A program made the position numbers and the translations under genes. Below the pieces are notes generated by a model. That model was not told where the DNA came from and did no database searches. It saw only the letters and a list, made by a program, of their open reading frames with translations. DNA of 63,934 nt, counting the filler. It is 4 parts of 4 records of this genome, joined end to end, with 100 filler letters (N's around TTAATTAATTAA, not from the genome) between each part and the next. Parts side by side here need not be neighbours in the genome. Positions count along the whole stretch, not along the records: positions 25,849 to 49,024 come from SRR20825006_446; 3 more parts are not named here. One strand, given 5' to 3'. Shown here one piece after another: positions 1 through 63,934 of this stretch. Numbering within the stretch: position 1 is the stretch's first letter; every line of letters begins with the position of its first letter.

Positions 1-3000
1 TGTTCTGTCAAACTAATGCCCGTGTTCTCGGTGGCATCGAGTAATGTAAACAGTGTTTCCTTTTCTGTATGGTCGGGGCAAGCCGGATAGCCGGGAGCAG
101 GGCGTATGCCCCGGTAGGCTTCCTTAATCAGCGCCTCGTTGTCCAGGTCTTCCTCTGGGGCGTAAGGCCAAAACTCTTTGCGAACACGCAGATGCATGTG
201 TTCGGCAAACGATTCTGCCAGGCGATCAGCCAGCGCTTTCACCATAATGGCGCTGTAATCGTCATTGGCCTCCTCGTAACGCTTCGCTAGCTCTTCAGCG
301 CCGATTCCTGTGGTCACCGCAAAGCCGCCCACGTAGTCTTCGACATCGCTACCCTCGGGGGCAATGTAGTCGGCAAGGCTCATTTGCGGTTTATTGTCCG
401 CTTTTTGGGCCTGTTGGCGCAGGTGATGGAGCAGGGCGATTTCTTCGCCCTGCTCGTTAAACACGGCAATATCATCGCTGCCGCGACGCTTGGCGGGCCA
501 AAAACCAATCACGGCGTTGGCCTTGATGTGCTTCTCGTTAATTAATTTATCGAGCATTTTCTGCGCGTCGTTGTATAGATTTTGCGCAGCCTCGCCGACT
601 TTCTCGTCGTTGAGAATTTTTGGATACTTGCCCGCCAGTCCCCAGGAGATGAAAAACGGCGTCCAGTCGATGGTCTCGCGCAAGGCTTCCAACGGGTAGT
701 CTTCAAAGACTTTGGTGCCGGTAAAGCTGGGTTTGGGCGGCTGATAGTCACTCCAATCGAAAGGCAGGGCGCGCTCGCAGGCCGCTGAATAGTCCAGCAG
801 TCGGGTTTTCTGAGCATTGCCTGCGCGGCGTGCGCGAATGCGCTCGTATTCATCGCGGCGGTCAGCGACGAACTGTGCCTTCAGGTCCTGGCTTATCAGC
901 TGGGTGGCAACGGCGACGCTGCGGGAGGCATCTGGCACGTAGACAGTGACATCATTTTGATACTTCGGCTCAATTTTTACCGCGGTATGCGCTTTCGATG
1001 TTGTGGCACCGCCGATCATCAGTGGCACTTGGTAATCCAAACGTTGCATCTCACTCGCCACGTGGACCATCTCGTCAAGTGAGGGTGTGATCAGCCCGCT
1101 AAGGCCGATAATGTCTACCTCTTCGGCTTTCGCCGTTTCCAAGATCTTATCGGCCGAGACCATAACGCCCAGGTCGATTACCTCAAAGTTATTACACTGT
1201 AGAACAACGCCAACAATGTTTTTGCCAATGTCGTGAACATCGCCTTTCACCGTCGCCATTAGCACTTTGCCGTTGGCCTTGGCGCCGACCTCTTTGCCAG
1301 CTTCAATAAAGGGGTTTAGGTAGGCAACGGCCTGTTTCATTACCCGGGCAGATTTTACAACCTGGGGCAGGAACATCTTGCCATCACCGAATAGATCACC
1401 AACAACGTTCATGCCGTCCATCAACGGGCCTTCTATCACGTCGATGGGTTTTGCCGCTTCTTGTCTTGCGGCCTCGGCATCCTCTTCGATAAACGTGGTG
1501 ATTCCTTTTACCAGGGAGTGCTCAATACGCTTGGCGACCGGCCATTCACGCCAGCTAAGATCTTCCTGCTGGGCCATGCCCTTGCCGTCACCGCGGTATT
1601 TCTCGGCGATATCGAGCAGCCGCTCGGTGCTGTCGTCGCGGCGATTCAAGATGACGTCTTCCACCGCGTCGCGCAGTTCGTCCGGCAGGTCGTCGTAGAT
1701 CGCGAGCTGACCCGCATTAACGATACCCATGTCCATGCCGGCTTTGATCGCATGGTAGAGAAACACTGAGTGGATCGCCTCGCGCACCGGATTGTTGCCG
1801 CGGAACGAAAACGACACATTGGAAACGCCGCCGGAGACCATGGCGCCGGGGAGTTCTGCTTTGATATAGGCGGTGGCTTCAATAAAGTCGACGGCGTAGT
1901 TGTTGTGCTCGTCGATGCCGGTGGCTACCGCAAAAATATTGGGGTCGAAAATAATATCTTCCGCGGGGAAGCCGATCTCATCGACCAAAATATCGTAGGA
2001 GCGCTTACAGATTTCTGCTTTGCGCTTAAAGGTATCTGCCTGGCCGTCTTCGTCAAAGGCCATCACCACCACGGCGGCGCCAAACTTCATGCACTGGCGA
2101 GCGCGATCGCGAAATTCCTCTTCACCTTCTTTTAGTGAAATCGAATTGACCACGGGTTTTCCCTGAATGCACTTCAGGCCAGCCTCGATAATCTCCCACT
2201 TAGACGAGTCCACCATGATGGGCACGCGCGAGATATCGGGTTCAGAGGCAATCAAGTTGAGGAAGGTCACCATTGCCGACTGGGCGTCGAGCATGCCTTC
2301 ATCCATATTGATGTCGATGATCTGCGCGCCATTTTCCACTTGCTGGCGAGCAACAGATAGCGCTTCGTCGTAATTACCTTCCAAAATCAGCCGCTTGAAG
2401 ATCGCCGAACCCGTTACATTGCAGCGTTCACCGACGTTGACGAACAGGCTGTCGGCGGTGATGTTGAAGGGCTCCAGGCCAGATAGGCGACATGCGGGCG
2501 CTCGCTCGGGCAGCGCTCGGGGAGCGACACCTTCCACGGCGCGTGCGATTGCTTCGATATGGGCTGGGGTCGTGCCGCAGCAACCGCCCACTAGATTCAG
2601 GTAGCCGCGCTGTGCAAATTCGCGCAGCTCGCCGTGCATATCATCGGGGGTTTCGTCGTACTCGCCGAATTCATTAGGCAAGCCAGCATTAAAGTGGCCG
2701 CTAAAATAGCAGTCTGCCGCGTCGGCGAGCTCTTCAACAAAGGGGCGAATTTCGCTGAATCGGCGGCCACAGTTGGTGCCAACGATCAGCGGCTTGGCGT
2801 GGGCAATACTATTCCAGAACGCCGTCGGGGTTTGGCCGGAAAGGGTGCGCCCACTGGTGTCGGGAAACGTTACCGATATCATGATCGGTAGCTCAATATT
2901 GTGGTCTTCAAAATACTGCAGCACTGCGTATACAGCGGCCTTGGCGTTCAGGCTGTCGAAGATGGTCTCGATTAGCAGCAGATCTGCGCCACCGGTCACC

Positions 3001-3518
3001 AGGCCTCGGGTGGCGGCATAGTAGTCGCTGACCAGCTTGTCGAAATTGATATTGCGCGCGCCCGGGTCATTTACATCGGGAGAAATAGACGCGGTCCGCG
3101 GGGTGGGGCCGATAACACCGGCCACAAACCGGGGTTTATCCGGGTTGCGGGCCGTTTCGGCATCAGCCACCTCTCGGGCAAGCTGGGCGCCTACAACATT
3201 GAGCTCTTCGGCGATCTCGCCCAGTTCATAGTCATCCTGCGCGACCATGGTGGAGTTAAAGGTATTGGTCTCGATGATATCGGCACCAACATCCAAAAAC
3301 GCCTGATGAATATCGCGAATCAGCTGAGGCTGGGTCAGTGTTAGTAGATCATTATTGCCACGCACGTCCTTGTGGTAATCGGCAAAGCGTTCGCCTCGGT
3401 AAGCAGATTCTTCCAGTTTGTACTGTTGAATCATGCTGCCCATGGCCCCATCTATTACCAGTATGCGGTCTTTGATGGCAGCTTTTAGTAGATCGGCGCG
3501 GGCAGTAGAGTGAGTCAT
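1..3518 (-). CDS. metH: Cobalamin-dependent methionine synthase (3' end cut by window edge)
   Basis: Manual minus-strand translation from ATG at 3518 gives [31 protein letters not shown]. The B12-binding motif [14 protein letters not shown] lies near 1210-1255 and the C-terminal [12 protein letters not shown] near 70-105. It is missing from the ORF track because there is no stop inside the window. Confidence 0.97.
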
Positions 3519-3680
3519 GTAGGTCCTGATGCTGTTTTACGTGGGGCAAGTAGCCGTTCATAGGCTGTGGCCGGAATGGCCTTCGTGCTAAACTGCGCAA
3601 TTCTATCAGATTGTCAGCTTGGCATAGAAATTTCATCTCACTGCCGCTTACGATCCGTCCGGAGTCCATACGAGGTACAT

Positions 3681-4283
3681 ATGACGACAGAGCAAGCCGA
3701 GGTCAAATTAACCATCACCGAGTCCGCGCAGGGCTACCTGGCTGAACTGCTTTCCAAACAAGATGACGTGATCGGTGTTCGTGTGTTTATTACGCAACCG
3801 GGCACGCCCAAGGCGGAAACCTGCATTGCTTATTGTCGTGATGACGACGCGAAAGATGACGATATCGTCATTGATTACAGCGGTTTCAAGGCCTATTTCG
3901 AGGGTCGCAGCGTGCCATTTTTGGAAGATGCGCTGATCGACTATTCGAAAGATCGCATGGGTGGTCAGCTAACAATCAAGGCGCCCAACGCTCGTCTGCC
4001 AAAGGTCAGTGCCGACAGCCCCCTGGAAGATCGCATCAATTATGTGTTGTACAACGAGGTTAACCCCTCACTCGCTGCCCACGGCGGTGAAGTGTCGCTC
4101 GTTGAAATTACCGAAGACCATATTGCCATTTTGAAATTTGGCGGCGGTTGCCAGGGTTGCGGCATGGTCGATGTCACCCTCAAAGAGGGGGTTGAGAAAA
4201 CCTTGGTTGAGCAGGTGCCCGAATTGAACGGCGTGCGGGATATGACCGACCACAGCAACACGGATAACGCCTACTTTAAATAA
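3681..4283 (+). CDS. nfuA: Fe/S biogenesis protein NfuA
   Basis: N-terminal A-type carrier-like domain plus NifU C-domain with GGGCQGC. ATG at 3681 follows GAGG. Confidence 0.95.
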
Positions 4284-4333
4284 GTCCGCTTCCTCGCATT
4301 CCGCGCCGCCTGGCGGCGCCAGAAGGATTTGCC

Positions 4334-4744
4334 ATGATTTCGCTTCCCTATACGCGCACCTGCATACAGGTGCGCTTTTCCGACTTAGACTTTCTCGGCC
4401 ACGTGTCCAACAGCGTCTACGCGCAATATTTTGACTTGGCGCGCATCGATTTTTTTCGCGAGTTGGATAAAGTCTCCAAAGCGCCTCATAACGTGGTGGC
4501 GAGTGTGAAAATGGATATGCTGCGTGAAATTCGCTTCGACCACGAGGTTGTTGTCGATACCTGGTGCTCGCACGTTGGCAACAAAAGCATGACCATCGAA
4601 CACCACATCTATGCCAATGGCGAATGTGCCACCACCTCGAGCAGTGTGATTGTCGGTTTTGATCGCGAGACGCGCAGCGCCATTGCGCTGCCAAGTGACT
4701 GGCAAGTCACTGATCCCAGTTTAATTCCTGCAAAACCGGCCTAA
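4334..4744 (+). CDS. Acyl-CoA thioesterase (4HBT/YbgC-FadM family)
   Basis: VRFSDLDFLGHVSNSVY hotdog-fold motif. Confidence 0.9.
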   Translation: MISLPYTRTCIQVRFSDLDFLGHVSNSVYAQYFDLARIDFFRELDKVSKAPHNVVASVKMDMLREIRFDHEVVVDTWCSHVGNKSMTIEHHIYANGECATTSSSVIVGFDRETRSAIALPSDWQVTDPSLIPAKPA

Positions 4745-5196
4745 TGGACGCGGCGTGCCCCTGCGGCAGTGATAGCAACTACGCGGATTGCTGTCAGCGC
4801 TATCACACTCATCAGGCCACCGCGAGCACGGCCGAGCAATTGATGCGCTCGCGCTACTGTGCATTCGTAGTGGGCGACAATCGCTACCTTCGCGATAGCT
4901 GGCACCCCGATTTTCGCCCGCAAGACCCACTTATTAGCGATGACACGCCCTGGCTAGGCCTGCGTATATTGGCTGCGCCAGCCCCACAGGCGGACGCGGC
5001 GACCGTCGAATTTGTGGCATTTTATAGTCAGCAGGGGCGCGTAGCGCAGTTGCATGAGCGCTCTCGGTTTATTCGTATGGACGGCAGGTGGTACTACACC
5101 GAAGGTGATCAACTGCCAGCTATCAAGCTTGCGCGCAACGACCGCTGCTGTTGTGGCAGTGGCCGTAAACAGAAACACTGCCATGCGGAATGCTAA
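4744..5196 (+). CDS. ychJ: YchJ family protein with SEC-C motifs
   Basis: CPCGS N-terminus, TAEQLMRSRY, ERSRF and a C-terminal RNDRCCCGSGRKQKHCH SEC-C motif. Confidence 0.92.
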   Translation: MDAACPCGSDSNYADCCQRYHTHQATASTAEQLMRSRYCAFVVGDNRYLRDSWHPDFRPQDPLISDDTPWLGLRILAAPAPQADAATVEFVAFYSQQGRVAQLHERSRFIRMDGRWYYTEGDQLPAIKLARNDRCCCGSGRKQKHCHAEC

Positions 5197-5199
5197 CTT

Positions 5200-5940
5200 G
5201 TGAAGTCGCTGCGAATACTTTCCTATAACGTGCACAAAGGGTTCAGCGCCCGCAACCGGCGCTATTTGCTCGATGAAATTCGCGAGGGCATTCGCAGTGT
5301 AAATGCCGACATTGTCTTTCTACAGGAAGTTGTTGGCGAAAACCGCGACCACGCTAAACGCTGGGAAAATTGGGTGGATGCCGGCCAGTTTGAGTACCTG
5401 GCTGACAGCGTGTGGCCGCATTTTGCCTACGGCCGCAATGCGATCTATCAGCACGGTCATCACGGCAATGCCATCCTCAGCAAATATCCCATTGTTAACA
5501 GCGACAATATCGATGTGTCAGTGATGAAGCGCTCCCAGCGCGGCTTACTGTTCGCGCAAATTACTCCCGGTGTTCAGCTTGTCTGTGCGCATATGGGCTT
5601 GTTGGCCTGGGAACGACGCCGCCAATTCAAGCAATTGAAGCATCAGCTTATGGAGCGAGATAGCGCTGCTGAGGGCTTGATTATCGCCGGAGATTTTAAC
5701 GACTGGCAGTTGCGTCTGCACAAGCATTTCTATCGTGAACTGGATGTTCGGGAAGCGATGACGGAAATACAGGGGCGCCCCGCAAAGAGCTTCCCCGCAC
5801 CGTATCCACTGTTGCCGCTGGATCGCATTTACTACAAGGGCTTGGTATTGCGTGAGGCGAAGGTGCTTCGCGGAGAGCCGTGGCGGTCGCTGTCTGATCA
5901 CTGCGCCCTTTATGCTGAATTTGCTTTACCTAATTGCTAA
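5200..5940 (+). CDS. Endonuclease/exonuclease/phosphatase family protein (YbhP-like)
   Basis: SYNVHKG, LQEV, GDFND, LDRIY and SDH motifs. Confidence 0.9.
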   Translation: MKSLRILSYNVHKGFSARNRRYLLDEIREGIRSVNADIVFLQEVVGENRDHAKRWENWVDAGQFEYLADSVWPHFAYGRNAIYQHGHHGNAILSKYPIVNSDNIDVSVMKRSQRGLLFAQITPGVQLVCAHMGLLAWERRRQFKQLKHQLMERDSAAEGLIIAGDFNDWQLRLHKHFYRELDVREAMTEIQGRPAKSFPAPYPLLPLDRIYYKGLVLREAKVLRGEPWRSLSDHCALYAEFALPNC

Positions 5941-5965
5941 AAAAAAGCCCCGGATAAACCGGGGC
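5939..5965 (-). terminator. Intrinsic terminator hairpin
   Basis: GCCCCGG-ATAAA-CCGGGGC preceded by an A-run (U-tract on the minus strand). Confidence 0.7.
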
Positions 5966-6032
5966 AAAGCCATAGATGGTGTAGAAGCACTTAGCTTTAC
6001 GCCAAAAATATTCGGGTGGATCAATAAATAAT

Positions 6033-6065
6033 AAAAAAGGCGCCAATTGGCGCCTTTTCATTTTT
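6033..6065. terminator. Bidirectional intrinsic terminator downstream of the DAHP synthase gene
   Basis: AAAAAAGGCGCC-AATT-GGCGCCTTTT. Confidence 0.75.
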
Positions 6066-6077
6066 CCGGTGGGGCTT

Positions 6078-7154
6078 TTAACCGCGCTTGCGGCCGGGGA
6101 GCACATCGCGAAGTTTATCGCGCATATCGCGCAGTGCAGCCTCAGTTTCCTCCCAACCGATGCAGCCGTCAGTGACTGATACGCCGTATTCGAGCTCAGA
6201 AAGGTCAGCCGGGATTTTTTGGTTGCCGGGCTTGATGTTACTTTCGATCATCAAACCGATAATCGAGGTGTTACCTTCGATGATCTGGTTAGTGACATTC
6301 TCCATAACCAGAGGCTGGAGGCTCGGTTGCTTGTTGGAGTTTGCGTGGCTGCAGTCCACCATAATATTGAGTGGGTATCCGGCTTTATCCAGGGCGGCCT
6401 CACACAATTTAATATGAACAGAGTCATAGTTAGGCCCGGCGCTACCGCCGCGCAATACCACATGGGCGTAACGGTTGCCGCGCGTGTGGATCACTGCCAC
6501 CTGGCCTTCGCCGTTAATACCGAGAAAACGGTGGGGTTTTACCGCTGAGCCGATAGCGTTCATGGCAACGTCTAAGCCGCCGTCGGTGCCGTTCTTAAAG
6601 CCGACGGCAGAAGACAGGCCGCTGGCCATTTCGCGGTGAGTCTGCGACTCGGTTGTTCTCGCACCAATCGCTGACCAGGAAATGCAATCCTGCAAATACT
6701 GAGGCGAAATAGGGTCCAGAGCTTCGGTTGAGGTCGGCAAGCCCAGCTCGGCGATATCCAGCAGCAATTTGCGGCCGATATGCAAACCCTCTTCAATTTT
6801 AAAGGTGTCGTTAAGGTAGGGGTCGTTGATCAAACCCTTCCAACCCACGGTAGTACGCGGTTTTTCAAAATACACGCGCATAACGATCACTAGCGTGTCT
6901 TGAAGCTCGTCAGCCAGCGTTTTCAAGCGCTGAGCATAATCCATGGCCAGTTCGACATCGTGAATGGAGCAGGGGCCAACCACAATAAACATGCGGTGGT
7001 CCTTGCCGTCCAGGATATTGCGCACGGTTTCGCGACCGGCAGAGACAACGGCTTTGGCGCTGTCGCTCATTGGCAGGGCCGCCTTCAGGCGCGCAGGAGT
7101 AATCAGCACTTCCTGTGCTTCGACATTAAGGTTTTCGATGATGGTTTCTGACAT
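6078..7154 (-). CDS. 3-deoxy-7-phosphoheptulonate (DAHP) synthase, class I (AroF/G/H family)
   Basis: GPCSIHD, RVYFEKPRTTVGWKG, IGARTTESQTHRE and DCSHANS motifs. Confidence 0.96.
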   Translation of the reverse strand: MSETIIENLNVEAQEVLITPARLKAALPMSDSAKAVVSAGRETVRNILDGKDHRMFIVVGPCSIHDVELAMDYAQRLKTLADELQDTLVIVMRVYFEKPRTTVGWKGLINDPYLNDTFKIEEGLHIGRKLLLDIAELGLPTSTEALDPISPQYLQDCISWSAIGARTTESQTHREMASGLSSAVGFKNGTDGGLDVAMNAIGSAVKPHRFLGINGEGQVAVIHTRGNRYAHVVLRGGSAGPNYDSVHIKLCEAALDKAGYPLNIMVDCSHANSNKQPSLQPLVMENVTNQIIEGNTSIIGLMIESNIKPGNQKIPADLSELEYGVSVTDGCIGWEETEAALRDMRDKLRDVLPGRKRG

Positions 7155-7291
7155 GGCTTACCGGATTCTGTCCCGAATCAAAACGTTATAGAGCCTGATA
7201 TTCTAACTGAAAAGCGTGCCAATAAAATATCAACTGGCGGTGAACAGGGCTAAAATAGCGGCTTTTCGACGAATAATTGCAAGAGTGCCCT

Positions 7292-7552
7292 ATGCCAACC
7301 GCTTTTCCATTGCTTTTCATGCTCGCGGTGTCAGCGCCTGTGGCGGCTGAGACGCCGACGGCACAGCCGCCAATAGAGCGTTGGTCGCCAGCGGTGCGCC
7401 CGGCGTCTGAGCCTGCGATCGCACAGTGGCCCTGCGACCGTCTCAGCGAGGTGACCGTTGTGAGTGATAAACAGCAGCGGCAATTGCGAGAGCGGAAAAA
7501 GCAATGCTTGCAACGCTACCAGCAATTTATTCCAGCGACGGGGCTGCGCTAG
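7292..7552 (+). CDS. Small hypothetical exported protein
   Basis: Signal-peptide-like N-terminus (LLFMLAVSAPVAA). The stop directly abuts the rlmD start. Confidence 0.5.
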   Translation: MPTAFPLLFMLAVSAPVAAETPTAQPPIERWSPAVRPASEPAIAQWPCDRLSEVTVVSDKQQRQLRERKKQCLQRYQQFIPATGLR

Positions 7553-8851
7553 ATGGCGACGATTTTCAAACCTTCGAAGCGCAATGCTCGCGCTAAACGC
7601 GCAACGCTTGCCGATAAGGGCGTGTTTGAGTTGCACATTGAGCGCTTGGCCGATGACGGCAGGGGCATCGCCCATCATAACAACAAGGTGGTGTTCGTCC
7701 TGGGCGCACTGCCTGGCGAGCGTGTGCAGGCGCGCTTGCTCAAGCGCCACAAGCGCTTCGATGAAGCAGAGAGTGTCCAGCTGTTGGCGGCGTCCGAGCA
7801 TCGAGTCGAACCGCCGTGTTCGCAGTACGGTCAGTGCGGGGGGTGTCAGCTCCAGCATTTGGCATACCCAGAGCAAGTTGAGCATAAGCGTTCACGCCTG
7901 TCAGCGATCATTGATGAGTGCGTTGATGTAGAGGTAATGGCTGGGCCGCCAGAGGCTTACCGCCACCGAGCGCGCTTGTCATACCGCGCGGGGCACCTGG
8001 GGTTCAAGGCAGCGGCGACCCACCATATTGTCGACACGACAGCCTGCTCAGTATTAGAGCCAGCGCTGAATGCGGCAATTGCTGCCGTTCGCGAGCCCTT
8101 GTTGCACGCGTTAAAACAGGGCCACCAGGCCGAATTGCTTTTTAGCCTGGGAGAGGGCGGCAGAGTCGGTTTGGCCGTTGAGGACAGTCGCCGCAGAAGC
8201 AGAGAGTGGAGCGAATCGTTAGCAAACGCCTTATTGCCAGCGGTGCAGCTGTATCAGGTACGTAGTTCGGACGGAATCTGGGTCAATGATTGCGAGCCGC
8301 TTCGCTACAGCAGCTCGGTTTCCCATGCCTTGCACTTTACGCCGACTGACTTCACCCAGGCTAACCGCGAGCTGAATACGCAGCTGGTCGAGCGCAGTGT
8401 AGCGTGGTTGGACGCGCAGGCCGGGGAATTCGTCATCGATTATTTCTGCGGGCTGGGCAATTTCAGCTTCCCCCTTGCCCAGTCGGGCGCCTCTGTGCTC
8501 GCGGTTGACGCCGGCGAGGAGATGTTGGCGCGGGCGCGGCAGCGGACGCAGGAGCAGGCATTAACCATTGAGTTTGCCTGCGCCGACCTGTTTGACTCGG
8601 CGCAGATTCCGCTTCGCCAGGCCAGCGCCGCCTTATTGGATCCTCCAAGGGCGGGCGCCAGGGCAGTGTGCGAAGCCATTGCTGGCTCACTATCGATGCG
8701 CAGGGTGGTGTATGTGTCGTGTGACCCCGCGACCTTGGCCCGCGATCTCGCAATTTTGTGTGAGGCGGGCTTCGAGATCAAAAAAGCGGCGATGGTAGAT
8801 ATGTTCCCGCATACCCACCATATGGAGTCGCTGATTTTGCTGGAGCGCTAG
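7553..8851 (+). CDS. rlmD: 23S rRNA m5U1939 methyltransferase (RlmD/TrmA family)
   Basis: TRAM domain, C-x5-CGGC Fe-S motif, DYFCGLGNF, LDPPRAG, YVSCDP and DMFPHTHH. Confidence 0.9.
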   Translation: MATIFKPSKRNARAKRATLADKGVFELHIERLADDGRGIAHHNNKVVFVLGALPGERVQARLLKRHKRFDEAESVQLLAASEHRVEPPCSQYGQCGGCQLQHLAYPEQVEHKRSRLSAIIDECVDVEVMAGPPEAYRHRARLSYRAGHLGFKAAATHHIVDTTACSVLEPALNAAIAAVREPLLHALKQGHQAELLFSLGEGGRVGLAVEDSRRRSREWSESLANALLPAVQLYQVRSSDGIWVNDCEPLRYSSSVSHALHFTPTDFTQANRELNTQLVERSVAWLDAQAGEFVIDYFCGLGNFSFPLAQSGASVLAVDAGEEMLARARQRTQEQALTIEFACADLFDSAQIPLRQASAALLDPPRAGARAVCEAIAGSLSMRRVVYVSCDPATLARDLAILCEAGFEIKKAAMVDMFPHTHHMESLILLER

Positions 8852-9168
8852 GCCATTTTTGCAATAATGTCCTGGGCATAGCGCAGCACGCCGTCGCGTT
8901 TTTTCACCGGGTCGTCGGTGTTGCCATGGTAGAACGGCCAGGGTTGAGTCAGGATATGGGTAATGCCATTGTCTTCGAGTTTGCGGTAGGCATCGGGGGT
9001 AAAGGCGTCTGACGGGGTCGCCATCACTGAGAACTGCTCGGGGTCGAATCCCTGCTCTTCACGGTAGCGGCGAATCAGTTTGACGGAGTCGATGATTTCG
9101 TCGCTGGTTTGTAAATCGCTCACCCAACCGTCGTGGCGGGCCGCGCGACGCATGGCCGCCTTACTGAT
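8848..9168 (-). CDS. LLM-class (luciferase-like) oxidoreductase, C-terminal fragment cut by contig end
   Basis: AMRRAARHDGW motif typical of LLM-class flavin/F420 oxidoreductases. Confidence 0.7.
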   Translation of the reverse strand: MSKAAMRRAARHDGWVSDLQTSDEIIDSVKLIRRYREEQGFDPEQFSVMATPSDAFTPDAYRKLEDNGITHILTQPWPFYHGNTDDPVKKRDGVLRYAQDIIAKMA

Positions 9169-9268
9169 NNNNNNNNNNNNNNNNNNNNNNNNNNNNNNNN
9201 NNNNNNNNNNNNTTAATTAATTAANNNNNNNNNNNNNNNNNNNNNNNNNNNNNNNNNNNNNNNNNNNN
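9169..9268. other. Artificial contig-joining spacer
   Basis: N44-TTAATTAATTAA-N44 (stops in all six frames), with an abrupt composition change across it. Confidence 0.98.
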
Positions 9269-9296
9269 GTCCTTGGTTCGAGCCCAAGAGGGGGAG
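9269..9296 (+). tRNA. tRNA 3' fragment (T-arm and acceptor strand), probably tRNA-Asn
   Basis: GTCCTTGGTTCGAGCCCAAGAGGGGGAG contains the T-loop GTTCGA. The acceptor 3' strand and discriminator G fit tRNA-Asn. The anticodon is not visible. Confidence 0.75.
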
Positions 9297-9303
9297 CAAA
9301 ATT

Positions 9304-9335
9304 AAGCCTTAACTATCTGTAGTTGAGGCTTTTTT
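9304..9335 (+). terminator. Terminator after the tRNA (probably bidirectional)
   Basis: AAGCCTTAACTA-TCTG-TAGTTGAGGCTT followed by a T-run. Confidence 0.7.
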
Positions 9336-9372
9336 GTTTTTGGAGGATTCGTTTTATCCAACCGTTTATCCA

Positions 9373-10710
9373 TCAAAAGGCTGAATACACACTATACGCA
9401 CAAAACAGAATGACAAAGCCGACGACTCCTTGGAGTAACGTGCCTAATGTGTGTTTGCGGTAGGCTTCCTTTACCGGCATTTCTCCCAGTTGACTTACGA
9501 TCCAGAAATACGAGTCATTAGCGTGCGAAACAGTAAGTGATCCTGCGCCTATGGCCATTATGACCCATACCTTGCCCATTTCAGAGTCAAAACCTAATGC
9601 GGGTAGTAACGGCAGCATTATAGAACTTATGGTGATGATTGCGACGGTAGATGAACCTTGAGCTGATTTGAGTAAAGCGGCCAATATAAAAGGAATCGCC
9701 AAGCCCAATCCATTACTGAAAGATTCTAAGTTGATCCCTTCAGTAAGGTTTGCGGTTTGAATAACGGTTCCTAAAGCACCGCCCATTGCAGTAATCAAGA
9801 GAATAGGAGCAGCTTGCGCCATTCCTTTTTTAATAATTTCAGAAATATCTCGTTGTTGTGTTTTACAGATGCTGAAGGCAACTAGTACACCGGCTAAAAG
9901 CGCAATGGCAGGATCTCCTAGAAATAGAAGTATATCGATGAATAGATTGGATCCTTCAAAAAACAATGGGATGATCGAAGCCGCTGCCATTAAGAGAATA
10001 GGGAGCGCTAAAGGCCAAATCGCTGCTGAAAACGAAGGGAGATCGGTGTCTTGGTTAAAATAGTTTTGAAGATTGTTACGATCAAAGGCATCCTGCTGAT
10101 TACTTTTTCTGAAAAAGTAAAACGAGAAAAATGCACCGATAAGCATCAGTACAAGGCCAAAAATTCCGCCTGCCAAAAGCAACAGATATAAATTTTCTAG
10201 CTGAAGGTTTCCAGCTGCGGCTAACGGTCCTGGTGTTGGTGGTACCAAAACGTGAGCAGAAAACAGTCCGGTGGAAAGCGCAACCGTTAAAGCGTTGCGC
10301 CGGGCGGTGTTATTGAGCGCCAGTTTTTTGGTCAACGGAGCCAAAATAACAAAAGCCGCATCGCAAAAAACAGGAATTGAAACCAGATAGCCCAAAGCAC
10401 TAATCACAAAAGGCAACGGTAGAATAGTCAGTTTTTTAATGATGCCTTTGGCAATTGCCGTGGTCGCGTTTGTTGTTTCTAAAGCAACGCCAATCCAAGC
10501 GCCAAAAAGAATCAGTAGGCCGATGTTTTTAAACATCGCTCCAAAACCGGTGCTTATCGTTTCCGGGATTTCTTCTAACGGAATCTGGAGGAGAAAGGCC
10601 AAACCTAAGGCGCTAATGAGCAACACAAAAAAGGGATGCCAGCGCAGGTAACTCGTACCTGCAATGATCCAAACAACAACGAGTACAATATAAATTAGAT
10701 CTAATTCCAT
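9373..10710 (-). CDS. GntP family permease
   Basis: Multiple TM segments plus SIPVFCD, HVLVPPTPGP, QGSSTVA and SHANDSYFW motifs. Confidence 0.93.
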   Translation of the reverse strand: MELDLIYIVLVVVWIIAGTSYLRWHPFFVLLISALGLAFLLQIPLEEIPETISTGFGAMFKNIGLLILFGAWIGVALETTNATTAIAKGIIKKLTILPLPFVISALGYLVSIPVFCDAAFVILAPLTKKLALNNTARRNALTVALSTGLFSAHVLVPPTPGPLAAAGNLQLENLYLLLLAGGIFGLVLMLIGAFFSFYFFRKSNQQDAFDRNNLQNYFNQDTDLPSFSAAIWPLALPILLMAAASIIPLFFEGSNLFIDILLFLGDPAIALLAGVLVAFSICKTQQRDISEIIKKGMAQAAPILLITAMGGALGTVIQTANLTEGINLESFSNGLGLAIPFILAALLKSAQGSSTVAIITISSIMLPLLPALGFDSEMGKVWVIMAIGAGSLTVSHANDSYFWIVSQLGEMPVKEAYRKHTLGTLLQGVVGFVILFCAYSVYSAF

Positions 10711-10712
10711 AA

Positions 10713-11840
10713 TTACAGTTCGGTGTTTAGGTGTTTTGCGACCGCAGTTTTAAGCAATGCAAAGGCGTTGCTTTTTGCATATTCCAGAGACATCGTTTCC
10801 GTTTTTATCGCGATAGCTTTGGTAATTCCGGAGGCGGTTAATACTTCTTGGTCTGCTTGAACACTTCCGGCAAAGAGGTAAAGCGGTTTGTGGTGTTTGC
10901 GCGCCAATTCTGCAAGTTTAAAAGGCACTTTGCCATACTGACTTTGATTATCGGTTTTTCCTTCTCCTGTGATGATCAAATCGGCTTGTTTTACGCGTTC
11001 TTCCAAGTTTGCCAGTTTGCTGAGCAATTCAAAGCCGGGCTCTAGTTTGCTGTTAAAGAAGCCAAACATTCCTGCGGAAGTGCCTCCGGCAGCGCCACCA
11101 CCGGTAATGCTCGTTATAGTCCTTCCTGTTTTTTGTTGAATTATTTGCGCTACATGTTCGGCACCTTGTTCTAGGGCTTTAACCTGCGCCGGCGTAGCAC
11201 CTTTTTGCGGAGCGTAGATCGTTGCTGCTCCCGTTGCGCCAAGCAGCAGGTTAGACACATCACAAGCCACTGTGATTTGCGCCGAAGCGATTTGGGGTAT
11301 GAGACTATCAAAATCAAGATCGGTTATAGTTTTGAGATGTGCTCCACAGGCTTGAACCGAGTTTTGGTTGCGGTCTAAAAGTTTTCCGCCTAAAGCGGTA
11401 AATATACCCGTCGCGGCATCATTTGTAGCGCTTCCACCAATGCCCAAAATTATATTTTGATAACCGTTTTCTAAAGCATGCTTCAGTTGTAATCCGGTGC
11501 CGAATGTAGATGTGCGCATAGGGTTTTTCTCTTCATCTTTTAAAAGCGCGATTCCTGAAGCTTGCGACAATTCGATCCACGCGGTTTTTCCATCTTTAAA
11601 TCCGTAGTAAGCAGCGGTTAAAGGTCGACCCAAAGGATCACAAACTTGACATTCAATTGTGTTTCCCAATTGCAATGCTTCAAAAAGTTCAAATGCACCC
11701 TCGCCACCGTCAGAAAACGGCAATAGATCTAGGTGTATGTGAGGGTTAATGCTTTGTAATCCTTCGGCGATTGCCTTGCAAACTTGTGTAGCGCTAAGAC
11801 TTTCTTTGAAGGAATCTGGTGCAATAAGAATTCTGGACAT
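10713..11840 (-). CDS. Glycerate kinase (GlxK/GarK family)
   Basis: IAPDSFKESL, SDGGEG, GIGGSATND and ITGEG motifs. Confidence 0.95.
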   Translation of the reverse strand: MSRILIAPDSFKESLSATQVCKAIAEGLQSINPHIHLDLLPFSDGGEGAFELFEALQLGNTIECQVCDPLGRPLTAAYYGFKDGKTAWIELSQASGIALLKDEEKNPMRTSTFGTGLQLKHALENGYQNIILGIGGSATNDAATGIFTALGGKLLDRNQNSVQACGAHLKTITDLDFDSLIPQIASAQITVACDVSNLLLGATGAATIYAPQKGATPAQVKALEQGAEHVAQIIQQKTGRTITSITGGGAAGGTSAGMFGFFNSKLEPGFELLSKLANLEERVKQADLIITGEGKTDNQSQYGKVPFKLAELARKHHKPLYLFAGSVQADQEVLTASGITKAIAIKTETMSLEYAKSNAFALLKTAVAKHLNTEL

Positions 11841-11893
11841 AAGATGGTGCTATAAGTGTCTCGTAGAAATTTAGTGTTTTTCTTGAAATAAAA

Positions 11894-11953
11894 TTTAAAT
11901 GTAAAGTTTGCTTTACATTTAAAAAAGTATACTTTTGTCAAGTAAACTTTACA
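11894..11953 (+). promoter_or_regulatory. Two TGTAAAG-N4-CTTTACA operators overlapping a Bacteroidota -33/-7 promoter
   Basis: Perfect 13-bp-arm palindrome at 11894-11923 and a second copy TGTCAAG-TAAA-CTTTACA at 11936-11953. TTTG at 11907-11910 and TAnnTTTG (TACTTTTG) at 11930-11937. Confidence 0.7.
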
Positions 11954-11973
11954 TTAATCAAAAATCAGATAGT

Positions 11974-12363
11974 ATGAATTCAAAATTTATTGCTTCAAGA
12001 AATCGTTTGGCTAAATGGTCTTTAGCTTGGGTATTTACAACTGCTCTGGTCACCTTTGGGTCACAGTTTTTATGGGATTCCCAAATCATTACAGTTTTAA
12101 GTATTAGTATTAGCCTTGCTGTTGGCGTTGGGATGGTGTTGGCCAATCGCAAATTTGTGAATGATGGAGATGAGTTGCAGCGCAAGATTCAATTAGAGTC
12201 TATGGCGCTTACTTTGGGGCTCGCGGTGGTTGTGGGCATCGCGTATTCTCAATTAGATACCACTAATCTCATTAAGGCTGACGCCGAAATTAGTGTACTC
12301 ATTCTCTTTATGGGGATTACTTATAGTTTTTGTGTGTTTTTCAATTCGCGTCGTTACTCATGA
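11974..12363 (+). CDS. Four-TM membrane protein coupled to an XRE regulator
   Basis: Four hydrophobic segments and DELQRKIQLE. The stop overlaps the ATG of the HTH gene. Confidence 0.8.
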   Translation: MNSKFIASRNRLAKWSLAWVFTTALVTFGSQFLWDSQIITVLSISISLAVGVGMVLANRKFVNDGDELQRKIQLESMALTLGLAVVVGIAYSQLDTTNLIKADAEISVLILFMGITYSFCVFFNSRRYS

Positions 12364-12560
12364 AAAATAATATTAAAACGTTACGCGCAGCATTTCAGCT
12401 TACGCAAAGTGATTTGGCTGAAAAAATAGAGGTTTCCCGTCAGACGGTTAACGCGATCGAAAAGGGTAAATTTGACCCTAGTTTGCCCACAGCTTTTAGG
12501 CTTGCTGCAGTTTTTAATTGTAGTATTGAAGAACTTTTTATTTATGAATCTGAAGAATAA
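12360..12560 (+). CDS. XRE-family HTH transcriptional regulator
   Basis: LTQSDLAEKIEVSRQTVNAIEKGKFDPSL. Confidence 0.93.
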   Translation: MKNNIKTLRAAFQLTQSDLAEKIEVSRQTVNAIEKGKFDPSLPTAFRLAAVFNCSIEELFIYESEE

Positions 12561-12569
12561 GAGCAATTT

Positions 12570-13268
12570 ATGCGCAACTTCTTAGTAAAGAATTTACCCA
12601 AAATACTAACAGCATTTGTCGTGCTTTGCGGTGTAGCTGCCTATTTTACACTGCCTGAAGTGCAGCATTTTTTAGATGAAGCTTGGCGGGTGCTTACCGG
12701 CGGTGACGAGCAGGAAATTAAAAATTGGGTAGATTCTTTTGGTTGGGCGGGTCCCGTTGTGCTGATCTTAGCGATGGTGATCCAGATGTTCTTAATAGTG
12801 ATACCTTCTATCGCGCTGATGGTTGTTTGCATTTTAGCTTACGGTCCTATCTGGGGAAGTTTACTGGTTGGGATTGCCATTAGCTGTGCTTCTACAGTGG
12901 GTTATTTTTTAGGCCGAAAGCTAGGCGATGGAGTAGTAAAAAACCTAGTAGGTGCTTCAACCGAAGATAAACTTGAGGATTTCCTTAACGATTACGGGTT
13001 TTGGGCAATTGCCATCACTAGGTTGAATCCGTTTTTATCTAATGACGCGATCAGTTTTGTAGCCGGAATTTTAAAGATGAATTATTTCAAATTTTTAGGC
13101 GCTACCCTTGCAGGAATTGCTCCGCTGACACTATTCATCGCGATTATGGGTGAAAGCACAGACGGACTCAAAAACGGACTGCTGTGGGGTTCTATAGTGA
13201 GTTTAGTTATTTTTCTAGGTTATGTTTTTTGGAGTAAAAAGCACAAGAAAAAGAAACAAAAGGCTTGA
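12570..13268 (+). CDS. TVP38/TMEM64 (DedA/VTT) family membrane protein
   Basis: RLNPFLSNDAISFVAG motif and TM segments. Confidence 0.9.
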   Translation: MRNFLVKNLPKILTAFVVLCGVAAYFTLPEVQHFLDEAWRVLTGGDEQEIKNWVDSFGWAGPVVLILAMVIQMFLIVIPSIALMVVCILAYGPIWGSLLVGIAISCASTVGYFLGRKLGDGVVKNLVGASTEDKLEDFLNDYGFWAIAITRLNPFLSNDAISFVAGILKMNYFKFLGATLAGIAPLTLFIAIMGESTDGLKNGLLWGSIVSLVIFLGYVFWSKKHKKKKQKA

Positions 13269-13280
13269 GTTGTAGGTGTT

Positions 13281-13643
13281 CTACCAAAGTTTTAAAAACA
13301 GCAATAGGGCAAGAATGATCAGATTATAAAACACAAATTCAGAAAGTAGAAAACCGGTAAAAAATCCTCTAAATCTTCCGGTATATTGATCGATCCCTTT
13401 TGAAGTTTTAGTATAAAACGACTCAAAGGGCCAAAAACCATCTTGATCCTGCAAAAATCCCCCAACTTGTGACAGTGAAGATTTTGTACCGGGTTCCCTA
13501 TCTGTAAATAAGAATATTTCAAAAGTTTCTCGCTCAGAAACCGCTTGTATTTTCGGCGAAATTCCAAAATAATTTACGCCAAAGGCAATGCAATTAAAAC
13601 CAATTAACGAAATGGTAAGCCGTAGTATGAGCGATTGATTCAC
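13281..13643 (-). CDS. Hypothetical membrane protein
   Basis: 120-aa ORF with N- and C-terminal hydrophobic helices that fills the gap between genes. Confidence 0.55.
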   Translation of the reverse strand: MNQSLILRLTISLIGFNCIAFGVNYFGISPKIQAVSERETFEIFLFTDREPGTKSSLSQVGGFLQDQDGFWPFESFYTKTSKGIDQYTGRFRGFFTGFLLSEFVFYNLIILALLLFLKLW

Positions 13644-13790
13644 GTTTTAATTTTTCCCAAATGTACTGGTCGGGATTTAGGCAGAGTAGGGGAATTTCCC
13701 CCAATATATAGTTTTGTTTAGGGGAATGTATGTCATTATAATTTGTCACTTCAAGTTGATGTGTTTTCTTTGCTGTTAAGTTTTAAACTC

Positions 13791-14558
13791 ATGAGAAAGT
13801 TTTTTGCATATCCGCTTAGTGTGATTTTTTATCTTGCTTTTGGTTTGACCATTTGTATTTTTCACCCCGTGCAATGGGTGTGCTATAATTGGTTTGGTTA
13901 TCAGGCGCATAAAAAGAGTGTAGATTATCTTAATTTCTGCATTTTAAAGTGTCTGAATCTTTTGGGAACGCGCTTTACTTTTGAAAACCCATACACTATA
14001 AAACGCGATCAGCCCATAATCATCGTTGCTAACCATCAGGGGCAATGGGATATTTCACCTATAATCTGGTATCTGCGACGCCTGCATCCCAAATTCATTA
14101 GTAAAATTGAATTAGGAAAAGGTATTCCCAGCATCTCGTATAATTTGAGAAAGGGAGGTTCGGCATTGATTGATCGTAAAGACAAGCGCCAATCTATTAT
14201 GGCGATTCGTGATCTCACCAAAACTTTAAATAAAACCAACAGATCTGTGGTTATTTTTCCTGAAGGAACGCGCAGCAAAGATGGAATCCCAAAACAGTTT
14301 GCCACAGGTGGTTTGGTAACGCTTTTTAAATTTATGCCTGATGCGATTGTCGTGCCGGTTACTATTAACAATTCGTGGAAATTAATGCGCTGGGGCGGAT
14401 TTCCGCAGGACATAGGAGTACACGTAAAGCATACGGTTCATAAACCTATTCCGGTTGCTGGGACCGCACCTGAAGAACTGGTAAAACAAGTACAAGATAT
14501 TGTGCTGGCTGATTTTCCCAGAATTAAAGAGCATACCCGAAAATCAAAATTGATTTAA
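13791..14558 (+). CDS. plsC: 1-acyl-sn-glycerol-3-phosphate acyltransferase
   Basis: NHQ-x3-D and FPEGTRS motifs. Confidence 0.9.
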   Translation: MRKFFAYPLSVIFYLAFGLTICIFHPVQWVCYNWFGYQAHKKSVDYLNFCILKCLNLLGTRFTFENPYTIKRDQPIIIVANHQGQWDISPIIWYLRRLHPKFISKIELGKGIPSISYNLRKGGSALIDRKDKRQSIMAIRDLTKTLNKTNRSVVIFPEGTRSKDGIPKQFATGGLVTLFKFMPDAIVVPVTINNSWKLMRWGGFPQDIGVHVKHTVHKPIPVAGTAPEELVKQVQDIVLADFPRIKEHTRKSKLI

Positions 14559-14561
14559 GCT

Positions 14562-15242
14562 ATGACCGAATCTCTGAAGTTGCATAAGTCTGATATCGCA
14601 CTGATCGAAAAGACCAGCGATTATGTCAAAAAAACGCTTTTAGAAGCCGAAGGAGGGCATGATTGGTTTCATACGCTTAGAGTGTATAAAAATGCGCTGA
14701 ATATCGCTAAGGGCGAAGATCAGGCAGATGTGGTGATCGTGGCCTTGGGAGCGCTTTTGCACGATATCGCCGACTCTAAGTTCAACAAAGGTGACGAGCG
14801 TATTGGTCCTAAACTGGCTACAGCGTTTTTACAATCTCAAAATGTGACCTTTTCAAGGGTTGAGGCGGTGGTTAAGATTGTTGAGAATGTATCTTACAGA
14901 GGTGGAAATCCTAAATCTGACTATTCAAGTATTGAACTTCAAATCGTGCAAGATGCAGATCGTCTTGATGCCATAGGCGCAATTGGAATTGCACGCACGT
15001 TTAACTACGGTGGATTCAAAAACCGCAAACTTTATGATCCTGCTATCCCGCCTAAACTGGATATGACCGCAGAGCAATACAAAAAGTCTGAAGCTCCTAC
15101 CATCAATCATTTTTATGAAAAGCTTTTGTTGCTTAAAGATAAAATGCACACAAAAACGGCTCAGGCTATAGCGCAAGAACGCCACACTTTTATGGAAACT
15201 TTTCTGGAGCAATTCTATGCGGAGTGGGAAGGAAAAAAATAG
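14562..15242 (+). CDS. HD-domain phosphohydrolase (YedJ-like)
   Basis: GHDWFH, LLHDIAD and VQDADRLDAIGAIG. Confidence 0.92.
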   Translation: MTESLKLHKSDIALIEKTSDYVKKTLLEAEGGHDWFHTLRVYKNALNIAKGEDQADVVIVALGALLHDIADSKFNKGDERIGPKLATAFLQSQNVTFSRVEAVVKIVENVSYRGGNPKSDYSSIELQIVQDADRLDAIGAIGIARTFNYGGFKNRKLYDPAIPPKLDMTAEQYKKSEAPTINHFYEKLLLLKDKMHTKTAQAIAQERHTFMETFLEQFYAEWEGKK

Positions 15243-15462
15243 ACTTATTTTAGGATTTGAAGGTTATACGACCTCAGCTTTGAGACTTCTAATACGCTCA
15301 ATGAGCGATTTTTAAATCTTTTTGGGTAATTTAGGTAACTAGCTTAGCACAGGAAGTATAGTCTTGTGATTAGCGGTTTACACTATGCTTTTACATTAGT
15401 GATCTTGTTAGATACGCTATGCGTTTAAAGCAATAAAATTATTCTCAGAGATTTTACAGCCT

Positions 15463-16815
15463 ATGAAACCCTCAATTCTTTTTGCATTCTTACTTTTTAT
15501 TTGTTTTGGTTGTTCAGATAACGAACCGGGTTTTATCGAGGAGGAAGAGACTGATCGAGAGACACCGGTAGAAAATCCTGATGAAAATCCAGAAACTCCA
15601 GAAGAACCTGAAGAAACTTATGAGGTTGCCGGTGAGATCGAATTCTATGATGAGAACCTTATAAGCGAAGGCTATGTTTTAGTCAATGATGTGGGATTTA
15701 ATAGGGTGTATATGATCAATAAAGACAAAGCCGAAATACGTCACGAATGGGAACTTGAGCAAGGTATAGGTAATGATGCAGAGCTCCTTGAAAATTCAGA
15801 CTTACTGGTAAGCCTGATTGCCGAAAATGTAGCGTTCAGTTTTGGTGGATTTGGAGGGTTAGTACAGTTGGTGGCTCCAGATAATACAGTAAAGTGGGAG
15901 TACGAGATCAATACCACATTTGAATTAGGGCATCACGATGTAGAGCAATTGCCTAACGGAAATATTCTCATATTGGTCTGGGAAGGTAAGCTGAGTTCTG
16001 AAGCGAGTGAGACCTTTGGATATGCTTATGATGATGAAGTAATTTATGCTGAAAAGCTCATAGAAGTCAATCCGGCAACGAACGAGATTGTGTGGCAGTG
16101 GAGTTCGTGGGATCATACCATTCAAGAAGACGATGTAACCAAACCTAACTATGGGTTGATTTCTGAAAACCCTCAGCGTATTGACCTCAATTATCGGGAC
16201 GCGCTTCGTGACGGCAGTTATAACGGCGATATCATGCACGCTAACGGAATTGAATATGATGCTCAGAATGATCTGATCTATATAAGCGTGAATTTTTATA
16301 GCGAAGTATGGGTGCTTGATCACAGCACAACCACCGAAGAAGCTGCGCTCAATACCGGCGGTAACAGAAACAAGGGAGGTGACCTCGTGTACAGGTTTGG
16401 GAATCCTGAGGCTTATAATAATTCACAAGGAACACGAACGTTCTTTTATAATCACGGCATCAATAAAATAGCAAATACAGAGCATATATTGATCTATGCC
16501 AATGGTGGCCTGGGTGGTGTTACGCAATCTGTGGTTTATGAATTGGCATTACCTGACGCGTTTGTAATGCAAGCTGATACTGATAATGAATTAGAAGAAG
16601 TATGGAGTTTTACAGACCCTGATCTGTTTGCACCCCGAGTTTCCGGAGCTTATAGATTGTCAAACGGGAATACGTTAATTACCGAAGGAGATTATGGCTG
16701 TTGGGAAGTGACTCAGAACCAAGAAATCGCTTGGAAGTATAAAGGAACGGGATTCACGTGGCGCGCTTATGCCTATGATCAAGATGATACTGTCTTAGAT
16801 CCTTTCGACCTATAA
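15463..16815 (+). CDS. Aryl-sulfate sulfotransferase-like lipoprotein
   Basis: Lipobox FGC, acidic linker, HHD...LPNGNIL, MHANGI and RLSNGNTLITEG motifs. Confidence 0.8.
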   Translation: MKPSILFAFLLFICFGCSDNEPGFIEEEETDRETPVENPDENPETPEEPEETYEVAGEIEFYDENLISEGYVLVNDVGFNRVYMINKDKAEIRHEWELEQGIGNDAELLENSDLLVSLIAENVAFSFGGFGGLVQLVAPDNTVKWEYEINTTFELGHHDVEQLPNGNILILVWEGKLSSEASETFGYAYDDEVIYAEKLIEVNPATNEIVWQWSSWDHTIQEDDVTKPNYGLISENPQRIDLNYRDALRDGSYNGDIMHANGIEYDAQNDLIYISVNFYSEVWVLDHSTTTEEAALNTGGNRNKGGDLVYRFGNPEAYNNSQGTRTFFYNHGINKIANTEHILIYANGGLGGVTQSVVYELALPDAFVMQADTDNELEEVWSFTDPDLFAPRVSGAYRLSNGNTLITEGDYGCWEVTQNQEIAWKYKGTGFTWRAYAYDQDDTVLDPFDL

Positions 16816-16820
16816 TAAAT

Positions 16821-16854
16821 ACAAAGCCCGAAGCTATAAAACTTCGGGCTTTGT
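16821..16854. terminator. Bidirectional terminator
   Basis: ACAAAGCCCGAAG...CTTCGGGCTTTGT between convergent genes. Confidence 0.8.
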
Positions 16855-16871
16855 TAATGTATGAATGCTTT

Positions 16872-19115
16872 CTACATATGCTTTTTGTGCTCTATGTAAT
16901 AATGCTCGAGCAGATTCATAGTTGCTTTGATCAGATCTTCAGTTTCTTGAAGAATACTAAAATAAAGCATGGTATTTTTTGGACTGGAATCAGCACTACG
17001 GGTGCGCTCTACTTGTTTTTCGATCTTTTGTGAAACGCTATCCAACAGATTTTGTTTTTCCTCTAATATAGCCACCAGATCGTCAAAGTTTTTAGCATTG
17101 AAGGTGTCTTCAATTTTTGAAAACAATTTATCTAGTTTGTCCTCAATTTCTTTTAGATCCTTAAGCTGTGTAAACTTAAGTCCTTTGTGGTTGTTGTTGA
17201 GGTGATTGTAGCTTGAGGTGGTAACAAAGTCTATAGACTGGGTTACATCTTGTAAATACCCTAAAACATCAATGTAGAAGCGACTGGCTTGAACGTGGGT
17301 TTCATCTAGATTTTTGATGAAATAATACAAGCTGTTACGAAGTTCTTCAACCTCATTATTGAGTTTTGCGATCCCTTTTTTACTCTTTTTGAGTTTACCT
17401 AAATCTACTTTAGCTAAACCTTCAATCGTACCAACATAAACTTTGCTTCCGCGTCTGAATGCTGAAGCCACATTGGTTGTACTTTCATTGATAATTCCTT
17501 GGATAGAATTACTCACAGCGCGCATTAAGCGGCCCTCTTCAGCTTCGGCTTCAGAACGTTTTTTGTGGTTCATATAGTTACGCACCAAAATTGCGATCGC
17601 AGCAGCAAACAATAAGAAGAGTGCAATGCTTCCACCTTTGTATAGAAGAAAAGCCATTATAGCAGCGGCTGTAAATGCGCTAAGTGCCGTCATAAACCAA
17701 CCTCCAATGACATTAAGTACTCCGGCAACACGATATACGGCGCTTTCACTTCCCCAAGCACGGTCTGCAAGTGAACTACCCATAGCGACCATAAAGGTTA
17801 CATAAGTTGTAGAAAGTGGAAGTTTAAGCGAAGTCGCCACCGAAATAAGTACACTGGCGATCATTAAGTTTACCGAAGCACGAACCAAGTCAAAAGCAGG
17901 CATATCAATAGTAGCAACGCGCGAAGTAACTTTAGGTTTCGCAAAGCGTTTTTCCATCATTTGCTTAGCCGAATCGGGCAAAATTGACATTATTCCCGCA
18001 TTGAGTTTCATAGCGCCACGCACCAAGGCACGAGAACCGGCATTGGCTTTAAAACGCTCCTGCCCTTCATCCTGACGGGATAGATCTACCGACGTTTTTA
18101 CAACACGACGGGCTTTTTTAGAAAACCATAAGGTTAAGATCATTACTAAACCGGCTCCTAAAAGTAACAAGGGTTGTGTAGGTACTTTTTCTGCCAGAGA
18201 TTCCATAGTGAAACTAGTAGCAGGTTCACCACTTGCCAGCCAAATCTCATACGAGTTGTAGGCTGCCATAGGTACACCGATGAAGTTTACGAGGTCATTT
18301 CCGGCGAAAGCCATCGCGAGGGCAAATGTACCAAAGATGATAACCATCACATAGACATTGAGCTTAAAAGCTTTGATCAGGATATATGAAATAAGGAACC
18401 AAACAATAAAACTTAAACCAATGAAAGGCCATACGTTAGCATTAGCCCAATCTAAGAAAGCTCCCTGAACAAAATCGGCACTTTTTAAACCTTTGATGAT
18501 AATGAAGTAGCTGATCGCTGCAGTGGCGATTCCGCTAAATGCCGCAGCATTCCAAGTAGGACGCTTAGCGAAGTTGAAGGTTAAGAGCAAACGGGTAATA
18601 AACTGTACTAAAGCACCCACCGTAAAGGCAATTGCGACCGAGAGCAGAATACCCACAATGATCTCTATAGCTTTGTCTGAGTTGATGTATTCCCCAAGAT
18701 GTAATAACGTGTCTGAGTTTCCAGAAAGCTTTATGAAGGTCATACAGAAAGCCGCGCCTAAAAGTTCAAATACAATAGATACCGTAGTTGAAGTAGGTAA
18801 TCCCAGCGTGTTGAAGAAATCCAGCAATAAAATATCAGTAATCATAACAGCCATGAAAATGACCATGATTTCGTCAAAATAAAATTTCTCAGGAACGAAG
18901 ATACCTTTACGAGCAACCTCCATCATCCCGCTAGAAGAGAGCGCTCCAAAAGCAATACCAATACTGGCAACGATCATAATGGTCTTAAAACTCACCGCTT
19001 TTGAACCAATCGCTGAATTCAAGAAGTTAACCGCATCATTACTCACTCCCACTACTAAATCTGCAATGGCTAAAATGGCCAAAGCGATAAGCATAATCAA
19101 GTATATATTATCCAT
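16872..19115 (-). CDS. Inorganic phosphate transporter (PiT family) with C-terminal helical PhoU-like extension
   Basis: GVSNDAVNFL and FAGNDLVNFIG repeats with PTSTT/PLSTT motifs. Confidence 0.9.
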   Translation of the reverse strand: MDNIYLIMLIALAILAIADLVVGVSNDAVNFLNSAIGSKAVSFKTIMIVASIGIAFGALSSSGMMEVARKGIFVPEKFYFDEIMVIFMAVMITDILLLDFFNTLGLPTSTTVSIVFELLGAAFCMTFIKLSGNSDTLLHLGEYINSDKAIEIIVGILLSVAIAFTVGALVQFITRLLLTFNFAKRPTWNAAAFSGIATAAISYFIIIKGLKSADFVQGAFLDWANANVWPFIGLSFIVWFLISYILIKAFKLNVYVMVIIFGTFALAMAFAGNDLVNFIGVPMAAYNSYEIWLASGEPATSFTMESLAEKVPTQPLLLLGAGLVMILTLWFSKKARRVVKTSVDLSRQDEGQERFKANAGSRALVRGAMKLNAGIMSILPDSAKQMMEKRFAKPKVTSRVATIDMPAFDLVRASVNLMIASVLISVATSLKLPLSTTYVTFMVAMGSSLADRAWGSESAVYRVAGVLNVIGGWFMTALSAFTAAAIMAFLLYKGGSIALFLLFAAAIAILVRNYMNHKKRSEAEAEEGRLMRAVSNSIQGIINESTTNVASAFRRGSKVYVGTIEGLAKVDLGKLKKSKKGIAKLNNEVEELRNSLYYFIKNLDETHVQASRFYIDVLGYLQDVTQSIDFVTTSSYNHLNNNHKGLKFTQLKDLKEIEDKLDKLFSKIEDTFNAKNFDDLVAILEEKQNLLDSVSQKIEKQVERTRSADSSPKNTMLYFSILQETEDLIKATMNLLEHYYIEHKKHM

Positions 19116-19166
19116 AAAAAGGGTCTGTCTTTTAAATGTGCAAATTTGATATTTATTTTAAAGTTG

Positions 19167-19199
19167 AATGTTACGCGAAGGTTATAAGTACGGTAACAA
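19167..19199. promoter_or_regulatory. 11-bp-periodic direct repeats (Pho-box-like) upstream of pit
   Basis: AATGTTACGCG / AAGGTTATAAG / TACGGTAACAA. Confidence 0.5.
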
Positions 19200-19303
19200 A
19201 ATGCATATTCTAGGCTTGAAAAGCGTTTAAACAGTGGGGGAAAGCGTGTATTTTAAGTTAAAAAATAATGCCAAATACTTATAAATCAATGTTTTAAATT
19301 TTT

Positions 19304-19360
19304 AATGTTAACTCAATGTTACGTAAATGTTTCTTTATGTTTACTAATTTCATATATTTG
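19304..19360 (+). promoter_or_regulatory. 11-bp-periodic direct repeats plus a Bacteroidota -7 element
   Basis: AATGTTAACTC / AATGTTACGTA / AATGTTTCTTT / ATGTTTACTAA, then TATATTTG (TAnnTTTG) at 19353-19360. Confidence 0.65.
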
Positions 19361-19392
19361 TAAAGTAAAGTTTAACCCAAATACTGTTTATT

Positions 19393-19752
19393 ATGAAAAA
19401 GTTACTAGTTGCCGTTGCCTTTTTAGGAGCTGTAAGTTTTGCTTCAGCACAGGAAAAGAAGAACATTTATGTTAAAGAAGGTAATTTAATCAAAGCAACT
19501 TTGTTTCACGATAATGGGCAGGTTAGTCAAAAGGGTTACTACACAGCAGATGGAAAGCTTCAAGGTGAGTGGATCAGCTACGATAAAAGCGGAATTAAAA
19601 CTGCAGTAGCTAACTATGAAAATGGCGAGAAAACCGGAAAATGGTTTTTCTGGAATGACGACACCTTAAGAGAAGTAGACTATAGCCAGTCTCAAATTAC
19701 CAGCGTTAACACTTGGAAAATTGAGGGTGAGCGTGTAGTGAGCAATGAGTAA
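19393..19752 (+). CDS. Small secreted MORN-variant/YwqK-like repeat protein
   Basis: Signal peptide ending ASA-Q, with beta-hairpin repeats FHDNGQ, GEWISY and GKWFFW. Confidence 0.8.
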   Translation: MKKLLVAVAFLGAVSFASAQEKKNIYVKEGNLIKATLFHDNGQVSQKGYYTADGKLQGEWISYDKSGIKTAVANYENGEKTGKWFFWNDDTLREVDYSQSQITSVNTWKIEGERVVSNE

Positions 19753-19790
19753 ACCTAGCTTTTTATTAAAAACAAGGTCTTAAAAATTAT

Positions 19791-19821
19791 AAGTCCGCTG
19801 AATATTCAGCGGACTTTTTTT
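19791..19821 (+). terminator. Intrinsic terminator
   Basis: AAGTCCGCTGAATATTCAGCGGACTT followed by a T-run. Confidence 0.8.
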
Positions 19822-19926
19822 ATGCTTTAAACCGTCTGAGGATGCTGCACTTAAATATTCTATGGTTTAGAGCGTCTATTAGAAATCTAAATGCTTTTCT
19901 GTAAATTGGTATTCTAGTTAATAGAA

Positions 19927-20443
19927 GTTGCCATACATACCCAAACTGAATGCCGAGGATTGAATTACAAACTAAAATTAAAGCTGATAAAGAAATAGTT
20001 TTTGACCTTTCTCGGAGTATAGATTTGCACAAAATATCGACCGAACACACAAATGAGACTGCAATCGCTGGAAAGACAAGCGGTTTAATCGGACTTGATG
20101 AATGTGTAACTTGGCGAGCAAAACATTTTGGAATTTATCAACGGCTAACATCCAAAATAACGGAATTTGACCGACCGAATTACTTTGCAGATGAAATGGT
20201 AAACGGAGCGTTTTCGGAATTTAAACACGAACATCATTTTGCGGATTTGAATGGCGGGACTTTGATGATTGACTATTTTGACTATAAATCACCATTTGGA
20301 ATTTTAGGGAATTTAGCAGACAAAGTTTTTCTGGAAAAATATATGACTAATTTGTTATCCGAGAGAAATCGAATTGTAAAAGAGTTTGCGGAATCGGATA
20401 AGTGGAAACAAATACTAACCCAATAAAAAGTACGTATGGCAAC
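19927..20443 (+). mobile_element. Putative solitary gene cassette (inverted GTTGCCATAC...GTATGGCAAC cores) carrying the SRPBCC gene
   Basis: GTTGCCATACATAC (19927-19940) lies 9 nt before the ATG and GTACGTATGGCAAC (20430-20443) lies 3 nt after the stop. The two are a 13/14 reverse-complement match. Confidence 0.55.
19950..20426 (+). CDS. SRPBCC family protein
   Basis: VFDLSRSIDLH, VTWRAKHFG and FADEMVNGAFSEFKHEHHF. Confidence 0.88.
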   Translation: MPRIELQTKIKADKEIVFDLSRSIDLHKISTEHTNETAIAGKTSGLIGLDECVTWRAKHFGIYQRLTSKITEFDRPNYFADEMVNGAFSEFKHEHHFADLNGGTLMIDYFDYKSPFGILGNLADKVFLEKYMTNLLSERNRIVKEFAESDKWKQILTQ

Positions 20444-20575
20444 ACCGGCTATAATTCATTGCTGTGGTAATCCTCACAGTTTAATAGTGTAACATTAATA
20501 TCCTTAAGTTTGGTGGAAAAGTCCTGCGGATGATTCCATAACAAAACCATAGATAAGGCCTTAAAAGGTTAACAA

Positions 20576-20611
20576 CAAAAAAAGGGGATGCTCCATAAAG
20601 AGCATCCCCTT
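20576..20611 (-). terminator. Terminator downstream of susD
   Basis: A-run plus AAGGGGATGCTC...GAGCATCCCCTT. Confidence 0.8.
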
Positions 20612-20635
20612 GACCAAAACAAAATAACTAGATAA

Positions 20636-22099
20636 TTACTGGTTAGTTATAGGGTGTGGCGCATCCCACCAAAGGTTTGTGCCTAAATTGTCTTCTCCTT
20701 GTGTGCTTACTGCGGCTTCATAATTAGCTGAGTTTGATTGTGACCAATCTAAGTCATAACCGTGGCGCACAGGAATATCGCTTCCATTTAAGGGCTCTGC
20801 AGCCGGGGTAAGCTCAGGATATCCTAATCTTCTCCATTCTGCCCAAGCTTCATAGCCTTGTAAGAATAACGCTTTCCATTTTTCTTCTGCAATTTGCTGC
20901 ATCGCTGTTGCATCGTTAGTGCTTAAAGGTACCGTGGCGATATAGGCATCTGCATCTGCTGCGCCCCATTGCTCGTAAGATGCTGTAATTGCTGCCTCAT
21001 AATAATCACTTGCGCTGCCGCTAATCCAGCCTAATTTTACAGCTTCGGCATAAGAGAAAAGTACTTGAGCATAGCTATAGATCACTCCGGGAGCCGTTTG
21101 ATCATAAATAATATCGCTTGTGATAAAAGAAACATCGCTAGCCGCATAGCTTGATGTGGTCAAACCATAAGGCATTCCAATATATTGCGGGTCTCCTGCA
21201 ACTACAGAACTTCTTGTATATTCTGCGTAAACATCAATTCTGCTGTCGTCATCAGCTAATAAGCGGTTTACAAAAACGTCACTTACTGCATAATCCTCAC
21301 GAGTTTCAAAACGATCTTCCCAAGGGTTATCATACGACTGATCTGCAATAAAAGGATAAAGCAGATTTTCAGCATTAGAAGAGATAGCGCCGCTCATCGC
21401 TTCTTGAAATTTAGTTGCTGCTACACCGCTTGCTCCCGGGTATACGTTAGAGAGACGTAAAGCCATACTCAGCTTTAAGGTATTTGCAAACTGAATCCAT
21501 CGGGTCATATCACCGTCAAAGATCAAGTCACCGGTAGGTCCTGCTTCTGAGGTATTGATCAAGGTAAGAGCATCATCAATCTCATCAAAAAGAGAAAGGT
21601 AAATCTCCTCTTGAGAGTCAAATACCGGAGTGGTGTTGTCTAAACCTTGTAGCGCTTCAGAATACGGAAGCATTCCCCAGCGGTCTGTCGCAAACTGGTA
21701 GAAATACGCTTTAAGTAATTTGGCCACAGCGATCTGATTATCGTTAAAACCGTAGGCAACTTGAGTTAATGCGGTTTCCTCATCGCTGTTAAGATCAATA
21801 ATGGTTTGCAAGTTTATTAATGGCCCATAGTAGAGGTAGTCAATATCCCAGTTTCTTGTACCATAACGTGAACCTTCGGTATAGGTAATGTTTGAAATGT
21901 ATTGTACATATAAATTACCTGTCTCTGCGGTAACTGCAGAACCTATTTGCGATTCGGCATAGGTTAAGAGACCACTACTAATTGCAGCTGTAGTAGCATC
22001 TGGATCAATATTGGTGTCGTTAAAATCAACAGTGTCACAAGAAGAGACTTCAAATAACAGAATTGATAACAACGTAAGTTTTAATATATAGTTCTTCAT
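20636..22099 (-). CDS. SusD/RagB family outer-membrane lipoprotein
   Basis: Lipobox SSC, TDRWGMLPYSEAL, EAWAEWRRLGYP and C-terminal LWWD. It lies directly downstream of susC. Confidence 0.93.
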   Translation of the reverse strand: MKNYILKLTLLSILLFEVSSCDTVDFNDTNIDPDATTAAISSGLLTYAESQIGSAVTAETGNLYVQYISNITYTEGSRYGTRNWDIDYLYYGPLINLQTIIDLNSDEETALTQVAYGFNDNQIAVAKLLKAYFYQFATDRWGMLPYSEALQGLDNTTPVFDSQEEIYLSLFDEIDDALTLINTSEAGPTGDLIFDGDMTRWIQFANTLKLSMALRLSNVYPGASGVAATKFQEAMSGAISSNAENLLYPFIADQSYDNPWEDRFETREDYAVSDVFVNRLLADDDSRIDVYAEYTRSSVVAGDPQYIGMPYGLTTSSYAASDVSFITSDIIYDQTAPGVIYSYAQVLFSYAEAVKLGWISGSASDYYEAAITASYEQWGAADADAYIATVPLSTNDATAMQQIAEEKWKALFLQGYEAWAEWRRLGYPELTPAAEPLNGSDIPVRHGYDLDWSQSNSANYEAAVSTQGEDNLGTNLWWDAPHPITNQ

Positions 22100-22112
22100 A
22101 ATAATTTTGTTT

Positions 22113-25100
22113 CTAGAAGGTTAGTTTAATATCCATACCAAAGGTTCTTTGACTTGGATTTTGTCCTGCTTCTACCCAACGGGCGTTTCCACTAGAATAA
22201 TAATCTTCAATTTCAGAAGGGTCAATTCCTTTTACGCTAGAATAAATAAGCCAAAGGTTGTTTGCGTAAACACTTACTTTCACATTTTCAAAAGGAAGAT
22301 TTTCGATCATAGATTTTGGGAAATTATAGCCTAGAGAAGCTTGTCTTAATTTGATATATGAAGCATCATAAAGCCACTCTTCAACAACACCATATAGATT
22401 TCCGAAGTACGTTCTAGGATTCACATAGTATGAAACGAGTTCGCCTGTAGTCGCATCTGCGCCATCTACACGAATACCTCCAGAAGAGCTTTGCGCGTTG
22501 TTCACGTTTACAGAAGTCACTTCGTTTCCGCTGGCATCAATTACGACATCACGTATTGGGTTACCTAAGTCGTTAGTACCTACGGTCTGAATACCTACCC
22601 CTGAACTCGCGTTAAACATTTTTGTAACCGAATAGAATTTTCCGCCTTTTTGAAAGTCAAAAGAGAAGTTTAAATCAAAGTTCTTGTACGACATCTGGTT
22701 GTTGAAACCACCCGTGAAATCAGGCTGAATGTTTGCGATCTTCTCGATAGCATTGGTGTATTGTGGGGTTCCTGCTTCGTTTAAAAGAATGTTGCCATCT
22801 TCATCACGCTGCCATTTGTAACCATAAATATTACCCCAATCGTCACCTTCATCTGCGTATAAATAACCTCTCCAAACGCTAGCTAATAAGGTCTGATCTG
22901 TAAGATCATTGATCTTAACCACTTTCTTATTATAGTTGGCGATGTTGAAAGCCATATTCCATCTAAAATCAGGGCCGTCAAACGGCGTTGCGGTAATTCC
23001 TAATTCCCAACCGTTAGTTTTAGTAATTGACTCGTTTCCGGTAGTTGCAGTATATCCTGTTGCACCATTAATGGTCAATGATGAAGGAAGCTCACTGTCT
23101 TTACGAGCAAAATACGTAAAGTCAAGGCCTATGCGGTTTCCAAAGAAACGAAGCTCTGTACCTAATTCTTTTTCTTCACGAATTCCTCCTTTAAGCGTAA
23201 GGTTAGCTAATGTATTAGGAGTAGAGATGCTTAGCTTGTCTTCGTATGAATTCTGAATAGAGTAAGTATTGTTAAGTGCATATACTCCCGGAAATGATGG
23301 AGCTTGCGCCAGACCGGCACGAAGTTTACCGAAGCTTAATACGTCATTGTTCTCAAGAACATTAGTAAAAATGAAACTTCCTGAAACCCCGTAGGTATCT
23401 ACACTATTGTCATTTACATCTGCAGTAGAGCTCCACTCTTTTCTGTAAGAACCGTCTAAATACAAATAGTTCTCATAACCAATGGAAGCGGTAGCAAACA
23501 TTGAATAGTTCTTTTCTGAAGAGTGATCTCTCGAATAATTAATATTTCCAACCGAAGTTCTGATGCTGTAATAATCTGGAATTTGCAGTCCACCTGTGGT
23601 GTTGGCGCCTATGTAAGAATATTTTCTTTGATTCCATTGTGCACCTACATTTGCCACTACATCAAAAGCACCAAATTTGTTCTCATAGTTGATTTGTGTG
23701 TACAATTCGTTAAACTCATTCGTCGTCGTATTTTCAGAATAGCCTGGCTGACTTAAACCGTACCAACCTGTTTTGCTTTCATACTCATAGCTGTTAAATG
23801 TGCGACGAAGATCTACAAGACCGCTCAAGTGCTCGTCATATTCATATTCTAAACCAATACTACCATAAACCGCATTTTTGATTTGCGAATTGGTGTTTTC
23901 ATAAACATCAAAATAAGGAGAGTTCCAGTATAGAGGTGTTGGATCTGAAGCAGACTTCATATTCCAAGAATAAACTTGTCCGTTTTGTCTGTAATTTTTT
24001 AGACGGTTAATGTCTAATTGACGTTGCCACCACTGGTTGAAGTTAGAACCAATACTACCATAACCTTGTACAGGGAAATTGTCTGTTAATCGGTACTGAT
24101 AGTTGAAGTTTCCGTTGAATTTTAATTTAGGAGCTACATTATAAGATCCTTTAAAAGAAACTGTAGTCTGCTCTCTGTTTGTGTTTGGAGTGATCAACGA
24201 CGTCTTAAGATTGTTGATCGTAGTTTTAATATTATAATCGTCTCCTCCTTTTAGTAAAGAGAACGTAAGGTTGTTAGTAGTTGCTGTTTCATAAAAGTCT
24301 CTTACGTTATCAGGATTTGCAGACCAAGGTCTTAGTTCGCCGTAGGTGTCAGAATTAGGAATCCAACTATCCCAGTGTCTTACAAGAGTTCCATCAAGTT
24401 CAGGACCCCAAGATTCATCTGCAGAATAGTTAGGGGTTAATTGACCTTCAAAAGTTGAAAACTCTTGAGAGTACCCACCACCGTACTGATTTTGATATTC
24501 CGGCAACAGATAAAGAGAAGACATCGATACTGCCTCGTCAATAGAGATTCTTGTTTCTCCGTTTTTAGCTGATTTTGTGGTGATGATAACAGCACCGTTA
24601 CGCGCTTCTGTACCATAAAGAGCTGTACCGGCAACACCTTTAAGAACAGAGATGTCGGCTACATCTTCCATGTTGATATCAGAAACCGAATAGATTTTTA
24701 CACCATCCACTACATAAAGTACTCCGGTTTCCCCTCTTAAACGTATTAAAGCATTGTCAAAAGTAGAACTTGGTGAACCAATGAGCTGAACCCCTGCGAT
24801 CTTACCTGCAAGAGCGCTGTTGATATCAGTATCTTTTGCTTGAACTACAGAAGAACCGTCTATAGATTGTTGTGAATAACCAAGACTCTTTTTCTCACGT
24901 TTAATCCCATTTGCTGTAACAACGACCTCATCAAGGCTTTCTCCTGATTTCAGGCTTATAGAATATGTTGTCTCTTCTGTAACGGGTATTTCTTGATCAT
25001 TAAAACCCATAAAGCTTACTACAAGTATATCTCCGGTAGACGCGTTAAGGCTAAAATTTCCGTCAAAGTCGGTTGAGGTACCTGTGCTTGTACCTTTGAT

Positions 25101-25235
25101 AACCACAGAAGCACCCGGTAAAGGCAATCCGGTATCGTCAACTACAGTACCTGTGATTGTTTGCGTTTGCGCAAGGGCCATCTGTACAACTAATGCAAAA
25201 AAGAGCATTAGAAATCCTTTTGTTTTGATTTTCAT
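22113..25235 (-). CDS. SusC/RagA family TonB-dependent transporter
   Basis: CarboxypepD_reg-like N-domain, LDEVVVTA, plug motif SVLKG..ALYG..ARNGAVIITTK and terminal Phe. Confidence 0.95.
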   Translation of the reverse strand: MKIKTKGFLMLFFALVVQMALAQTQTITGTVVDDTGLPLPGASVVIKGTSTGTSTDFDGNFSLNASTGDILVVSFMGFNDQEIPVTEETTYSISLKSGESLDEVVVTANGIKREKKSLGYSQQSIDGSSVVQAKDTDINSALAGKIAGVQLIGSPSSTFDNALIRLRGETGVLYVVDGVKIYSVSDINMEDVADISVLKGVAGTALYGTEARNGAVIITTKSAKNGETRISIDEAVSMSSLYLLPEYQNQYGGGYSQEFSTFEGQLTPNYSADESWGPELDGTLVRHWDSWIPNSDTYGELRPWSANPDNVRDFYETATTNNLTFSLLKGGDDYNIKTTINNLKTSLITPNTNREQTTVSFKGSYNVAPKLKFNGNFNYQYRLTDNFPVQGYGSIGSNFNQWWQRQLDINRLKNYRQNGQVYSWNMKSASDPTPLYWNSPYFDVYENTNSQIKNAVYGSIGLEYEYDEHLSGLVDLRRTFNSYEYESKTGWYGLSQPGYSENTTTNEFNELYTQINYENKFGAFDVVANVGAQWNQRKYSYIGANTTGGLQIPDYYSIRTSVGNINYSRDHSSEKNYSMFATASIGYENYLYLDGSYRKEWSSTADVNDNSVDTYGVSGSFIFTNVLENNDVLSFGKLRAGLAQAPSFPGVYALNNTYSIQNSYEDKLSISTPNTLANLTLKGGIREEKELGTELRFFGNRIGLDFTYFARKDSELPSSLTINGATGYTATTGNESITKTNGWELGITATPFDGPDFRWNMAFNIANYNKKVVKINDLTDQTLLASVWRGYLYADEGDDWGNIYGYKWQRDEDGNILLNEAGTPQYTNAIEKIANIQPDFTGGFNNQMSYKNFDLNFSFDFQKGGKFYSVTKMFNASSGVGIQTVGTNDLGNPIRDVVIDASGNEVTSVNVNNAQSSSGGIRVDGADATTGELVSYYVNPRTYFGNLYGVVEEWLYDASYIKLRQASLGYNFPKSMIENLPFENVKVSVYANNLWLIYSSVKGIDPSEIEDYYSSGNARWVEAGQNPSQRTFGMDIKLTF

Positions 25236-25342
25236 GTTAGTGATTTAGTTAATAGAAATTTTCGGTGGCAAAACGTTTTACTTTTTGCCAGATCGAATCG
25301 ACCAATTCGACGTTTTCGAAAATAGCGGTACTAAATCGCCTC

Positions 25343-25375
25343 TGTTATGTAAATGTTAACCCATTGTTATACTAT
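25343..25375 (-). promoter_or_regulatory. 11-bp-periodic TGTTA repeats upstream of susC
   Basis: TGTTA at 25343, 25354 and 25365. Confidence 0.55.
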
Positions 25376-25748
25376 CGTATTTATTAGTTAAGGATTTTAA
25401 CACTAATTAATACGATATCGTTGTAATAAGATTCTAATTTCTGAGAATTATTAGCCAAAAAACCAAAAAACCATCAATAAATGACAGTCTTTTAAAAATA
25501 CTGTTGCAGAAAATTAGCCTTTGGCGCGTTTAGAAGCATTTTTCAGAAATATACTTCTAGTAGATTTGTCCGGAAATCTAATATCTACAGTGACAGGAAT
25601 AGATTATCGTTTGCTAATTTTATTGTGGGTGATCTGCTTTTGTCGGGAGCTTTTAAAAGTGCCTTTTTCAAATGTTCTTTTGGCCGCGTGCTTGGTAGCT
25701 CTACCTTGTACTCGAGCGCGCCACATTCTAAAACTAGAAGGTTTCATT

Positions 25749-25848
25749 NNNNNNNNNNNNNNNNNNNNNNNNNNNNNNNNNNNNNNNNNNNNTTAATTAA
25801 TTAANNNNNNNNNNNNNNNNNNNNNNNNNNNNNNNNNNNNNNNNNNNN
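25749..25848. other. Artificial contig-joining spacer
   Basis: N44-TTAATTAATTAA-N44. Confidence 0.98.
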
Positions 25849-26151
25849 ATAGATGCAGCCATGCTCGCAGCCGCGATACGGGTTTACCGTTCTGTCGAAC
25901 GAGATGTCAGGCGATTTGTTGAAGGTGATGATGGTGCGGGCCGAATCCTTCATCAGAAGGGTCTCCATCCGGCTGTCATCATCCTCAATCGTGCCCCAGC
26001 CATCATCAAAGGCCTGGCGTGTTTCGAGCTCGAAACGGCCGGTCTGGTTTGAGATCGCTCCGCGCCCACGCTGCTGGAAGCGTTCTTCAACCTGGCGTGT
26101 GTCGATCAAATTTATTCTGCCGGTGGGGGAGAGTTTCTGTCCAGTTCTCAT
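25849..26151 (-). CDS. PA0069/Rv2578c-family radical SAM protein (SPL-like), N-terminal part cut by contig end
   Basis: RGRGAISN..GRFE and SPDISFDRTVNPYRGCEHGCIY, the start of a CxxxCxxC motif. Confidence 0.88.
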
Positions 26152-26175
26152 GACCAGAACAGGCCACAGATAACG

Positions 26176-26190
26176 GAACAAATCAAGAAC
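26176..26190 (-). promoter_or_regulatory. Alphaproteobacterial LexA (SOS) box
   Basis: GAAC-AAATCAA-GAAC (GTTC-N7-GTTC on the minus strand), about 25 nt upstream of the radical SAM ATG. Confidence 0.75.
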
Positions 26191-26223
26191 ATAAATTTCC
26201 GTGAATGCCGAAAACCTGTGGAA

Positions 26224-26634
26224 TCAAATGCCCTTCAGCGAGCAGAAATTTTCCAGAATTTGACGGACACGGGCTGGCATCTGGCGGGCCAGGACATCCT
26301 GCGTTTCACCGATCTTCTCATATTCATGTCGGCCAGCCAGCGCCGAGGTCTTTCGTCCGGCCATACTCCAGCCGGCAAACATGCGCAGCTCTGCGGATTC
26401 GGCCAGAACCGTGGTGACCGAAATATGGCGAGGGTCTTGGACAATACGGTTGAAGACCTCTTCGACGTTCAGTCGTGTGCCTTCCAGCACCTGGAGAAAG
26501 TTCAAACCATTATAGATCAGGACCCCCGTTATGTTCCGAGGTGCATTATTGCGGATCGACGCGTCAACAATCGCATCGACATCGGCGGACGTGAGGGCGT
26601 CAGACGCAGTGCTGATATAGATCAGTCGATACAT
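26224..26634 (-). CDS. Stand-alone BLUF blue-light sensor
   Basis: YRLIYIS, RNNAPRNITGVL, FLQVLEG, DPRH and FAGWSM. The conserved Tyr/Gln/Trp-Met residues are present. Confidence 0.93.
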   Translation of the reverse strand: MYRLIYISTASDALTSADVDAIVDASIRNNAPRNITGVLIYNGLNFLQVLEGTRLNVEEVFNRIVQDPRHISVTTVLAESAELRMFAGWSMAGRKTSALAGRHEYEKIGETQDVLARQMPARVRQILENFCSLKGI

Positions 26635-26708
26635 GGGCGTCCTGCTCTCTGGGGCCAAGAATTCTGTTGGACAATGCTTTTCCGTTGGGGACGATAACCT
26701 GGGTCAAG

Positions 26709-27317
26709 TTAACGAAGTTTGTTTGCATTCCACCTTCGCCAATCCGGCTCTTCATCCAGATCCTGCAATGTTTCCAACAGTGTCAGGCGAAATGAGGAGG
26801 GAAGGTTTGCTTGCACATCAGCGCGTGCATGAGGGCCGGACCAGCGTACATTGTCGAAAAGTGATGGAAGACCGGGGCGTTTGTTCACACCGAAAAGCCA
26901 GAAGCCGCCATCATCTGCTGGGCCAAACACGGCATCGTTGCGTTGTAACGCACGAACGGCCTGGCGTAGCAGAGTGGCAGAAATGTCCGGAGCATCGGTG
27001 CCAATGAAGAGGACCGGCCCATTCGGCGAGTCGGCGAGGCCTTTGCCAAGTCGCTCGGTCAGCGTGCCTGACCCCTGACTGAAGCGGGGCAGGTGTGGCG
27101 GCCAAGTTCCGCCCAGTGTTTCGCCCAGTGCACAATCCGGTGCGAGATAGAGGGCCACGTCCAGGCCGCTGGAGCGGACGGCTCGCATGGTGCGGGCGAG
27201 CGTGAAATGTGCAATGCGGCGCGCTTCGGTACGGCCCAAACCGGCGGCGAGTCGCGTCTTGGCCAGCCCCATGCGGGGCGGCTTGGCGAAGATGAGGACA
27301 CGGGTGCGCCGCATCAA
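26709..27317 (-). CDS. TIGR04282/DUF2064-like (CofC-related) transferase
   Basis: IFAKPP..G.AKTRL, IGTDAP, GPADDGGFWL and DLD motifs. Confidence 0.85.
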   Translation of the reverse strand: MMRRTRVLIFAKPPRMGLAKTRLAAGLGRTEARRIAHFTLARTMRAVRSSGLDVALYLAPDCALGETLGGTWPPHLPRFSQGSGTLTERLGKGLADSPNGPVLFIGTDAPDISATLLRQAVRALQRNDAVFGPADDGGFWLFGVNKRPGLPSLFDNVRWSGPHARADVQANLPSSFRLTLLETLQDLDEEPDWRRWNANKLR

Positions 27318-27997
27318 CGATACGCCTTGGCGAGGATTTCAGGTTTCGCCCCCAACAAGAAACGGGTGAGCAGGAAGGCATTGCTCCAAGCGCGCTTGCG
27401 CCAGCCATCGCGCTCATACTTTTCAGCCGAGGTGCGCGCGTCGGCGCTCAGGAGGACAAGCCGTTTCTTGCCGAGGGCCCTTGCGATCATCACGTCTTCC
27501 ATCAAGGGCACGTCGGCAAAGCCGCCGACCGCATCGTACAGCTTGCGGGAGATCAGCAGACCTTGATCGCCATAGGGCAGGCCGAACATGCGCGCGCGCC
27601 GATTGGCGCGAGCTTCCAGCCAGCGGGCGGCGCGATCGTCTGAGCGGTACTTGAGTGTGAAAGCCGCGGCCGATTCAGCGCGGCGCTCCATATGGTGGGC
27701 GGCGCGTTCAGCCCAGTCGGGCGAGAGATACGTGTCGGCATGCAGGAATAACAGCCAATCGCCCCGCGCGGCCTTTGCGCCGGCCGCCAGTTGTGCCCCG
27801 CGCCCACTTGCTCCGGTCACCAACGTCGCGCCCGTATCCCCGGCGATACGCGGTGTTGCATCATCAGAGTCGCCATCAGAGACAATCACCTCACGGATCA
27901 GCCCCAGCTCAAGCCCCGGCATCAAGGCCTGAAGACACTCCGGCAGGTCGCTGGCGGCGTTCAGTGTGGGAATGATGATCGAGAGCGGTGCGGGCAT
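27314..27997 (-). CDS. TIGR04283-like family 2 glycosyltransferase
   Basis: SIIIPTLN, LFLHAD, PYGDQG and PLMEDV. Confidence 0.88.
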   Translation of the reverse strand: MPAPLSIIIPTLNAASDLPECLQALMPGLELGLIREVIVSDGDSDDATPRIAGDTGATLVTGASGRGAQLAAGAKAARGDWLLFLHADTYLSPDWAERAAHHMERRAESAAAFTLKYRSDDRAARWLEARANRRARMFGLPYGDQGLLISRKLYDAVGGFADVPLMEDVMIARALGKKRLVLLSADARTSAEKYERDGWRKRAWSNAFLLTRFLLGAKPEILAKAYR

Positions 27998-28082
27998 TTT
28001 TTCTCCCTATCAGGCAATCGCATGGCGCGGAACCGGGCAGGGGTTAACGCGTTTGAGAGAAACCAGACAAAGGATCCCTCAC

Positions 28083-28559
28083 ATGCCCTCGATTTACGAA
28101 ACCCTGAAGAAAGACCATGACTCCCATCGCGACCTGTTGGCCCAACTGGCCGAGACAGAAGGCGACTCGTCCAAGCGCCGCAAGCTCTGGAAAGAGTTCT
28201 ATTACGATGTGGGCGGGCATGCCGCCGCCGAGGAAGAGACATTTTATGCGCCCCTGATGAAGGGCGAGGCGGGCCAGCCGAAGGGCCGTCACTCGGTTGC
28301 CGAGCACAAGGAACTGGACGACATCATTCAGGAACTGGATGAAATGGACATGAGTTCGCCCGGCTGGCTGACGCGTTTCAAGACGCTGCGCCATGATTAC
28401 GAGCATCATATCGATGAGGAAGAGACCGAAATCTTCCCCGTCGCAAAGGACGTGATCGGCCCTGATAAAGATGGCTCGATCGGCGAAGCCTTCCTTGAGC
28501 GCAAGCAGCGCGAAATGAAGCTGGTTGATCAGAAGGCCGAGGAGGCTCTGGAGGAATAG
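28083..28559 (+). CDS. Hemerythrin-like (HHE) domain protein
   Basis: DH..H, HAAAEEETFY, AEH and HHIDEEETEIFP. Confidence 0.88.
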   Translation: MPSIYETLKKDHDSHRDLLAQLAETEGDSSKRRKLWKEFYYDVGGHAAAEEETFYAPLMKGEAGQPKGRHSVAEHKELDDIIQELDEMDMSSPGWLTRFKTLRHDYEHHIDEEETEIFPVAKDVIGPDKDGSIGEAFLERKQREMKLVDQKAEEALEE

Positions 28560-28579
28560 TTCCTCCGGGTGGCTGACCT

Positions 28580-29368
28580 CTAGCCTCCAAGTTCTCCCAG
28601 AAGCTGCTCGACCAGCAACAAGTCCCGCCATGCGCGGGACTTGTCCTGTGGGCGGCGCAAAAGATAGGCCGGGTGCAGGATCGGGATCAGCGGGGCGGTG
28701 AATCCACCGGCGGTCTTGAAAACATGTTCCGTGCCACGCAGGCGCATGATGCCATCTGCGCTATCGAGCAAGGACTTGGCTGGCACGCCGCCCGCGGCAA
28801 TAATCACTTCCGGAGCGACCAGTTCCACCATCCGATCCACAAACGGACGACATACGGCGAGCTCCTCGGCTTCCGGATTCCGGTTGGCCGGGGGGCGCCA
28901 GTAATTCACATTGGTAATGAAGGCATTTTCCGTGCGGTCACGGTGAATGGCCGCCAGCATCTTGTCGAGCAGCTGTCCGGCCTTGCCCACAAAGGGCAGG
29001 CCCTTGCGGTCCTCTTCGGCGCCCGGCCCTTCGCCGATCACCATCAGGCTGGCACCCGGCGTGCCATCATAGACGACTGTATTTTCTGATGCGCTTTTCA
29101 GCGGGCTGCCTTCAAAGGCTACGATGGCCGCTTTTAGCGCCTCGACCGAATCACAGGCCGCTGCGGCAATTTTGGCCTCTTCAACCCAGTCCGTTTTCTT
29201 CCGGCGTGGGCGGCGCACAGGGGCATCCTGGGCAACTGCAGCAGGCGGCGCGGCACTGTCGGCAACCTTCAGATAGGCCTTTACCGCGGCGTCATCGACT
29301 TCCACGCCCATGTCGCCCCACCACTCGGTGAGGGCCTTAATTGCATCAATTGACGCAGGGGTGGGCAT
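28580..29368 (-). CDS. Uracil-DNA glycosylase family 4
   Basis: IGEGPGAEED, PFVGKAG, WRPPANR and HPAYLLR. Confidence 0.92.
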   Translation of the reverse strand: MPTPASIDAIKALTEWWGDMGVEVDDAAVKAYLKVADSAAPPAAVAQDAPVRRPRRKKTDWVEEAKIAAAACDSVEALKAAIVAFEGSPLKSASENTVVYDGTPGASLMVIGEGPGAEEDRKGLPFVGKAGQLLDKMLAAIHRDRTENAFITNVNYWRPPANRNPEAEELAVCRPFVDRMVELVAPEVIIAAGGVPAKSLLDSADGIMRLRGTEHVFKTAGGFTAPLIPILHPAYLLRRPQDKSRAWRDLLLVEQLLGELGG

Positions 29369-29462
29369 CTGGACGCTCTGGACCTTCCTGATAGACGCTG
29401 TAATTGCTTAATCAAATGGGCTTATGAGCGGGCACCCTATCACCCGCAAGGAGGAGAAACCA

Positions 29463-31145
29463 ATGGCTGATGACGCTGTACAGCGCGAGTCGATGGAATA
29501 TGACCTGGTCATCGTTGGCGGTGGCCCTGCGGGTCTGTCCGCGGCGATCCGGGCAAAACAACTCGCACAGGAAGCTGGCGAAGACATTGAAGTCGTCGTG
29601 ATCGAGAAGGGCGGCGAGATCGGCGCTCACATTCTGTCCGGCGTGGTCATGGACCCGGTCGGCCTCGACAAGCTGATCCCCGGCTGGCGTGAGCGCGACG
29701 ACCGTCCGCTGAAGACCGAAGTCACCGGCGACAAGTTCAAATTCCTCGGCCCGAAGGGCGAGGCAGACATTTCCTGGCTGCCTATGCCGGGCTTCATGAA
29801 GAACCATGGCAACTATACTGGCTCGCTCGCCAATGTGGCGCGCTGGCTGGGCCAGGAAGCCGAGAATATGGGCGTGGAAATCTTCCCCGGCTTTGCCGCC
29901 TCAGATCTCGTGCTGGGTGAAAATGGCGAAGTCAAAGGCATCGTGGCCGGTGTCATGGGTATCGCCGCCGATGGTACGCACAAGCCGGACTATGAGCCGG
30001 GCATGGAGTTGCTCGGCAAATATGTCCTGTTCGCCGAAGGCGCCCGGGGCTCGCTGACGAAGCAGCTGATCGCCAAGTACAATCTGGATGAAGGCCGCGA
30101 CCCGCAGAAATTTGGCCTCGGCCTGAAAGAGCTGTGGTCCATACCCGAAGAGCAATTCAATGAGGGCTACGTCCAGCACACGATGGGCTGGCCGCTCGAT
30201 AATTCGACCGGCGGAGGCAGCTTCCTCTACCATTTCCGAGACAATGGCGAGCCGTTCGTATCGGTCGGCTTCGTGGTTCACCTGAACTATGAGAACCCGT
30301 ACATTTCGCCGTATCAGGAATTCCAGCGCTTCAAGCACCACCCCTCCGTGCTGCCGCACCTGGAAGGCGGCAAGCGTGTCGCCTACGGCGCGCGGGCCAT
30401 CACCGAGGGCGGCTTTCAGTCGGTGCCGAAACTCTCATTCCCCGGCGGCGCGCTGATCGGGTGTGGTGCAGGCTTCGTCAACGTGCCGCGCATCAAGGGT
30501 AGCCACAATGCGATCCTGACGGGCATGATGGGTGCGGAAGCTGCCTATGAAGCCATCAAGGCTGGCCGTCAGGGCGACGTGCTGACCTCATACGAGGATG
30601 CCTACAAGGCTTCTTCGGTCTACAAGGAGCTGAAGCAGGTGCGGAACGTGAAGCCGCTCTGGTCCAAGCTGGGAACGGCGATCGGTATTCCGATGGGCGG
30701 CCTCGAAATGTGGATTTCCAGCCTGTTCGGCGGCTTCTCATTCTTTGGTACGCTGAAGCATGGCAAGACGGATGCAGCCGCGCTGAAACCAGCCAAGAAG
30801 TTCAAGCCGATCGACTATCCAAAGCCGGATGGCAAGATCAGCTTCGACAAGCTGACCAATGTGTCCTTCACCAATACCTATCACGGCGAAGACCAGCCCG
30901 TTCACCTTGTCGTGAAGGACATGGCGCTTCAGAAGGCTTCCGAGCATGATGTCTATGCTGGCCCATCGGCGCGTTACTGCCCGGCAGGCGTCTATGAGTG
31001 GATTGAGGAGGGCGGCGAACTGAAGTTCCAGATCAACTCCCAAAACTGTATTCACTGCAAGACTTGCGACATCAAGGATCCAAATCTGAACATCAATTGG
31101 ACCGTGCCCGAAGGTGGTGGCGGCCCGGCCTATCCGAACATGTAA
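29463..31145 (+). CDS. Electron transfer flavoprotein-ubiquinone oxidoreductase
   Basis: GGGPAG FAD motif, GAHILSG, YCPAGVYE and NCIHCKTCDIKDP. Confidence 0.96.
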   Translation: MADDAVQRESMEYDLVIVGGGPAGLSAAIRAKQLAQEAGEDIEVVVIEKGGEIGAHILSGVVMDPVGLDKLIPGWRERDDRPLKTEVTGDKFKFLGPKGEADISWLPMPGFMKNHGNYTGSLANVARWLGQEAENMGVEIFPGFAASDLVLGENGEVKGIVAGVMGIAADGTHKPDYEPGMELLGKYVLFAEGARGSLTKQLIAKYNLDEGRDPQKFGLGLKELWSIPEEQFNEGYVQHTMGWPLDNSTGGGSFLYHFRDNGEPFVSVGFVVHLNYENPYISPYQEFQRFKHHPSVLPHLEGGKRVAYGARAITEGGFQSVPKLSFPGGALIGCGAGFVNVPRIKGSHNAILTGMMGAEAAYEAIKAGRQGDVLTSYEDAYKASSVYKELKQVRNVKPLWSKLGTAIGIPMGGLEMWISSLFGGFSFFGTLKHGKTDAAALKPAKKFKPIDYPKPDGKISFDKLTNVSFTNTYHGEDQPVHLVVKDMALQKASEHDVYAGPSARYCPAGVYEWIEEGGELKFQINSQNCIHCKTCDIKDPNLNINWTVPEGGGGPAYPNM

Positions 31146-31282
31146 TCAGGGCTTCAAGCCTTATGGTTTCCGGAAAGCGCGATGGGGTTAACCCTGTCGC
31201 GCTTTCTCCATTTCGCGCCTTGCTCTTGCCGCATCGGACTGCTTCACTCGGCGTCAAAGCGAACCCGAAGTGAGCCATTCAT

Positions 31283-33205
31283 ATGCGCCCAAGACTAACC
31301 CTTACTGCCTCTATCCTGACCCTTTCGCTCGCCCTTGGGGCCTGCGCCACAGAGCCCGCGCCTGCCTTGCAGCAGGTCGAGGCCGAAGTGCCGATCGCTC
31401 AAAGCGCTGTGCCACTCTCCCCGGCGGCCCGCGCCACGGCCGTGATAGGGGCAAACGGCAAGCCGATCGGTATTTCCGCGTATCCGGCGCCACTGGATGC
31501 GGTGAAGGCCGGTGACATGGCCGCCTTCCTTCAGATGACCTCCGGCCTGTCGCAGGAAGACCGCGATGTCAGTCCACTATTTGATGCCTTCCTGGCGCTG
31601 GACCGGGCGGCTGACGGCGACACGGTTGCGGCGCGCAACATATTGAAGACCTCCAACAGCCAGAGCGATGAAGAGGGCGAGACCGGCTTTTACGCCTTTC
31701 TTGATGCGTGGTTGCTCGCCATGGACGGGCGTCCGGATGAGGCGATCGAGCGCCATCGCGGTGCTGCGGGGGCCATGCCCGGTCTGACGGGAGACCTGTC
31801 CCTTGCCGCCATGCTGGAAGCATCGGGACGGCCAGAACAGGCGCTCGCGGTCTATGAGTTCATGACACCCGCCGAGATCGAGGCGCCGGAACATCAGTTT
31901 GACCCAAAGGGCCTGCTCTATAGCCACGTCCGCACGGTAATTTCGCGCCATGCCCTGTTGTTGCAGCGGCTTGGTCGGATTGAGGAGTCCAAGGCGGTCT
32001 ACCAAAAGCTGGCTGATGCAGAGCCTGAAGAGGCGATCAGCTACGCAGCCGCCATTGAAAGCCTCGAGACCGGAAAAAATCTCGACAATGAACCCCTGGA
32101 TGTGCCGGCTGCATTTGCGCAGTCGCTGGCGGATGTGTCGCGCGCCCTGCAGGAGCAGCGCATTATTCGCACGATCATGATGGGTGGCAGGATTGAGGGA
32201 TTTGATGACCAGCGCTCGGCCTTTGATCAGGTCGCATTGCTGATAAATCCGAAAGATGAAGGGCTGCGTGCCGCCGTCATCGACCAGCTTTACGAAAGCG
32301 CGCTGTATGATGGCGTGGCTCATGTTGCGCTGAGCGCACCGCAAGAGACGGCCTCACTGCAGATCGCGGCCGGACAGGCGCTGATCATGTCGGGTGATGA
32401 GGCAGGAGCGCGGGCTGCGGTGGCGCGCGCGCTGGAAATCACGGATGAAGATGACCGCCTGCGGACGCTGTATGGTGCGCTGCAGTTGCGCACCTTGCTG
32501 AATGATCAGAATGGTTCGTCCGAATTGGTGGACGAGGTGATTTCGTTGGCCTCGAACCAGGCGGAGCGCGCCTCTGCTCATGGTCTCGCTGCTGAGATCA
32601 AGGGCCAGTTTGGCGACCTGGAAGCCGCTGCCGTACACGCGGCGAAGGCCCGTGAACTGGATGATACGCATGATCGGCGCATGGCGCTGGCTAACTCTCT
32701 GGGCAAGATTGGCGAGGTCAATCAGGCGCTGGCCATTCTGCGCACCGAGCTGCTGGGCCGACCAAACGATCCCTACACGTTGAATTCGCTCGGGTATTTT
32801 CTGATCGAGTATACCGACAAGCATGAAGAAGGCTTCAAGGTGCTTTACCGGGCACGTTCGCTGGCTGAGCGCGATCCCTACATTACGGACTCGCTTGGCT
32901 GGGCCTATTTCAAGATGGGGCACCTGAAGGATGCCCAGCGGCTGATCGAACAGTCTCGCGCGGAGCTGAAACCCCACAAGCACTGGGAAATCGAAACGCA
33001 CCTTGGCGACATCTACTGGCATCAGGGCAAGAAGGAAGAGGCGCGCGAAGCCTGGCAAAACGCGATCGAAAATCGTCCGCCGGCCAGGGAGCGAGCGGAG
33101 CTGGAAGCCAAGTTGGCGGATGGCCTCACGTCTCCGAGACCCGAGCGCCGGCCATTGCCTAGCGTCTCCATCGGGGACGGGGAGATTGACCGGCAGGATA
33201 TCTGA
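31283..33205 (+). CDS. Tetratricopeptide-repeat lipoprotein
   Basis: Lipobox LGAC with TPR motifs LNSLGY, DSLGWAYF and HLGDIYW. Confidence 0.88.
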   Translation: MRPRLTLTASILTLSLALGACATEPAPALQQVEAEVPIAQSAVPLSPAARATAVIGANGKPIGISAYPAPLDAVKAGDMAAFLQMTSGLSQEDRDVSPLFDAFLALDRAADGDTVAARNILKTSNSQSDEEGETGFYAFLDAWLLAMDGRPDEAIERHRGAAGAMPGLTGDLSLAAMLEASGRPEQALAVYEFMTPAEIEAPEHQFDPKGLLYSHVRTVISRHALLLQRLGRIEESKAVYQKLADAEPEEAISYAAAIESLETGKNLDNEPLDVPAAFAQSLADVSRALQEQRIIRTIMMGGRIEGFDDQRSAFDQVALLINPKDEGLRAAVIDQLYESALYDGVAHVALSAPQETASLQIAAGQALIMSGDEAGARAAVARALEITDEDDRLRTLYGALQLRTLLNDQNGSSELVDEVISLASNQAERASAHGLAAEIKGQFGDLEAAAVHAAKARELDDTHDRRMALANSLGKIGEVNQALAILRTELLGRPNDPYTLNSLGYFLIEYTDKHEEGFKVLYRARSLAERDPYITDSLGWAYFKMGHLKDAQRLIEQSRAELKPHKHWEIETHLGDIYWHQGKKEEAREAWQNAIENRPPARERAELEAKLADGLTSPRPERRPLPSVSIGDGEIDRQDI

Positions 33206-33306
33206 CTGAATTGTCAGGCAGCTGAGACCTTTTACCGGCCCCCGACGCGCCTTACTATTGCCGGATATCAATGCGATTCCGCGATGCGAACGCTGACGGG
33301 AAAACT

Positions 33307-35985
33307 ATGTCGAATCATATGAATCCTCACATGCAGGAACCTGAACCAAAGCGCCGGTTTCTGCCCGGCCCCCCTTGGGTTTGGGTTTGGGCCCGCCGCC
33401 TGGTCATTCTGGGCTTCGTGCTTGCAGCGCTCGGTTTCGTGGCGTTGTGGCTGTATTTCGCAGCCCTTGGCCGCCAAGTGCCGTCCATCGCCAAGCTGAA
33501 GCAATATGAGCCGCCGATTACGTCGCGAGTCCATGCGGGTGATGGCACGCTGATCGCCGAATTTGCAGACCAGCACCGGGTGTTTGTTCCGTATGAATCC
33601 ATCCCGAACCACGTCGTGTACGCATTCGTGTCGGCCGAGGACAAGAGCTTCTTCACGCATGGCGGGCTCGATTATAAAGGTATTGTGCGCGGTGGGCTGA
33701 ACTCTGCAAAGAACAAGATCACCCGGTCCGGTGGGCTTGAAGGTGGTTCAACGATCACCCAGCAGGTCGCCAAGAACATGCTGCTGACACGCGACCAGAA
33801 CCTGACCCGGAAGGCCAAGGAAGCGATCATCGCACAGCGCATGGAGAAGGAATTCTCCAAGGAAGAGATTCTGGAACTCTATCTCAATGAAATCTATCTC
33901 GGATATCGCTCATACGGTGTCGGCTCGGCGGCGCTGAACTATTTTGACAAGTCACTGCCGGAACTCGACCTCTCGGAAGCTGCGATCCTCGCATCGCTGG
34001 CCAAGGCACCTTCGTCGGTGAACCCCTATAGTCGTCCCAAGCGCCTGCTTCAGCGCCGGAACTATGTTTTGCGCCGTATGGTCGAGGATGGCTACATCAC
34101 GCGCGAAGAGGCCGACGAAGCTGTTGCAAAGCCACTGACAACGACGCGTCGCCTGAAAGGGCCGGAATATGCGGCAGCGACCTATTTCGTACAGGAGCTG
34201 CGCAGGGACCTGATCAAGTCATATGGTGAAGACACGCTCCAGCAAGGCGGGCTTTCCATTCGTTCAACCATCGACACCAAGCTGCAGCTGGCCGCGCAAG
34301 ATGCGTTGCAGAACGGTTTGATTGCTTATGACCGTCGTCATGGTTGGCGCGGCCCTGTCACGACATTGGACCCGAAGGCTGAAGACATTCTCGAACAGCT
34401 GGACGATGTGAAACTGCCCGGTGGCTATGGCACTTGGGAAGCTGCGCTGGTTACCAAGCTTGGCTCCAGAGGCGCTGAATTGCTGCTGACAGATGGCGCG
34501 ACCATCCCGTTGCCCACCGAGGAAGTCGAATGGGCTGCGACTTACAAGCCGGCCGAAGGCAAGGGCGGCCTGAATGTGGGCGACGTCGTGATCGCCGAAT
34601 TGAAGCGTAAAGTTCTGAATGCCGAAGAGACAGCTGCGCCGGCAGAATTGGAACTCGACCCGGATGGCGACGAGATCGACCAGCCAGAACCCGAGCCGAT
34701 GATGATCCCGGTTGGCAATGCAATTTTGCGGCAGGTGCCGGAAGCGGATGGTGCGCTGGTCGCGCTGGACCCGCATACCGGACGCATCCTGGCAATGCAG
34801 GGAGGGTATTCTTTCTTCAAGTCGAGCTATAATCGGGTCACGCAATCGAAGCGTCAGCCGGGCTCGAGCTTCAAGGCGTTTGTCTACGCGGCTGCCCTGG
34901 AAAAGGGTTATACGCCGGCCAGCCGGATGCTGGATGCCCCCTTCGTGGCGTTCGACGTGTCTACGGATGATTATTGGCGCCCATCAAACTATACCGAAGG
35001 GCGCACCTACGGCATGGTCACGTTGCGCATTGCGCTCGAGAAATCGCTAAACCTTGTCACGGCGCGCGTTGCGCAGGACATCGGCATGGATGCAGTGTCT
35101 GACCTTGCCGAACGCATGGGCGTCTATGAAGACCTGCCACCTTATCCAGCCATGTCGCTGGGCGCCGGGGATGCCTATCTGATCGACATGGCGCGTGGCT
35201 ATGCGGGCTTTGTGAATGGTGGCCGGAAGATCAACCCAACCCTTCTGGACCGGGTGCAGGACCGTCATGGCCGCACCTTGTTCCAGCATGACGAGCGTCC
35301 GTGCGAAGATTGTCATGCTGAAGTTTGGAACGGCGGGGAACCGCCTCAACTTGAGGAAGTTGGCGAGCAGGTTCTGGACCCGATCGTGGCCTACCAGGTG
35401 ACGCATATGCTGGAAGGCGTGGTCGAACGCGGGACAGGCCGCCGGGCCAGAAGGGTTGGCAAGCCGCTGGCTGGCAAGACCGGTACGACAGATGAGTATC
35501 GCGACGCGGTGTTCATGGGCTATTCTCCGGACCTCGTCGTCGGTGTTCGCGTCGGCTTCGATGACAACCGTTCGCTTGGTGAGGGGGAGGCTGGCGGTTC
35601 GGTTGCTGCGCCGATCTTCACCGAATTCATGGAAAAGGCGCTGGCAGATGATCCGGCCATTCCGTTCCGTATTCCGCCTGGCGTACGCCTCGTGAAAATC
35701 GATGCGCGCACGGGTGAACTGCCCGGACCGGACACGGCAGTCATCATTGATGAAGCCTTCCGCCCCGGCACCGAGCCCGGCATGAGCGCCTTCCGCGATA
35801 CCAGCGACTGCCTGTCCATTTCGGGGAATTGTGGAGCAGGCACAGGCGCCGCATCGGGTGGATTCGATCCGGAGCGAGATGCCGGCATTGTTCAGGAGGA
35901 TCAGGGACTGTTCCCGGGCGAGCCCGGACAGCCACGCCCAGTGCCGGAAGCGCCAGTGGATGACAATCTCGGCGACATTTACTGA
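33307..35985 (+). CDS. mrcA: Penicillin-binding protein 1A
   Basis: EDKSF, GGSTITQQVAKN, GSSFK (SxxK), SLN and KTG motifs. The start is uncertain. Confidence 0.93.
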   Translation: MSNHMNPHMQEPEPKRRFLPGPPWVWVWARRLVILGFVLAALGFVALWLYFAALGRQVPSIAKLKQYEPPITSRVHAGDGTLIAEFADQHRVFVPYESIPNHVVYAFVSAEDKSFFTHGGLDYKGIVRGGLNSAKNKITRSGGLEGGSTITQQVAKNMLLTRDQNLTRKAKEAIIAQRMEKEFSKEEILELYLNEIYLGYRSYGVGSAALNYFDKSLPELDLSEAAILASLAKAPSSVNPYSRPKRLLQRRNYVLRRMVEDGYITREEADEAVAKPLTTTRRLKGPEYAAATYFVQELRRDLIKSYGEDTLQQGGLSIRSTIDTKLQLAAQDALQNGLIAYDRRHGWRGPVTTLDPKAEDILEQLDDVKLPGGYGTWEAALVTKLGSRGAELLLTDGATIPLPTEEVEWAATYKPAEGKGGLNVGDVVIAELKRKVLNAEETAAPAELELDPDGDEIDQPEPEPMMIPVGNAILRQVPEADGALVALDPHTGRILAMQGGYSFFKSSYNRVTQSKRQPGSSFKAFVYAAALEKGYTPASRMLDAPFVAFDVSTDDYWRPSNYTEGRTYGMVTLRIALEKSLNLVTARVAQDIGMDAVSDLAERMGVYEDLPPYPAMSLGAGDAYLIDMARGYAGFVNGGRKINPTLLDRVQDRHGRTLFQHDERPCEDCHAEVWNGGEPPQLEEVGEQVLDPIVAYQVTHMLEGVVERGTGRRARRVGKPLAGKTGTTDEYRDAVFMGYSPDLVVGVRVGFDDNRSLGEGEAGGSVAAPIFTEFMEKALADDPAIPFRIPPGVRLVKIDARTGELPGPDTAVIIDEAFRPGTEPGMSAFRDTSDCLSISGNCGAGTGAASGGFDPERDAGIVQEDQGLFPGEPGQPRPVPEAPVDDNLGDIY

Positions 35986-36071
35986 CAAATCGACTTTTGA
36001 CGCAGAGAGGCGGGCGCGCTATGCCCCGCCTCTCGCATTTTCAATGACGTGTGCAAATAGAGGCTGATCCC

Positions 36072-37185
36072 ATGTCCGCAGAAATCAAAACGCTTACAGA
36101 CCAGATCCGCCAGTCCGCCGATTTGCTACGGAGGCGTCTTTGACTGGGATACAGCCACAAAACGTCTCGATGAGCTGACTGCACTCTCCGAGCGCCCGGA
36201 TTTCTGGGACGACCCGCAGGCCGCCCAGGCCATGATGCGCGAGCGCCAGCGCCTTGCTGACGGCATTGAGACCGTCGAAGCGCTGCAGCGCGAAGCCAAT
36301 GATGCCGAGGAATTGCTCGAACTCGCCGAGGGCGATGACGACATGATTGCCGATATTGAGGCCAATCTGAAAAAGGCCGCGGCGCGCGCCGAGAAGGCCG
36401 AACTCGCGGCGCTACTGTCCGGTGAAGCCGACGGCAATGATTGTTTCATCCAGATCAATGCGGGCGAAGGCGGCACAGAAAGCCAGGACTGGGCCAATAT
36501 CCTGCGCCGCATGTATGTCCGCTGGGCCGAGGCGCACGATATGAAGGTCGAGGAACTCGACGAGCGCGAAGGCGAGGAAGCCGGGATCAAGTCTGCTACG
36601 CTCCAGTTCAAGGGCGAGAATGCCTATGGCTGGCTCAAATCAGAAACGGGCGTGCATCGCCTTGTGCGGATTTCGCCATTCGACTCCTCGGCGCGCCGCC
36701 ATACGAGCTTCGCGTCGGTCGCCGTCACGCCCGTGATCGACGACAATATCGAGATCGAAATCAATCCGTCGGATGTGCGCACCGATACGTATCGCGCATC
36801 CGGCGCGGGTGGCCAGCACGTTAACCGGACCGATTCCGCCGTCCGCCTGACGCACGAGCCGACGGGCATCGTGGTGCAATGCCAGAACGACCGGTCGCAA
36901 CACCGCAACCGGGACCAGGCCTGGCAGATGCTGCGTTCCAAGCTCTATGAGCTGGAATTGCAGACCCGCCGTTCAGTCGCCGATGCGCAGTATGCAGAGA
37001 AAAGCGCTATTGGTTTCGGCCACCAGATTCGCTCCTATGTGCTCCAGCCCTATCAGATGGTGAAGGATCTCCGGACAGAGGTCGAAACTTCCGACACGTC
37101 CGGCGTGCTGGATGGCGATATTGATCTCTTCCTGTCGGCGGCGCTCGCCGCGTCGGTAGCCAAGGGCGAGGACGACGAAGCCTAG
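36072..37185 (+). CDS. prfB: Peptide chain release factor 2 (programmed +1 frameshift)
   Basis: ATG at 36072, then 23 codons to CTT-TGA-C at 36138-36144 with an upstream GGAGG. SPF and GGQ motifs lie in the +1 frame. Confidence 0.96.
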
Positions 37186-37228
37186 GCCTTCCAGCGCAAC
37201 CAAACGGCATCTTGTACGTTCGTCCTGA

Positions 37229-37738
37229 ATGGACGATCTGCTGAAGCTTTCCTTCGACAGCGATGTGCCCTTGGGCGTCATGTCTACGCGGCTGCTGGCA
37301 GCGTGTGTGGCGGGCCTGATCGTCGGGTTTGAACGCGAGGTTCGCGACCGGCCCGCCGGCTTGCGAACGCATATGCTGGCGGCGCTTGCTTCGTCCGTAT
37401 TCATGTTGATTGCCATCGAGATGATCCATTCCTTCGGCGGGGATGACGACATCACCCAGCTTGACCCGACGCGTGTCGTGCAAGCCGTGACGGCGGGGGT
37501 TGCCTTCCTGGCGGCTGGCACCATCATCCATGGCCGTGGGTCCGTGCGAGGACTGACGACCGGCGCCAGTATCTGGCTCGCAGGCGCGATTGGCCTGGCT
37601 TGCGGGGCGGGCTATCTCCGGCTCGCTTTCCTTGCTGTGCTGCTGTCGGTCCTGATCCTGCTGCCGATCCGAATGTTGGAAACACATTGGTTCGGAAAAC
37701 CCCCGATCGGAAAAGGGGACGAGCATGGGGACAGCTAA
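37229..37738 (+). CDS. MgtC/SapB family membrane protein
   Basis: GFERE..RPAGLRTH, DPTRV and GLTTGASIW. Confidence 0.92.
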   Translation: MDDLLKLSFDSDVPLGVMSTRLLAACVAGLIVGFEREVRDRPAGLRTHMLAALASSVFMLIAIEMIHSFGGDDDITQLDPTRVVQAVTAGVAFLAAGTIIHGRGSVRGLTTGASIWLAGAIGLACGAGYLRLAFLAVLLSVLILLPIRMLETHWFGKPPIGKGDEHGDS

Positions 37739-38291
37739 TCCGGCTCTATGGGAATACCGGATCTGGCCGGAGGCAGTCGTCGCGATTGAGCAGCGCCTGC
37801 GGGCCGCGCTGGACTTCGCCGCCGAGCCTCCCCGCACCGACATCTATTTCCGTGTGCCATCCCGCGCGCCAGCCCAAGCCAAATTGCGGGGCGGGGCGCA
37901 GTTCGGGATCAAGGAATTGCTGACTCGTGACGGCGGCCTCGAACATTGGCGGCCGGTCGTCTCCTCCCGTTTTCCATTGGATGATGAAGACCGGGCGACG
38001 CTGGCGCGTCTCTTTCCCACCATTCCCACAGCGCTGACCAGCCTGGCGGCGTTACGGGAGGCATTGCTCGCGGAAGGAGACGAAGTCGTGGTCGACAAGC
38101 GACGTCACATAGCTACCGATGCGGGTGGCCTGCGCGCGGAGATCGCGAAGGCCTCTCTGGGCGGGCAGCAGTATTCGACACTGTGCCTGGAACATGAGAA
38201 CCCCGCTGAACTCACCCGGCAAGTGGACCGGTTTGGCTTTGGCGATTGGTCGAATGTCAGCTATCCGGACTGGATCACGCGAAACGCCTGA
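37725..38291 (+). CDS. Hypothetical protein, CYTH-like
   Basis: WEYR N-terminus, RTDIYF, KLR, KRR and terminal SY resemble the CYTH fold. It overlaps the mgtC stop. Confidence 0.55.
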   Translation: MGTANPALWEYRIWPEAVVAIEQRLRAALDFAAEPPRTDIYFRVPSRAPAQAKLRGGAQFGIKELLTRDGGLEHWRPVVSSRFPLDDEDRATLARLFPTIPTALTSLAALREALLAEGDEVVVDKRRHIATDAGGLRAEIAKASLGGQQYSTLCLEHENPAELTRQVDRFGFGDWSNVSYPDWITRNA

Positions 38292-38295
38292 CGCT

Positions 38296-38332
38296 AAAAA
38301 AAGCCCGCCCCGAAGAATCTCCAGGGCGGGCG
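38296..38332 (-). terminator. Terminator downstream of phoH
   Basis: A-run plus GCCCGCCC...GGGCGGGC. Confidence 0.65.
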
Positions 38333-38353
38333 AGATACTCATTTGAAGTCAGA

Positions 38354-39163
38354 CTAAAGAACGTCGAGCATTTCCGCGACAAGTGGATGGCGGACAACAT
38401 CCTTGCCTTCGAGGCGAATGACTGAGGCTCCGCCGAGTTTTTCGAGCCGTTCGGCGGCATTCGCGAGGCCTGAGAATTCCGGCAGCAGGTCAGACTGGGC
38501 CGGATCACCCGTGATAACCATCGTCGAGTGCCAGCCAAGCCGGGTGAGCAACATCTTCAGCTGGGTGTAAGTGCAGTTCTGTGCCTCATCGATGACGATA
38601 AAGGCATTGTTCAGGGTTCGGCCCCGCATGAACCCGATCGGGGCAATCTCGATGACCCCTTCGGCCAGCATGTGTTTCAGCTGTCCGGGCGAGAGCCGGT
38701 CGGACAGTGCGTCGTAAAGAGGACGCAGGTACGGGGCGAGTTTGTCTTCCATTGCGCCGGGCAGGAAACCGATCTGTTCGCCAGCTTCGACCGCAGGGCG
38801 AGACAGAATGATCCGGGCGACCTTGCCCTTCTGCAGCGCCTCGACCGCTTTGCAGACGGCAAGATATGTCTTGCCCGTCCCGGCAGGGCCGAGTGCCGCG
38901 ACAAGCGCCTTGTCATCCATGGCCTTCATCAGTTCGGCCTGATTCTCGGTGCGGGGCTTGACTGTTTTCTGGTAACGTTGTGTGCGACCACCTTCAGCAC
39001 GCTGATGTTCTTGCTTCGGGTCGGCATCGTCTGGATGCCAGCCTCGTCCGCCTTCTATGGCTTGCAGCTTCGGGCCTTTGCCGCGGGCACCCTCCTCGAA
39101 CCAGATATTCGGGTTCATCTCTGAACCTTGCTTCATCCGTTTTGCTGCATTGCGTTTACCCAT
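38354..39163 (-). CDS. PhoH family ATPase
   Basis: GPAGTGKT, LSRPAVE, MRGRTL, DEAQN and VRHPLV. ATG at 39163 follows AAGGAG. Confidence 0.93.
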   Translation of the reverse strand: MGKRNAAKRMKQGSEMNPNIWFEEGARGKGPKLQAIEGGRGWHPDDADPKQEHQRAEGGRTQRYQKTVKPRTENQAELMKAMDDKALVAALGPAGTGKTYLAVCKAVEALQKGKVARIILSRPAVEAGEQIGFLPGAMEDKLAPYLRPLYDALSDRLSPGQLKHMLAEGVIEIAPIGFMRGRTLNNAFIVIDEAQNCTYTQLKMLLTRLGWHSTMVITGDPAQSDLLPEFSGLANAAERLEKLGGASVIRLEGKDVVRHPLVAEMLDVL

Positions 39164-39185
39164 GGAAGTTCTCCTTGGTTGCGGG

Positions 39186-39345
39186 CAAGAAAAAAGCCAC
39201 CGGCGGAATCGCGCGATGGCTTGGCGGAAACTGGGAGGAAGAAAGGGCCATCCGCCCCGTGGGCGGTGTGGCCAGTTCCCGGGAGCGTTCTCCGGGCGGC
39301 GGGGTGTGACAAGGTCTGGTGATGACCGTCTCCAACTCCGAATCT
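39186..39345 (-). ncRNA. Candidate structured leader or sRNA ending in an intrinsic terminator upstream of phoH
   Basis: Minus-strand hairpins CCCGG..CCGGG and GGCCA..CCGCCC-ACG-GGGCGG..TGGCC, then a C/U-rich single strand and AAGCCA...TGGCTT followed by a U-tract. Confidence 0.45.
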
Positions 39346-39426
39346 GTTGATGATTAGAGTGTACCAAGGTTATCAGAAGATTAAATGATAATTCCGCCCG
39401 CGAAATAATGAGGAGACGCAAGACCC

Positions 39427-39957
39427 ATGGCTATTTACGAGATTGACGGAACCCGACCGACCCTACCGGAGAGTGGCAGTTACTGGGTAGCCGACAATGC
39501 GCAGGTCATGGGCAATGTCGTGATGAAGGAGAACGCCTCGGTTTGGTATGGTGCCGTGCTGCGCGGCGATAACGACCCGATCACGATTGGCGAGAATTCC
39601 AATATCCAGGATGGCAGCGTGCTCCACACCGATGTCGGATGCCCGCTAACGATTGGGCGAGACGTGACCGTCGGCCATATGGTGATGCTTCATGGGTGCA
39701 CGATCGGCGAAGAAACGCTGATCGGTATTGGTTCGACCATTCTGAACAACGCCAAGATTGGCAAGAATTGCATCATTGGGGCGCACACATTGATTCCCGA
39801 AGGCAAGGTAATCCCCGACAATTCGCTCGTCATGGGCGCGCCGGGCAAGGTGGTGAAGGAGATCTCCGACCACCAGATACAGGTGATCCGAATGTCAGCA
39901 GTGCATTATGTGGAGAACTGGAAACGCCATCGCAACAGCGTAAAACGCATCGACTAG
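39427..39957 (+). CDS. Gamma carbonic anhydrase family protein (YrdA-like)
   Basis: LRGD, NIQD..VLH, VGH..LHG and hexapeptide repeats. Confidence 0.92.
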
Positions 39958-40565
39958 GCGTCGTCCTCGTCCGGGCGCAGGAAGTTCACGGCGAATTCGG
40001 TCTGGCTGGAGCGCACGACGCGGCCCCGCAAGTTCCCGGCTGTGACGACTTCACCAATTGGCGGAGGCTGGAACTGGCCATTGGTCTGGAAGCTGGCGCC
40101 CGTGAGGGAGATGTCGACGACCGTACAAGGGATCTGCATGCCATCCTTGCGGCCGATAAAGGCCGGGCCTCCGGTAGGAAAGCGGGCGGCCGCGCGCTGT
40201 TCGGGCGCTTCCATCAAATCCTTGTTGATCAGCCAGCTCAGGCGGTCTGCAAGTTTCTTGCGCTTGTGTGGCACGACGTTGAATTCAACCGCGAACCCAT
40301 CCTTGGAAGTGCGCACGACCGTCCCGGCGACGCGGCCCAGATCGTCGAAATAGCAAATCACATTGGAGCCCGGCACTGGGACCGTAGCAGCCCGCATGAA
40401 GGCACCGGAGCAGGACAGGTTTTCGGTTACAAGTTGATGATCTTCGCTGGTTTCATCGAGGAAGCAGCCTTCCAGCTCGAGATCGACTCGCTTGTATTGG
40501 CGACGATCCTCTTCGGTGTTGATCACCGGTTTGAACTGCGGCACTGACAAGTCTAGTGCTGGCAT
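39954..40565 (-). CDS. Tandem PilZ domain protein
   Basis: RRQYKR...NLSCSG and QRAAAR...DISLTG motifs. Confidence 0.88.
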
Positions 40566-40713
40566 GTGGAATCTCCTGAGGCCGTTGGGGCAACCTGCCT
40601 GTACTTCTCCATCTAGACTTTACTTACGCCAGTTTCGTTCACAAACTGTTGCGGGAAACAGATGGAATTGCGGAATTCCTTCACCATAGGGTTTAATGGG
40701 AGGTGCTCCATTC

Positions 40714-42351
40714 ATGGAGACGTATGATTATGTGATTGTTGGTGCAGGTAGTGCAGGCTGCGCTCTTGCCAACAGGTTGAGCGAAGACCCGACGATCAAG
40801 GTCTGTCTGGTTGAGGCTGGTAAGAAAGATAATGCTCTGATGGTAAGAATGCCCGCTGGGGTAGGAAATCTCATCAAAGCGGAGGGCGCTTACAATTGGG
40901 GATTCTGGACCGAACCCCAAAAGCACATGAATGGACGCAAACTCTGGTGGCCACGTGGCAAGGGCTGGGGAGGATCGTCCTCAATCAATGGCATGATCTA
41001 TATTCGTGGACATGCTCGCGACTACGATCAGTGGGCCCAAATGGGGCTGCGCGGCTGGAGTTTCGCAGATGTGCTGCCCTATTTCCGGAAATCAGAGGGC
41101 TATGAAGGCGGCGATTCCGCTTATCATGGGGCGAGTGGGCCCCTCAAAGTTTCCGAGAGTCCGCTATCGTCGCCGATCTACCGGGCCTTTCTGCAAGCCG
41201 GAGAACAGGCCGGATATGCCAGCACGAAAGATTTCAATGGCGCAGAGCAAGAGGGCTTTGGCCGCTATCAAAGGACAATCCACAAGGGTGAGCGCTGGAG
41301 CGCGTCATATGGCTATTTGCGCCCCATAGTTGGTGTCCGGGACAATCTCACCGTGATCTCGACGGGGCTTGTCACTAGGATTCTCATGGAGAAGGGGCGG
41401 GCGACCGGCGTCGAAGTGGTTGAAGGCAAGGGCCGATTGGCTCAGGAAATCCATGCATCAAGCGAAGTCATTGTCTGTGCTGGCGCAGTTCAGTCGCCGC
41501 AATTGCTGCAACTCTCAGGCATTGGCAATCCGGACCATCTGGGCCGCTTTGACATCAAGACGGAGGTGAAATCCCCGAATGTCGGCCAGAACTTGCAAGA
41601 CCATCTGGACCTGACCGTCATCCATGAGATGACCCAGCCGATTTCTGCCTACTCCATGCAGAAGGGGCTCAAGAAGATCGGAGTTGGTTTGCAGTATCTC
41701 ATGAACCAGACAGGCGCAGGCGCCGACAACCATCTTCAGGCGGGAGCATTCCTGAAGTCGCGTGAGGGCCTGGAAATGCCGGATCTTCAGCTTCACTTCG
41801 TCAATGCCATCATGATGGACCACGCCAAGCACCAAGCAAACAAGGACGGCTATACGGTCCACGCTTGCCAGCTGCGCCCGGAAAGCCGCGGTACGGTATG
41901 CCTGGCCTCATCTGATCCGTTCCAGCATCCGGCCATCGACCCGAACTATCTCGAAGCTGAGGAAGATCGCCGCGCAATGCGCGAAGCGGTGAAGATGCTG
42001 CGTGATTTATGCTCGCAGAATGCCTTGCGGCCGTTCACAGGCGCAGAGATGATGCCCGGCGAGAGCGTGAAGACGGATGAGGATATTGATGCCTTCATCC
42101 GGCGGACCGGCGAGACGATCTATCACCCGATTGGCACAGTCGCGATGGGTGCGGGCGACGACGCGCCTGTCGATGGAGAATTACGTGTACGGGGTGTCGA
42201 AGGCTTGCGCGTTGTCGATGCGTCCGTGATTCCAACTTTGATCGGTGGCAACACCAACGCACCGACGATCATGATCGCCGAGAAGGCTGCCGACATGATT
42301 CTAGGTAAGGAGCCTCTCGCGGCGGAAGAGCCAGAGACTGTGGCTGCCTGA
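40714..42351 (+). CDS. GMC oxidoreductase (choline dehydrogenase-like)
   Basis: GAGSAG, RGKGWGGSSSING, NLQDH, YHP, DAS and GNTNAP. Confidence 0.93.
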   Translation: METYDYVIVGAGSAGCALANRLSEDPTIKVCLVEAGKKDNALMVRMPAGVGNLIKAEGAYNWGFWTEPQKHMNGRKLWWPRGKGWGGSSSINGMIYIRGHARDYDQWAQMGLRGWSFADVLPYFRKSEGYEGGDSAYHGASGPLKVSESPLSSPIYRAFLQAGEQAGYASTKDFNGAEQEGFGRYQRTIHKGERWSASYGYLRPIVGVRDNLTVISTGLVTRILMEKGRATGVEVVEGKGRLAQEIHASSEVIVCAGAVQSPQLLQLSGIGNPDHLGRFDIKTEVKSPNVGQNLQDHLDLTVIHEMTQPISAYSMQKGLKKIGVGLQYLMNQTGAGADNHLQAGAFLKSREGLEMPDLQLHFVNAIMMDHAKHQANKDGYTVHACQLRPESRGTVCLASSDPFQHPAIDPNYLEAEEDRRAMREAVKMLRDLCSQNALRPFTGAEMMPGESVKTDEDIDAFIRRTGETIYHPIGTVAMGAGDDAPVDGELRVRGVEGLRVVDASVIPTLIGGNTNAPTIMIAEKAADMILGKEPLAAEEPETVAA

Positions 42352-42363
42352 TCCTCGAAGAGT

Positions 42364-42918
42364 TCAGTGCGCGTTGCTTGCGACCAGTTTCAGGGCTGGT
42401 TCCGAGCGACGCGTATCCGGGGGCACCAGCATAGCCAGCCGGTGGCGCCAGATTGGTCTGCCCTTGAGCATCGGCAGGCCGCCGAGCGTCTGGTAAAGGC
42501 CGAGGAAACGGGTCACATTTCCGTCTACGGAAGACTGAGCCAGCGGCATCAGCGTGATCTCTACTTCAACACGTTGGCCGGTAAGGGTTTCGCCGCTGCC
42601 GCGGATCACGCCCGGAGCGCTGTCCAGCCTTACAGCATCCAGCAAGCCCGAGACCATGGACCGGTCGGGACCTGTCCAAAGCGCGAGAAAGTCATGATTC
42701 GGCAACGTCCGGCCGAGCAGCTGTGATACGCCGTCACCTGCAGTGCGAAAGATCCATGCGCCATCCTGTGTGGACTGGATCATGAAGATATTCGTGATCA
42801 GGTCTGGATGGTCGTTCGCACGCGGTGTGCGGTCTTCTTCTGAGGCTGGATCAACGCTCATGCGCTTCCAAGCTTCAAGCATAATACGTGTGTTCGGGTG
42901 AATAGACCGGTCGTGCAT
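42364..42918 (-). CDS. PAS-like domain protein (DUF1457-like)
   Basis: MHDRSIHPNTR..AW, FRTAG and EITLMPL pattern typical of alphaproteobacterial PAS_5 proteins. Confidence 0.7.
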   Translation of the reverse strand: MHDRSIHPNTRIMLEAWKRMSVDPASEEDRTPRANDHPDLITNIFMIQSTQDGAWIFRTAGDGVSQLLGRTLPNHDFLALWTGPDRSMVSGLLDAVRLDSAPGVIRGSGETLTGQRVEVEITLMPLAQSSVDGNVTRFLGLYQTLGGLPMLKGRPIWRHRLAMLVPPDTRRSEPALKLVASNAH

Positions 42919-43370
42919 GAGGGGCGTTCGCTCCGTAAAAGATATCAAAGCCCGCTGGGCCTGCTTCGGAGACCAGTTCCGCAATATCTGTTCCAGTTCC
43001 GCTTTCCCCCCGCGGGGGAAATTTCGGGTGCGCCGTGATCAGGTTTTCCCCATTGAGGAGGTTTTGCCGGCTCCAAGGCAGCAATTTTCAGGAAGCGTCA
43101 TTTGGGGCACGGTGCGCGAGTCTCATCTCGGTACACAGATTGGACGAACTCGAATCACGCAGGCGCGCCCTCGGAGAACTCTCGCGCCGCGATCGGCTGT
43201 GAACTCGCTATCTGCTATCCAGAAAGCAGAGCATATGCGGTTTCTTAACCATTACTCATGGTCATGACTTGTCATGAATGGTCATCTGACTAGACAATTA
43301 AGTATGGCATCCGTTGCCGTTGAATTCCTCCCACCTACAAAAATCGAAACTTGCTCAAAGGGACCCACAC

Positions 43371-45911
43371 GTGAAATCCAGAAAATTTAGTGTTCTTGAA
43401 ATGGCTCATTTCAAGTCGGCGCTCTATGTCAGCGCTGGCATTGCTGCATTCGCAACCCTCTCCACGCCTGCCCACGCGCAGGACACCGACCAAGATGAAA
43501 GCCGCACGCTCCAGACGGTGACAATTACGGCTACCAAGCGCGAGCAGACACTCCAGGACGTGCCAGTCGCAGTGTCGGTCGTGGATGAGAGCGTCATCGA
43601 AAAGGCAGAGATTGTGGATCTGGGAGACCTGCAATCTGTCGTGCCATCGCTGCGCGTGAGCCAGCAGCAGTCTTCGTCCAACACGAACTTCATCATTCGG
43701 GGCTTCGGCAACGGCGCCAACAATGCCGGCATTGAGCCGTCGGTTGGTGTGTTTGTGGATGGTGTCTATCGTTCTCGGTCGACCTCGCAGATTTCTGACC
43801 TGCCAAACCTTCAGCGCGTCGAGGTCCTGCGCGGACCTCAATCGACTCTGTTCGGCAAGAACGCATCGGCGGGTGTGATCTCGATCGTGACCCAGAAGCC
43901 GCAATTTGAGTGGGGCGGCAATGTTGAGGGCACTGTCAGCAACTATAATGGTTACCGTGCTGGCGCATTTGTCACTGGCCCGATTTCTGACACGCTGGCC
44001 TTCAGCCTGGGCGGAAACTTCAATACGCGCGATGGCTATGTCGAAGACCTTGGCGACGGCCCGGATACCAATGAGCGCAATCGCTGGGGCCTGCGCGGCG
44101 ATCTGCTTTGGGAGCCGAATGATGACATGTCGTTCCGCCTGATCGCGGACTATGACGAGATCGACGAAATCTGCTGTGCAGCCGCGAACGTCATCAATGG
44201 TCCAACCGGTGCGGCCATCCTGGCGCTGGGCGGAAACCTGGTTGCAGAGGATCCGTTCTCTTATGATGTGGCCTACAATTTCGGGTCCGAGAACCTTATC
44301 AAGAATGGCGGCCTGTCGCTGCAGGGGGATTTCGACCTCGGCGCCTTCACGCTGACCAGCATCACTTCCTACCGGACATCCGATCTCAGCACGAACCAGG
44401 ACTCCGACTTCACGAGTGCCGACCTGCTCGGCCGAAAGTCCGATGATGTCGAAATCGAAACCTTCACTCAGGAAGTGCGTCTGACCTCCAATGGCAGTGG
44501 TCCGCTGAGCTGGATGGTGGGTGGCTTCTACTTCGATGAAACCGTCGATATCGAGAACCAACTGCTCTACGGTCAGGATATTCGGGGCTATATCGACATC
44601 CTGTCATCCGGCCTCCTGACATCACTGGAGCCGGTTGTCTTTGGTGTCGCGCCCGGCACGTTCTTCCAGCCCGGACAAGGATTCACTGAATTCTATGGTC
44701 AGGATGACACGTCCGCATCATTGTTCGGTACAATTGACTATGAAGTCACTGATCGACTGACGGCGACCTTTGGCCTGAACTATACCCAGGTGAACAAGGA
44801 CGCCTTTGCGAATGCTGTCTCGACTGACACATTTGCGGCCGTGGACCTCAATACCGCCGCGCCGTTCATCACTCAGGCCACGGCTGGTGGCTTGTTGTTG
44901 CAGGCGGGCGTGAATCCGACCGATCCTGCGGCGGTCGGCGCATTCGCTGCGGCTTATCCGACGGAGTTTGCGACCATTCAGGCAACAGCAGCCGGCGCAC
45001 CCGGCGCGTTGCAACAGTTGCAGTTCCTGCCGCCATTCCTGAACTTCCCGAATGCTGTAGAAACCGGTTCAACGGATGATGAGGACACGTCCGTCACTTT
45101 CCGTCTGGCTTATGACCTGACCGATTCGATCAATGTCTATGGTTCCTACGCGACGGGCTTCAAGGCATCTTCCTGGAACCTGTCCCGTGACAGTCGGCCA
45201 ACATCTGCGGATTACGCGCTGCTCGCCCAAGGTGGTTTGCTTGTGCCGAACCTGACCACAGGTACGCGCTTTGCCGGGCCGGAAGAATCGAAAGTCTACG
45301 AGTTGGGCGTCAAAGGCGCTTATTCTGACTTTGCGTTCAATGTGGCGATCTTTGACCAGACCATTGAGGGATTCCAGTCGAACATCTTCACGGGCACCGG
45401 CTTTGCGCTGGCGAATGCGGGCGAACAATCCACGCAAGGTCTTGAGCTTGATGCGCAATGGAATGCGACCGACAATTTGTTGCTCAGCTTTGCCGGTACG
45501 TTCCTTGATCCCGTCTATGACAGCTTCGAGGAGTCGGCGAGCGGCGACATTTCCGGCCAGAAGCCATATGGCATTCCGGATGTTTCGACCTCTACCTCGG
45601 CGACCTACACATTTGATGTGAAGACCTATGACGCCTTCGTGCGGGCAGACTGGCAATATGAAAGCCCGTCTGACTATTTCGACGAACCGGCCAACCAGGC
45701 CCTGATCGGCGACGAGAAAGAAGTCAGTACGTTCAACGCGTCGGCAGGTCTGACGACCGAGTCCGGGTTGAGCTTTACGCTCTGGGGACGGAATATCTTT
45801 GATGACGAGTACATCACCGTTGCCTTTCCGGCCGTTGCGCAGGCGGGGTCTATCTCTGGCTATCCAATCCAGCCAGCGACATATGGCCTGACGGTTCGCA
45901 AATCCTTCTAG
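43371..45911 (+). CDS. TonB-dependent receptor
   Basis: TVTITATKREQTLQDVPVAVS, EVLRGPQSTLFGKNA and terminal Phe. The start could be GTG 43371 or ATG 43401. Confidence 0.95.
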   Translation: MKSRKFSVLEMAHFKSALYVSAGIAAFATLSTPAHAQDTDQDESRTLQTVTITATKREQTLQDVPVAVSVVDESVIEKAEIVDLGDLQSVVPSLRVSQQQSSSNTNFIIRGFGNGANNAGIEPSVGVFVDGVYRSRSTSQISDLPNLQRVEVLRGPQSTLFGKNASAGVISIVTQKPQFEWGGNVEGTVSNYNGYRAGAFVTGPISDTLAFSLGGNFNTRDGYVEDLGDGPDTNERNRWGLRGDLLWEPNDDMSFRLIADYDEIDEICCAAANVINGPTGAAILALGGNLVAEDPFSYDVAYNFGSENLIKNGGLSLQGDFDLGAFTLTSITSYRTSDLSTNQDSDFTSADLLGRKSDDVEIETFTQEVRLTSNGSGPLSWMVGGFYFDETVDIENQLLYGQDIRGYIDILSSGLLTSLEPVVFGVAPGTFFQPGQGFTEFYGQDDTSASLFGTIDYEVTDRLTATFGLNYTQVNKDAFANAVSTDTFAAVDLNTAAPFITQATAGGLLLQAGVNPTDPAAVGAFAAAYPTEFATIQATAAGAPGALQQLQFLPPFLNFPNAVETGSTDDEDTSVTFRLAYDLTDSINVYGSYATGFKASSWNLSRDSRPTSADYALLAQGGLLVPNLTTGTRFAGPEESKVYELGVKGAYSDFAFNVAIFDQTIEGFQSNIFTGTGFALANAGEQSTQGLELDAQWNATDNLLLSFAGTFLDPVYDSFEESASGDISGQKPYGIPDVSTSTSATYTFDVKTYDAFVRADWQYESPSDYFDEPANQALIGDEKEVSTFNASAGLTTESGLSFTLWGRNIFDDEYITVAFPAVAQAGSISGYPIQPATYGLTVRKSF

Positions 45912-45934
45912 GGCGTTAGCCTCGAATCAACAGG

Positions 45935-45963
45935 AAGCCCCGTCGCTTGCGGCGGGGCTTTTT
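45935..45963 (+). terminator. Intrinsic terminator
   Basis: AAGCCCCGTCGC-TT-GCGGCGGGGCTTTTT. Confidence 0.8.
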
Positions 45964-45982
45964 CCATGCGGCGCTGGTCAGT

Positions 45983-46363
45983 TCAATCCGGCCGGTAAGC
46001 GACCAATGAGACGACGGCAACGACGAGGCATGCGACTTCAAAGCCTGCAAACATGAGGAAATCCGTCGTTGGGGCATCACCCGCAATCAGGCCGACAATG
46101 CGCGCGAAGACATATCCACCCATGTAAGTCGTGATAAACCACAGGGCAGGGCGGACCATGCGCGGGCGAAAAACGCCTGCAATTGCCAGTAGACCTGCGC
46201 CAAGGCTGACGCCGCCATAGATCCCGCGCGTTTCATACACCCCATTCGGGCCGCCTGTGATCACGCCCATTGATGAGCTCATGGCCACCGGGTCGAGCAA
46301 GGACCAGATTCCGAACACAAGGAACGCCAGGGCAATAATGCCGAGAAAGATACGTATGAACAT
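45983..46363 (-). CDS. DUF4345-like membrane protein
   Basis: Four TM segments with ETRGIYGG and FARIVG motifs. Confidence 0.75.
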   Translation of the reverse strand: MFIRIFLGIIALAFLVFGIWSLLDPVAMSSSMGVITGGPNGVYETRGIYGGVSLGAGLLAIAGVFRPRMVRPALWFITTYMGGYVFARIVGLIAGDAPTTDFLMFAGFEVACLVVAVVSLVAYRPD

Positions 46364-46541
46364 GCCCGAGGAACTAGATCGGAAGTTGCAGGTGTAAAGG
46401 GGCGGTGGCGCGCTGGGCTAGCCGTCGGGCCTATGTGGGCTCTGTAGAGCATCAGGGCGACGATGATCATTCCGCGAATCGGGGTGACATCCTGTTTCAA
46501 AGGCCCATCTATCAGTGAGCGAGTGTTTCAGGAGACCGTCC

Positions 46542-47252
46542 ATGCGCCAATCACGGCGAGCGCCCCCCATTATCAATGCGCCTCCCTTTGTAACCGCATT
46601 GGCGCTCGCCATTGTTGCAATGCACGGACTGAGACTCATCACGGGCTCCGCGCTGGACCCGCTTTTCGTGGATGTAGGCGCAGTCTTCCCGGATCGCTTC
46701 TGGGGCTGGATAGGCGGTTCTCCCATTGCTGGAGGCTATGCTCCGTATGGAAATGCGCTGGATGCGCTGATTCCCCTTGCGGGAACGGCGCTGGTTCACG
46801 GCAGCTGGTCCCATGTCCTCATGAATACAGTAATGCTGATTGCGGTCGGCAAGCCGGTCTATGCTGTGATCGAGCGAATCGCGCGATCTCGCCTCAGCAT
46901 CAATCTGGCCTTTCTCGGCCTGTTTGTGGTGAGCGTCGTGGGTGGCTCCGTTGCCCATCTCCTGGCTCACTATCCGGATGGGCCACCGGCCATCGGGGCC
47001 TCAGGTGGCGTCTCCGGCCTGATTGCCGGGGCTCTGATGATCCAGAATGGGCTTCCCGTCAGGCTTCTGGACCGAAAATTCCTGACGACGAGCGCGGTCT
47101 TTTTTGTCGGCAACCTGATTCTCGCCTTCCTGGGGCCTTCGCTGTTCGGCTCGGCAATCGCCTGGCAGGCCCATATTGGTGGATACATCGCCGGGGCCCT
47201 GTTGTTCCGGTACCTCGCACGCAATCTCGGCCGGGCACAATTTCACGCCTGA
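46542..47252 (+). CDS. Rhomboid intramembrane serine protease
   Basis: HGSWSHVLMN, IGASGG and AWQAHIGG. Confidence 0.92.
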   Translation: MRQSRRAPPIINAPPFVTALALAIVAMHGLRLITGSALDPLFVDVGAVFPDRFWGWIGGSPIAGGYAPYGNALDALIPLAGTALVHGSWSHVLMNTVMLIAVGKPVYAVIERIARSRLSINLAFLGLFVVSVVGGSVAHLLAHYPDGPPAIGASGGVSGLIAGALMIQNGLPVRLLDRKFLTTSAVFFVGNLILAFLGPSLFGSAIAWQAHIGGYIAGALLFRYLARNLGRAQFHA

Positions 47253-47333
47253 TCGCGTCATGATTGGAATTATGATAGGCTTTCTGAAAATCAGGCACTC
47301 AAAAAAGGGGCCGTATGCACAGGGAGGCAATGG

Positions 47334-47768
47334 ATGACCATCGACCAAATTCTGAAAGACAAGGGATTCGCCATCATTTCGGTGAAGGCCGGCGAAACAT
47401 TGGCGGCCGCAGCCCGCACGCTGGATGGTAAGCGAATCGGCGCGGTGGTCGCGTTGGACGATGATGGCACCATCATCGGCGTATTGTCTGAGCGGGATAT
47501 TGTGCGCCATGTGGCGCGTCAGGGTGCCATGGCGCTGGAATTGAACGTTGGCGACGCGATGACACGCGACGTGATCAAGGTCGAATCGACCACCAAGATA
47601 GATGACGCGTTGCAGCTTATGACCGACAGGAGGATTCGTCATTTGCCCGTCATGACAGACGGACGCCTCGTCGGGGTGATCTCGATCGGGGATCTGGTGA
47701 AGTGGAAGATCGCTGAAACGGAAGCTGAAGCAGAAGCGATGAAATCGTACCTGTCCGCTCAGTATTAG
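47334..47768 (+). CDS. CBS domain-containing protein
   Basis: GVLSERDIV, RIRHLPV and SIGDLVK. Confidence 0.93.
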   Translation: MTIDQILKDKGFAIISVKAGETLAAAARTLDGKRIGAVVALDDDGTIIGVLSERDIVRHVARQGAMALELNVGDAMTRDVIKVESTTKIDDALQLMTDRRIRHLPVMTDGRLVGVISIGDLVKWKIAETEAEAEAMKSYLSAQY

Positions 47769-47874
47769 GGGGCAGCCCCCGTATTCATTGGGCTTTTGGG
47801 ATTGGCCGGCAGGAAGCCGCGACAAGCTTCCGTCTTTTTCCTGCAGTTTTGTGATGAATTCCTGCATTAGGGGG

Positions 47875-47903
47875 TTGCCGCATCCGGGGGGCGGGGGTAC
47901 ATC
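47875..47903 (+). promoter_or_regulatory. rrn promoter copy 1
   Basis: TTGCCG-N17-TACATC followed by a GC-rich discriminator. Confidence 0.6.
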
Positions 47904-48131
47904 GCCACCTCCGCTGACGAGGCCTTCGGGTTTCAGACGCGGGGCCCGGTAACGGCGCACCTGATTGGTTCGGAAGTTTTCTAATCTTCCCCAGACAGAG
48001 CTCGATATCGGTTCCCTGAAAATCGCTCGGATCTGCGAGCCGGACATGTTCGGCCAACGGGATCTTTTGCGCTGTAAACATAGCAGGATGGATGGTTGAA
48101 CATTCTACTGCACACAGCGCAGAAAAGGGTG

Positions 48132-48160
48132 TTGACGGGAAGAACGGCGGTCCATATAAG
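48132..48160 (+). promoter_or_regulatory. rrn promoter copy 2
   Basis: TTGACG-N17-TATAAG-CCGCC. Confidence 0.85.
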
Positions 48161-48383
48161 CCGCCACTCGCTGACGAGTTCTACGGATCTCTGGGGCGGC
48201 CCGGCACCGGGTTCTCTGAATGGCTTGGAAGTTTCTATTCTTCCCCAATCAGAGCGTCGATGTCGGTTCCTCGAAACGCTCGAATTTGCGGGCCGGATGA
48301 TTTCGGCAGGCTGGTTCATTTGCGCCAAAATTGAAGCGGAAACGGTGCCTGGCACCTAACTGCAGAAGAGGCGGAAAAGAGTG

Positions 48384-48412
48384 TTGACGGGAAGAAGGGC
48401 GGTCCATATAAG
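48384..48412 (+). promoter_or_regulatory. rrn promoter copy 3
   Basis: TTGACG-N17-TATAAG-CCGCC. Confidence 0.85.
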
Positions 48413-48642
48413 CCGCCCCTTCCGCAGACGACGCCCTCGGGCATCTGAAGCGGGCCCGCTGAAAAGCTCACCTGATTGGTGAAAAAGTTCTTGAACTTTT
48501 CGTCGAACAGGGGCTATATATGCGGTTCCTCGAAACGCTCGAATTTGCGAGCCGGATCTTTTCGGCAAGTGGTTCTTTTGCGCTTAAATTGATGCGGGAA
48601 CGGTGGTTAAACACTCAACTGCAGAAGGCGCGAAAAAGAGTG

Positions 48643-48671
48643 TTGACGGGCTAAGCGGCGGCCCATATAAG
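48643..48671 (+). promoter_or_regulatory. rrn promoter copy 4 (proximal)
   Basis: TTGACG-N17-TATAAG-CCGCC. Confidence 0.88.
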
Positions 48672-48730
48672 CCGCCTCTTCCGGACGGGCCCACGGGCTT
48701 CTGATGGAGACCTTCGGAGCTTCGGTTCCA

Positions 48731-48745
48731 GCTGTTTGACATCGT
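48731..48745 (+). promoter_or_regulatory. boxA-like antitermination element of the rrn leader
   Basis: GCTGTTTGACATCGT, about 60 nt downstream of the proximal promoter. Confidence 0.7.
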
Positions 48746-48976
48746 AAGAGATTAGGAAGAGAAACGCAGGCGGCGTGATGGCTTGCGGACACGGGCTTCG
48801 GCCACGGTCCAAACGATCGCGACGGATGCGTTTCTTAAGAGAAAATTCTTTTTCCATCGGTTGGGTTTCGGCCCGGCCTTTGTGACTAAGGGTTTCTCGT
48901 CAAAGAACGCAATACTTGATGCTTAACAGCTAAAGTAGCCGTCCATATTCCAATGGATGGTATCGTCAGATCAACT

Positions 48977-49024
48977 CAACTTGAGAGTTTGATTCTGGCT
49001 CAGAACGAACGCTGGCGGCAGGCT
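48977..49024 (+). rRNA. rrs: 16S rRNA, 5' end (cut by contig end)
   Basis: CAACTTGAGAGTTTGATTCTGGCTCAGAACGAACGCTGGCGGCAGGC, an alphaproteobacterial-type 5' end. Confidence 0.97.
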
Positions 49025-49124
49025 NNNNNNNNNNNNNNNNNNNNNNNNNNNNNNNNNNNNNNNNNNNNTTAATTAATTAANNNNNNNNNNNNNNNNNNNN
49101 NNNNNNNNNNNNNNNNNNNNNNNN
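49025..49124. other. Artificial contig-joining spacer
   Basis: N44-TTAATTAATTAA-N44. Confidence 0.98.
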
Positions 49125-49147
49125 TGGGTTGAGGCTCTCGAAACCCA
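49125..49147. repeat. REP-like palindromic element at contig end
   Basis: TGGGTTGAGGCTCTCGAAACCCA hairpin resembling the TGAG..TCGAA short dispersed repeats of Bacteroidota. Confidence 0.4.
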
Positions 49148-49575
49148 CTAACGATAAATGTAATTCGTGAATTGGCAACCCTAATTGTTCATGTCTCGAA
49201 CACTTATGACTCCAGACCCATAATACCAAGCAAGAAGGTGTCGTCATGGAATCTAATTAAAATTTGGATGTTCTATCGTTGAATGGAATTTTGTTGAGTT
49301 TTGCCTAAAGGATGATTTTATCCAATGCATTTAAACAGACTTTTTTGTCACCTAAACGCTAAATCACGTATTTCTACGTGGTGTAAGTTTATAGGAAAGC
49401 CATATCATTGTAAAAACATTCAACACTTCACTGAAAAAACCGAGGAGGGGTGAAATCCCTCTCAGAGTAGTCATTTTGGTTACTACGCTATAAAGGTCGT
49501 TGCATTATGCTTCGACCTTTTGCTTTTTACCCTTTTTTAAAGCTTAGGAATCTCGGACTTGAATTTCAACGAAAC

Positions 49576-49612
49576 AAAAAAGGCCGTTCTTATCAAAAAC
49601 GACCTTTTCTTC
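49576..49612 (-). terminator. Terminator downstream of the adhesin gene
   Basis: AAAAAAGGCCGTT...AACGACCTTTT. Confidence 0.6.
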
Positions 49613-49629
49613 GTTCTTTCGATTTTTTG

Positions 49630-52600
49630 CTAATCTCTAATCAACGTCACGTTTCCATGAAGTTCACCCGATTTATTGTAGACATCCACATAAGTGATTT
49701 TCCAGAAGTACACCCCTTCGCTAACATCATTTCCATTCGGTGTTGTTCCGTCCCACCCTTGTTTGAAGTCGATGGTTTCAAAAACAACATTCCCCCAACG
49801 GTTTAGAATAATAAGGTTGTAATCCCGAATACTTAAAATTTCAATTGGAATAAAGAATTCGTTCGCACCATCGCCATTTGGAGTAAAGACATTTGGCATC
49901 GTAATAACCACGCATCCCGCAGCTTCATTCTGTATGCTTACATCAACGGAAATACTATTTGTACAACCGTTTGCATCCATCACAACCACACTGTACGTTC
50001 CGACAGGTAATCCAGTGATCAGCGTATCAGTTCCACCATTATTCCATAAATAAGTATACCCTGGTGTTCCTCCGGTTGCGTTCACCGTCGCAATTCCACT
50101 ACTATCTCCAAAGCAAATCGGAGAAGAGAAAGCAGTAAGCGAAATCGGATCAGCAGGTTCATTCACAACTGTTGCTAAAGACGCTGTACATCCGTTTGTG
50201 TCTGTAACAACTAACGTATAAATTCCAGCGAATAAAGTATCAATCGTTAAGACTGTATCTCCAGTATTCCACAAATATGTGTATCCGGGAGTTCCGCCAG
50301 TTACGGTTGCGTCTATGCTACCATTGTTCCCGCCGTTGCAAAGCACAGGCAACATAGAAGTGGTGATGTCAATAGGAGCGAGTGGTTGAGTAATAACCGC
50401 AGAGATTGTGTCGGTACAATTATCTGCGTCTGTTACAACTAATGCGTAAGTTCCTGCGGTAATATTTACCAAATCTTGATTCGTACTCGAGTTACTCCAT
50501 AGATAAGAATACGGTTGAACGCCGCCTGTAGCAGTAACGTCAATTGATCCTGTTGCCGCACCGAAGCACAAAACATCGACGTGAGTCTCAGTAAGAATGA
50601 TTTCCGTGGGTTGTAAAATAGTATCGGTGTATGTTAACTCACACAAATTATCATCAGTAACTGTTACGGTATAAATTCCAGGACCCAAATCTTGGAGATC
50701 TTGTGTAGTTTCTCCGTTGCTCCATAAATAAGTATACGGTCCCGTGCCACCTGTAACAGTAATGTCAAGCGCCCCAATTGTATCTCCGTAACACGTTGGC
50801 GTTTTGATGCCTGTTATGGAAATCGGAGCTGCGGGTTGAGCAATGACTGCGGTTAACGAATCGATACAACCATTCGTATCGGTGACAATCACAGTATATG
50901 ATCCCGAAAGAAGCGAATCTAAATCTTGTAAAGTGTCGCCAGTATTCCAACTATATGAATAGCCAGGAGTTCCACCAGTTACAGAAAGGTCGATACTTCC
51001 ATTGTCTCCTCCGAAACAAAGAACAGCTACCTGAGTCGAAGACAAGTTCAACGGTGCAGTTGGCTGTGTAATAACGATCGAGATAGTGTCCACACAGTTA
51101 TTCGTGTCCACGACTGTCAATGAATAGGTTCCCAATGGAATTCCTGTTAAATCCTCCGTTACATCTCCAGTATTCCAAAGATATGAGTACGGTTGAACTC
51201 CACCAGTAGTCGTTACATCAATAGAGCCAGTTGAATCGCCAAAGCACAAAATGTTCACATGTGTTTCGGTGAGAATAAGTTCTGTTGGTTGGAAAATAGT
51301 ATCCACAAACGAAACTTGACACATATTGTCGTCAGTAACAACCACCGAATAGATTCCTTCGCCGAGGTTTTGTATGTCCTGTGTAATTTCTCCTCCACTC
51401 CATAAGTATGTGTATGGTGCAGTGCCTCCCGCTACTTCAATGTCAATTTCACCGATAGAATCGTTGAAACATAAAATATCGACTTTCGAATTGGATGAAA
51501 TGTATAAAGCGGTATCTGGTTGATCAATAACGAAGGACATAAATCCGCCACATCCATTTGTATCAACAACATTTACAAAATATGGTCCAGCAGGGATGTT
51601 TGTAAGATCCTGCGTTGTTGCACCATTACTCCAATCATAAACATAACCGGGCGTTCCGTTAGTTAACGAGATATCAATTGCTCCAGTTGAATCTGAATAA
51701 CACAATACATCTGTGTGAACATCTGAAATTAAAATAGCGTCTGGATCAGTAACTGCAATACTCAAGGTATCAACGCAACCATTCGTGTCAACCACTGTAA
51801 CAAAGTAAAGTCCAGCGAATAAGTTATTAATGTCCTGTGTGAATTGCCCATTATTCCAACTATAGGTATATCCTGGAGTTCCACCAGAAACTGTTAAATC
51901 GATAGAACCTTGCGTACCGTTCTGACAAACAGGATTGATATGCGTTTCAGTTAACAAGAGCGGCGTTGGTTGGTTAATGTCGACCACGAAGCTTTGATTA
52001 CAGTTGTTTGAATCCGAAACGACTACTGTATACGATCCAGCTCCCAATCCAGTTAAATCTTCCGTCGTTTCACCGTTAGACCATAAATAAGTGTAAGGAG
52101 CAACTCCTCCAGTTACCGTTAGATCAAGCGTCGCTGTAGAATCATCAAAACACAATATTTCTGTTGTAACAGCGGTAATTGTCATTGAATCTAAGGGCTG
52201 ATTAACAACGAATGAAGCAATATTCATACATCCATTCACATCTGTAACTGTATCTGTGTATGTTCCTGCCCCAAGATCGATTAAATCTTCCAACGTGATC
52301 CCATTCGACCAAGAATAGGTGTAAGGTGCAGTTCCTCCAGTAATTGTAGCGTCGATAGCTCCTGTTGTGTCAGAATAGCAAAGAATATCCGAAACAACGG
52401 CTGTAATTGAAATAGTATCTGGTTGAACTAAGGTAACACTGTCCATTGCAATACAACCGTTACTATCTGTTACAGTCACCACATGCGTTCCTGCATCTAA
52501 GTTGGTAATTGAATCAGTAATTTGTAATCCAGGCGTCCAGAGATATGAATAAGGGAAGACACCGCCAGAAACGGTAACATCAGCACTTCCATCCATTGCG

Positions 52601-55395
52601 TTGAAACAGCTAATATCTTGTCCATTGTAATCTGAAGTAATTGCCGCAAGAGCAGATAAAACAGGCGGTTGATTCAATGTGAATGTATCAATTAACTCAC
52701 AGTTGTTTTGATCTAGAATTGAAACTATGTAGGTTCCAGACCCCAAGTTTCCAGCAAGAGAATCTGCATCGCCGTTCGACCAAGTATAAGTGTATGGTCC
52801 AACTCCACCAGTTACGGTCAATTCAATTGATCCTGTAGTGTCGCCAAAACAAAGGATTTCGGTAATGGAATCGGTCATTGACAGCGGCGCAATCGGCTGT
52901 GTAATCAGGAACGTTGCTGTATCTGTACAACCGTTAATGTCTGTCACCGTATCTGTATATGAACCAACACCAAGGTTAATTAAATCTTCTAATGTCACGC
53001 TATTCGACCAAGAGTAATCGTAAGGTGTTGTTCCACCAGTAACGGAAACGTTAATTGCTCCTGTGGTGTCACCGAAACAAAGTACGTTGGTTACTACTGC
53101 TGTGATAATAAGAGAATCTGGCTGTACAAGCGTAACACTGTCCATAACTTGACATCCATTACTATCTGTTACTGTGATTACATGCGTTCCAGCATCTAAA
53201 CCACTGATACTCGTGGTAGTTTGAAGGCCAGGAGTCCACTCATACGTGTACGGAAGAATTCCACCGCCAGCAACTACATCAGCGCTACCGTCCAGTGCAC
53301 CATAACAACTAATGTCTTGCCCGTTGTAATTGGATGTGATAGAAGCCAACGCAGTAAGTATGGGTGGTTCTGCAATGGAGAAGGTGTCCGCGACTTCACA
53401 ACCATATTGATCTGTAGCAATTACAGAATAAGTTCCAGCATTTAATCCGTTTGCTAACGAATCCATGTCGTTGTTTGACCAAACATAGGTGAACGGAGCA
53501 TTTCCAATACCGCTAACATCTATGAAACCAACACCTAGATTATAGCAGGAATCATCCTGTATGGCATTGAGTTGAAGGGTTGGATTATCTGAAATGAAAA
53601 TTGTAGCTATTGAATCGGAGATACATTGAACGCCATTGTATGTTACACTAAGAATGTAATCTCCACCATTTACCAATTGTGAATTTGGAATAGTTGGATT
53701 ACTGCTCGTTGAGGTAAAGCCATTTGGTCCAGTCCAAGTGAAGTTAAGGAAGGTAGAATTCGGGAAATTCAGCCAGAGTTCTTCACCAACGCAAAGTGAG
53801 TCGGGGTGAGTAATTACCGTGTCGGGACAGGCGCTAACATCCACCACTACGATTCCACTTTCTAAAGATGGACATCCATTAATATCTAATTGATCAGATG
53901 CACCATTGTTTCCGTTAGTGATCCCTGAAATTTGACCAGTTCCAAAGAGGTAGGCCCTATTTTCGAGGATTGGTCCACATTGCCAAACAGCGCAATCATT
54001 TGTTACTTGAACTTGAAATCGAAGAACGGTACTGTCTGCTCCCGTCGGTGAATTGACTACCGAGCCTCCAGTTGTTCCATTTGCGCCAGTTCCAATTCGG
54101 GCACGAATAACATTTGTTGCAGGTAAAAATTCTGCCTGATCTGAATCAATAGGATCCGTTTTTGGTCCAGTATTTGGACCGTACGTGATCGCAATTGTTC
54201 CAGGAATGTAGGTTAATCTGGCATCCAATGTGTCTGTTAAGAAAGTTCCGACGGATACATCCGAACCAATGTTTTTAGCGACAATTGTGTATTCCAAAAT
54301 ATCTCCTGGTGTTACAGTTCCGCCATTCAAATCGGTGTAGGAGACGGAAGCTCTGAGGTCAGGCTCGTAAATATCAATCGCGGAGGTAATTACACTCGTA
54401 AGTACTGTTTCAGATTGCGTAGAAACTCGAATGGCTGCATTTGTGGCTGCATTTCCAATATAGTTAAAGGTTGAATTGTTCGGAACGTAAATATTCGCAT
54501 CGTGTCCTAAATTATTGTTATAACTAGGATTTCGAAGTGGGGTAAGTACTCCGTTATTGGAAATGGTACTATTAAAAACATTGTTCACTGGGTGCAATGC
54601 ATCACTGATGTTTACGAATGTTCCAGTTCCATTAAACTCTAATTGATCTCCCGATTGTCCTCTGTCGCCATCATGGGCAACAACACCTAATTCGAAGTTT
54701 ACCGCGCCAGTTGGTGGAGTAAGAAATCCGCTAATCGCGATATCGACCGTTCCAGATACACCGGGACTAACGTTTGCTAATCCATCAAAAACAGTCAAGT
54801 TTCTCATCGATTGATAGATGTTATTGTAAACTACAACAATCGTCCATCCACCAAACGTATTTGTACCAGTTCTTGCGACTACGTTTCCAACGCGATACGT
54901 TGAGTTAAGACCGTTCGCCTGAACAATATTGGTAATATCCTTGAATCCGAAATAGGTAACTTTTCCTACTGTATTGTCCAAGAGTTCGTCGGCTGTTAAA
55001 TTCTGATATGCTCCACCATCAACACTCAATCTTACTTGATCTCTGCTCGCCCAGTTTGGAGTAGAAGAAGGTGTATTATTCAAAATCCCTGTCCAATAAA
55101 GTCCTGCCCAAGTAATTTCGCTACATGCTGGGAGGTTTAATTGATCACTGGATGACATGTATGTGGTTGGATCACTGTCGATATCCACGAAAGTCATTGA
55201 AAAGTTGTTGTTGTCACCCGTACCTCCAGGAGGCATTTCGTTGTTTGCCGCACAATTACAACCAACTGCAGTATTCGCCAATTGAACCAAACCACCTTTT
55301 TGGTTTACTTGATATCGGATCGAAAACGGGTCAATAATTTGTGAGAAGGAGAGGCATGAAGCCAAAAGGAAAGTAAGAAGAAGTGTAATTTTCAT
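49630..55395 (-). CDS. Large T9SS type-B CTD surface protein with a DUF11-like domain and about 16 SprB-like repeats
   Basis: Signal peptide, PGDILEYTI, repeats of C..G...G.ID.TVTGG..PY.Y.WS/N...L..G.Y...VTD.NGC, and C-terminal MPNVFTPNGDG.N...NRWG...GWDG...GVYFW. Confidence 0.92.
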   Translation of the reverse strand: MKITLLLTFLLASCLSFSQIIDPFSIRYQVNQKGGLVQLANTAVGCNCAANNEMPPGGTGDNNNFSMTFVDIDSDPTTYMSSSDQLNLPACSEITWAGLYWTGILNNTPSSTPNWASRDQVRLSVDGGAYQNLTADELLDNTVGKVTYFGFKDITNIVQANGLNSTYRVGNVVARTGTNTFGGWTIVVVYNNIYQSMRNLTVFDGLANVSPGVSGTVDIAISGFLTPPTGAVNFELGVVAHDGDRGQSGDQLEFNGTGTFVNISDALHPVNNVFNSTISNNGVLTPLRNPSYNNNLGHDANIYVPNNSTFNYIGNAATNAAIRVSTQSETVLTSVITSAIDIYEPDLRASVSYTDLNGGTVTPGDILEYTIVAKNIGSDVSVGTFLTDTLDARLTYIPGTIAITYGPNTGPKTDPIDSDQAEFLPATNVIRARIGTGANGTTGGSVVNSPTGADSTVLRFQVQVTNDCAVWQCGPILENRAYLFGTGQISGITNGNNGASDQLDINGCPSLESGIVVVDVSACPDTVITHPDSLCVGEELWLNFPNSTFLNFTWTGPNGFTSTSSNPTIPNSQLVNGGDYILSVTYNGVQCISDSIATIFISDNPTLQLNAIQDDSCYNLGVGFIDVSGIGNAPFTYVWSNNDMDSLANGLNAGTYSVIATDQYGCEVADTFSIAEPPILTALASITSNYNGQDISCYGALDGSADVVAGGGILPYTYEWTPGLQTTTSISGLDAGTHVITVTDSNGCQVMDSVTLVQPDSLIITAVVTNVLCFGDTTGAINVSVTGGTTPYDYSWSNSVTLEDLINLGVGSYTDTVTDINGCTDTATFLITQPIAPLSMTDSITEILCFGDTTGSIELTVTGGVGPYTYTWSNGDADSLAGNLGSGTYIVSILDQNNCELIDTFTLNQPPVLSALAAITSDYNGQDISCFNAMDGSADVTVSGGVFPYSYLWTPGLQITDSITNLDAGTHVVTVTDSNGCIAMDSVTLVQPDTISITAVVSDILCYSDTTGAIDATITGGTAPYTYSWSNGITLEDLIDLGAGTYTDTVTDVNGCMNIASFVVNQPLDSMTITAVTTEILCFDDSTATLDLTVTGGVAPYTYLWSNGETTEDLTGLGAGSYTVVVSDSNNCNQSFVVDINQPTPLLLTETHINPVCQNGTQGSIDLTVSGGTPGYTYSWNNGQFTQDINNLFAGLYFVTVVDTNGCVDTLSIAVTDPDAILISDVHTDVLCYSDSTGAIDISLTNGTPGYVYDWSNGATTQDLTNIPAGPYFVNVVDTNGCGGFMSFVIDQPDTALYISSNSKVDILCFNDSIGEIDIEVAGGTAPYTYLWSGGEITQDIQNLGEGIYSVVVTDDNMCQVSFVDTIFQPTELILTETHVNILCFGDSTGSIDVTTTGGVQPYSYLWNTGDVTEDLTGIPLGTYSLTVVDTNNCVDTISIVITQPTAPLNLSSTQVAVLCFGGDNGSIDLSVTGGTPGYSYSWNTGDTLQDLDSLLSGSYTVIVTDTNGCIDSLTAVIAQPAAPISITGIKTPTCYGDTIGALDITVTGGTGPYTYLWSNGETTQDLQDLGPGIYTVTVTDDNLCELTYTDTILQPTEIILTETHVDVLCFGAATGSIDVTATGGVQPYSYLWSNSSTNQDLVNITAGTYALVVTDADNCTDTISAVITQPLAPIDITTSMLPVLCNGGNNGSIDATVTGGTPGYTYLWNTGDTVLTIDTLFAGIYTLVVTDTNGCTASLATVVNEPADPISLTAFSSPICFGDSSGIATVNATGGTPGYTYLWNNGGTDTLITGLPVGTYSVVVMDANGCTNSISVDVSIQNEAAGCVVITMPNVFTPNGDGANEFFIPIEILSIRDYNLIILNRWGNVVFETIDFKQGWDGTTPNGNDVSEGVYFWKITYVDVYNKSGELHGNVTLIRD

Positions 55396-55688
55396 AGTTC
55401 AGTCATTCAAGTTGGAGAGCCGAGAATTAGTAGCCTTGACTTCTTAAAGACGTTGATTATCAATTACAAGTTGTACAACGTTCGGAAAAAATCGAAATGC
55501 GTTGGACAATATAGGCTTTTAATTGAAGGAATTGAAAAAAAAGATGAGTTGAGCTTTTCGCTCGTCGCGTTTGAACTCTATCACGACTAAATTGTAGTGG
55601 AATAATTTGTTGACTTGAATATGGTTTGACTGTGTGAACTAAGAAGACAGTGTACATTGTTGTATTTAACTGCCCATTAGAGAGGTGG

Positions 55689-55723
55689 AAAAATCCCCTC
55701 AAGGATGAATCGATGAGGGGATT
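55689..55723 (-). terminator. Terminator-like hairpin
   Basis: AATCCCCTCA...TGAGGGGATT downstream of the 55734-56219 gene. Confidence 0.6.
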
Positions 55724-55733
55724 ATTGCTTGAC

Positions 55734-56219
55734 TTATTTTTTAAAAAGGTTGTTTATCGTATTCGACCAGTTTTCAATTACTTGGAGTTCTCCATTGAGT
55801 TGGGGAGCGTTATGTGCGTTGAAAAACTCTAAATTGATAGGGGATTTGCTTTTATCGCGAGGAGTAAAGCAGAGATCCAAGCGCTCAATTATTTTCTGAT
55901 CTCCATCTTTGTCGCTAACCGTTCTATTCGTATTTATGACTTTGCAACTTTCGATTTCTGAGAGATCAATAAACTTCTCACTGATTTGCCCTTTGATTTT
56001 TTGGTAGAAGTACACAAACTTGTTCGTTTCATCCACTCCAATGGCAAAATGCCCGTGAAGTTCGTGTTGACTAATTTGACTATTGTGTCGAGTGGCGTTG
56101 CTCGTCAAGTAGAGCAACGTTTCTAGATCATTTTTTTTTCTGCTGCGATTCATGAGTACAAAAGGTAGAATACAAACTACTGCACAAACAGCACCAATGA
56201 TGGCGGTTCCTAAATCCAT
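55734..56219 (-). CDS. Hypothetical protein with an N-terminal membrane anchor
   Basis: 161-aa ORF with a TM helix followed by a soluble domain. Confidence 0.75.
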   Translation of the reverse strand: MDLGTAIIGAVCAVVCILPFVLMNRSRKKNDLETLLYLTSNATRHNSQISQHELHGHFAIGVDETNKFVYFYQKIKGQISEKFIDLSEIESCKVINTNRTVSDKDGDQKIIERLDLCFTPRDKSKSPINLEFFNAHNAPQLNGELQVIENWSNTINNLFKK

Positions 56220-56319
56220 TTTTAAGCGTATTATAATTTGATTAAATGATAGGGCGATGTTTATCTACAACGCCGAAAGATTTTTTGTCATTTTGAAATA
56301 TGACGAAGCTTAAAATGGA

Positions 56320-56691
56320 CTACCAGAAATAATGCGAAGGGAAAATGAGCGCTTTTTTCCGTTTGAGAATCAGAAAGTCATCGAAAAAACGACCATACTG
56401 AATGAACCTAGTGCGAATTAATTTCTCTGTTAATTGGAGATCGACCCAAAGATTGCTAGACGGATACTTGAGACTAGTAAAACCGAGGTTACTAATGCTC
56501 GTAAACGATAAATCGGAACTGACCGTATGAGATGAAACGTGCGAAGAAGCAACGGAAAAATATGCGTCCTCCGTCGTCGTCTCTGTTTGGTTCTTTTTCG
56601 AAAAGTTGAGCGACGGAACAGCAGTGCTAATCCCGAAATAGTAAATCGCAGTTAACAGAAATACACCAAAAATTCGCAAGCTACTTTTCAC
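56320..56691 (-). CDS. Hypothetical protein ending in IFPSHYFW
   Basis: 123-aa ORF with a hydrophobic N-terminus and an aromatic C-terminal motif. Confidence 0.6.
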   Translation of the reverse strand: MKSSLRIFGVFLLTAIYYFGISTAVPSLNFSKKNQTETTTEDAYFSVASSHVSSHTVSSDLSFTSISNLGFTSLKYPSSNLWVDLQLTEKLIRTRFIQYGRFFDDFLILKRKKALIFPSHYFW

Positions 56692-56857
56692 AATAATTCG
56701 ATAAAGAGCAAATGTAGTAAAGCGGCTGAATTACACGATTAAATTTTGGCGAAAAATCAAAAAATGTTGTGATGTTTTAACGTGTCTAAAACAAAGTTCA
56801 ACCGCACTGATTAAAAGTGTTTTATGGGTCAATTCGCAAAATCAATAAACCTTTCGC

Positions 56858-58189
56858 CTATTTAATGAGCTCTTGAAAGTCTCCAGTTGTTAAACGAAGG
56901 TCCATTTCTGCAATTTTTTGTTCTAATTGTGCCTTGAAATAGCGAGTGTTTGAAGCGATAATACTGAATTGGAATTCCCGCAATTCAAGATCGGTAATTG
57001 CTCCTGCAGCGTATGCTTTTTGAGCGATTTCAAAATTAAGTCCAGCTTGAGCGATATTATTCTGCTCTAGCGAAAGGTTCCGCACCGTCCATAAATACGT
57101 ATCGTACGATTTTTGTAATTCCGAAGCAATAAACAACTCCTGATCTTTCAACTCAAGTTCAGCATTTTCGGAGTTCAAATGAGCGTTCTTCAACCCGCTG
57201 TATGTCGACAGATTATTGAGGATATTCCATGAAAGAGAAAGTCCAACTCCAGGTCCAACAGCGCGATTGGAATTTAAAATCCCAACTTGACTTTCGGAGC
57301 GCGAATAAACGTATTGAGCATAAAAACTAATCTGCGGAAAATAATTCGATCGAACTTCTTTTTGCTCCTGATCGCGGATGGCAATATTCGCCTTGTTGAC
57401 CAAGATACTCGTGTTTTGAGCGATGGCTTTTGACCTCAACGATTCCCAATTGATTGGTTCCATTCCCGATAAACTGCCTTGTGCGATAAATCCTTCACCT
57501 GGATTTTTACCAAGCAGATAATAAATGCCTGTCTTTGACGCTTCAATGAGGTTTCTGTTTTCGAGAAACACAGAACTGTCGGCATATAAATCTAACCGTG
57601 ATTGAATTAATTGAATCTCAGAAGATGATCCGAGAGACTCTTTTTGTTGCTGCTGAAGGTAACGAGCGTTGCTGAGGTCTAAACTTTTTTGGTAAATCGA
57701 GTCCAATTCCTGAAGCTGCAAAAGCGTATAGAACTGAACGGAAGCCTGATATATTTTCATCTCCATCTCGGCGGTGAGTCTCATTGTAGCGAGATCTTCC
57801 TGAAGATTCAAGCGTTTATCAATGGCGAACATTTTGAATCCATCAAAAAATGTCCAATTCAACATCGCCGAAGCACTCGTAGAATTACTTTTAGCTGCAT
57901 TTGCCTGATTCACCGCTCCAGAAAAAAACGTTTGCTCGGTATTGTAAGCACTTCGGTAGTGATCTGCATTAATGGTGATTGTCGGCAAATATCCTTTTGC
58001 GCCAGCATTATTATTGTTTTCGGCAATTACGACTTCATTCTTAAGGAGTTTGATTCCGTAATTTGATTCCAGCACCTCGCCAATTAGGCGATCGATTGTA
58101 TACGCCTCTTGTCCGAAACTCGTGTGAGAGCCAATTACAATGGCTAACAAGAGGAGGAGTGGTGAAAATTTCAATTTAGTATGTAACAT
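56858..58189 (-). CDS. TolC family outer-membrane efflux protein
   Basis: GYLPTI, NWTFFDG and YFPQISF. It overlaps the RND gene stop. Confidence 0.92.
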   Translation of the reverse strand: MLHTKLKFSPLLLLLAIVIGSHTSFGQEAYTIDRLIGEVLESNYGIKLLKNEVVIAENNNNAGAKGYLPTITINADHYRSAYNTEQTFFSGAVNQANAAKSNSTSASAMLNWTFFDGFKMFAIDKRLNLQEDLATMRLTAEMEMKIYQASVQFYTLLQLQELDSIYQKSLDLSNARYLQQQQKESLGSSSEIQLIQSRLDLYADSSVFLENRNLIEASKTGIYYLLGKNPGEGFIAQGSLSGMEPINWESLRSKAIAQNTSILVNKANIAIRDQEQKEVRSNYFPQISFYAQYVYSRSESQVGILNSNRAVGPGVGLSLSWNILNNLSTYSGLKNAHLNSENAELELKDQELFIASELQKSYDTYLWTVRNLSLEQNNIAQAGLNFEIAQKAYAAGAITDLELREFQFSIIASNTRYFKAQLEQKIAEMDLRLTTGDFQELIK

Positions 58190-61100
58190 TTTTTTCTTTA
58201 ATCTTTTTCGACGTAATGTAAATGTAGAGCCCTGGAATAACGAACAGCGTTAGAATAAGCGAAAATGCCAATCCACCGACGATTGAAATTCCCATTGGAA
58301 TTCGACTAGTAGAAGCATCTCCTAACGCCAATGCAATCGGAAGTGCTCCAAGAATCGTTGCGAGCGAAGTCATCAAAATAGGTCTGAAACGTTGAGAAGC
58401 TGCATCAATAATTGCTTCTTTCACACTTAATCCCTGTTGTTTCCGCTGATTGGCAAACTCTACGATCAAAATTCCATTTTTGGTAACCAATCCTACTAAG
58501 ACAATTATCCCGATCTCCGAGAAAATATTAAGCGTTTGGTCGAACATCCAAAGAGAAAGAACCGCTCCCGCCAATGCAAGAGGAACCGTAAACATGATGA
58601 TCAAGGGATCAGCGAAGCTTTCAAATTGAGCAGCGAGGACGAGATACACCAATATCAATGCGAGTAGGAAGGCGAAAACCAAACTACTTCCACTTTCAGA
58701 AAACTCTTTTGAAGTTCCCGAAAGCGAGGTTGAAAACCCTTCTGGTAACACTTCCTTTGCTATTTCGTTCATTGCATCGATTCCATTCCCGATGGTCATT
58801 CCGTCCGCAGGATCCGCAGAAACAGTAGCAGAAACGTAGCGATTGTATCGGTACAACTGGGGCGGACTTGATTCTTCCACTACATCTACCACGTTATCAA
58901 TAGGAATTAACATTCCATCTTTATTTCTCACGTGAATTTCTTTCAGATCGGCTGGTTCATCGCGTTTTTCTTTGGCTGCCTGACCGATCACATCGTATTG
59001 CTTTCCATCTTTAATGAAATAACCAAATCGCTGTCCAGAGAAATAAAGCTGCATGGTCTCCGCCACGTCGATTACATTCACGCCCATTAAACTCGCTTTC
59101 TCGCGGTTAATAACGACTTGTAATTCCGGTTTATTGAACTTCAAATCAACGTCCACTACTTTGAACGTGGGGTTTTCTGAAGCTTTCTGCATGAATTGAG
59201 GAAGAATTTCCTTCATCTTTTCCAAGTTAGGCGCTTGGAGCACAAACTGAACAGGAAGTCCAGCGCCGCGTCCTCCACCTATAGTTTGTTCTTGGACAAT
59301 AAATGAACGTGCAAAATTGTTTTCTGCGAGTTTTGGCATCAAGGCATCAACGACCTCTTGTTGGGAACGAGTTCGTTCACTTTTCGGCTTCAGCGTTACT
59401 CGCACAAATCCAGTGTTTACAGAAATGGATGAACCAAAACCCGGAGAAGTCACCGAAAGCAACGATTCCGTTTCAGGTAATGTATCAGTTAAATTGATGA
59501 TCTGCTGCTGATACTCGTCCATTCTGTCGTAGGAAGTTCCTTCGGGTGCGCTAGACACAATTCTTATTCTTCCTTTGTCTTCCAAAGGAGCAAGTTCGGA
59601 TTGCAAAGTGCTTCCGAGTCCAAAAATGAGGTAAATGGAAACTCCCATTAATAGGAAAGACAACCACGCTCGACGCATGAAGCGCGTGAGCAGTTTACGG
59701 TAACCAGAGATCAGTCCAACAAAGAATTTTTCTGTTGCGCGGTAAAGGAAATTATGCTTTTCTGATTTCTTGAGGAGTTTGGAACTCATCATTGGTGTGA
59801 GCGTGAGGGAAATGAAGGCGGAAATGACCACCGAACCTGCAACTACCACTCCAAATTCTCTGAATAATCGACCTGTTAATCCTTCGAGGAAAATTACAGG
59901 AAGAAATACCGCTGTAAGCGTAATGGTCGTTGAAATAACGGCGAAGATAATTTCCTTTGAACCACGGTGCGCGGCTTCCTTCGGATTCATTCCATCTTCC
60001 ACTTTTGTATAAATGTTCTCCATTACAACAATGGCATCATCGACCACTAATCCGGTTGCTAAAACGATCGCCAAGAGGGTTAGGATATTGATTGAAAATC
60101 CTGAGATGTACATGACGAAAAAGGAGGCGATCAATGAAATTGGAATGGCAATGATTGGAATGAGTGTTGTACGCCAATCGCGCAAGAAAAGAAATATGAT
60201 GAGGACCACGAGTCCAAAAGCAATTAACACGGTTTCTTCTACTTCAGAAATAGCCTTTCGGATGTTGATTGTTGAATCGAGTGCGACACCCAATTCGATG
60301 TCATCTGGAAGGTCTTTTTTGATTTCTTCTACTTTCTTGTAAATCTCGTCAACGATCTCTATGTAATTGGAGCCAGGTTGTGGATTTACAGCGATTCCTA
60401 TCATTGGAATTCCGTGGTTTCCACGAAGTAAGGTACGCTCGTTTTGGGGAGCAAGTGTTGCCTCTCCAACGTCTTTTAACTTTATAATTTGGTCTCCAAC
60501 GTTGGCGATTATCAAATTGTTGAAGTCTGCTTCCTCTGTTAATCGACCGAATGTTCTGATGGTTAATTCAACATTGTCTCCTTCAATTCTTCCTGAGGGA
60601 AGTTCGACGTTTTGTGCGGTTAAGGCATTTCTAACGTCTCTTGCTGTTAAACCGTATCCCGCTAGTTTTTGAGGATTGAGATTCAACTTCATGGAGTACA
60701 ATTTCTCTCCCCAGATTCTGATTTCACTGATTCCTTTAATTGTTTGCAGTCGTTCTTTAAAGACGTTCGTTCCTAAATCTGTTAATTGAAGCAGGGTTCG
60801 TTTATCGCTTTGAACGGTGAGTGAAAAAATGGTTTCGGCATCCGCGTCAGATTTTGCAACAATCGGTGGGTCGGCATTTTCTGGCAATTTCCGAACGGCA
60901 CCAGAAACTTTATCACGAACGTCATTAGCGGCTGCGTCCAAATCGAGTGAAAGGTCGAATTCGACAGTAATTGTACTTCTTCCGTCGGAGCTTACAGAAC
61001 TCATAGTTCGAATTCCTGCAACACCGTTAATGGATTCTTCCAGCGGCTCTGTAATTTGCGATTCAATTACATCGGCGTTGGCACCAGTATAATTTGTGGT

Positions 61101-61241
61101 GACTGTAATAATTGGAGGATCAACTGAAGGAAACTCTCGAACTCCCAAATAATTGAATCCAATCACTCCAAAAATCACAACAATGATCGAAAGAACTGTT
61201 GCGAGGACAGGGCGATTGATGGATAGTGATGCTATATTCAT
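58176..61241 (-). CDS. RND efflux permease (AcrB/AcrD/AcrF family)
   Basis: GLVVDDAIVVMENI, KNGILIVEFANQ and RFRPILMTS. Confidence 0.96.
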   Translation of the reverse strand: MNIASLSINRPVLATVLSIIVVIFGVIGFNYLGVREFPSVDPPIITVTTNYTGANADVIESQITEPLEESINGVAGIRTMSSVSSDGRSTITVEFDLSLDLDAAANDVRDKVSGAVRKLPENADPPIVAKSDADAETIFSLTVQSDKRTLLQLTDLGTNVFKERLQTIKGISEIRIWGEKLYSMKLNLNPQKLAGYGLTARDVRNALTAQNVELPSGRIEGDNVELTIRTFGRLTEEADFNNLIIANVGDQIIKLKDVGEATLAPQNERTLLRGNHGIPMIGIAVNPQPGSNYIEIVDEIYKKVEEIKKDLPDDIELGVALDSTINIRKAISEVEETVLIAFGLVVLIIFLFLRDWRTTLIPIIAIPISLIASFFVMYISGFSINILTLLAIVLATGLVVDDAIVVMENIYTKVEDGMNPKEAAHRGSKEIIFAVISTTITLTAVFLPVIFLEGLTGRLFREFGVVVAGSVVISAFISLTLTPMMSSKLLKKSEKHNFLYRATEKFFVGLISGYRKLLTRFMRRAWLSFLLMGVSIYLIFGLGSTLQSELAPLEDKGRIRIVSSAPEGTSYDRMDEYQQQIINLTDTLPETESLLSVTSPGFGSSISVNTGFVRVTLKPKSERTRSQQEVVDALMPKLAENNFARSFIVQEQTIGGGRGAGLPVQFVLQAPNLEKMKEILPQFMQKASENPTFKVVDVDLKFNKPELQVVINREKASLMGVNVIDVAETMQLYFSGQRFGYFIKDGKQYDVIGQAAKEKRDEPADLKEIHVRNKDGMLIPIDNVVDVVEESSPPQLYRYNRYVSATVSADPADGMTIGNGIDAMNEIAKEVLPEGFSTSLSGTSKEFSESGSSLVFAFLLALILVYLVLAAQFESFADPLIIMFTVPLALAGAVLSLWMFDQTLNIFSEIGIIVLVGLVTKNGILIVEFANQRKQQGLSVKEAIIDAASQRFRPILMTSLATILGALPIALALGDASTSRIPMGISIVGGLAFSLILTLFVIPGLYIYITSKKIKEKNVTY

Positions 61242-62260
61242 TTAGTAACGCTTTTAATGTTAACAGGCATTCCAGCTCTAACAGCAAGCAATCCAGAAAT
61301 TAGTAATTGATCTCCTGTTTTGATTTCACCTTTGATCTCCACTTTATCTGCCGTACGAATTCCCGTTTGAACTTTCACCTCGGCTACTTTTCCTTCTCTA
61401 ATAACATAAATTTTCTGTCCCTTGAGAATAGGAATAATGCTTTCGGCTGGAACCATAAATACATTGAGCTCATCACCTAGATTGACACGCACTTGCACGA
61501 ATGAACCTGGGAATAGCTGCTGTGTATTTTGCATGAGTGCCCGCGTTTTCAACATTCTCGTTCCTTCATCAATGGAAGGTTCAAAAGCGTACACTGCCGC
61601 GTGATAAATAGTCGAATCTTTTTCTCTATTAAAGGTGATATCCTGTCCAACTTTGAGAAGAGGGGCGTACATTTCAGGAATGGAGAACTCAATTTTAACT
61701 GGATTTGTTTGAATGAGCTTTGCAATGGGAGTTGTAGCAGAAATTACAGCTCCTTCACTTATTTGTCGCAGTCCGATTGTACCAGAGAATGGAGCCCGAA
61801 CGGTTGCTTTAGAAATTTGGGTGTCAATGAGTCCGATTTGTGCCTGGATAGAAGCTAATGCAGACGCGGATTTTTCAAATTCTTCGGTAGAAATAGCCTT
61901 CACATTCAGCAATTCCTTTTTTCGCTTTTCGTCTTTTTCTGCGAGCGCCAAATCTACTGCCAACTGTCTCCGCTGTGCTTTAAGAATATCGGTATCCACA
62001 GTTAAAAGCGTTTGTCCCTTCGTTACTTTTTGTCCTTCGGTGAACATAATTTTATCGACACGTCCACTTACTTCACTGAAGAGCATTATTTCTTCGGAAG
62101 GAATAACAGACCCTGGCACGTCAATAATTCTGGTGATCTTTTGAGGAGTTAACTCAAAAACATCCACTTTTGGAGTTGGTCTTGCACCCGTCTGTGCGTC
62201 CTCTTTATTTTCGGAACAGCCAACTAAACCGAGAATGGCGAGTAAAATAACTTTTTTCAT
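61238..62260 (-). CDS. RND periplasmic adaptor (MFP) lipoprotein
   Basis: Lipobox VGC, SEVSGRV, VRAPFSG and LFPGSF. Confidence 0.94.
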   Translation of the reverse strand: MKKVILLAILGLVGCSENKEDAQTGARPTPKVDVFELTPQKITRIIDVPGSVIPSEEIMLFSEVSGRVDKIMFTEGQKVTKGQTLLTVDTDILKAQRRQLAVDLALAEKDEKRKKELLNVKAISTEEFEKSASALASIQAQIGLIDTQISKATVRAPFSGTIGLRQISEGAVISATTPIAKLIQTNPVKIEFSIPEMYAPLLKVGQDITFNREKDSTIYHAAVYAFEPSIDEGTRMLKTRALMQNTQQLFPGSFVQVRVNLGDELNVFMVPAESIIPILKGQKIYVIREGKVAEVKVQTGIRTADKVEIKGEIKTGDQLLISGLLAVRAGMPVNIKSVTK

Positions 62261-62264
62261 ATTC

Positions 62265-62711
62265 TTAAAATTCTTGTTGTGGTTGAACGGGATACTCCAT
62301 TACAGAGTCCGTCATGAGTAATAGACTATCGATAAACTGGAGTCGTTGGTCTTCTGGAAGAAAAGCTAAAAAAACATCGTTGACTTCAGTAATGCATTGA
62401 CGCGTATATTCAGCCCATTTTTCACCTTCTTCCGTCACTTTCAGCAAATAACCTCTGCGATCTGTTGGGTTTACCTCACGGAGAATCATTCCATTTTCAC
62501 TCAAAGTATCAATGACTCGCACCATCGTTGCTTTGTCGATTAGTAGTATTTCACCAAGTTGACACTGATTTATTTCTCCGTGATTTCTTGCGATTACATG
62601 AAAGGGAACAAAATATTTTTCAATTGGTGTCCCTTCCATTTTGACTGAAAGCGCACCTGTGTACCTTTTGAAGAGCACTGAAAAACATTTTCCTAGGGAT
62701 AAAAATTCCAT
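62265..62711 (-). CDS. MarR family transcriptional regulator
   Basis: IDKATMVRVIDTL and DRR..L.VTEEG. Confidence 0.92.
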   Translation of the reverse strand: MEFLSLGKCFSVLFKRYTGALSVKMEGTPIEKYFVPFHVIARNHGEINQCQLGEILLIDKATMVRVIDTLSENGMILREVNPTDRRGYLLKVTEEGEKWAEYTRQCITEVNDVFLAFLPEDQRLQFIDSLLLMTDSVMEYPVQPQQEF

Positions 62712-62722
62712 TCTGTTGAATA

Positions 62723-62739
62723 TTAGTTCGCAAAACTAA
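62723..62739. promoter_or_regulatory. Candidate MarR operator
   Basis: TTAGTT-CGCAA-AACTAA palindrome about 11 nt upstream of the marR ATG. Confidence 0.5.
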
Positions 62740-62817
62740 CTATTTATCTTACCAATAAAATACATGGTAGATAATTATAGATTTTTTAACATTTCGAGAA
62801 ATAAGATATACTAAAGT

Positions 62818-63207
62818 TTAATCGAGGGGTTGAATTTCATTTCTCATGAGATACACTTCAACGATGATTCGAGAAACCAATTCGAGTGTAATCTCACTTG
62901 GGTGAATGAGAAGGTTATAGCTTACGGCTCTTTCTGGGTTGAGCTGTTTTTCGATGATTTTCATTTCCAAAAGTACTTTTCTGCAGAGAATTTTCCCCCC
63001 GTATCCATATTTGAACGAATTGTGCGTAATATCTCCTTTGATTAAGGAAATCCTGAGTAACATTTTATATGTCTTGTTGAAGTACTTTTTCAGCTGTTTA
63101 ACACGGACTTTTGTGAGATCATCACCGTGCAAAATGGTTCCTGTGTAGGTCGCAATTTCATTTAGTTCAGCTAAGAATGCTTTCCTTTCCTCGGGTGTTT
63201 GTTCCAT
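62818..63207 (-). CDS. Hypothetical protein
   Basis: 129-aa ORF with AGAGGA upstream and no recognisable motif. Confidence 0.6.
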   Translation of the reverse strand: MEQTPEERKAFLAELNEIATYTGTILHGDDLTKVRVKQLKKYFNKTYKMLLRISLIKGDITHNSFKYGYGGKILCRKVLLEMKIIEKQLNPERAVSYNLLIHPSEITLELVSRIIVEVYLMRNEIQPLD

Positions 63208-63440
63208 TTTAATCCTCTTTAAACTGTTTCGATCAGAACATTTTAAAAAATGGGTAAACGAGATTCATACTGTTATTCTCGATCTACCAATTCTGTGTAA
63301 AGAAAAGAAAATGTATCAGAAACAATTCGATTCATTCATAATTAATCAAGAAAACAATGAATCGATCCAGATCGTGAAATACAAAGAAAGCCGCTAATTG
63401 CTTAACGGCTTTCTTTTATTATTATTTGACTTCTATCGTT

Positions 63441-63934
63441 CTACTGAACGATAACTTTTGTACTGTAATTGTATTCGCCTTTTGAGATTGTAATGAAATA
63501 TACCCCTGGTTCATCTAGTAATTCAATTGATACATTTTGCTCATTCACTTCTTCTTGAAGATAAACCAACTTGCCGTCAACTGTGTAAATAGATATTGCA
63601 GGATGCTCTATATCTCCTAAGCTAATTGTGAATTGACCACTGTTTGGGTTTGGATAGATTTTAATGTCTTCAAAAACCGTTTCTTCTAAACTAACAGTTA
63701 CAATAGAAACACATAAGGATGTGCTTGTACAACCATTTTCCGTCACTTTTACGGCGTAAGAACCATTTTGAGTTGCTGTGAAGGTTGAACTTGTTGCACC
63801 AACGATGTCGCTGTTATTTGAACAATCGATCCATTGGTAAGTTGCATTTACTGCATTGGCGGTAATACTTGGGTCATTTGTAGTAACAGTAACATCAGGA
63901 GTGTTGATTGTTAAATCAAGTGTTACGATAGAAT
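63441..63934 (-). CDS. T9SS type-A CTD protein, C-terminal part (5' end outside window)
   Basis: YQWIDC..., IKIYPNPNSGQF, PGVYFI and TKVIVQ. Confidence 0.88.
   Translation of the reverse strand, partial: SIVTLDLTINTPDVTVTTNDPSITANAVNATYQWIDCSNNSDIVGATSSTFTATQNGSYAVKVTENGCTSTSLCVSIVTVSLEETVFEDIKIYPNPNSGQFTISLGDIEHPAISIYTVDGKLVYLQEEVNEQNVSIELLDEPGVYFITISKGEYNYSTKVIVQ

Follow-up and report, generated by a model that had tools for sequence, protein, structure and literature searches.

The ~1.2-kb spacer that separates a CBS-domain gene (ending at 47768) from the start of the 16S rRNA gene (48977) in a contig of a marine Hyphomonas bacterium carries three strong, near-identical promoters on homologous repeat units, together with two further promoter-like elements. 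We read this spacer as a tandem array of housekeeping-sigma promoters, all copies of which would feed a single rrn operon, with the extra loading sites raising or broadening its output, and we put the probability of this reading at roughly 65%. The feature itself is genuine and well conserved, and it very probably has a function. The window (the whole stretch of DNA that was analyzed, 63.9 kb) consists of four contigs of very unlike G+C content, joined with N runs and a TTAATTAATTAA linker. The array-bearing contig ends 48 nt inside the 16S gene, and N runs and the linker follow it. Positions given here count along the window, and the features are collected in Table 1.

Table 1. Features of the spacer between the CBS-domain gene and the 16S rRNA gene, with its borders.
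Feature	Position	Strand	Details
CBS-domain protein gene, upstream neighbor	47334..47768	+	144 aa; Pfam PF00571, E 3e-26
Terminator-like hairpin and T-run, predicted to end the CBS transcript	47812..47840	+	Consensus scan
P0, distal promoter	47875..47903	+	TTGCCG (47875-47880), 17-nt spacer, TACATC (47898-47903)
Leader module X3, distal copy	47904..48131	+	H1 47909-47944; long hairpin 48066-48123; PX decayed
Strong promoter Pa	48132..48165	+	TTGACG 48132-48137, 17-nt spacer, TATAAG 48155-48160, CCGCC; HMM 65 bits
Leader module X2, middle copy	48166..48383	+	H1 48169-48198; long hairpin 48319-48377; PX decayed
Strong promoter Pb	48384..48417	+	TTGACG 48384-48389, TATAAG 48407-48412, CCGCC; HMM 66 bits
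Leader module X1, proximal copy	48418..48642	+	H1 48422-48453; long hairpin 48576-48635
PX, promoter-like element inside X1	48491..48519	+	TTGAAC, 17-nt spacer, CTATAT
Strong promoter Pc, proximal, genus-wide rrn promoter	48643..48676	+	334 nt upstream of 16S start; HMM 72 bits
Unique proximal leader	48677..48976	+	BoxA-like word 48731-48744; imperfect inverted repeat 48760-48785 with 48810-48835
16S rRNA gene 5′ end, cut by contig end	48977..49024	+	Rfam RF00177, model positions 1-48, E 1e-7

The three near-identical copies are strong sigma-70-type promoters of the form TTGACGGG-N-CCATATAAGCCGCC, starting at 48132, 48384 and 48643. Together with the distal element P0 at 47875, their starts are spaced 257, 252 and 259 bp apart. 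All of them point toward the 16S gene, which lies directly downstream. The −35 and −10 elements are separated by 17 nt in all five cases (the three strong copies, P0 and PX), which is within the 16–18 nt promoter range. Each strong −10 is followed by a CCGCC discriminator and each strong −35 is preceded by AAAAAG(A/G)G, and both of these flanking words are kept in all copies. The 34-nt degenerate pattern TTGACGGGN6GGCGGNCCATATAAGCCGCC has three matches in the window, all of them in the spacer, against 0.00 expected from 100 shuffles. A repeat search returns families that are in register at spacings of 252–259; the mean column identity of a four-unit alignment is 73%, and self-BLAST gives a 546-nt alignment at an offset of 257 with 72% identity. 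Tandem Repeats Finder calls no array at the locus, where the copies are only ~72% alike. Likewise, a promoter scan following E. coli rules reports no sites in the region, since these rules require a terminal T in the −10, and the −10s here end in G or C.

These results bear out much of the first-pass annotation of this DNA. The −35/−10 pairs that it listed are correct in their letters, 17-nt spacers, coordinates and spacings, and the homology that it saw between the promoters corresponds to the identities given above. Its description of four tandem promoters arising from one multiplied unit holds for the three strong copies, which do lie in homologous units; the element at 47875 is the separate promoter P0 (18 of 18 loci), and PX (48491-48519) was missing from its otherwise accurate inventory. 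Its remark that a boxA follows the last copy only also stands: GCTGTTTGACATCG, which we take to be a boxA by its likeness to the consensus, occurs in the spacer at 48731 only, and a search of the spacer with up to 3 mismatches finds no boxA-like site in the repeats. This word is kept in Henriciella, and the 45 nt from 48731 onward are kept in other families of the order (query positions 952–997). Situated downstream of Pc and upstream of 16S, the word is a putative rrn antitermination leader feature.

Comparison with relatives clarifies the two elements outside the strong set. P0 is found 255–258 bp upstream of the first strong promoter in all 18 loci checked. Its genus-wide form is TTGCGG-N17-TATCCC or TATCTC, of which the element at 47875 is the ortholog; this element therefore represents the distal promoter of the whole genus rather than a decayed copy from the amplified set. 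PX (TTGNNN-N17-CTATAT) is found once per locus, at a fixed place, in 45 of the 59 loci with enough upstream sequence. It is shared by Hyphomonas and Henriciella, and in the window it has decayed in both upstream units (X3 and X2). In an alignment of single-copy spacers, three conserved promoter-like elements (P0, PX and the strong proximal promoter) are already part of the basal state.

The surroundings of the array are conserved as well. A CBS gene lies upstream of 16S in 19 of 20 loci of relatives (tblastn), the remaining locus being cut, and contigs from RNA libraries that cover the CBS gene end at 47860 (run X17) and 47888 (run X20). No tRNA genes are found in 47000-52000, and Rfam returns no family for the whole window at gathering scores; in the spacer, at E values up to 10, it returns only the 16S stub and chance matches. 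Protein coding in the spacer was considered and rejected, the four open reading frames found there having no Pfam family. The nearest genome (G001) is 99% identical across the 1245-nt query and contains a single matching place. All sampled words (100%) are present in 14 runs of DNA or unclassified type from 10 studies, and many of these runs are possibly the source sample. The array architecture is also present in the independent assemblies L001, L002, L044, L057, L059, L072 and L077. Furthermore, a three-copy array with spacings of 252 and 259 recurs within an 868-kb contig of Hyphomonas sp. L-53-1-40 as well as in several MAGs.

The number of strong copies differs between species. A scan for the promoter pattern in one genome per species yielded 69 stretches, mostly from Hyphomonas and some from Henriciella and Hirschia; as these were found by the promoter pattern itself, at least one copy per locus is guaranteed, and extra copies are not. 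On every contig that extends far enough, the pattern precedes the 16S start, at a distance of 313–380 nt in nearly all readable Hyphomonas and Henriciella loci. Distances outside this range are those of Hirschia (716 nt) and of L035 and L036 (~490 nt, counted from the last exact match). The pattern occurs in a single stretch per genome except in Hirschia, where each stretch precedes a 16S gene. Interspersed mobile repeats (MITE/REP-like) were rejected as an identity for the units, which occupy one place in G001 and have no dispersed copies. Promoter-HMM hits of at least 30 bits number two in 8 of the 69 stretches, three in 9 and four in 5 (at least two in 22), with one in 44 and none in 3; these counts are lower bounds, as several contigs begin too near the promoter. 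In a sample of 20 loci, five have at least two strong copies, 14 have one copy with sufficient sequence upstream, and one is cut. Spacer length rises with copy number, from 633–707 bp with one strong copy (12 loci with both ends readable), through 904 bp with two (one locus, promoter spacing 196) and ~1213 bp with three (the window and L001), to ~1460 bp with four (L003 and L004).

This variation takes place around a constant operon number. The first-pass annotation had supposed a low-copy rrn operon, and exactly one full-length 16S match is indeed found in each of five Hyphomonas genomes tested, every time in a large contig. It had also pointed to a comparison of unit number with rrn copy number. 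Here no relation appears: among these five single-16S genomes, there is one strong copy in G019 and G008, two in G014, three in G001 and four in G016. With the operon constant at one, the array does not mirror any change in rrn copy number among Hyphomonas species. That promoter number does not follow rrn copy number counts against the array reading.

The history of the units can be followed in a maximum-likelihood tree of 50 units, each consisting of an X module and the promoter downstream of it. In species that have an array, the proximal unit falls together with the lone units of basal species (100/99 support), which marks X1 as the ortholog of their single X, and the BLAST matches of single-promoter species to the 1245-nt query begin at query positions 642–704. 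A single clade (100/99 support) takes in all extra units of the ~252-bp arrays. Within it, a unit is closest to those at the same position in other species, not to its neighbors in the same species, and the branches are long (0.1–0.3); the distal unit of the window groups with that of H. atlantica, and its middle unit with both H. atlantica middle units. This clustering by position and the long branches indicate that the copies are old and have not been homogenized. A fourth copy has separate origins in H. atlantica and in the lineage of H. pacifica and H. beringensis. The ancestral Hyphomonas region comprised P0, an X module of ~215 bp with PX, one strong promoter, the boxA leader and 16S. 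In one subclade, the unit of X plus strong promoter (~255 bp) was duplicated, giving two additional copies in the window and three in H. atlantica, H. pacifica and H. beringensis.

Similar arrays with other unit lengths are found elsewhere in the family. In the unit tree, the ~195-bp arrays of the H. jannaschiana group represent a separate duplication, and Henriciella has three to five copies at a spacing of ~158 bp, sited downstream of PX; both kinds of unit seem to stem from separate amplifications. Two genomes of another family in the order (G031 and G035) have three TTGACACGG promoters (two of them with a TACATC −10) that are ~90 bp apart. The promoter is the part that is common to arrays of all unit lengths (~255, ~195, ~158 and ~90 bp). 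In the 2 kb upstream of 16S in 16 genomes from five other families, the promoter HMM has two weak matches only (18.6 and 11.2 bits), and self-BLAST upstream of 16S in the same genomes reveals repeats in 3 of the 16.

Within the units, conservation is concentrated on the promoter cores. In a set of 16 non-proximal units from six genomes, the columns of the −35, the −10 and the discriminator have 100% pairwise identity, against 83% for the 17-nt spacer and 57% for the X segment, and the promoter window ranks second of 237 windows of the same width. All strong copies have TATAAG, a −10 that lacks a terminal T, and in the 16 extra units its identity is 100%. Because the units are old and not homogenized while their cores are identical, the positions that RNA polymerase reads must have been under purifying selection.

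Two explanations would deprive the array of this significance. It could have been created by the assembler, as units of different loci or strains stitched together, a suspicion (raised already by the first-pass annotation) that is fed by the concatenated nature of the window and by the end of the array contig within the 16S gene. However, the same order and spacing are repeated in independent isolate and MAG assemblies, on contigs of up to 868 kb, and contigs from four RNA runs span the array. Furthermore, the units are more than 20% different, too diverged for collapse. Given this divergence and the recurrence of the array in other assemblies, collapse or stitching is extremely unlikely. Alternatively, a genuine array could be a neutral by-product of slippage or unequal crossing-over, with a conservation that is only apparent, through youth or gene conversion. 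Such turnover would suit the differences in copy number between close species and the separate gain of a fourth copy in two lineages. It is at odds with the finding that, outside the promoter, units from the same genome share only ~57% identity and that they group with units at the same position in other species, and hence are old and not homogenized. We therefore consider a neutral origin of the conservation highly improbable.

The segments between the promoters have conserved features of their own, at the level of RNA structure. RNAalifold predicts hairpins H1, H2 and H4 from 36 units. In these hairpins, 93% of the cells are paired, versus 34–45% when the partners are slid, and 53 cells are compensatory versus 7–20. 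For the hairpins of X overall, the corresponding values are 88–93% versus 34–46%, with 53–72 compensatory cells versus 7–28. None of 500 shuffles reaches the observed covariation score. Addition of an outer stem from single-sequence folds gives a hairpin of ~60 nt that has, as its 3′ side, the A-tract immediately before the next −35; this outer stem is 79% paired, with swaps of C-G to G-C. Single-sequence fold energies are unremarkable (z-scores of −2.3 to +0.4). The many G-U pairs fit an RNA from the + strand, which suggests that the segments between the promoters are transcribed toward 16S.

Further indications come from transcripts. This evidence consists of assembled contigs of RNA-library runs, which hold no start, strand or level information for the internal copies. 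In six such runs, 78–83% of the sampled words are present, and four of them were placed on the locus. Run X17 has a contig at 47925-49023 with a depth of 74, while its CBS contig, ending at 47860, has a depth of 5. Similarly, run X20 has a contig at 47918-49023 with a depth of 172 and another, ending at 47888, with a depth of 23. In two of the four runs, there is thus a contig break across P0 with a 7- to 15-fold step in depth. The breaks in X17 and X20 bracket P0, the predicted start of which lies near 47910, and the loose end at 47925 in X17 resembles a sequencing adapter, suggesting a real fragment end at this position. Together, these observations hint weakly at an active P0 whose transcript extends across all units into 16S. 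A depth step also lies near 48794-48825. In runs X15 and X19, a contig continues from the CBS gene into the leader and lends no support to a start at P0; this continuity may be due to DNA carry-over or to read-through.

Taken with the promoter cores, these structures leave room for two functional readings other than an array that serves 16S. The repeats could primarily be small structured RNA genes with promoters of their own, the products of which are released or terminated, with read-through into 16S being incidental. Each unit does consist of a promoter followed by covarying hairpins, and there are four terminator-like sites versus 1.0 expected, including two inside units (48207-48228 and 48537-48552). 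Yet these two are weak, with stems of 5–7 bp and broken T-runs, and the folds have no stem and U-run at the unit ends, where the long hairpin has its U on the 5′ side and its A on the 3′ side. Moreover, the whole array is joined to 16S in RNA contigs, no Rfam family matches the units, and the units are confined to the rrn locus (one match in G001, with Hirschia as the multi-stretch exception), all of which makes small-RNA genes an unlikely identity. A role for P0 and the proximal promoter alone, with the extra cores serving to bind RNA polymerase, CdnL or another factor (as a sink or landing pad) or forming part of the leader RNA, seems still less probable to us. In its favor, the A-tract upstream of each −35 is the 3′ side of a conserved RNA hairpin, so part of the conservation is at the RNA level. 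However, the invariant positions are exactly the −35, the −10 and the discriminator, at a fixed 17-nt spacing over which the letters vary, which is the signature of promoter recognition, and the consensus fold places no hairpin at the invariant promoter positions.

We therefore return to the tandem array feeding one operon. From its anatomy we infer that every copy fires, that transcription reads through to 16S and that the cell benefits. Each promoter copy would load RNA polymerase, transcripts from upstream copies would pass through the downstream promoters, and the repeats would form a long 5′ leader that is removed in processing. More loading sites would then translate into a higher or broader output of the sole rrn operon. 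Each copy would act as a housekeeping promoter that is sensitive to CarD and ppGpp. By analogy with Rhodobacter rRNA promoters, for which this has been shown, the G at the end of the −10 and the G+C-rich discriminator next to it suggest that a single copy is probably a weak promoter with a need for CarD/CdnL and ppGpp; in the nearest genome (G001), a 179-aa CarD-like open frame matches PF02559 with 52 bits. With weak single copies, multiplication of the promoter would become a plausible route to higher capacity. Transcription from upstream may occlude downstream promoters, and output need not rise with copy number.

A bolder, tentative proposal, which we rate as possible but doubtful, is that promoter dosage replaces gene dosage in the Hyphomonadaceae. 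In these bacteria, which keep one operon, selection would have amplified the promoter and its structured leader at least three separate times (~255, ~195 and ~158 bp, with the ~90-bp case in a neighboring family), thereby setting rRNA capacity per species. The covarying leader hairpins, among them the ~60-nt hairpin that includes the A-tract of the next promoter, would be the RNA-level part of this device; they could insulate the downstream promoter or time its firing during the passage of an upstream transcript.

The output of ribosomes can be raised by more rrn operons or by more promoters per operon, and the second route has been documented mainly for mycobacteria. Hyphomonas species with one, two, three or four copies and one rrn operon, together with Henriciella species with three to five, form a culturable series that differs almost only in copy number. 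This series allows the relation of promoter multiplicity to rRNA capacity, interference between tandem promoters and the role of the repeated leader to be tested directly. For annotation, it means that long, repeat-rich spacers before 16S are to be expected in this family, and should not be flagged as mis-assembly.

Several known systems resemble the array in part. Streptomyces coelicolor rrnD has four promoters, and in the rRNA operon repeats of Halobacterium and the spacer promoters of eukaryotic rDNA, tandem promoters are located on direct repeats. These are analogies only, the polymerases and domains of life being different. The textbook case is E. coli, whose seven rrn operons have two non-homologous promoters that are ~120 bp apart, with an UP element or A-rich tract, a G+C-rich discriminator and a boxA leader downstream of the last promoter. 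The two promoters from which these operons are driven are P1 and P2 (PMC5179076). Shared with Hyphomonas are the tandem promoters before 16S, the A-rich tract, the G+C-rich discriminator and a boxA-like word after the last promoter; unlike E. coli, Hyphomonas has three homologous copies plus two other elements before a single operon, and a −10 without the final T.

In their features, the strong copies also resemble other alphaproteobacterial rRNA promoters. Those of Rhodobacter sphaeroides (rrnA, rrnB and rrnC) are described, in the sections of the study used here, as intrinsically weak and activated by CarD, with a −35 TTG, a −10 that starts with TA and lacks the final T, an A+T-rich upstream region and a G+C-rich discriminator (PMC7703639). 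The strong Hyphomonas copies match this list in their TTG, their TA, the missing final T of the −10, the A-rich tract and the G+C-rich discriminator. Unlike the Hyphomonas array, Rhodobacter has one mapped promoter for each of three operons, and those sections describe no repeat array (PMC7703639). In Caulobacter, CdnL occupies the rrnA promoter, and rRNA transcription falls when CdnL is depleted (PMC5324124).

Literature searches, in which coverage of subscription journals was thin, returned no description of this architecture for Hyphomonas or the Hyphomonadaceae, in agreement with the impression of the first-pass annotation, and no promoter duplication at rRNA operons outside mycobacteria. 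Tandem rrn promoters as such had been presented there as established, which is right for the multi-promoter kind; what has to be added is that a promoter number that derives from duplication and varies between species is already documented in mycobacteria (PMC10218544). In this closest precedent, the tandem promoters of rrnA number two in M. tuberculosis and five in M. chelonae, a difference for which promoter duplication has been invoked, and such multiplicity is read as a means of keeping rRNA synthesis flexible with a minimum of operons (PMC10218544). Hyphomonas is like these mycobacteria in having one or few operons, tandem promoters, a promoter number that differs within the genus and an origin by duplication. 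It is unlike them in its phylum and promoter sequence, in its ~255-bp unit with a structured leader and in the presence of P0 and PX, and is known here from sequence. The kind of array is therefore already known; its novelty lies in the lineage, in a ~255-bp unit that includes a structured leader and in amplifications that took place repeatedly and separately across the family.

Directly upstream of each of the three strong rrn promoters lies a conserved hairpin of about 60 nt, the base of which is formed by a U-tract (TTTTGCGC) paired with an A-tract (GCGCGAAAAA). Outside the context of the hairpin, this A-tract would read as an UP-like element. The A-tract may therefore be under constraint at the DNA as well as the RNA level.

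Closer to the 16S gene, the contigs assembled from the RNA-library run X19 increase in depth, from ~350 over 47000-48823 to 7,000-14,000 in contigs beginning at 48794-48849, values into which the contig depths of other strains may be summed. This rise could correspond to a point at which the leader of the pre-16S transcript is processed, close to the inverted repeat at 48760-48835.

The joints between the four contigs of the window (at 9213, 25793 and 49069) consist of N runs plus a TTAATTAATTAA linker. The contigs have G+C contents of about 55%, 39%, 59% and 41%, in order, and may therefore derive from different source organisms, as would be the case if the bin is mixed or if a host was assembled together with its associates.

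Coordinates of features in the window and in related genomes
Feature	Position	Context
Conserved ~60-nt hairpin	48066-48123, 48319-48377, 48576-48635	directly upstream of each strong promoter
Depth-step region	48794-48875	contigs of RNA run X19
Promoter-array piece	roughly 25.85-49.02 kb	59% G+C contig
Three tandem promoters, ~90-bp direct repeats	L100:1530-1770, L099:1595-1830	genomes G031 and G035, another family of the order
Henriciella arrays	L053:6360-7316, L081:880-1991, L040, L055, L060, L070, L075, L085	
Hirschia maritima promoter loci	L023, L039, L061, L087	four contigs

The promoter repeats of G031 and G035, located about 300-450 nt upstream of the 16S gene, look like another instance in which an rrn promoter was duplicated independently; their promoters read TTGACACGG, with TACATCGCCGCC as the -10 element in two of the three. 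The complete genome G033, from another family, carries a 282-bp direct repeat (67% identity) 1.0-1.5 kb upstream of its 16S gene (L093:517-1068). Henriciella species have a tandem array of their own, in which rrn promoters recur every ~158 bp in 3 to 5 copies, with -10 hexamers that vary from copy to copy (TAGAAG, TAAAAG, TATATG and TATAAG); the array sits downstream of a conserved element resembling PX, the promoter-like element within the leader.

In Hirschia maritima, a Hyphomonas-type promoter is found 716 nt upstream of the 16S start on four separate contigs, with one copy per contig, as judged where upstream sequence exists. This species may thus possess several rrn operons with a single strong promoter each, a pattern that may be the reverse of the arrangement in Hyphomonas, where a single operon is preceded by 1 to 4 strong promoter copies (five genomes tested).

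Follow-up and report, generated by a model that had tools for sequence, protein, structure and literature searches.

The region at positions 47904-48642 of the window, by which we mean the whole stretch of 63,934 nt that was analysed, is probably a series of amplified tandem rrn promoters with cis-acting, self-folding leader modules upstream of a single rRNA operon. This reading is built on the architecture of the region, its conservation and copy-number variation among relatives, sense-strand pairing kept by compensatory change, and the joining of the array to 16S in RNA libraries. A sequence-only reading of this DNA had offered two origins for its structured repeats, RNAs of ~220 nt released from the pre-rRNA leader or self-contained folding modules of a long leader, and we adopt the latter as the best reading.

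Source and setting of the array

The window consists of four contigs joined by N...TTAATTAATTAA...N linkers (9169-9268, 25749-25848 and 49025-49124). The pieces alternate between a G+C of ~0.53-0.65 and one of ~0.33-0.44, which makes it likely that two or more organisms are mixed in the assembly. Judging from the relatives of its CBS-domain protein, the contig that carries 47904-48642 belongs to Hyphomonas, a marine bacterium; among named public records the closest relative of the protein is that of Hyphomonas sp. L-53-1-40 (99% amino-acid identity). A CBS gene followed by rrn is an arrangement conserved in Hyphomonadaceae, as seen with the relatives in Hyphomonas and Hyphomonadaceae records. 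The reference for comparison was the nearest genome, 98% identical over the region (G001), together with its relatives. The 16S gene was single-copy in all five Hyphomonas genomes searched, three of which are single-contig.

Three units of ~225 nt, each followed by a consensus promoter, occupy 47904-48642 just 5' of 16S. The features of the locus, all on the + strand, are as follows.

25849-49024: contig piece with the array, ending 48 nt into the 16S rRNA gene
47334-47768, +: CBS-domain gene, upstream neighbour of rrn (ORF)
47812-47840, +: terminator-like hairpin with T-run that ends the CBS gene transcript (terminator scan; RNA contigs stop at 47860 in run X17 and at 47888 in run X20)
47875-47903, +: Pd, distal weak promoter-like box TTGCCG-17-TACATC (sequence inspection; homologous box in relatives)
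47904-48131, +: unit 1, structured leader module (covariance-model match, 121 bits)
48132-48160, +: strong promoter copy 1, TTGACG-17-TATAAG (repeat and motif searches)
48161-48383, +: unit 2, structured leader module (covariance-model match, 107.5 bits)
48384-48412, +: strong promoter copy 2, TTGACG-17-TATAAG (repeat and motif searches)
48413-48642, +: unit 3, orthologue of the single-copy unit of other species (tree, structure model, covariation)
48491-48520, +: Pi, internal promoter-like box TTGAAC-18-TATATA (in unit 3 only; one per locus)
48643-48671, +: strong promoter copy 3, the proximal (main) rrn promoter Pp, TTGACG-17-TATAAG (repeat and motif searches)
48672-48976, +: proximal pre-16S leader, with a P1-like hairpin with CACG cap at 48687-48700
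48716-48729, +: hairpin GGAGC-UUCG-GUUCC in the proximal leader (sequence)
48731-48744, +: boxA-like motif GCTGTTTGACATCG (single match in the rrn region)
48977-49024, +: initial 48 nt of the 16S rRNA gene, where the contig ends (partial match to Rfam RF00177; N-linker from 49025)

The repeat search found a 72-nt family in three copies, spaced 252 and 259 nt apart and 78-83% identical, and further repeat families in the same register. The array escaped Tandem Repeats Finder, as fits copies that are only ~70-78% alike.

Promoter boxes

As in tandem promoters of the P1/P2 type, the boxes have sigma-70-type hexamers at 16-18 nt spacing and lie in rrn orientation upstream of 16S. The generic promoter scan of the window detected none of them, because it demands T at the last -10 position. 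In Hyphomonas loci the proximal promoter was 329-353 nt 5' of 16S, and a Pd-homologous box, GGTTGCGG..TATYYC, was located 251-261 nt 5' of the first strong promoter (41/42 loci matching the pattern). Across the family, an A-tract and a CTGCAGAAG motif are conserved between about -65 and -40 relative to the strong promoter. All promoters in the array presumably fire.

Pi is a third, predicted promoter-like box. Its general form is TTGNNN, 18 nt, (C/T)TAT(A/G)T(A/G), which we take to resemble the Caulobacter housekeeping promoter consensus. It was found once per locus in 60 of the 63 loci compared, 145-161 nt 5' of a strong promoter; it overlaps helix P3, and in other genera it lies directly 3' of the CBS gene. 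The conserved block with CGGTTCCYYGAAA, proposed earlier as a boxA-like site, turned out instead to be the -10 and the initial transcribed part of Pi, with CGGTTCC just after it. An ORF that starts from an ATG inside the Pi -10 was also considered. It is open for 40-47 codons in some species, stops after 5-37 in others and is missing from 11 of 42 rows, and was therefore rejected; the units contain no conserved ORF.

Helices of the units

An eight-helix model (P1-P8) was built from unit 3 with the inspection of orthologues as a guide. Its coordinates in units 1 and 3 are given below.

Unit 1, +: P1 47911-47942; P4 48026-48039; P5 48040-48053; P6 48065-48072/48117-48124; P7 48083-48086/48108-48111; P8 48091-48104
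Unit 3, +: P1 48422-48453; P2 48458-48467; P3 48469-48512 (CUUG loop); P4 48538-48551; P5 48552-48565; P6 48576-48583/48628-48635; P7 48594-48597/48619-48622; P8 48602-48615

Each hairpin that the sequence-only reading had listed for the units was found where it had been placed, by sequence and by helix coordinates. The 5' hairpin (47911-47942, 48168-48199 and 48422-48453) carries the C(YNCG)G caps TTCG, TACG and CTCG, and the fourth cap, CACG, belongs to the final leader (48687-48700). The stem GGAAG/CTTCC of units 1 and 2 is AAAAGTT/AACTTTT in unit 3, the GCTCG/CG(A/G)GC and CCGGA/TTCGG hairpins are present in all three units, and the closing stem P6 encloses GCRG/CTGC and ends ~8 nt before the next -35. 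Tetraloops that look stable (YNCG, CUUG and GNRA-like) cap the helices. At 72% identity to unit 3, unit 1 retains 49 of the 53 model pairs; unit 2, at 70% identity, retains 45 of 52 with 9 double changes. A covariance-model search of the 64-kb window matched only these three units, with no copies elsewhere in it.

The only strongly conserved unpaired stretch in the units is the Pi box with the sequence after it, and the loops vary. This pattern points to a generic structural role and argues against a specific ligand or protein site. At the end of the unit, P6 is followed by an A-rich tract and no GC-rich hairpin with a U-run is seen; the terminator-scan matches at 48207-48228 and 48537-48552 are internal hairpins that lack a proper U-run and are not kept in orthologues. 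A 12-nt palindrome, AGCGGGCCCGCT, at 48449-48460 of unit 3 overlaps the 3' strand of P1, and its pairing competes with P1 and P2. The units' G/C content, 28.5% vs 26.4%, is too close for any statement on Rho.

Pairing is maintained in RNA of the rrn-sense strand

The earlier claim of compensatory changes between copies was borne out on a much wider set of sequences, in which all eight helices keep pairing across orthologues and paralogues against shuffled controls. In the alignment fitted to the model (72 distinct rows), 90.2% of cells paired, compared with 75.1% after shuffling and 41-47% with slid partners, double changes were seen at 52 of 55 pairs, and none of 500 shuffles reached the observed value for any of the five measures. 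The structure was derived in part from the tested sequences and alignments A3-A5 were fitted to it, and both biases favour structure. Because the fitted alignment leans to the model, the count was redone on a structure-blind MAFFT alignment of 60 full units and 39 pairs. There 87.1% of cells paired (78.5% shuffled, 40-51% slid), double-change cells numbered 188 against 69.7, and the covariation score was 0.324 against 0.188. On this alignment the two strict measures were not significant, namely the pairs with a double change (20 vs 17.9 shuffled, 79/500) and the pair types (56 vs 57 shuffled, 379/500).

G-U cells exceeded A-C cells by 273:70 in the structure-blind alignment and by 363:112 in the fitted one. 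The excess indicates that pairing takes place in RNA of the rrn-sense strand, not in DNA or antisense RNA, and together with the covariation it upholds the view that RNA pairing is itself selected, in addition to promoter DNA. Upstream paralogues that are 54-72% identical to unit 3 keep 87-94% of the pairs with 3-17 double changes each, and P8 and the inner stem of P1 each occur in 14 fully paired variants. The hairpins also persist in duplicates whose promoter -10 has decayed; RNA-level pairing is under selection in every copy, these included.

Support differs among the helices. In 16 distinct sequences of other genera, P4-P8 pair in 79-100% of cells with covariation, while P1-P3 are poorly supported and the middle of P3 pairs in 60%; in the fitted alignment itself the middle of P3 reaches just 79%. 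For P2 there are rival pairings, among them a long-range helix to GCGG after the Pi -10, and for P4 there is GAAUUU/AAAUUC flanking P5 (P4'); these were seen both in single-sequence folds and with alifold. The remaining helices are out of register in the plain MAFFT alignment, and RNAalifold therefore returned just P1 and P4 from it; an all-against-all column-pair scan was too unspecific for use.

Folding energies were less telling. An energy no better than that of dinucleotide-shuffled sequences had been named beforehand as evidence against selected structure, and the values came close to it: the MFE z-scores of the three window units were -1.95, -1.15 and -1.32, and 9, 25 and 26 of 200 shuffles folded at least as well. 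Those of the opposite strand were similar (-1.12, -1.50 and -1.98). Within the window alone the structural evidence is thin, but with the orthologues the pairing is clearly maintained.

Distribution of the element

A first covariance model, made from four near-identical sequences and run against 65 sources, gave 73 matches, all in rrn orientation and all between the CBS gene and 16S. A second model, made from 43 diverse units, found the element in all 28 Hyphomonas genomes. Among the matches listed, those in Hyphomonas lay at one locus per genome (in one genome, G011, split over two contig ends), and the copies elsewhere that would mark a dispersed repeat or mobile element (REP, MITE) were absent from the 28 genomes. 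In other genera of the Hyphomonadaceae the second model had weaker matches, in 41 of the 123 genomes searched, and in five further families of the order (96 genomes) it had none. Among the matches listed, a single weak one, at 2470559-2470692 of contig C1 of genome G044 (24.8 bits, E 4e-4), was far from the main cluster of its genome.

The element appears to be new to the databases, as the earlier reading had supposed. Rfam 15 gave no match at the gathering score in the whole window, and at E ≤5 the region 47780-49024 gave only the 16S fragment and two chance miRNA matches (E >2). A literature search, made over titles and abstracts and with few subscription journals covered, returned no paper on the rrn promoters of Hyphomonas, nor one describing a structured motif 5' of 16S in Hyphomonadaceae.

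Copy number and history of the array

To place the array among its relatives, we compared the CBS-16S intergenic regions of related loci, 63 distinct sequences with a recognisable strong promoter. One strong promoter was found in 45 loci, two in 5, three in 10 and four in 3; the window belongs to the ten three-promoter loci, as do four near-identical relatives. Where Hyphomonas has a single promoter, the ~255 nt 5' of it are homologous to the unit of the window and start with the weak distal box. The unit is therefore a standing segment between promoters, present once upstream of rrn in most Hyphomonas and here amplified along with the promoter, and the suggestion of an array of ncRNA genes was abandoned.

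Repeat periods fell into classes of 136-140, 150-151, 194-196 and 249-259 nt. In the arrays with shorter periods (136-196 nt) the promoter recurs together with P4-P8 alone, the 3' half of the unit; what is duplicated throughout is thus the promoter, not a fixed RNA. The duplication junctions fall either at CGGTTCC or within the homologous stretch that directly follows the -10 of Pi and Pp, from which we infer amplification by unequal recombination between paralogous promoter regions. In a tree of 58 distinct units, unit 3 of the window grouped with the single-copy units of other species, and units 1 and 2 fell in a separate clade (support 98/98) that is common to H. atlantica and two further genomes, so the array is older than those splits. 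All three promoters are fully consensus in all 8 rows of this clade. Arrays of 150 nt occur in two different clades, which brings the number of independent amplifications to at least five.

Three loci of another Hyphomonadaceae genus (L103, L104 and L105) have an internal-type box right after the CBS gene, ~700 nt before 16S, then two P4-P8-like modules of ~155 nt, with a non-consensus -10 in the upstream promoter copy (TGTAGAG or TGTACTG). This suggests that promoter copies are born and decay in other genera as well. Two loci labelled as an Acidobacteriota MAG (Candidatus Sulfopaludibacter; L059) and a Rhodobacterales MAG (L057) carry a typical Hyphomonas CBS-rrn locus. Their units nest inside Hyphomonas in the unit tree, and the contigs are probably mis-binned or mislabelled.

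Final leader and RNA contigs

We call the motif at 48731-48744 boxA-like because it resembles the E. coli consensus. It does not vary in the consensus of 49 proximal leaders, and a search of 47904-48642 that tolerated up to 3 mismatches gave no match.

Six metatranscriptome runs contain 77-82% of the sampled words of the stretch, and four of them, from four studies (X15, X17, X19 and X20), were examined. Contigs from such runs reveal neither the ends nor the strand nor the level of an RNA, and some DNA may be among them. In X17 one contig covers 47925-49023 at a depth of 74.4, and the contig of the CBS gene ends at 47860 with a depth of 5.1; loose letters before 47925 are presumably the end of a sequencing adaptor. 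In X20 a contig covers 47918-49023 at a depth of 172.2, and another ends at 47888 with a depth of 22.8. Both array contigs are continuous through all units into 16S and start 8-17 nt after the predicted Pd start. They hint weakly at use of the distal promoter and at an array that belongs to a long pre-rRNA leader, and are uninformative on the other promoters. The stretches without RNA cover between them and the upstream contigs, 47861-47924 in X17 and 47889-47917 in X20, are likewise no more than a weak hint. The contigs of X15 and X19 also span the upstream genes and, with DNA carry-over or read-through possible, speak neither for nor against a start at Pd.

In X19, short contigs with a depth of 7,000-14,000, compared with 346 over the units, begin at 48794-48849, 130-180 nt before mature 16S; a leader processing site that yields a 16S precursor may lie there. 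Single-base differences to the window at 48194, 48418, 48721 and 48876 recur in three or four runs, with G>A at 48194 in all four, and the environmental population is slightly unlike the assembled sequence.

Discussion

In the reading that we favour, each module combines a strong sigma-70-type promoter with a transcribed spacer of ~225 nt that would fold into about eight helices. The ancestral order in Hyphomonas would be Pd, one spacer carrying Pi, Pp, a leader with the boxA-like motif, and 16S. In the lineage of the window, unequal recombination between paralogous promoter regions may have produced three spacers and three consensus Pp, with up to five promoters in series as the outcome, all reading into 16S. 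Promoters stacked in this way could raise or tune the rRNA output of a genome with one rrn operon. Rho requires unstructured RNA, and 5' hairpins protect transcripts. The hairpins would accordingly be pictured as acting in cis and without specificity: they would give each transcript a 5'-terminal stem-loop and compact the long, untranslated, boxA-less leader, which might then be a poor substrate for Rho and RNases and would not mispair with nascent 16S before it is finally cut off and discarded. This protective role against Rho, RNase and mispairing is conjectural.

We weighed several other explanations. It is unlikely, in our estimate, that the unit is excised or trimmed into a stable trans-acting ncRNA of ~220-250 nt, with the array as a dosage series that tracks rRNA synthesis. 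The stable-looking tetraloop caps, the long-range closing stem P6, the retention of the structure in every copy and the depth of the array contig, which in two runs exceeds that of the adjacent mRNA contig 7- to 15-fold, would suit such an RNA. Against it, the scan found no terminator-like end before the next promoter, the RNA contigs run unbroken across all units into 16S, and in X19 the depth over the units is ~40-fold lower than over the pre-16S part; other lineages duplicated the 3' half of the unit alone, and the loops and unpaired parts are unconserved except for the promoter box, unlike those of a trans-acting RNA with a seed or a protein site. Even less probable is a regulatory switch, an attenuator or ligand sensor, for upstream transcripts that enter the operon or for the firing of the next promoter. 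Mutually exclusive pairings of the kind that a switch needs can indeed be drawn (P2 against the long-range helix, P4 against GAAUUU/AAAUUC, and the palindrome at 48449-48460), but a conserved unpaired core is absent outside the promoter box, no hairpin-plus-U-run terminator was found by the scan, and the RNA contigs show read-through.

The complementarity might instead serve DNA, as activating or factor sites or as hairpins extruded in supercoiled promoter DNA, with the RNA fold as a by-product. The conserved A-tract and the motif fall on the 3' strands of P6 and P7, the region upstream of the promoter is kept in every amplification, and Pi overlaps P3. The stems, however, vary and yet stay paired, unlike a protein site, and the 3-4 to 1 excess of G-U over A-C makes sense only for rrn-sense RNA, so we give this explanation a slim chance. 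That the units are young, decaying duplicates free of selection, whose hairpins are merely inherited, is disfavoured and very improbable: the energy z-scores near those of shuffles and the decayed -10 boxes in some upstream promoter copies of other lineages agree with it, but the upstream units form an old clade common to three species groups, keep 87-94% of the pairs through double changes at 54-72% identity, and come with three promoters that are fully consensus throughout that clade.

A bolder version of the favoured reading, which we regard as speculative and improbable as it stands, is that the folded spacers are an unrecognised class of promoter-coupled cis RNA modules that make promoter stacking workable. 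P6, closing just before the next -35, would stop backtracking and shield polymerase from Rho across an occupied downstream promoter; in a variant, excised modules would persist as stable RNAs that report rRNA synthesis. If this were true, Hyphomonadaceae could scale rRNA output by copying promoter-plus-module cassettes rather than whole operons.

The locus shares several features with known rrn systems. As in E. coli rrn P1/P2, at least two sigma-70 promoters stand in series before 16S, an A-rich tract precedes the -35, and the -10 is followed by a GC-rich stretch. As in the E. coli leader (boxB, boxA, boxC; hA, hB), hairpins precede a boxA-like motif and leader helices are variable. Unlike in E. 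coli, the inter-promoter RNA of Hyphomonas is ~110-225 nt long with 5-8 covarying helices conserved across the genus or family, the promoter-plus-spacer module varies from 1 to 4 copies between species, and the repeated units are without the boxA-like motif. In E. coli the leader helices are described as dispensable for 30S assembly (PMC10250234). In mycobacterial rrnA, M. tuberculosis has two tandem promoters and M. chelonae has five (PMC10218544). The mycobacterial rrnA region (HMPR) is similar in that a genome has one or two rrn operons, the number of tandem promoters differs by species, and the region is flanked by a conserved gene on its upstream side and by a conserved boxA leader; as far as the accessible text of that article goes, no conserved multi-helix fold is described there for the segments between promoters. 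The phylum and the sequences are unrelated, and in Hyphomonas, unlike in HMPR, the periods and junctions point to recombination between paralogous promoter boxes.

HK022 put and Bacillus EAR are structured cis RNAs that make RNA polymerase termination-resistant. By analogy, they offer the bolder version a possible model of a structured nascent RNA just 3' of a promoter that acts in cis on the polymerase that made it. The units differ from them in having no Rfam match, and no terminators are known in the Hyphomonas leader. By comparison with the known rrn systems, the features that look new are a covarying multi-helix inter-promoter RNA, amplification as a cassette, and recurrent amplifications with different periods.

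In bacteria with a single rrn operon, all ribosome synthesis depends on one control region. Hyphomonas and its relatives provide a natural series of close species with 1, 2, 3 or 4 consensus rrn promoters, arisen at least 5 times, in which each promoter copy is tied to an RNA fold that selection retains even after the promoter has decayed. This makes it testable whether promoter stacking raises rRNA output or growth rate, how upstream polymerases pass downstream promoters, and what a long leader needs to survive before the boxA-like motif. Few structured pre-rRNA leader elements have been described in bacteria, and the units constitute a well-supported candidate family, with a core of ~110 nt (P4-P8) in Hyphomonadaceae and a full length of ~225 nt in Hyphomonas.
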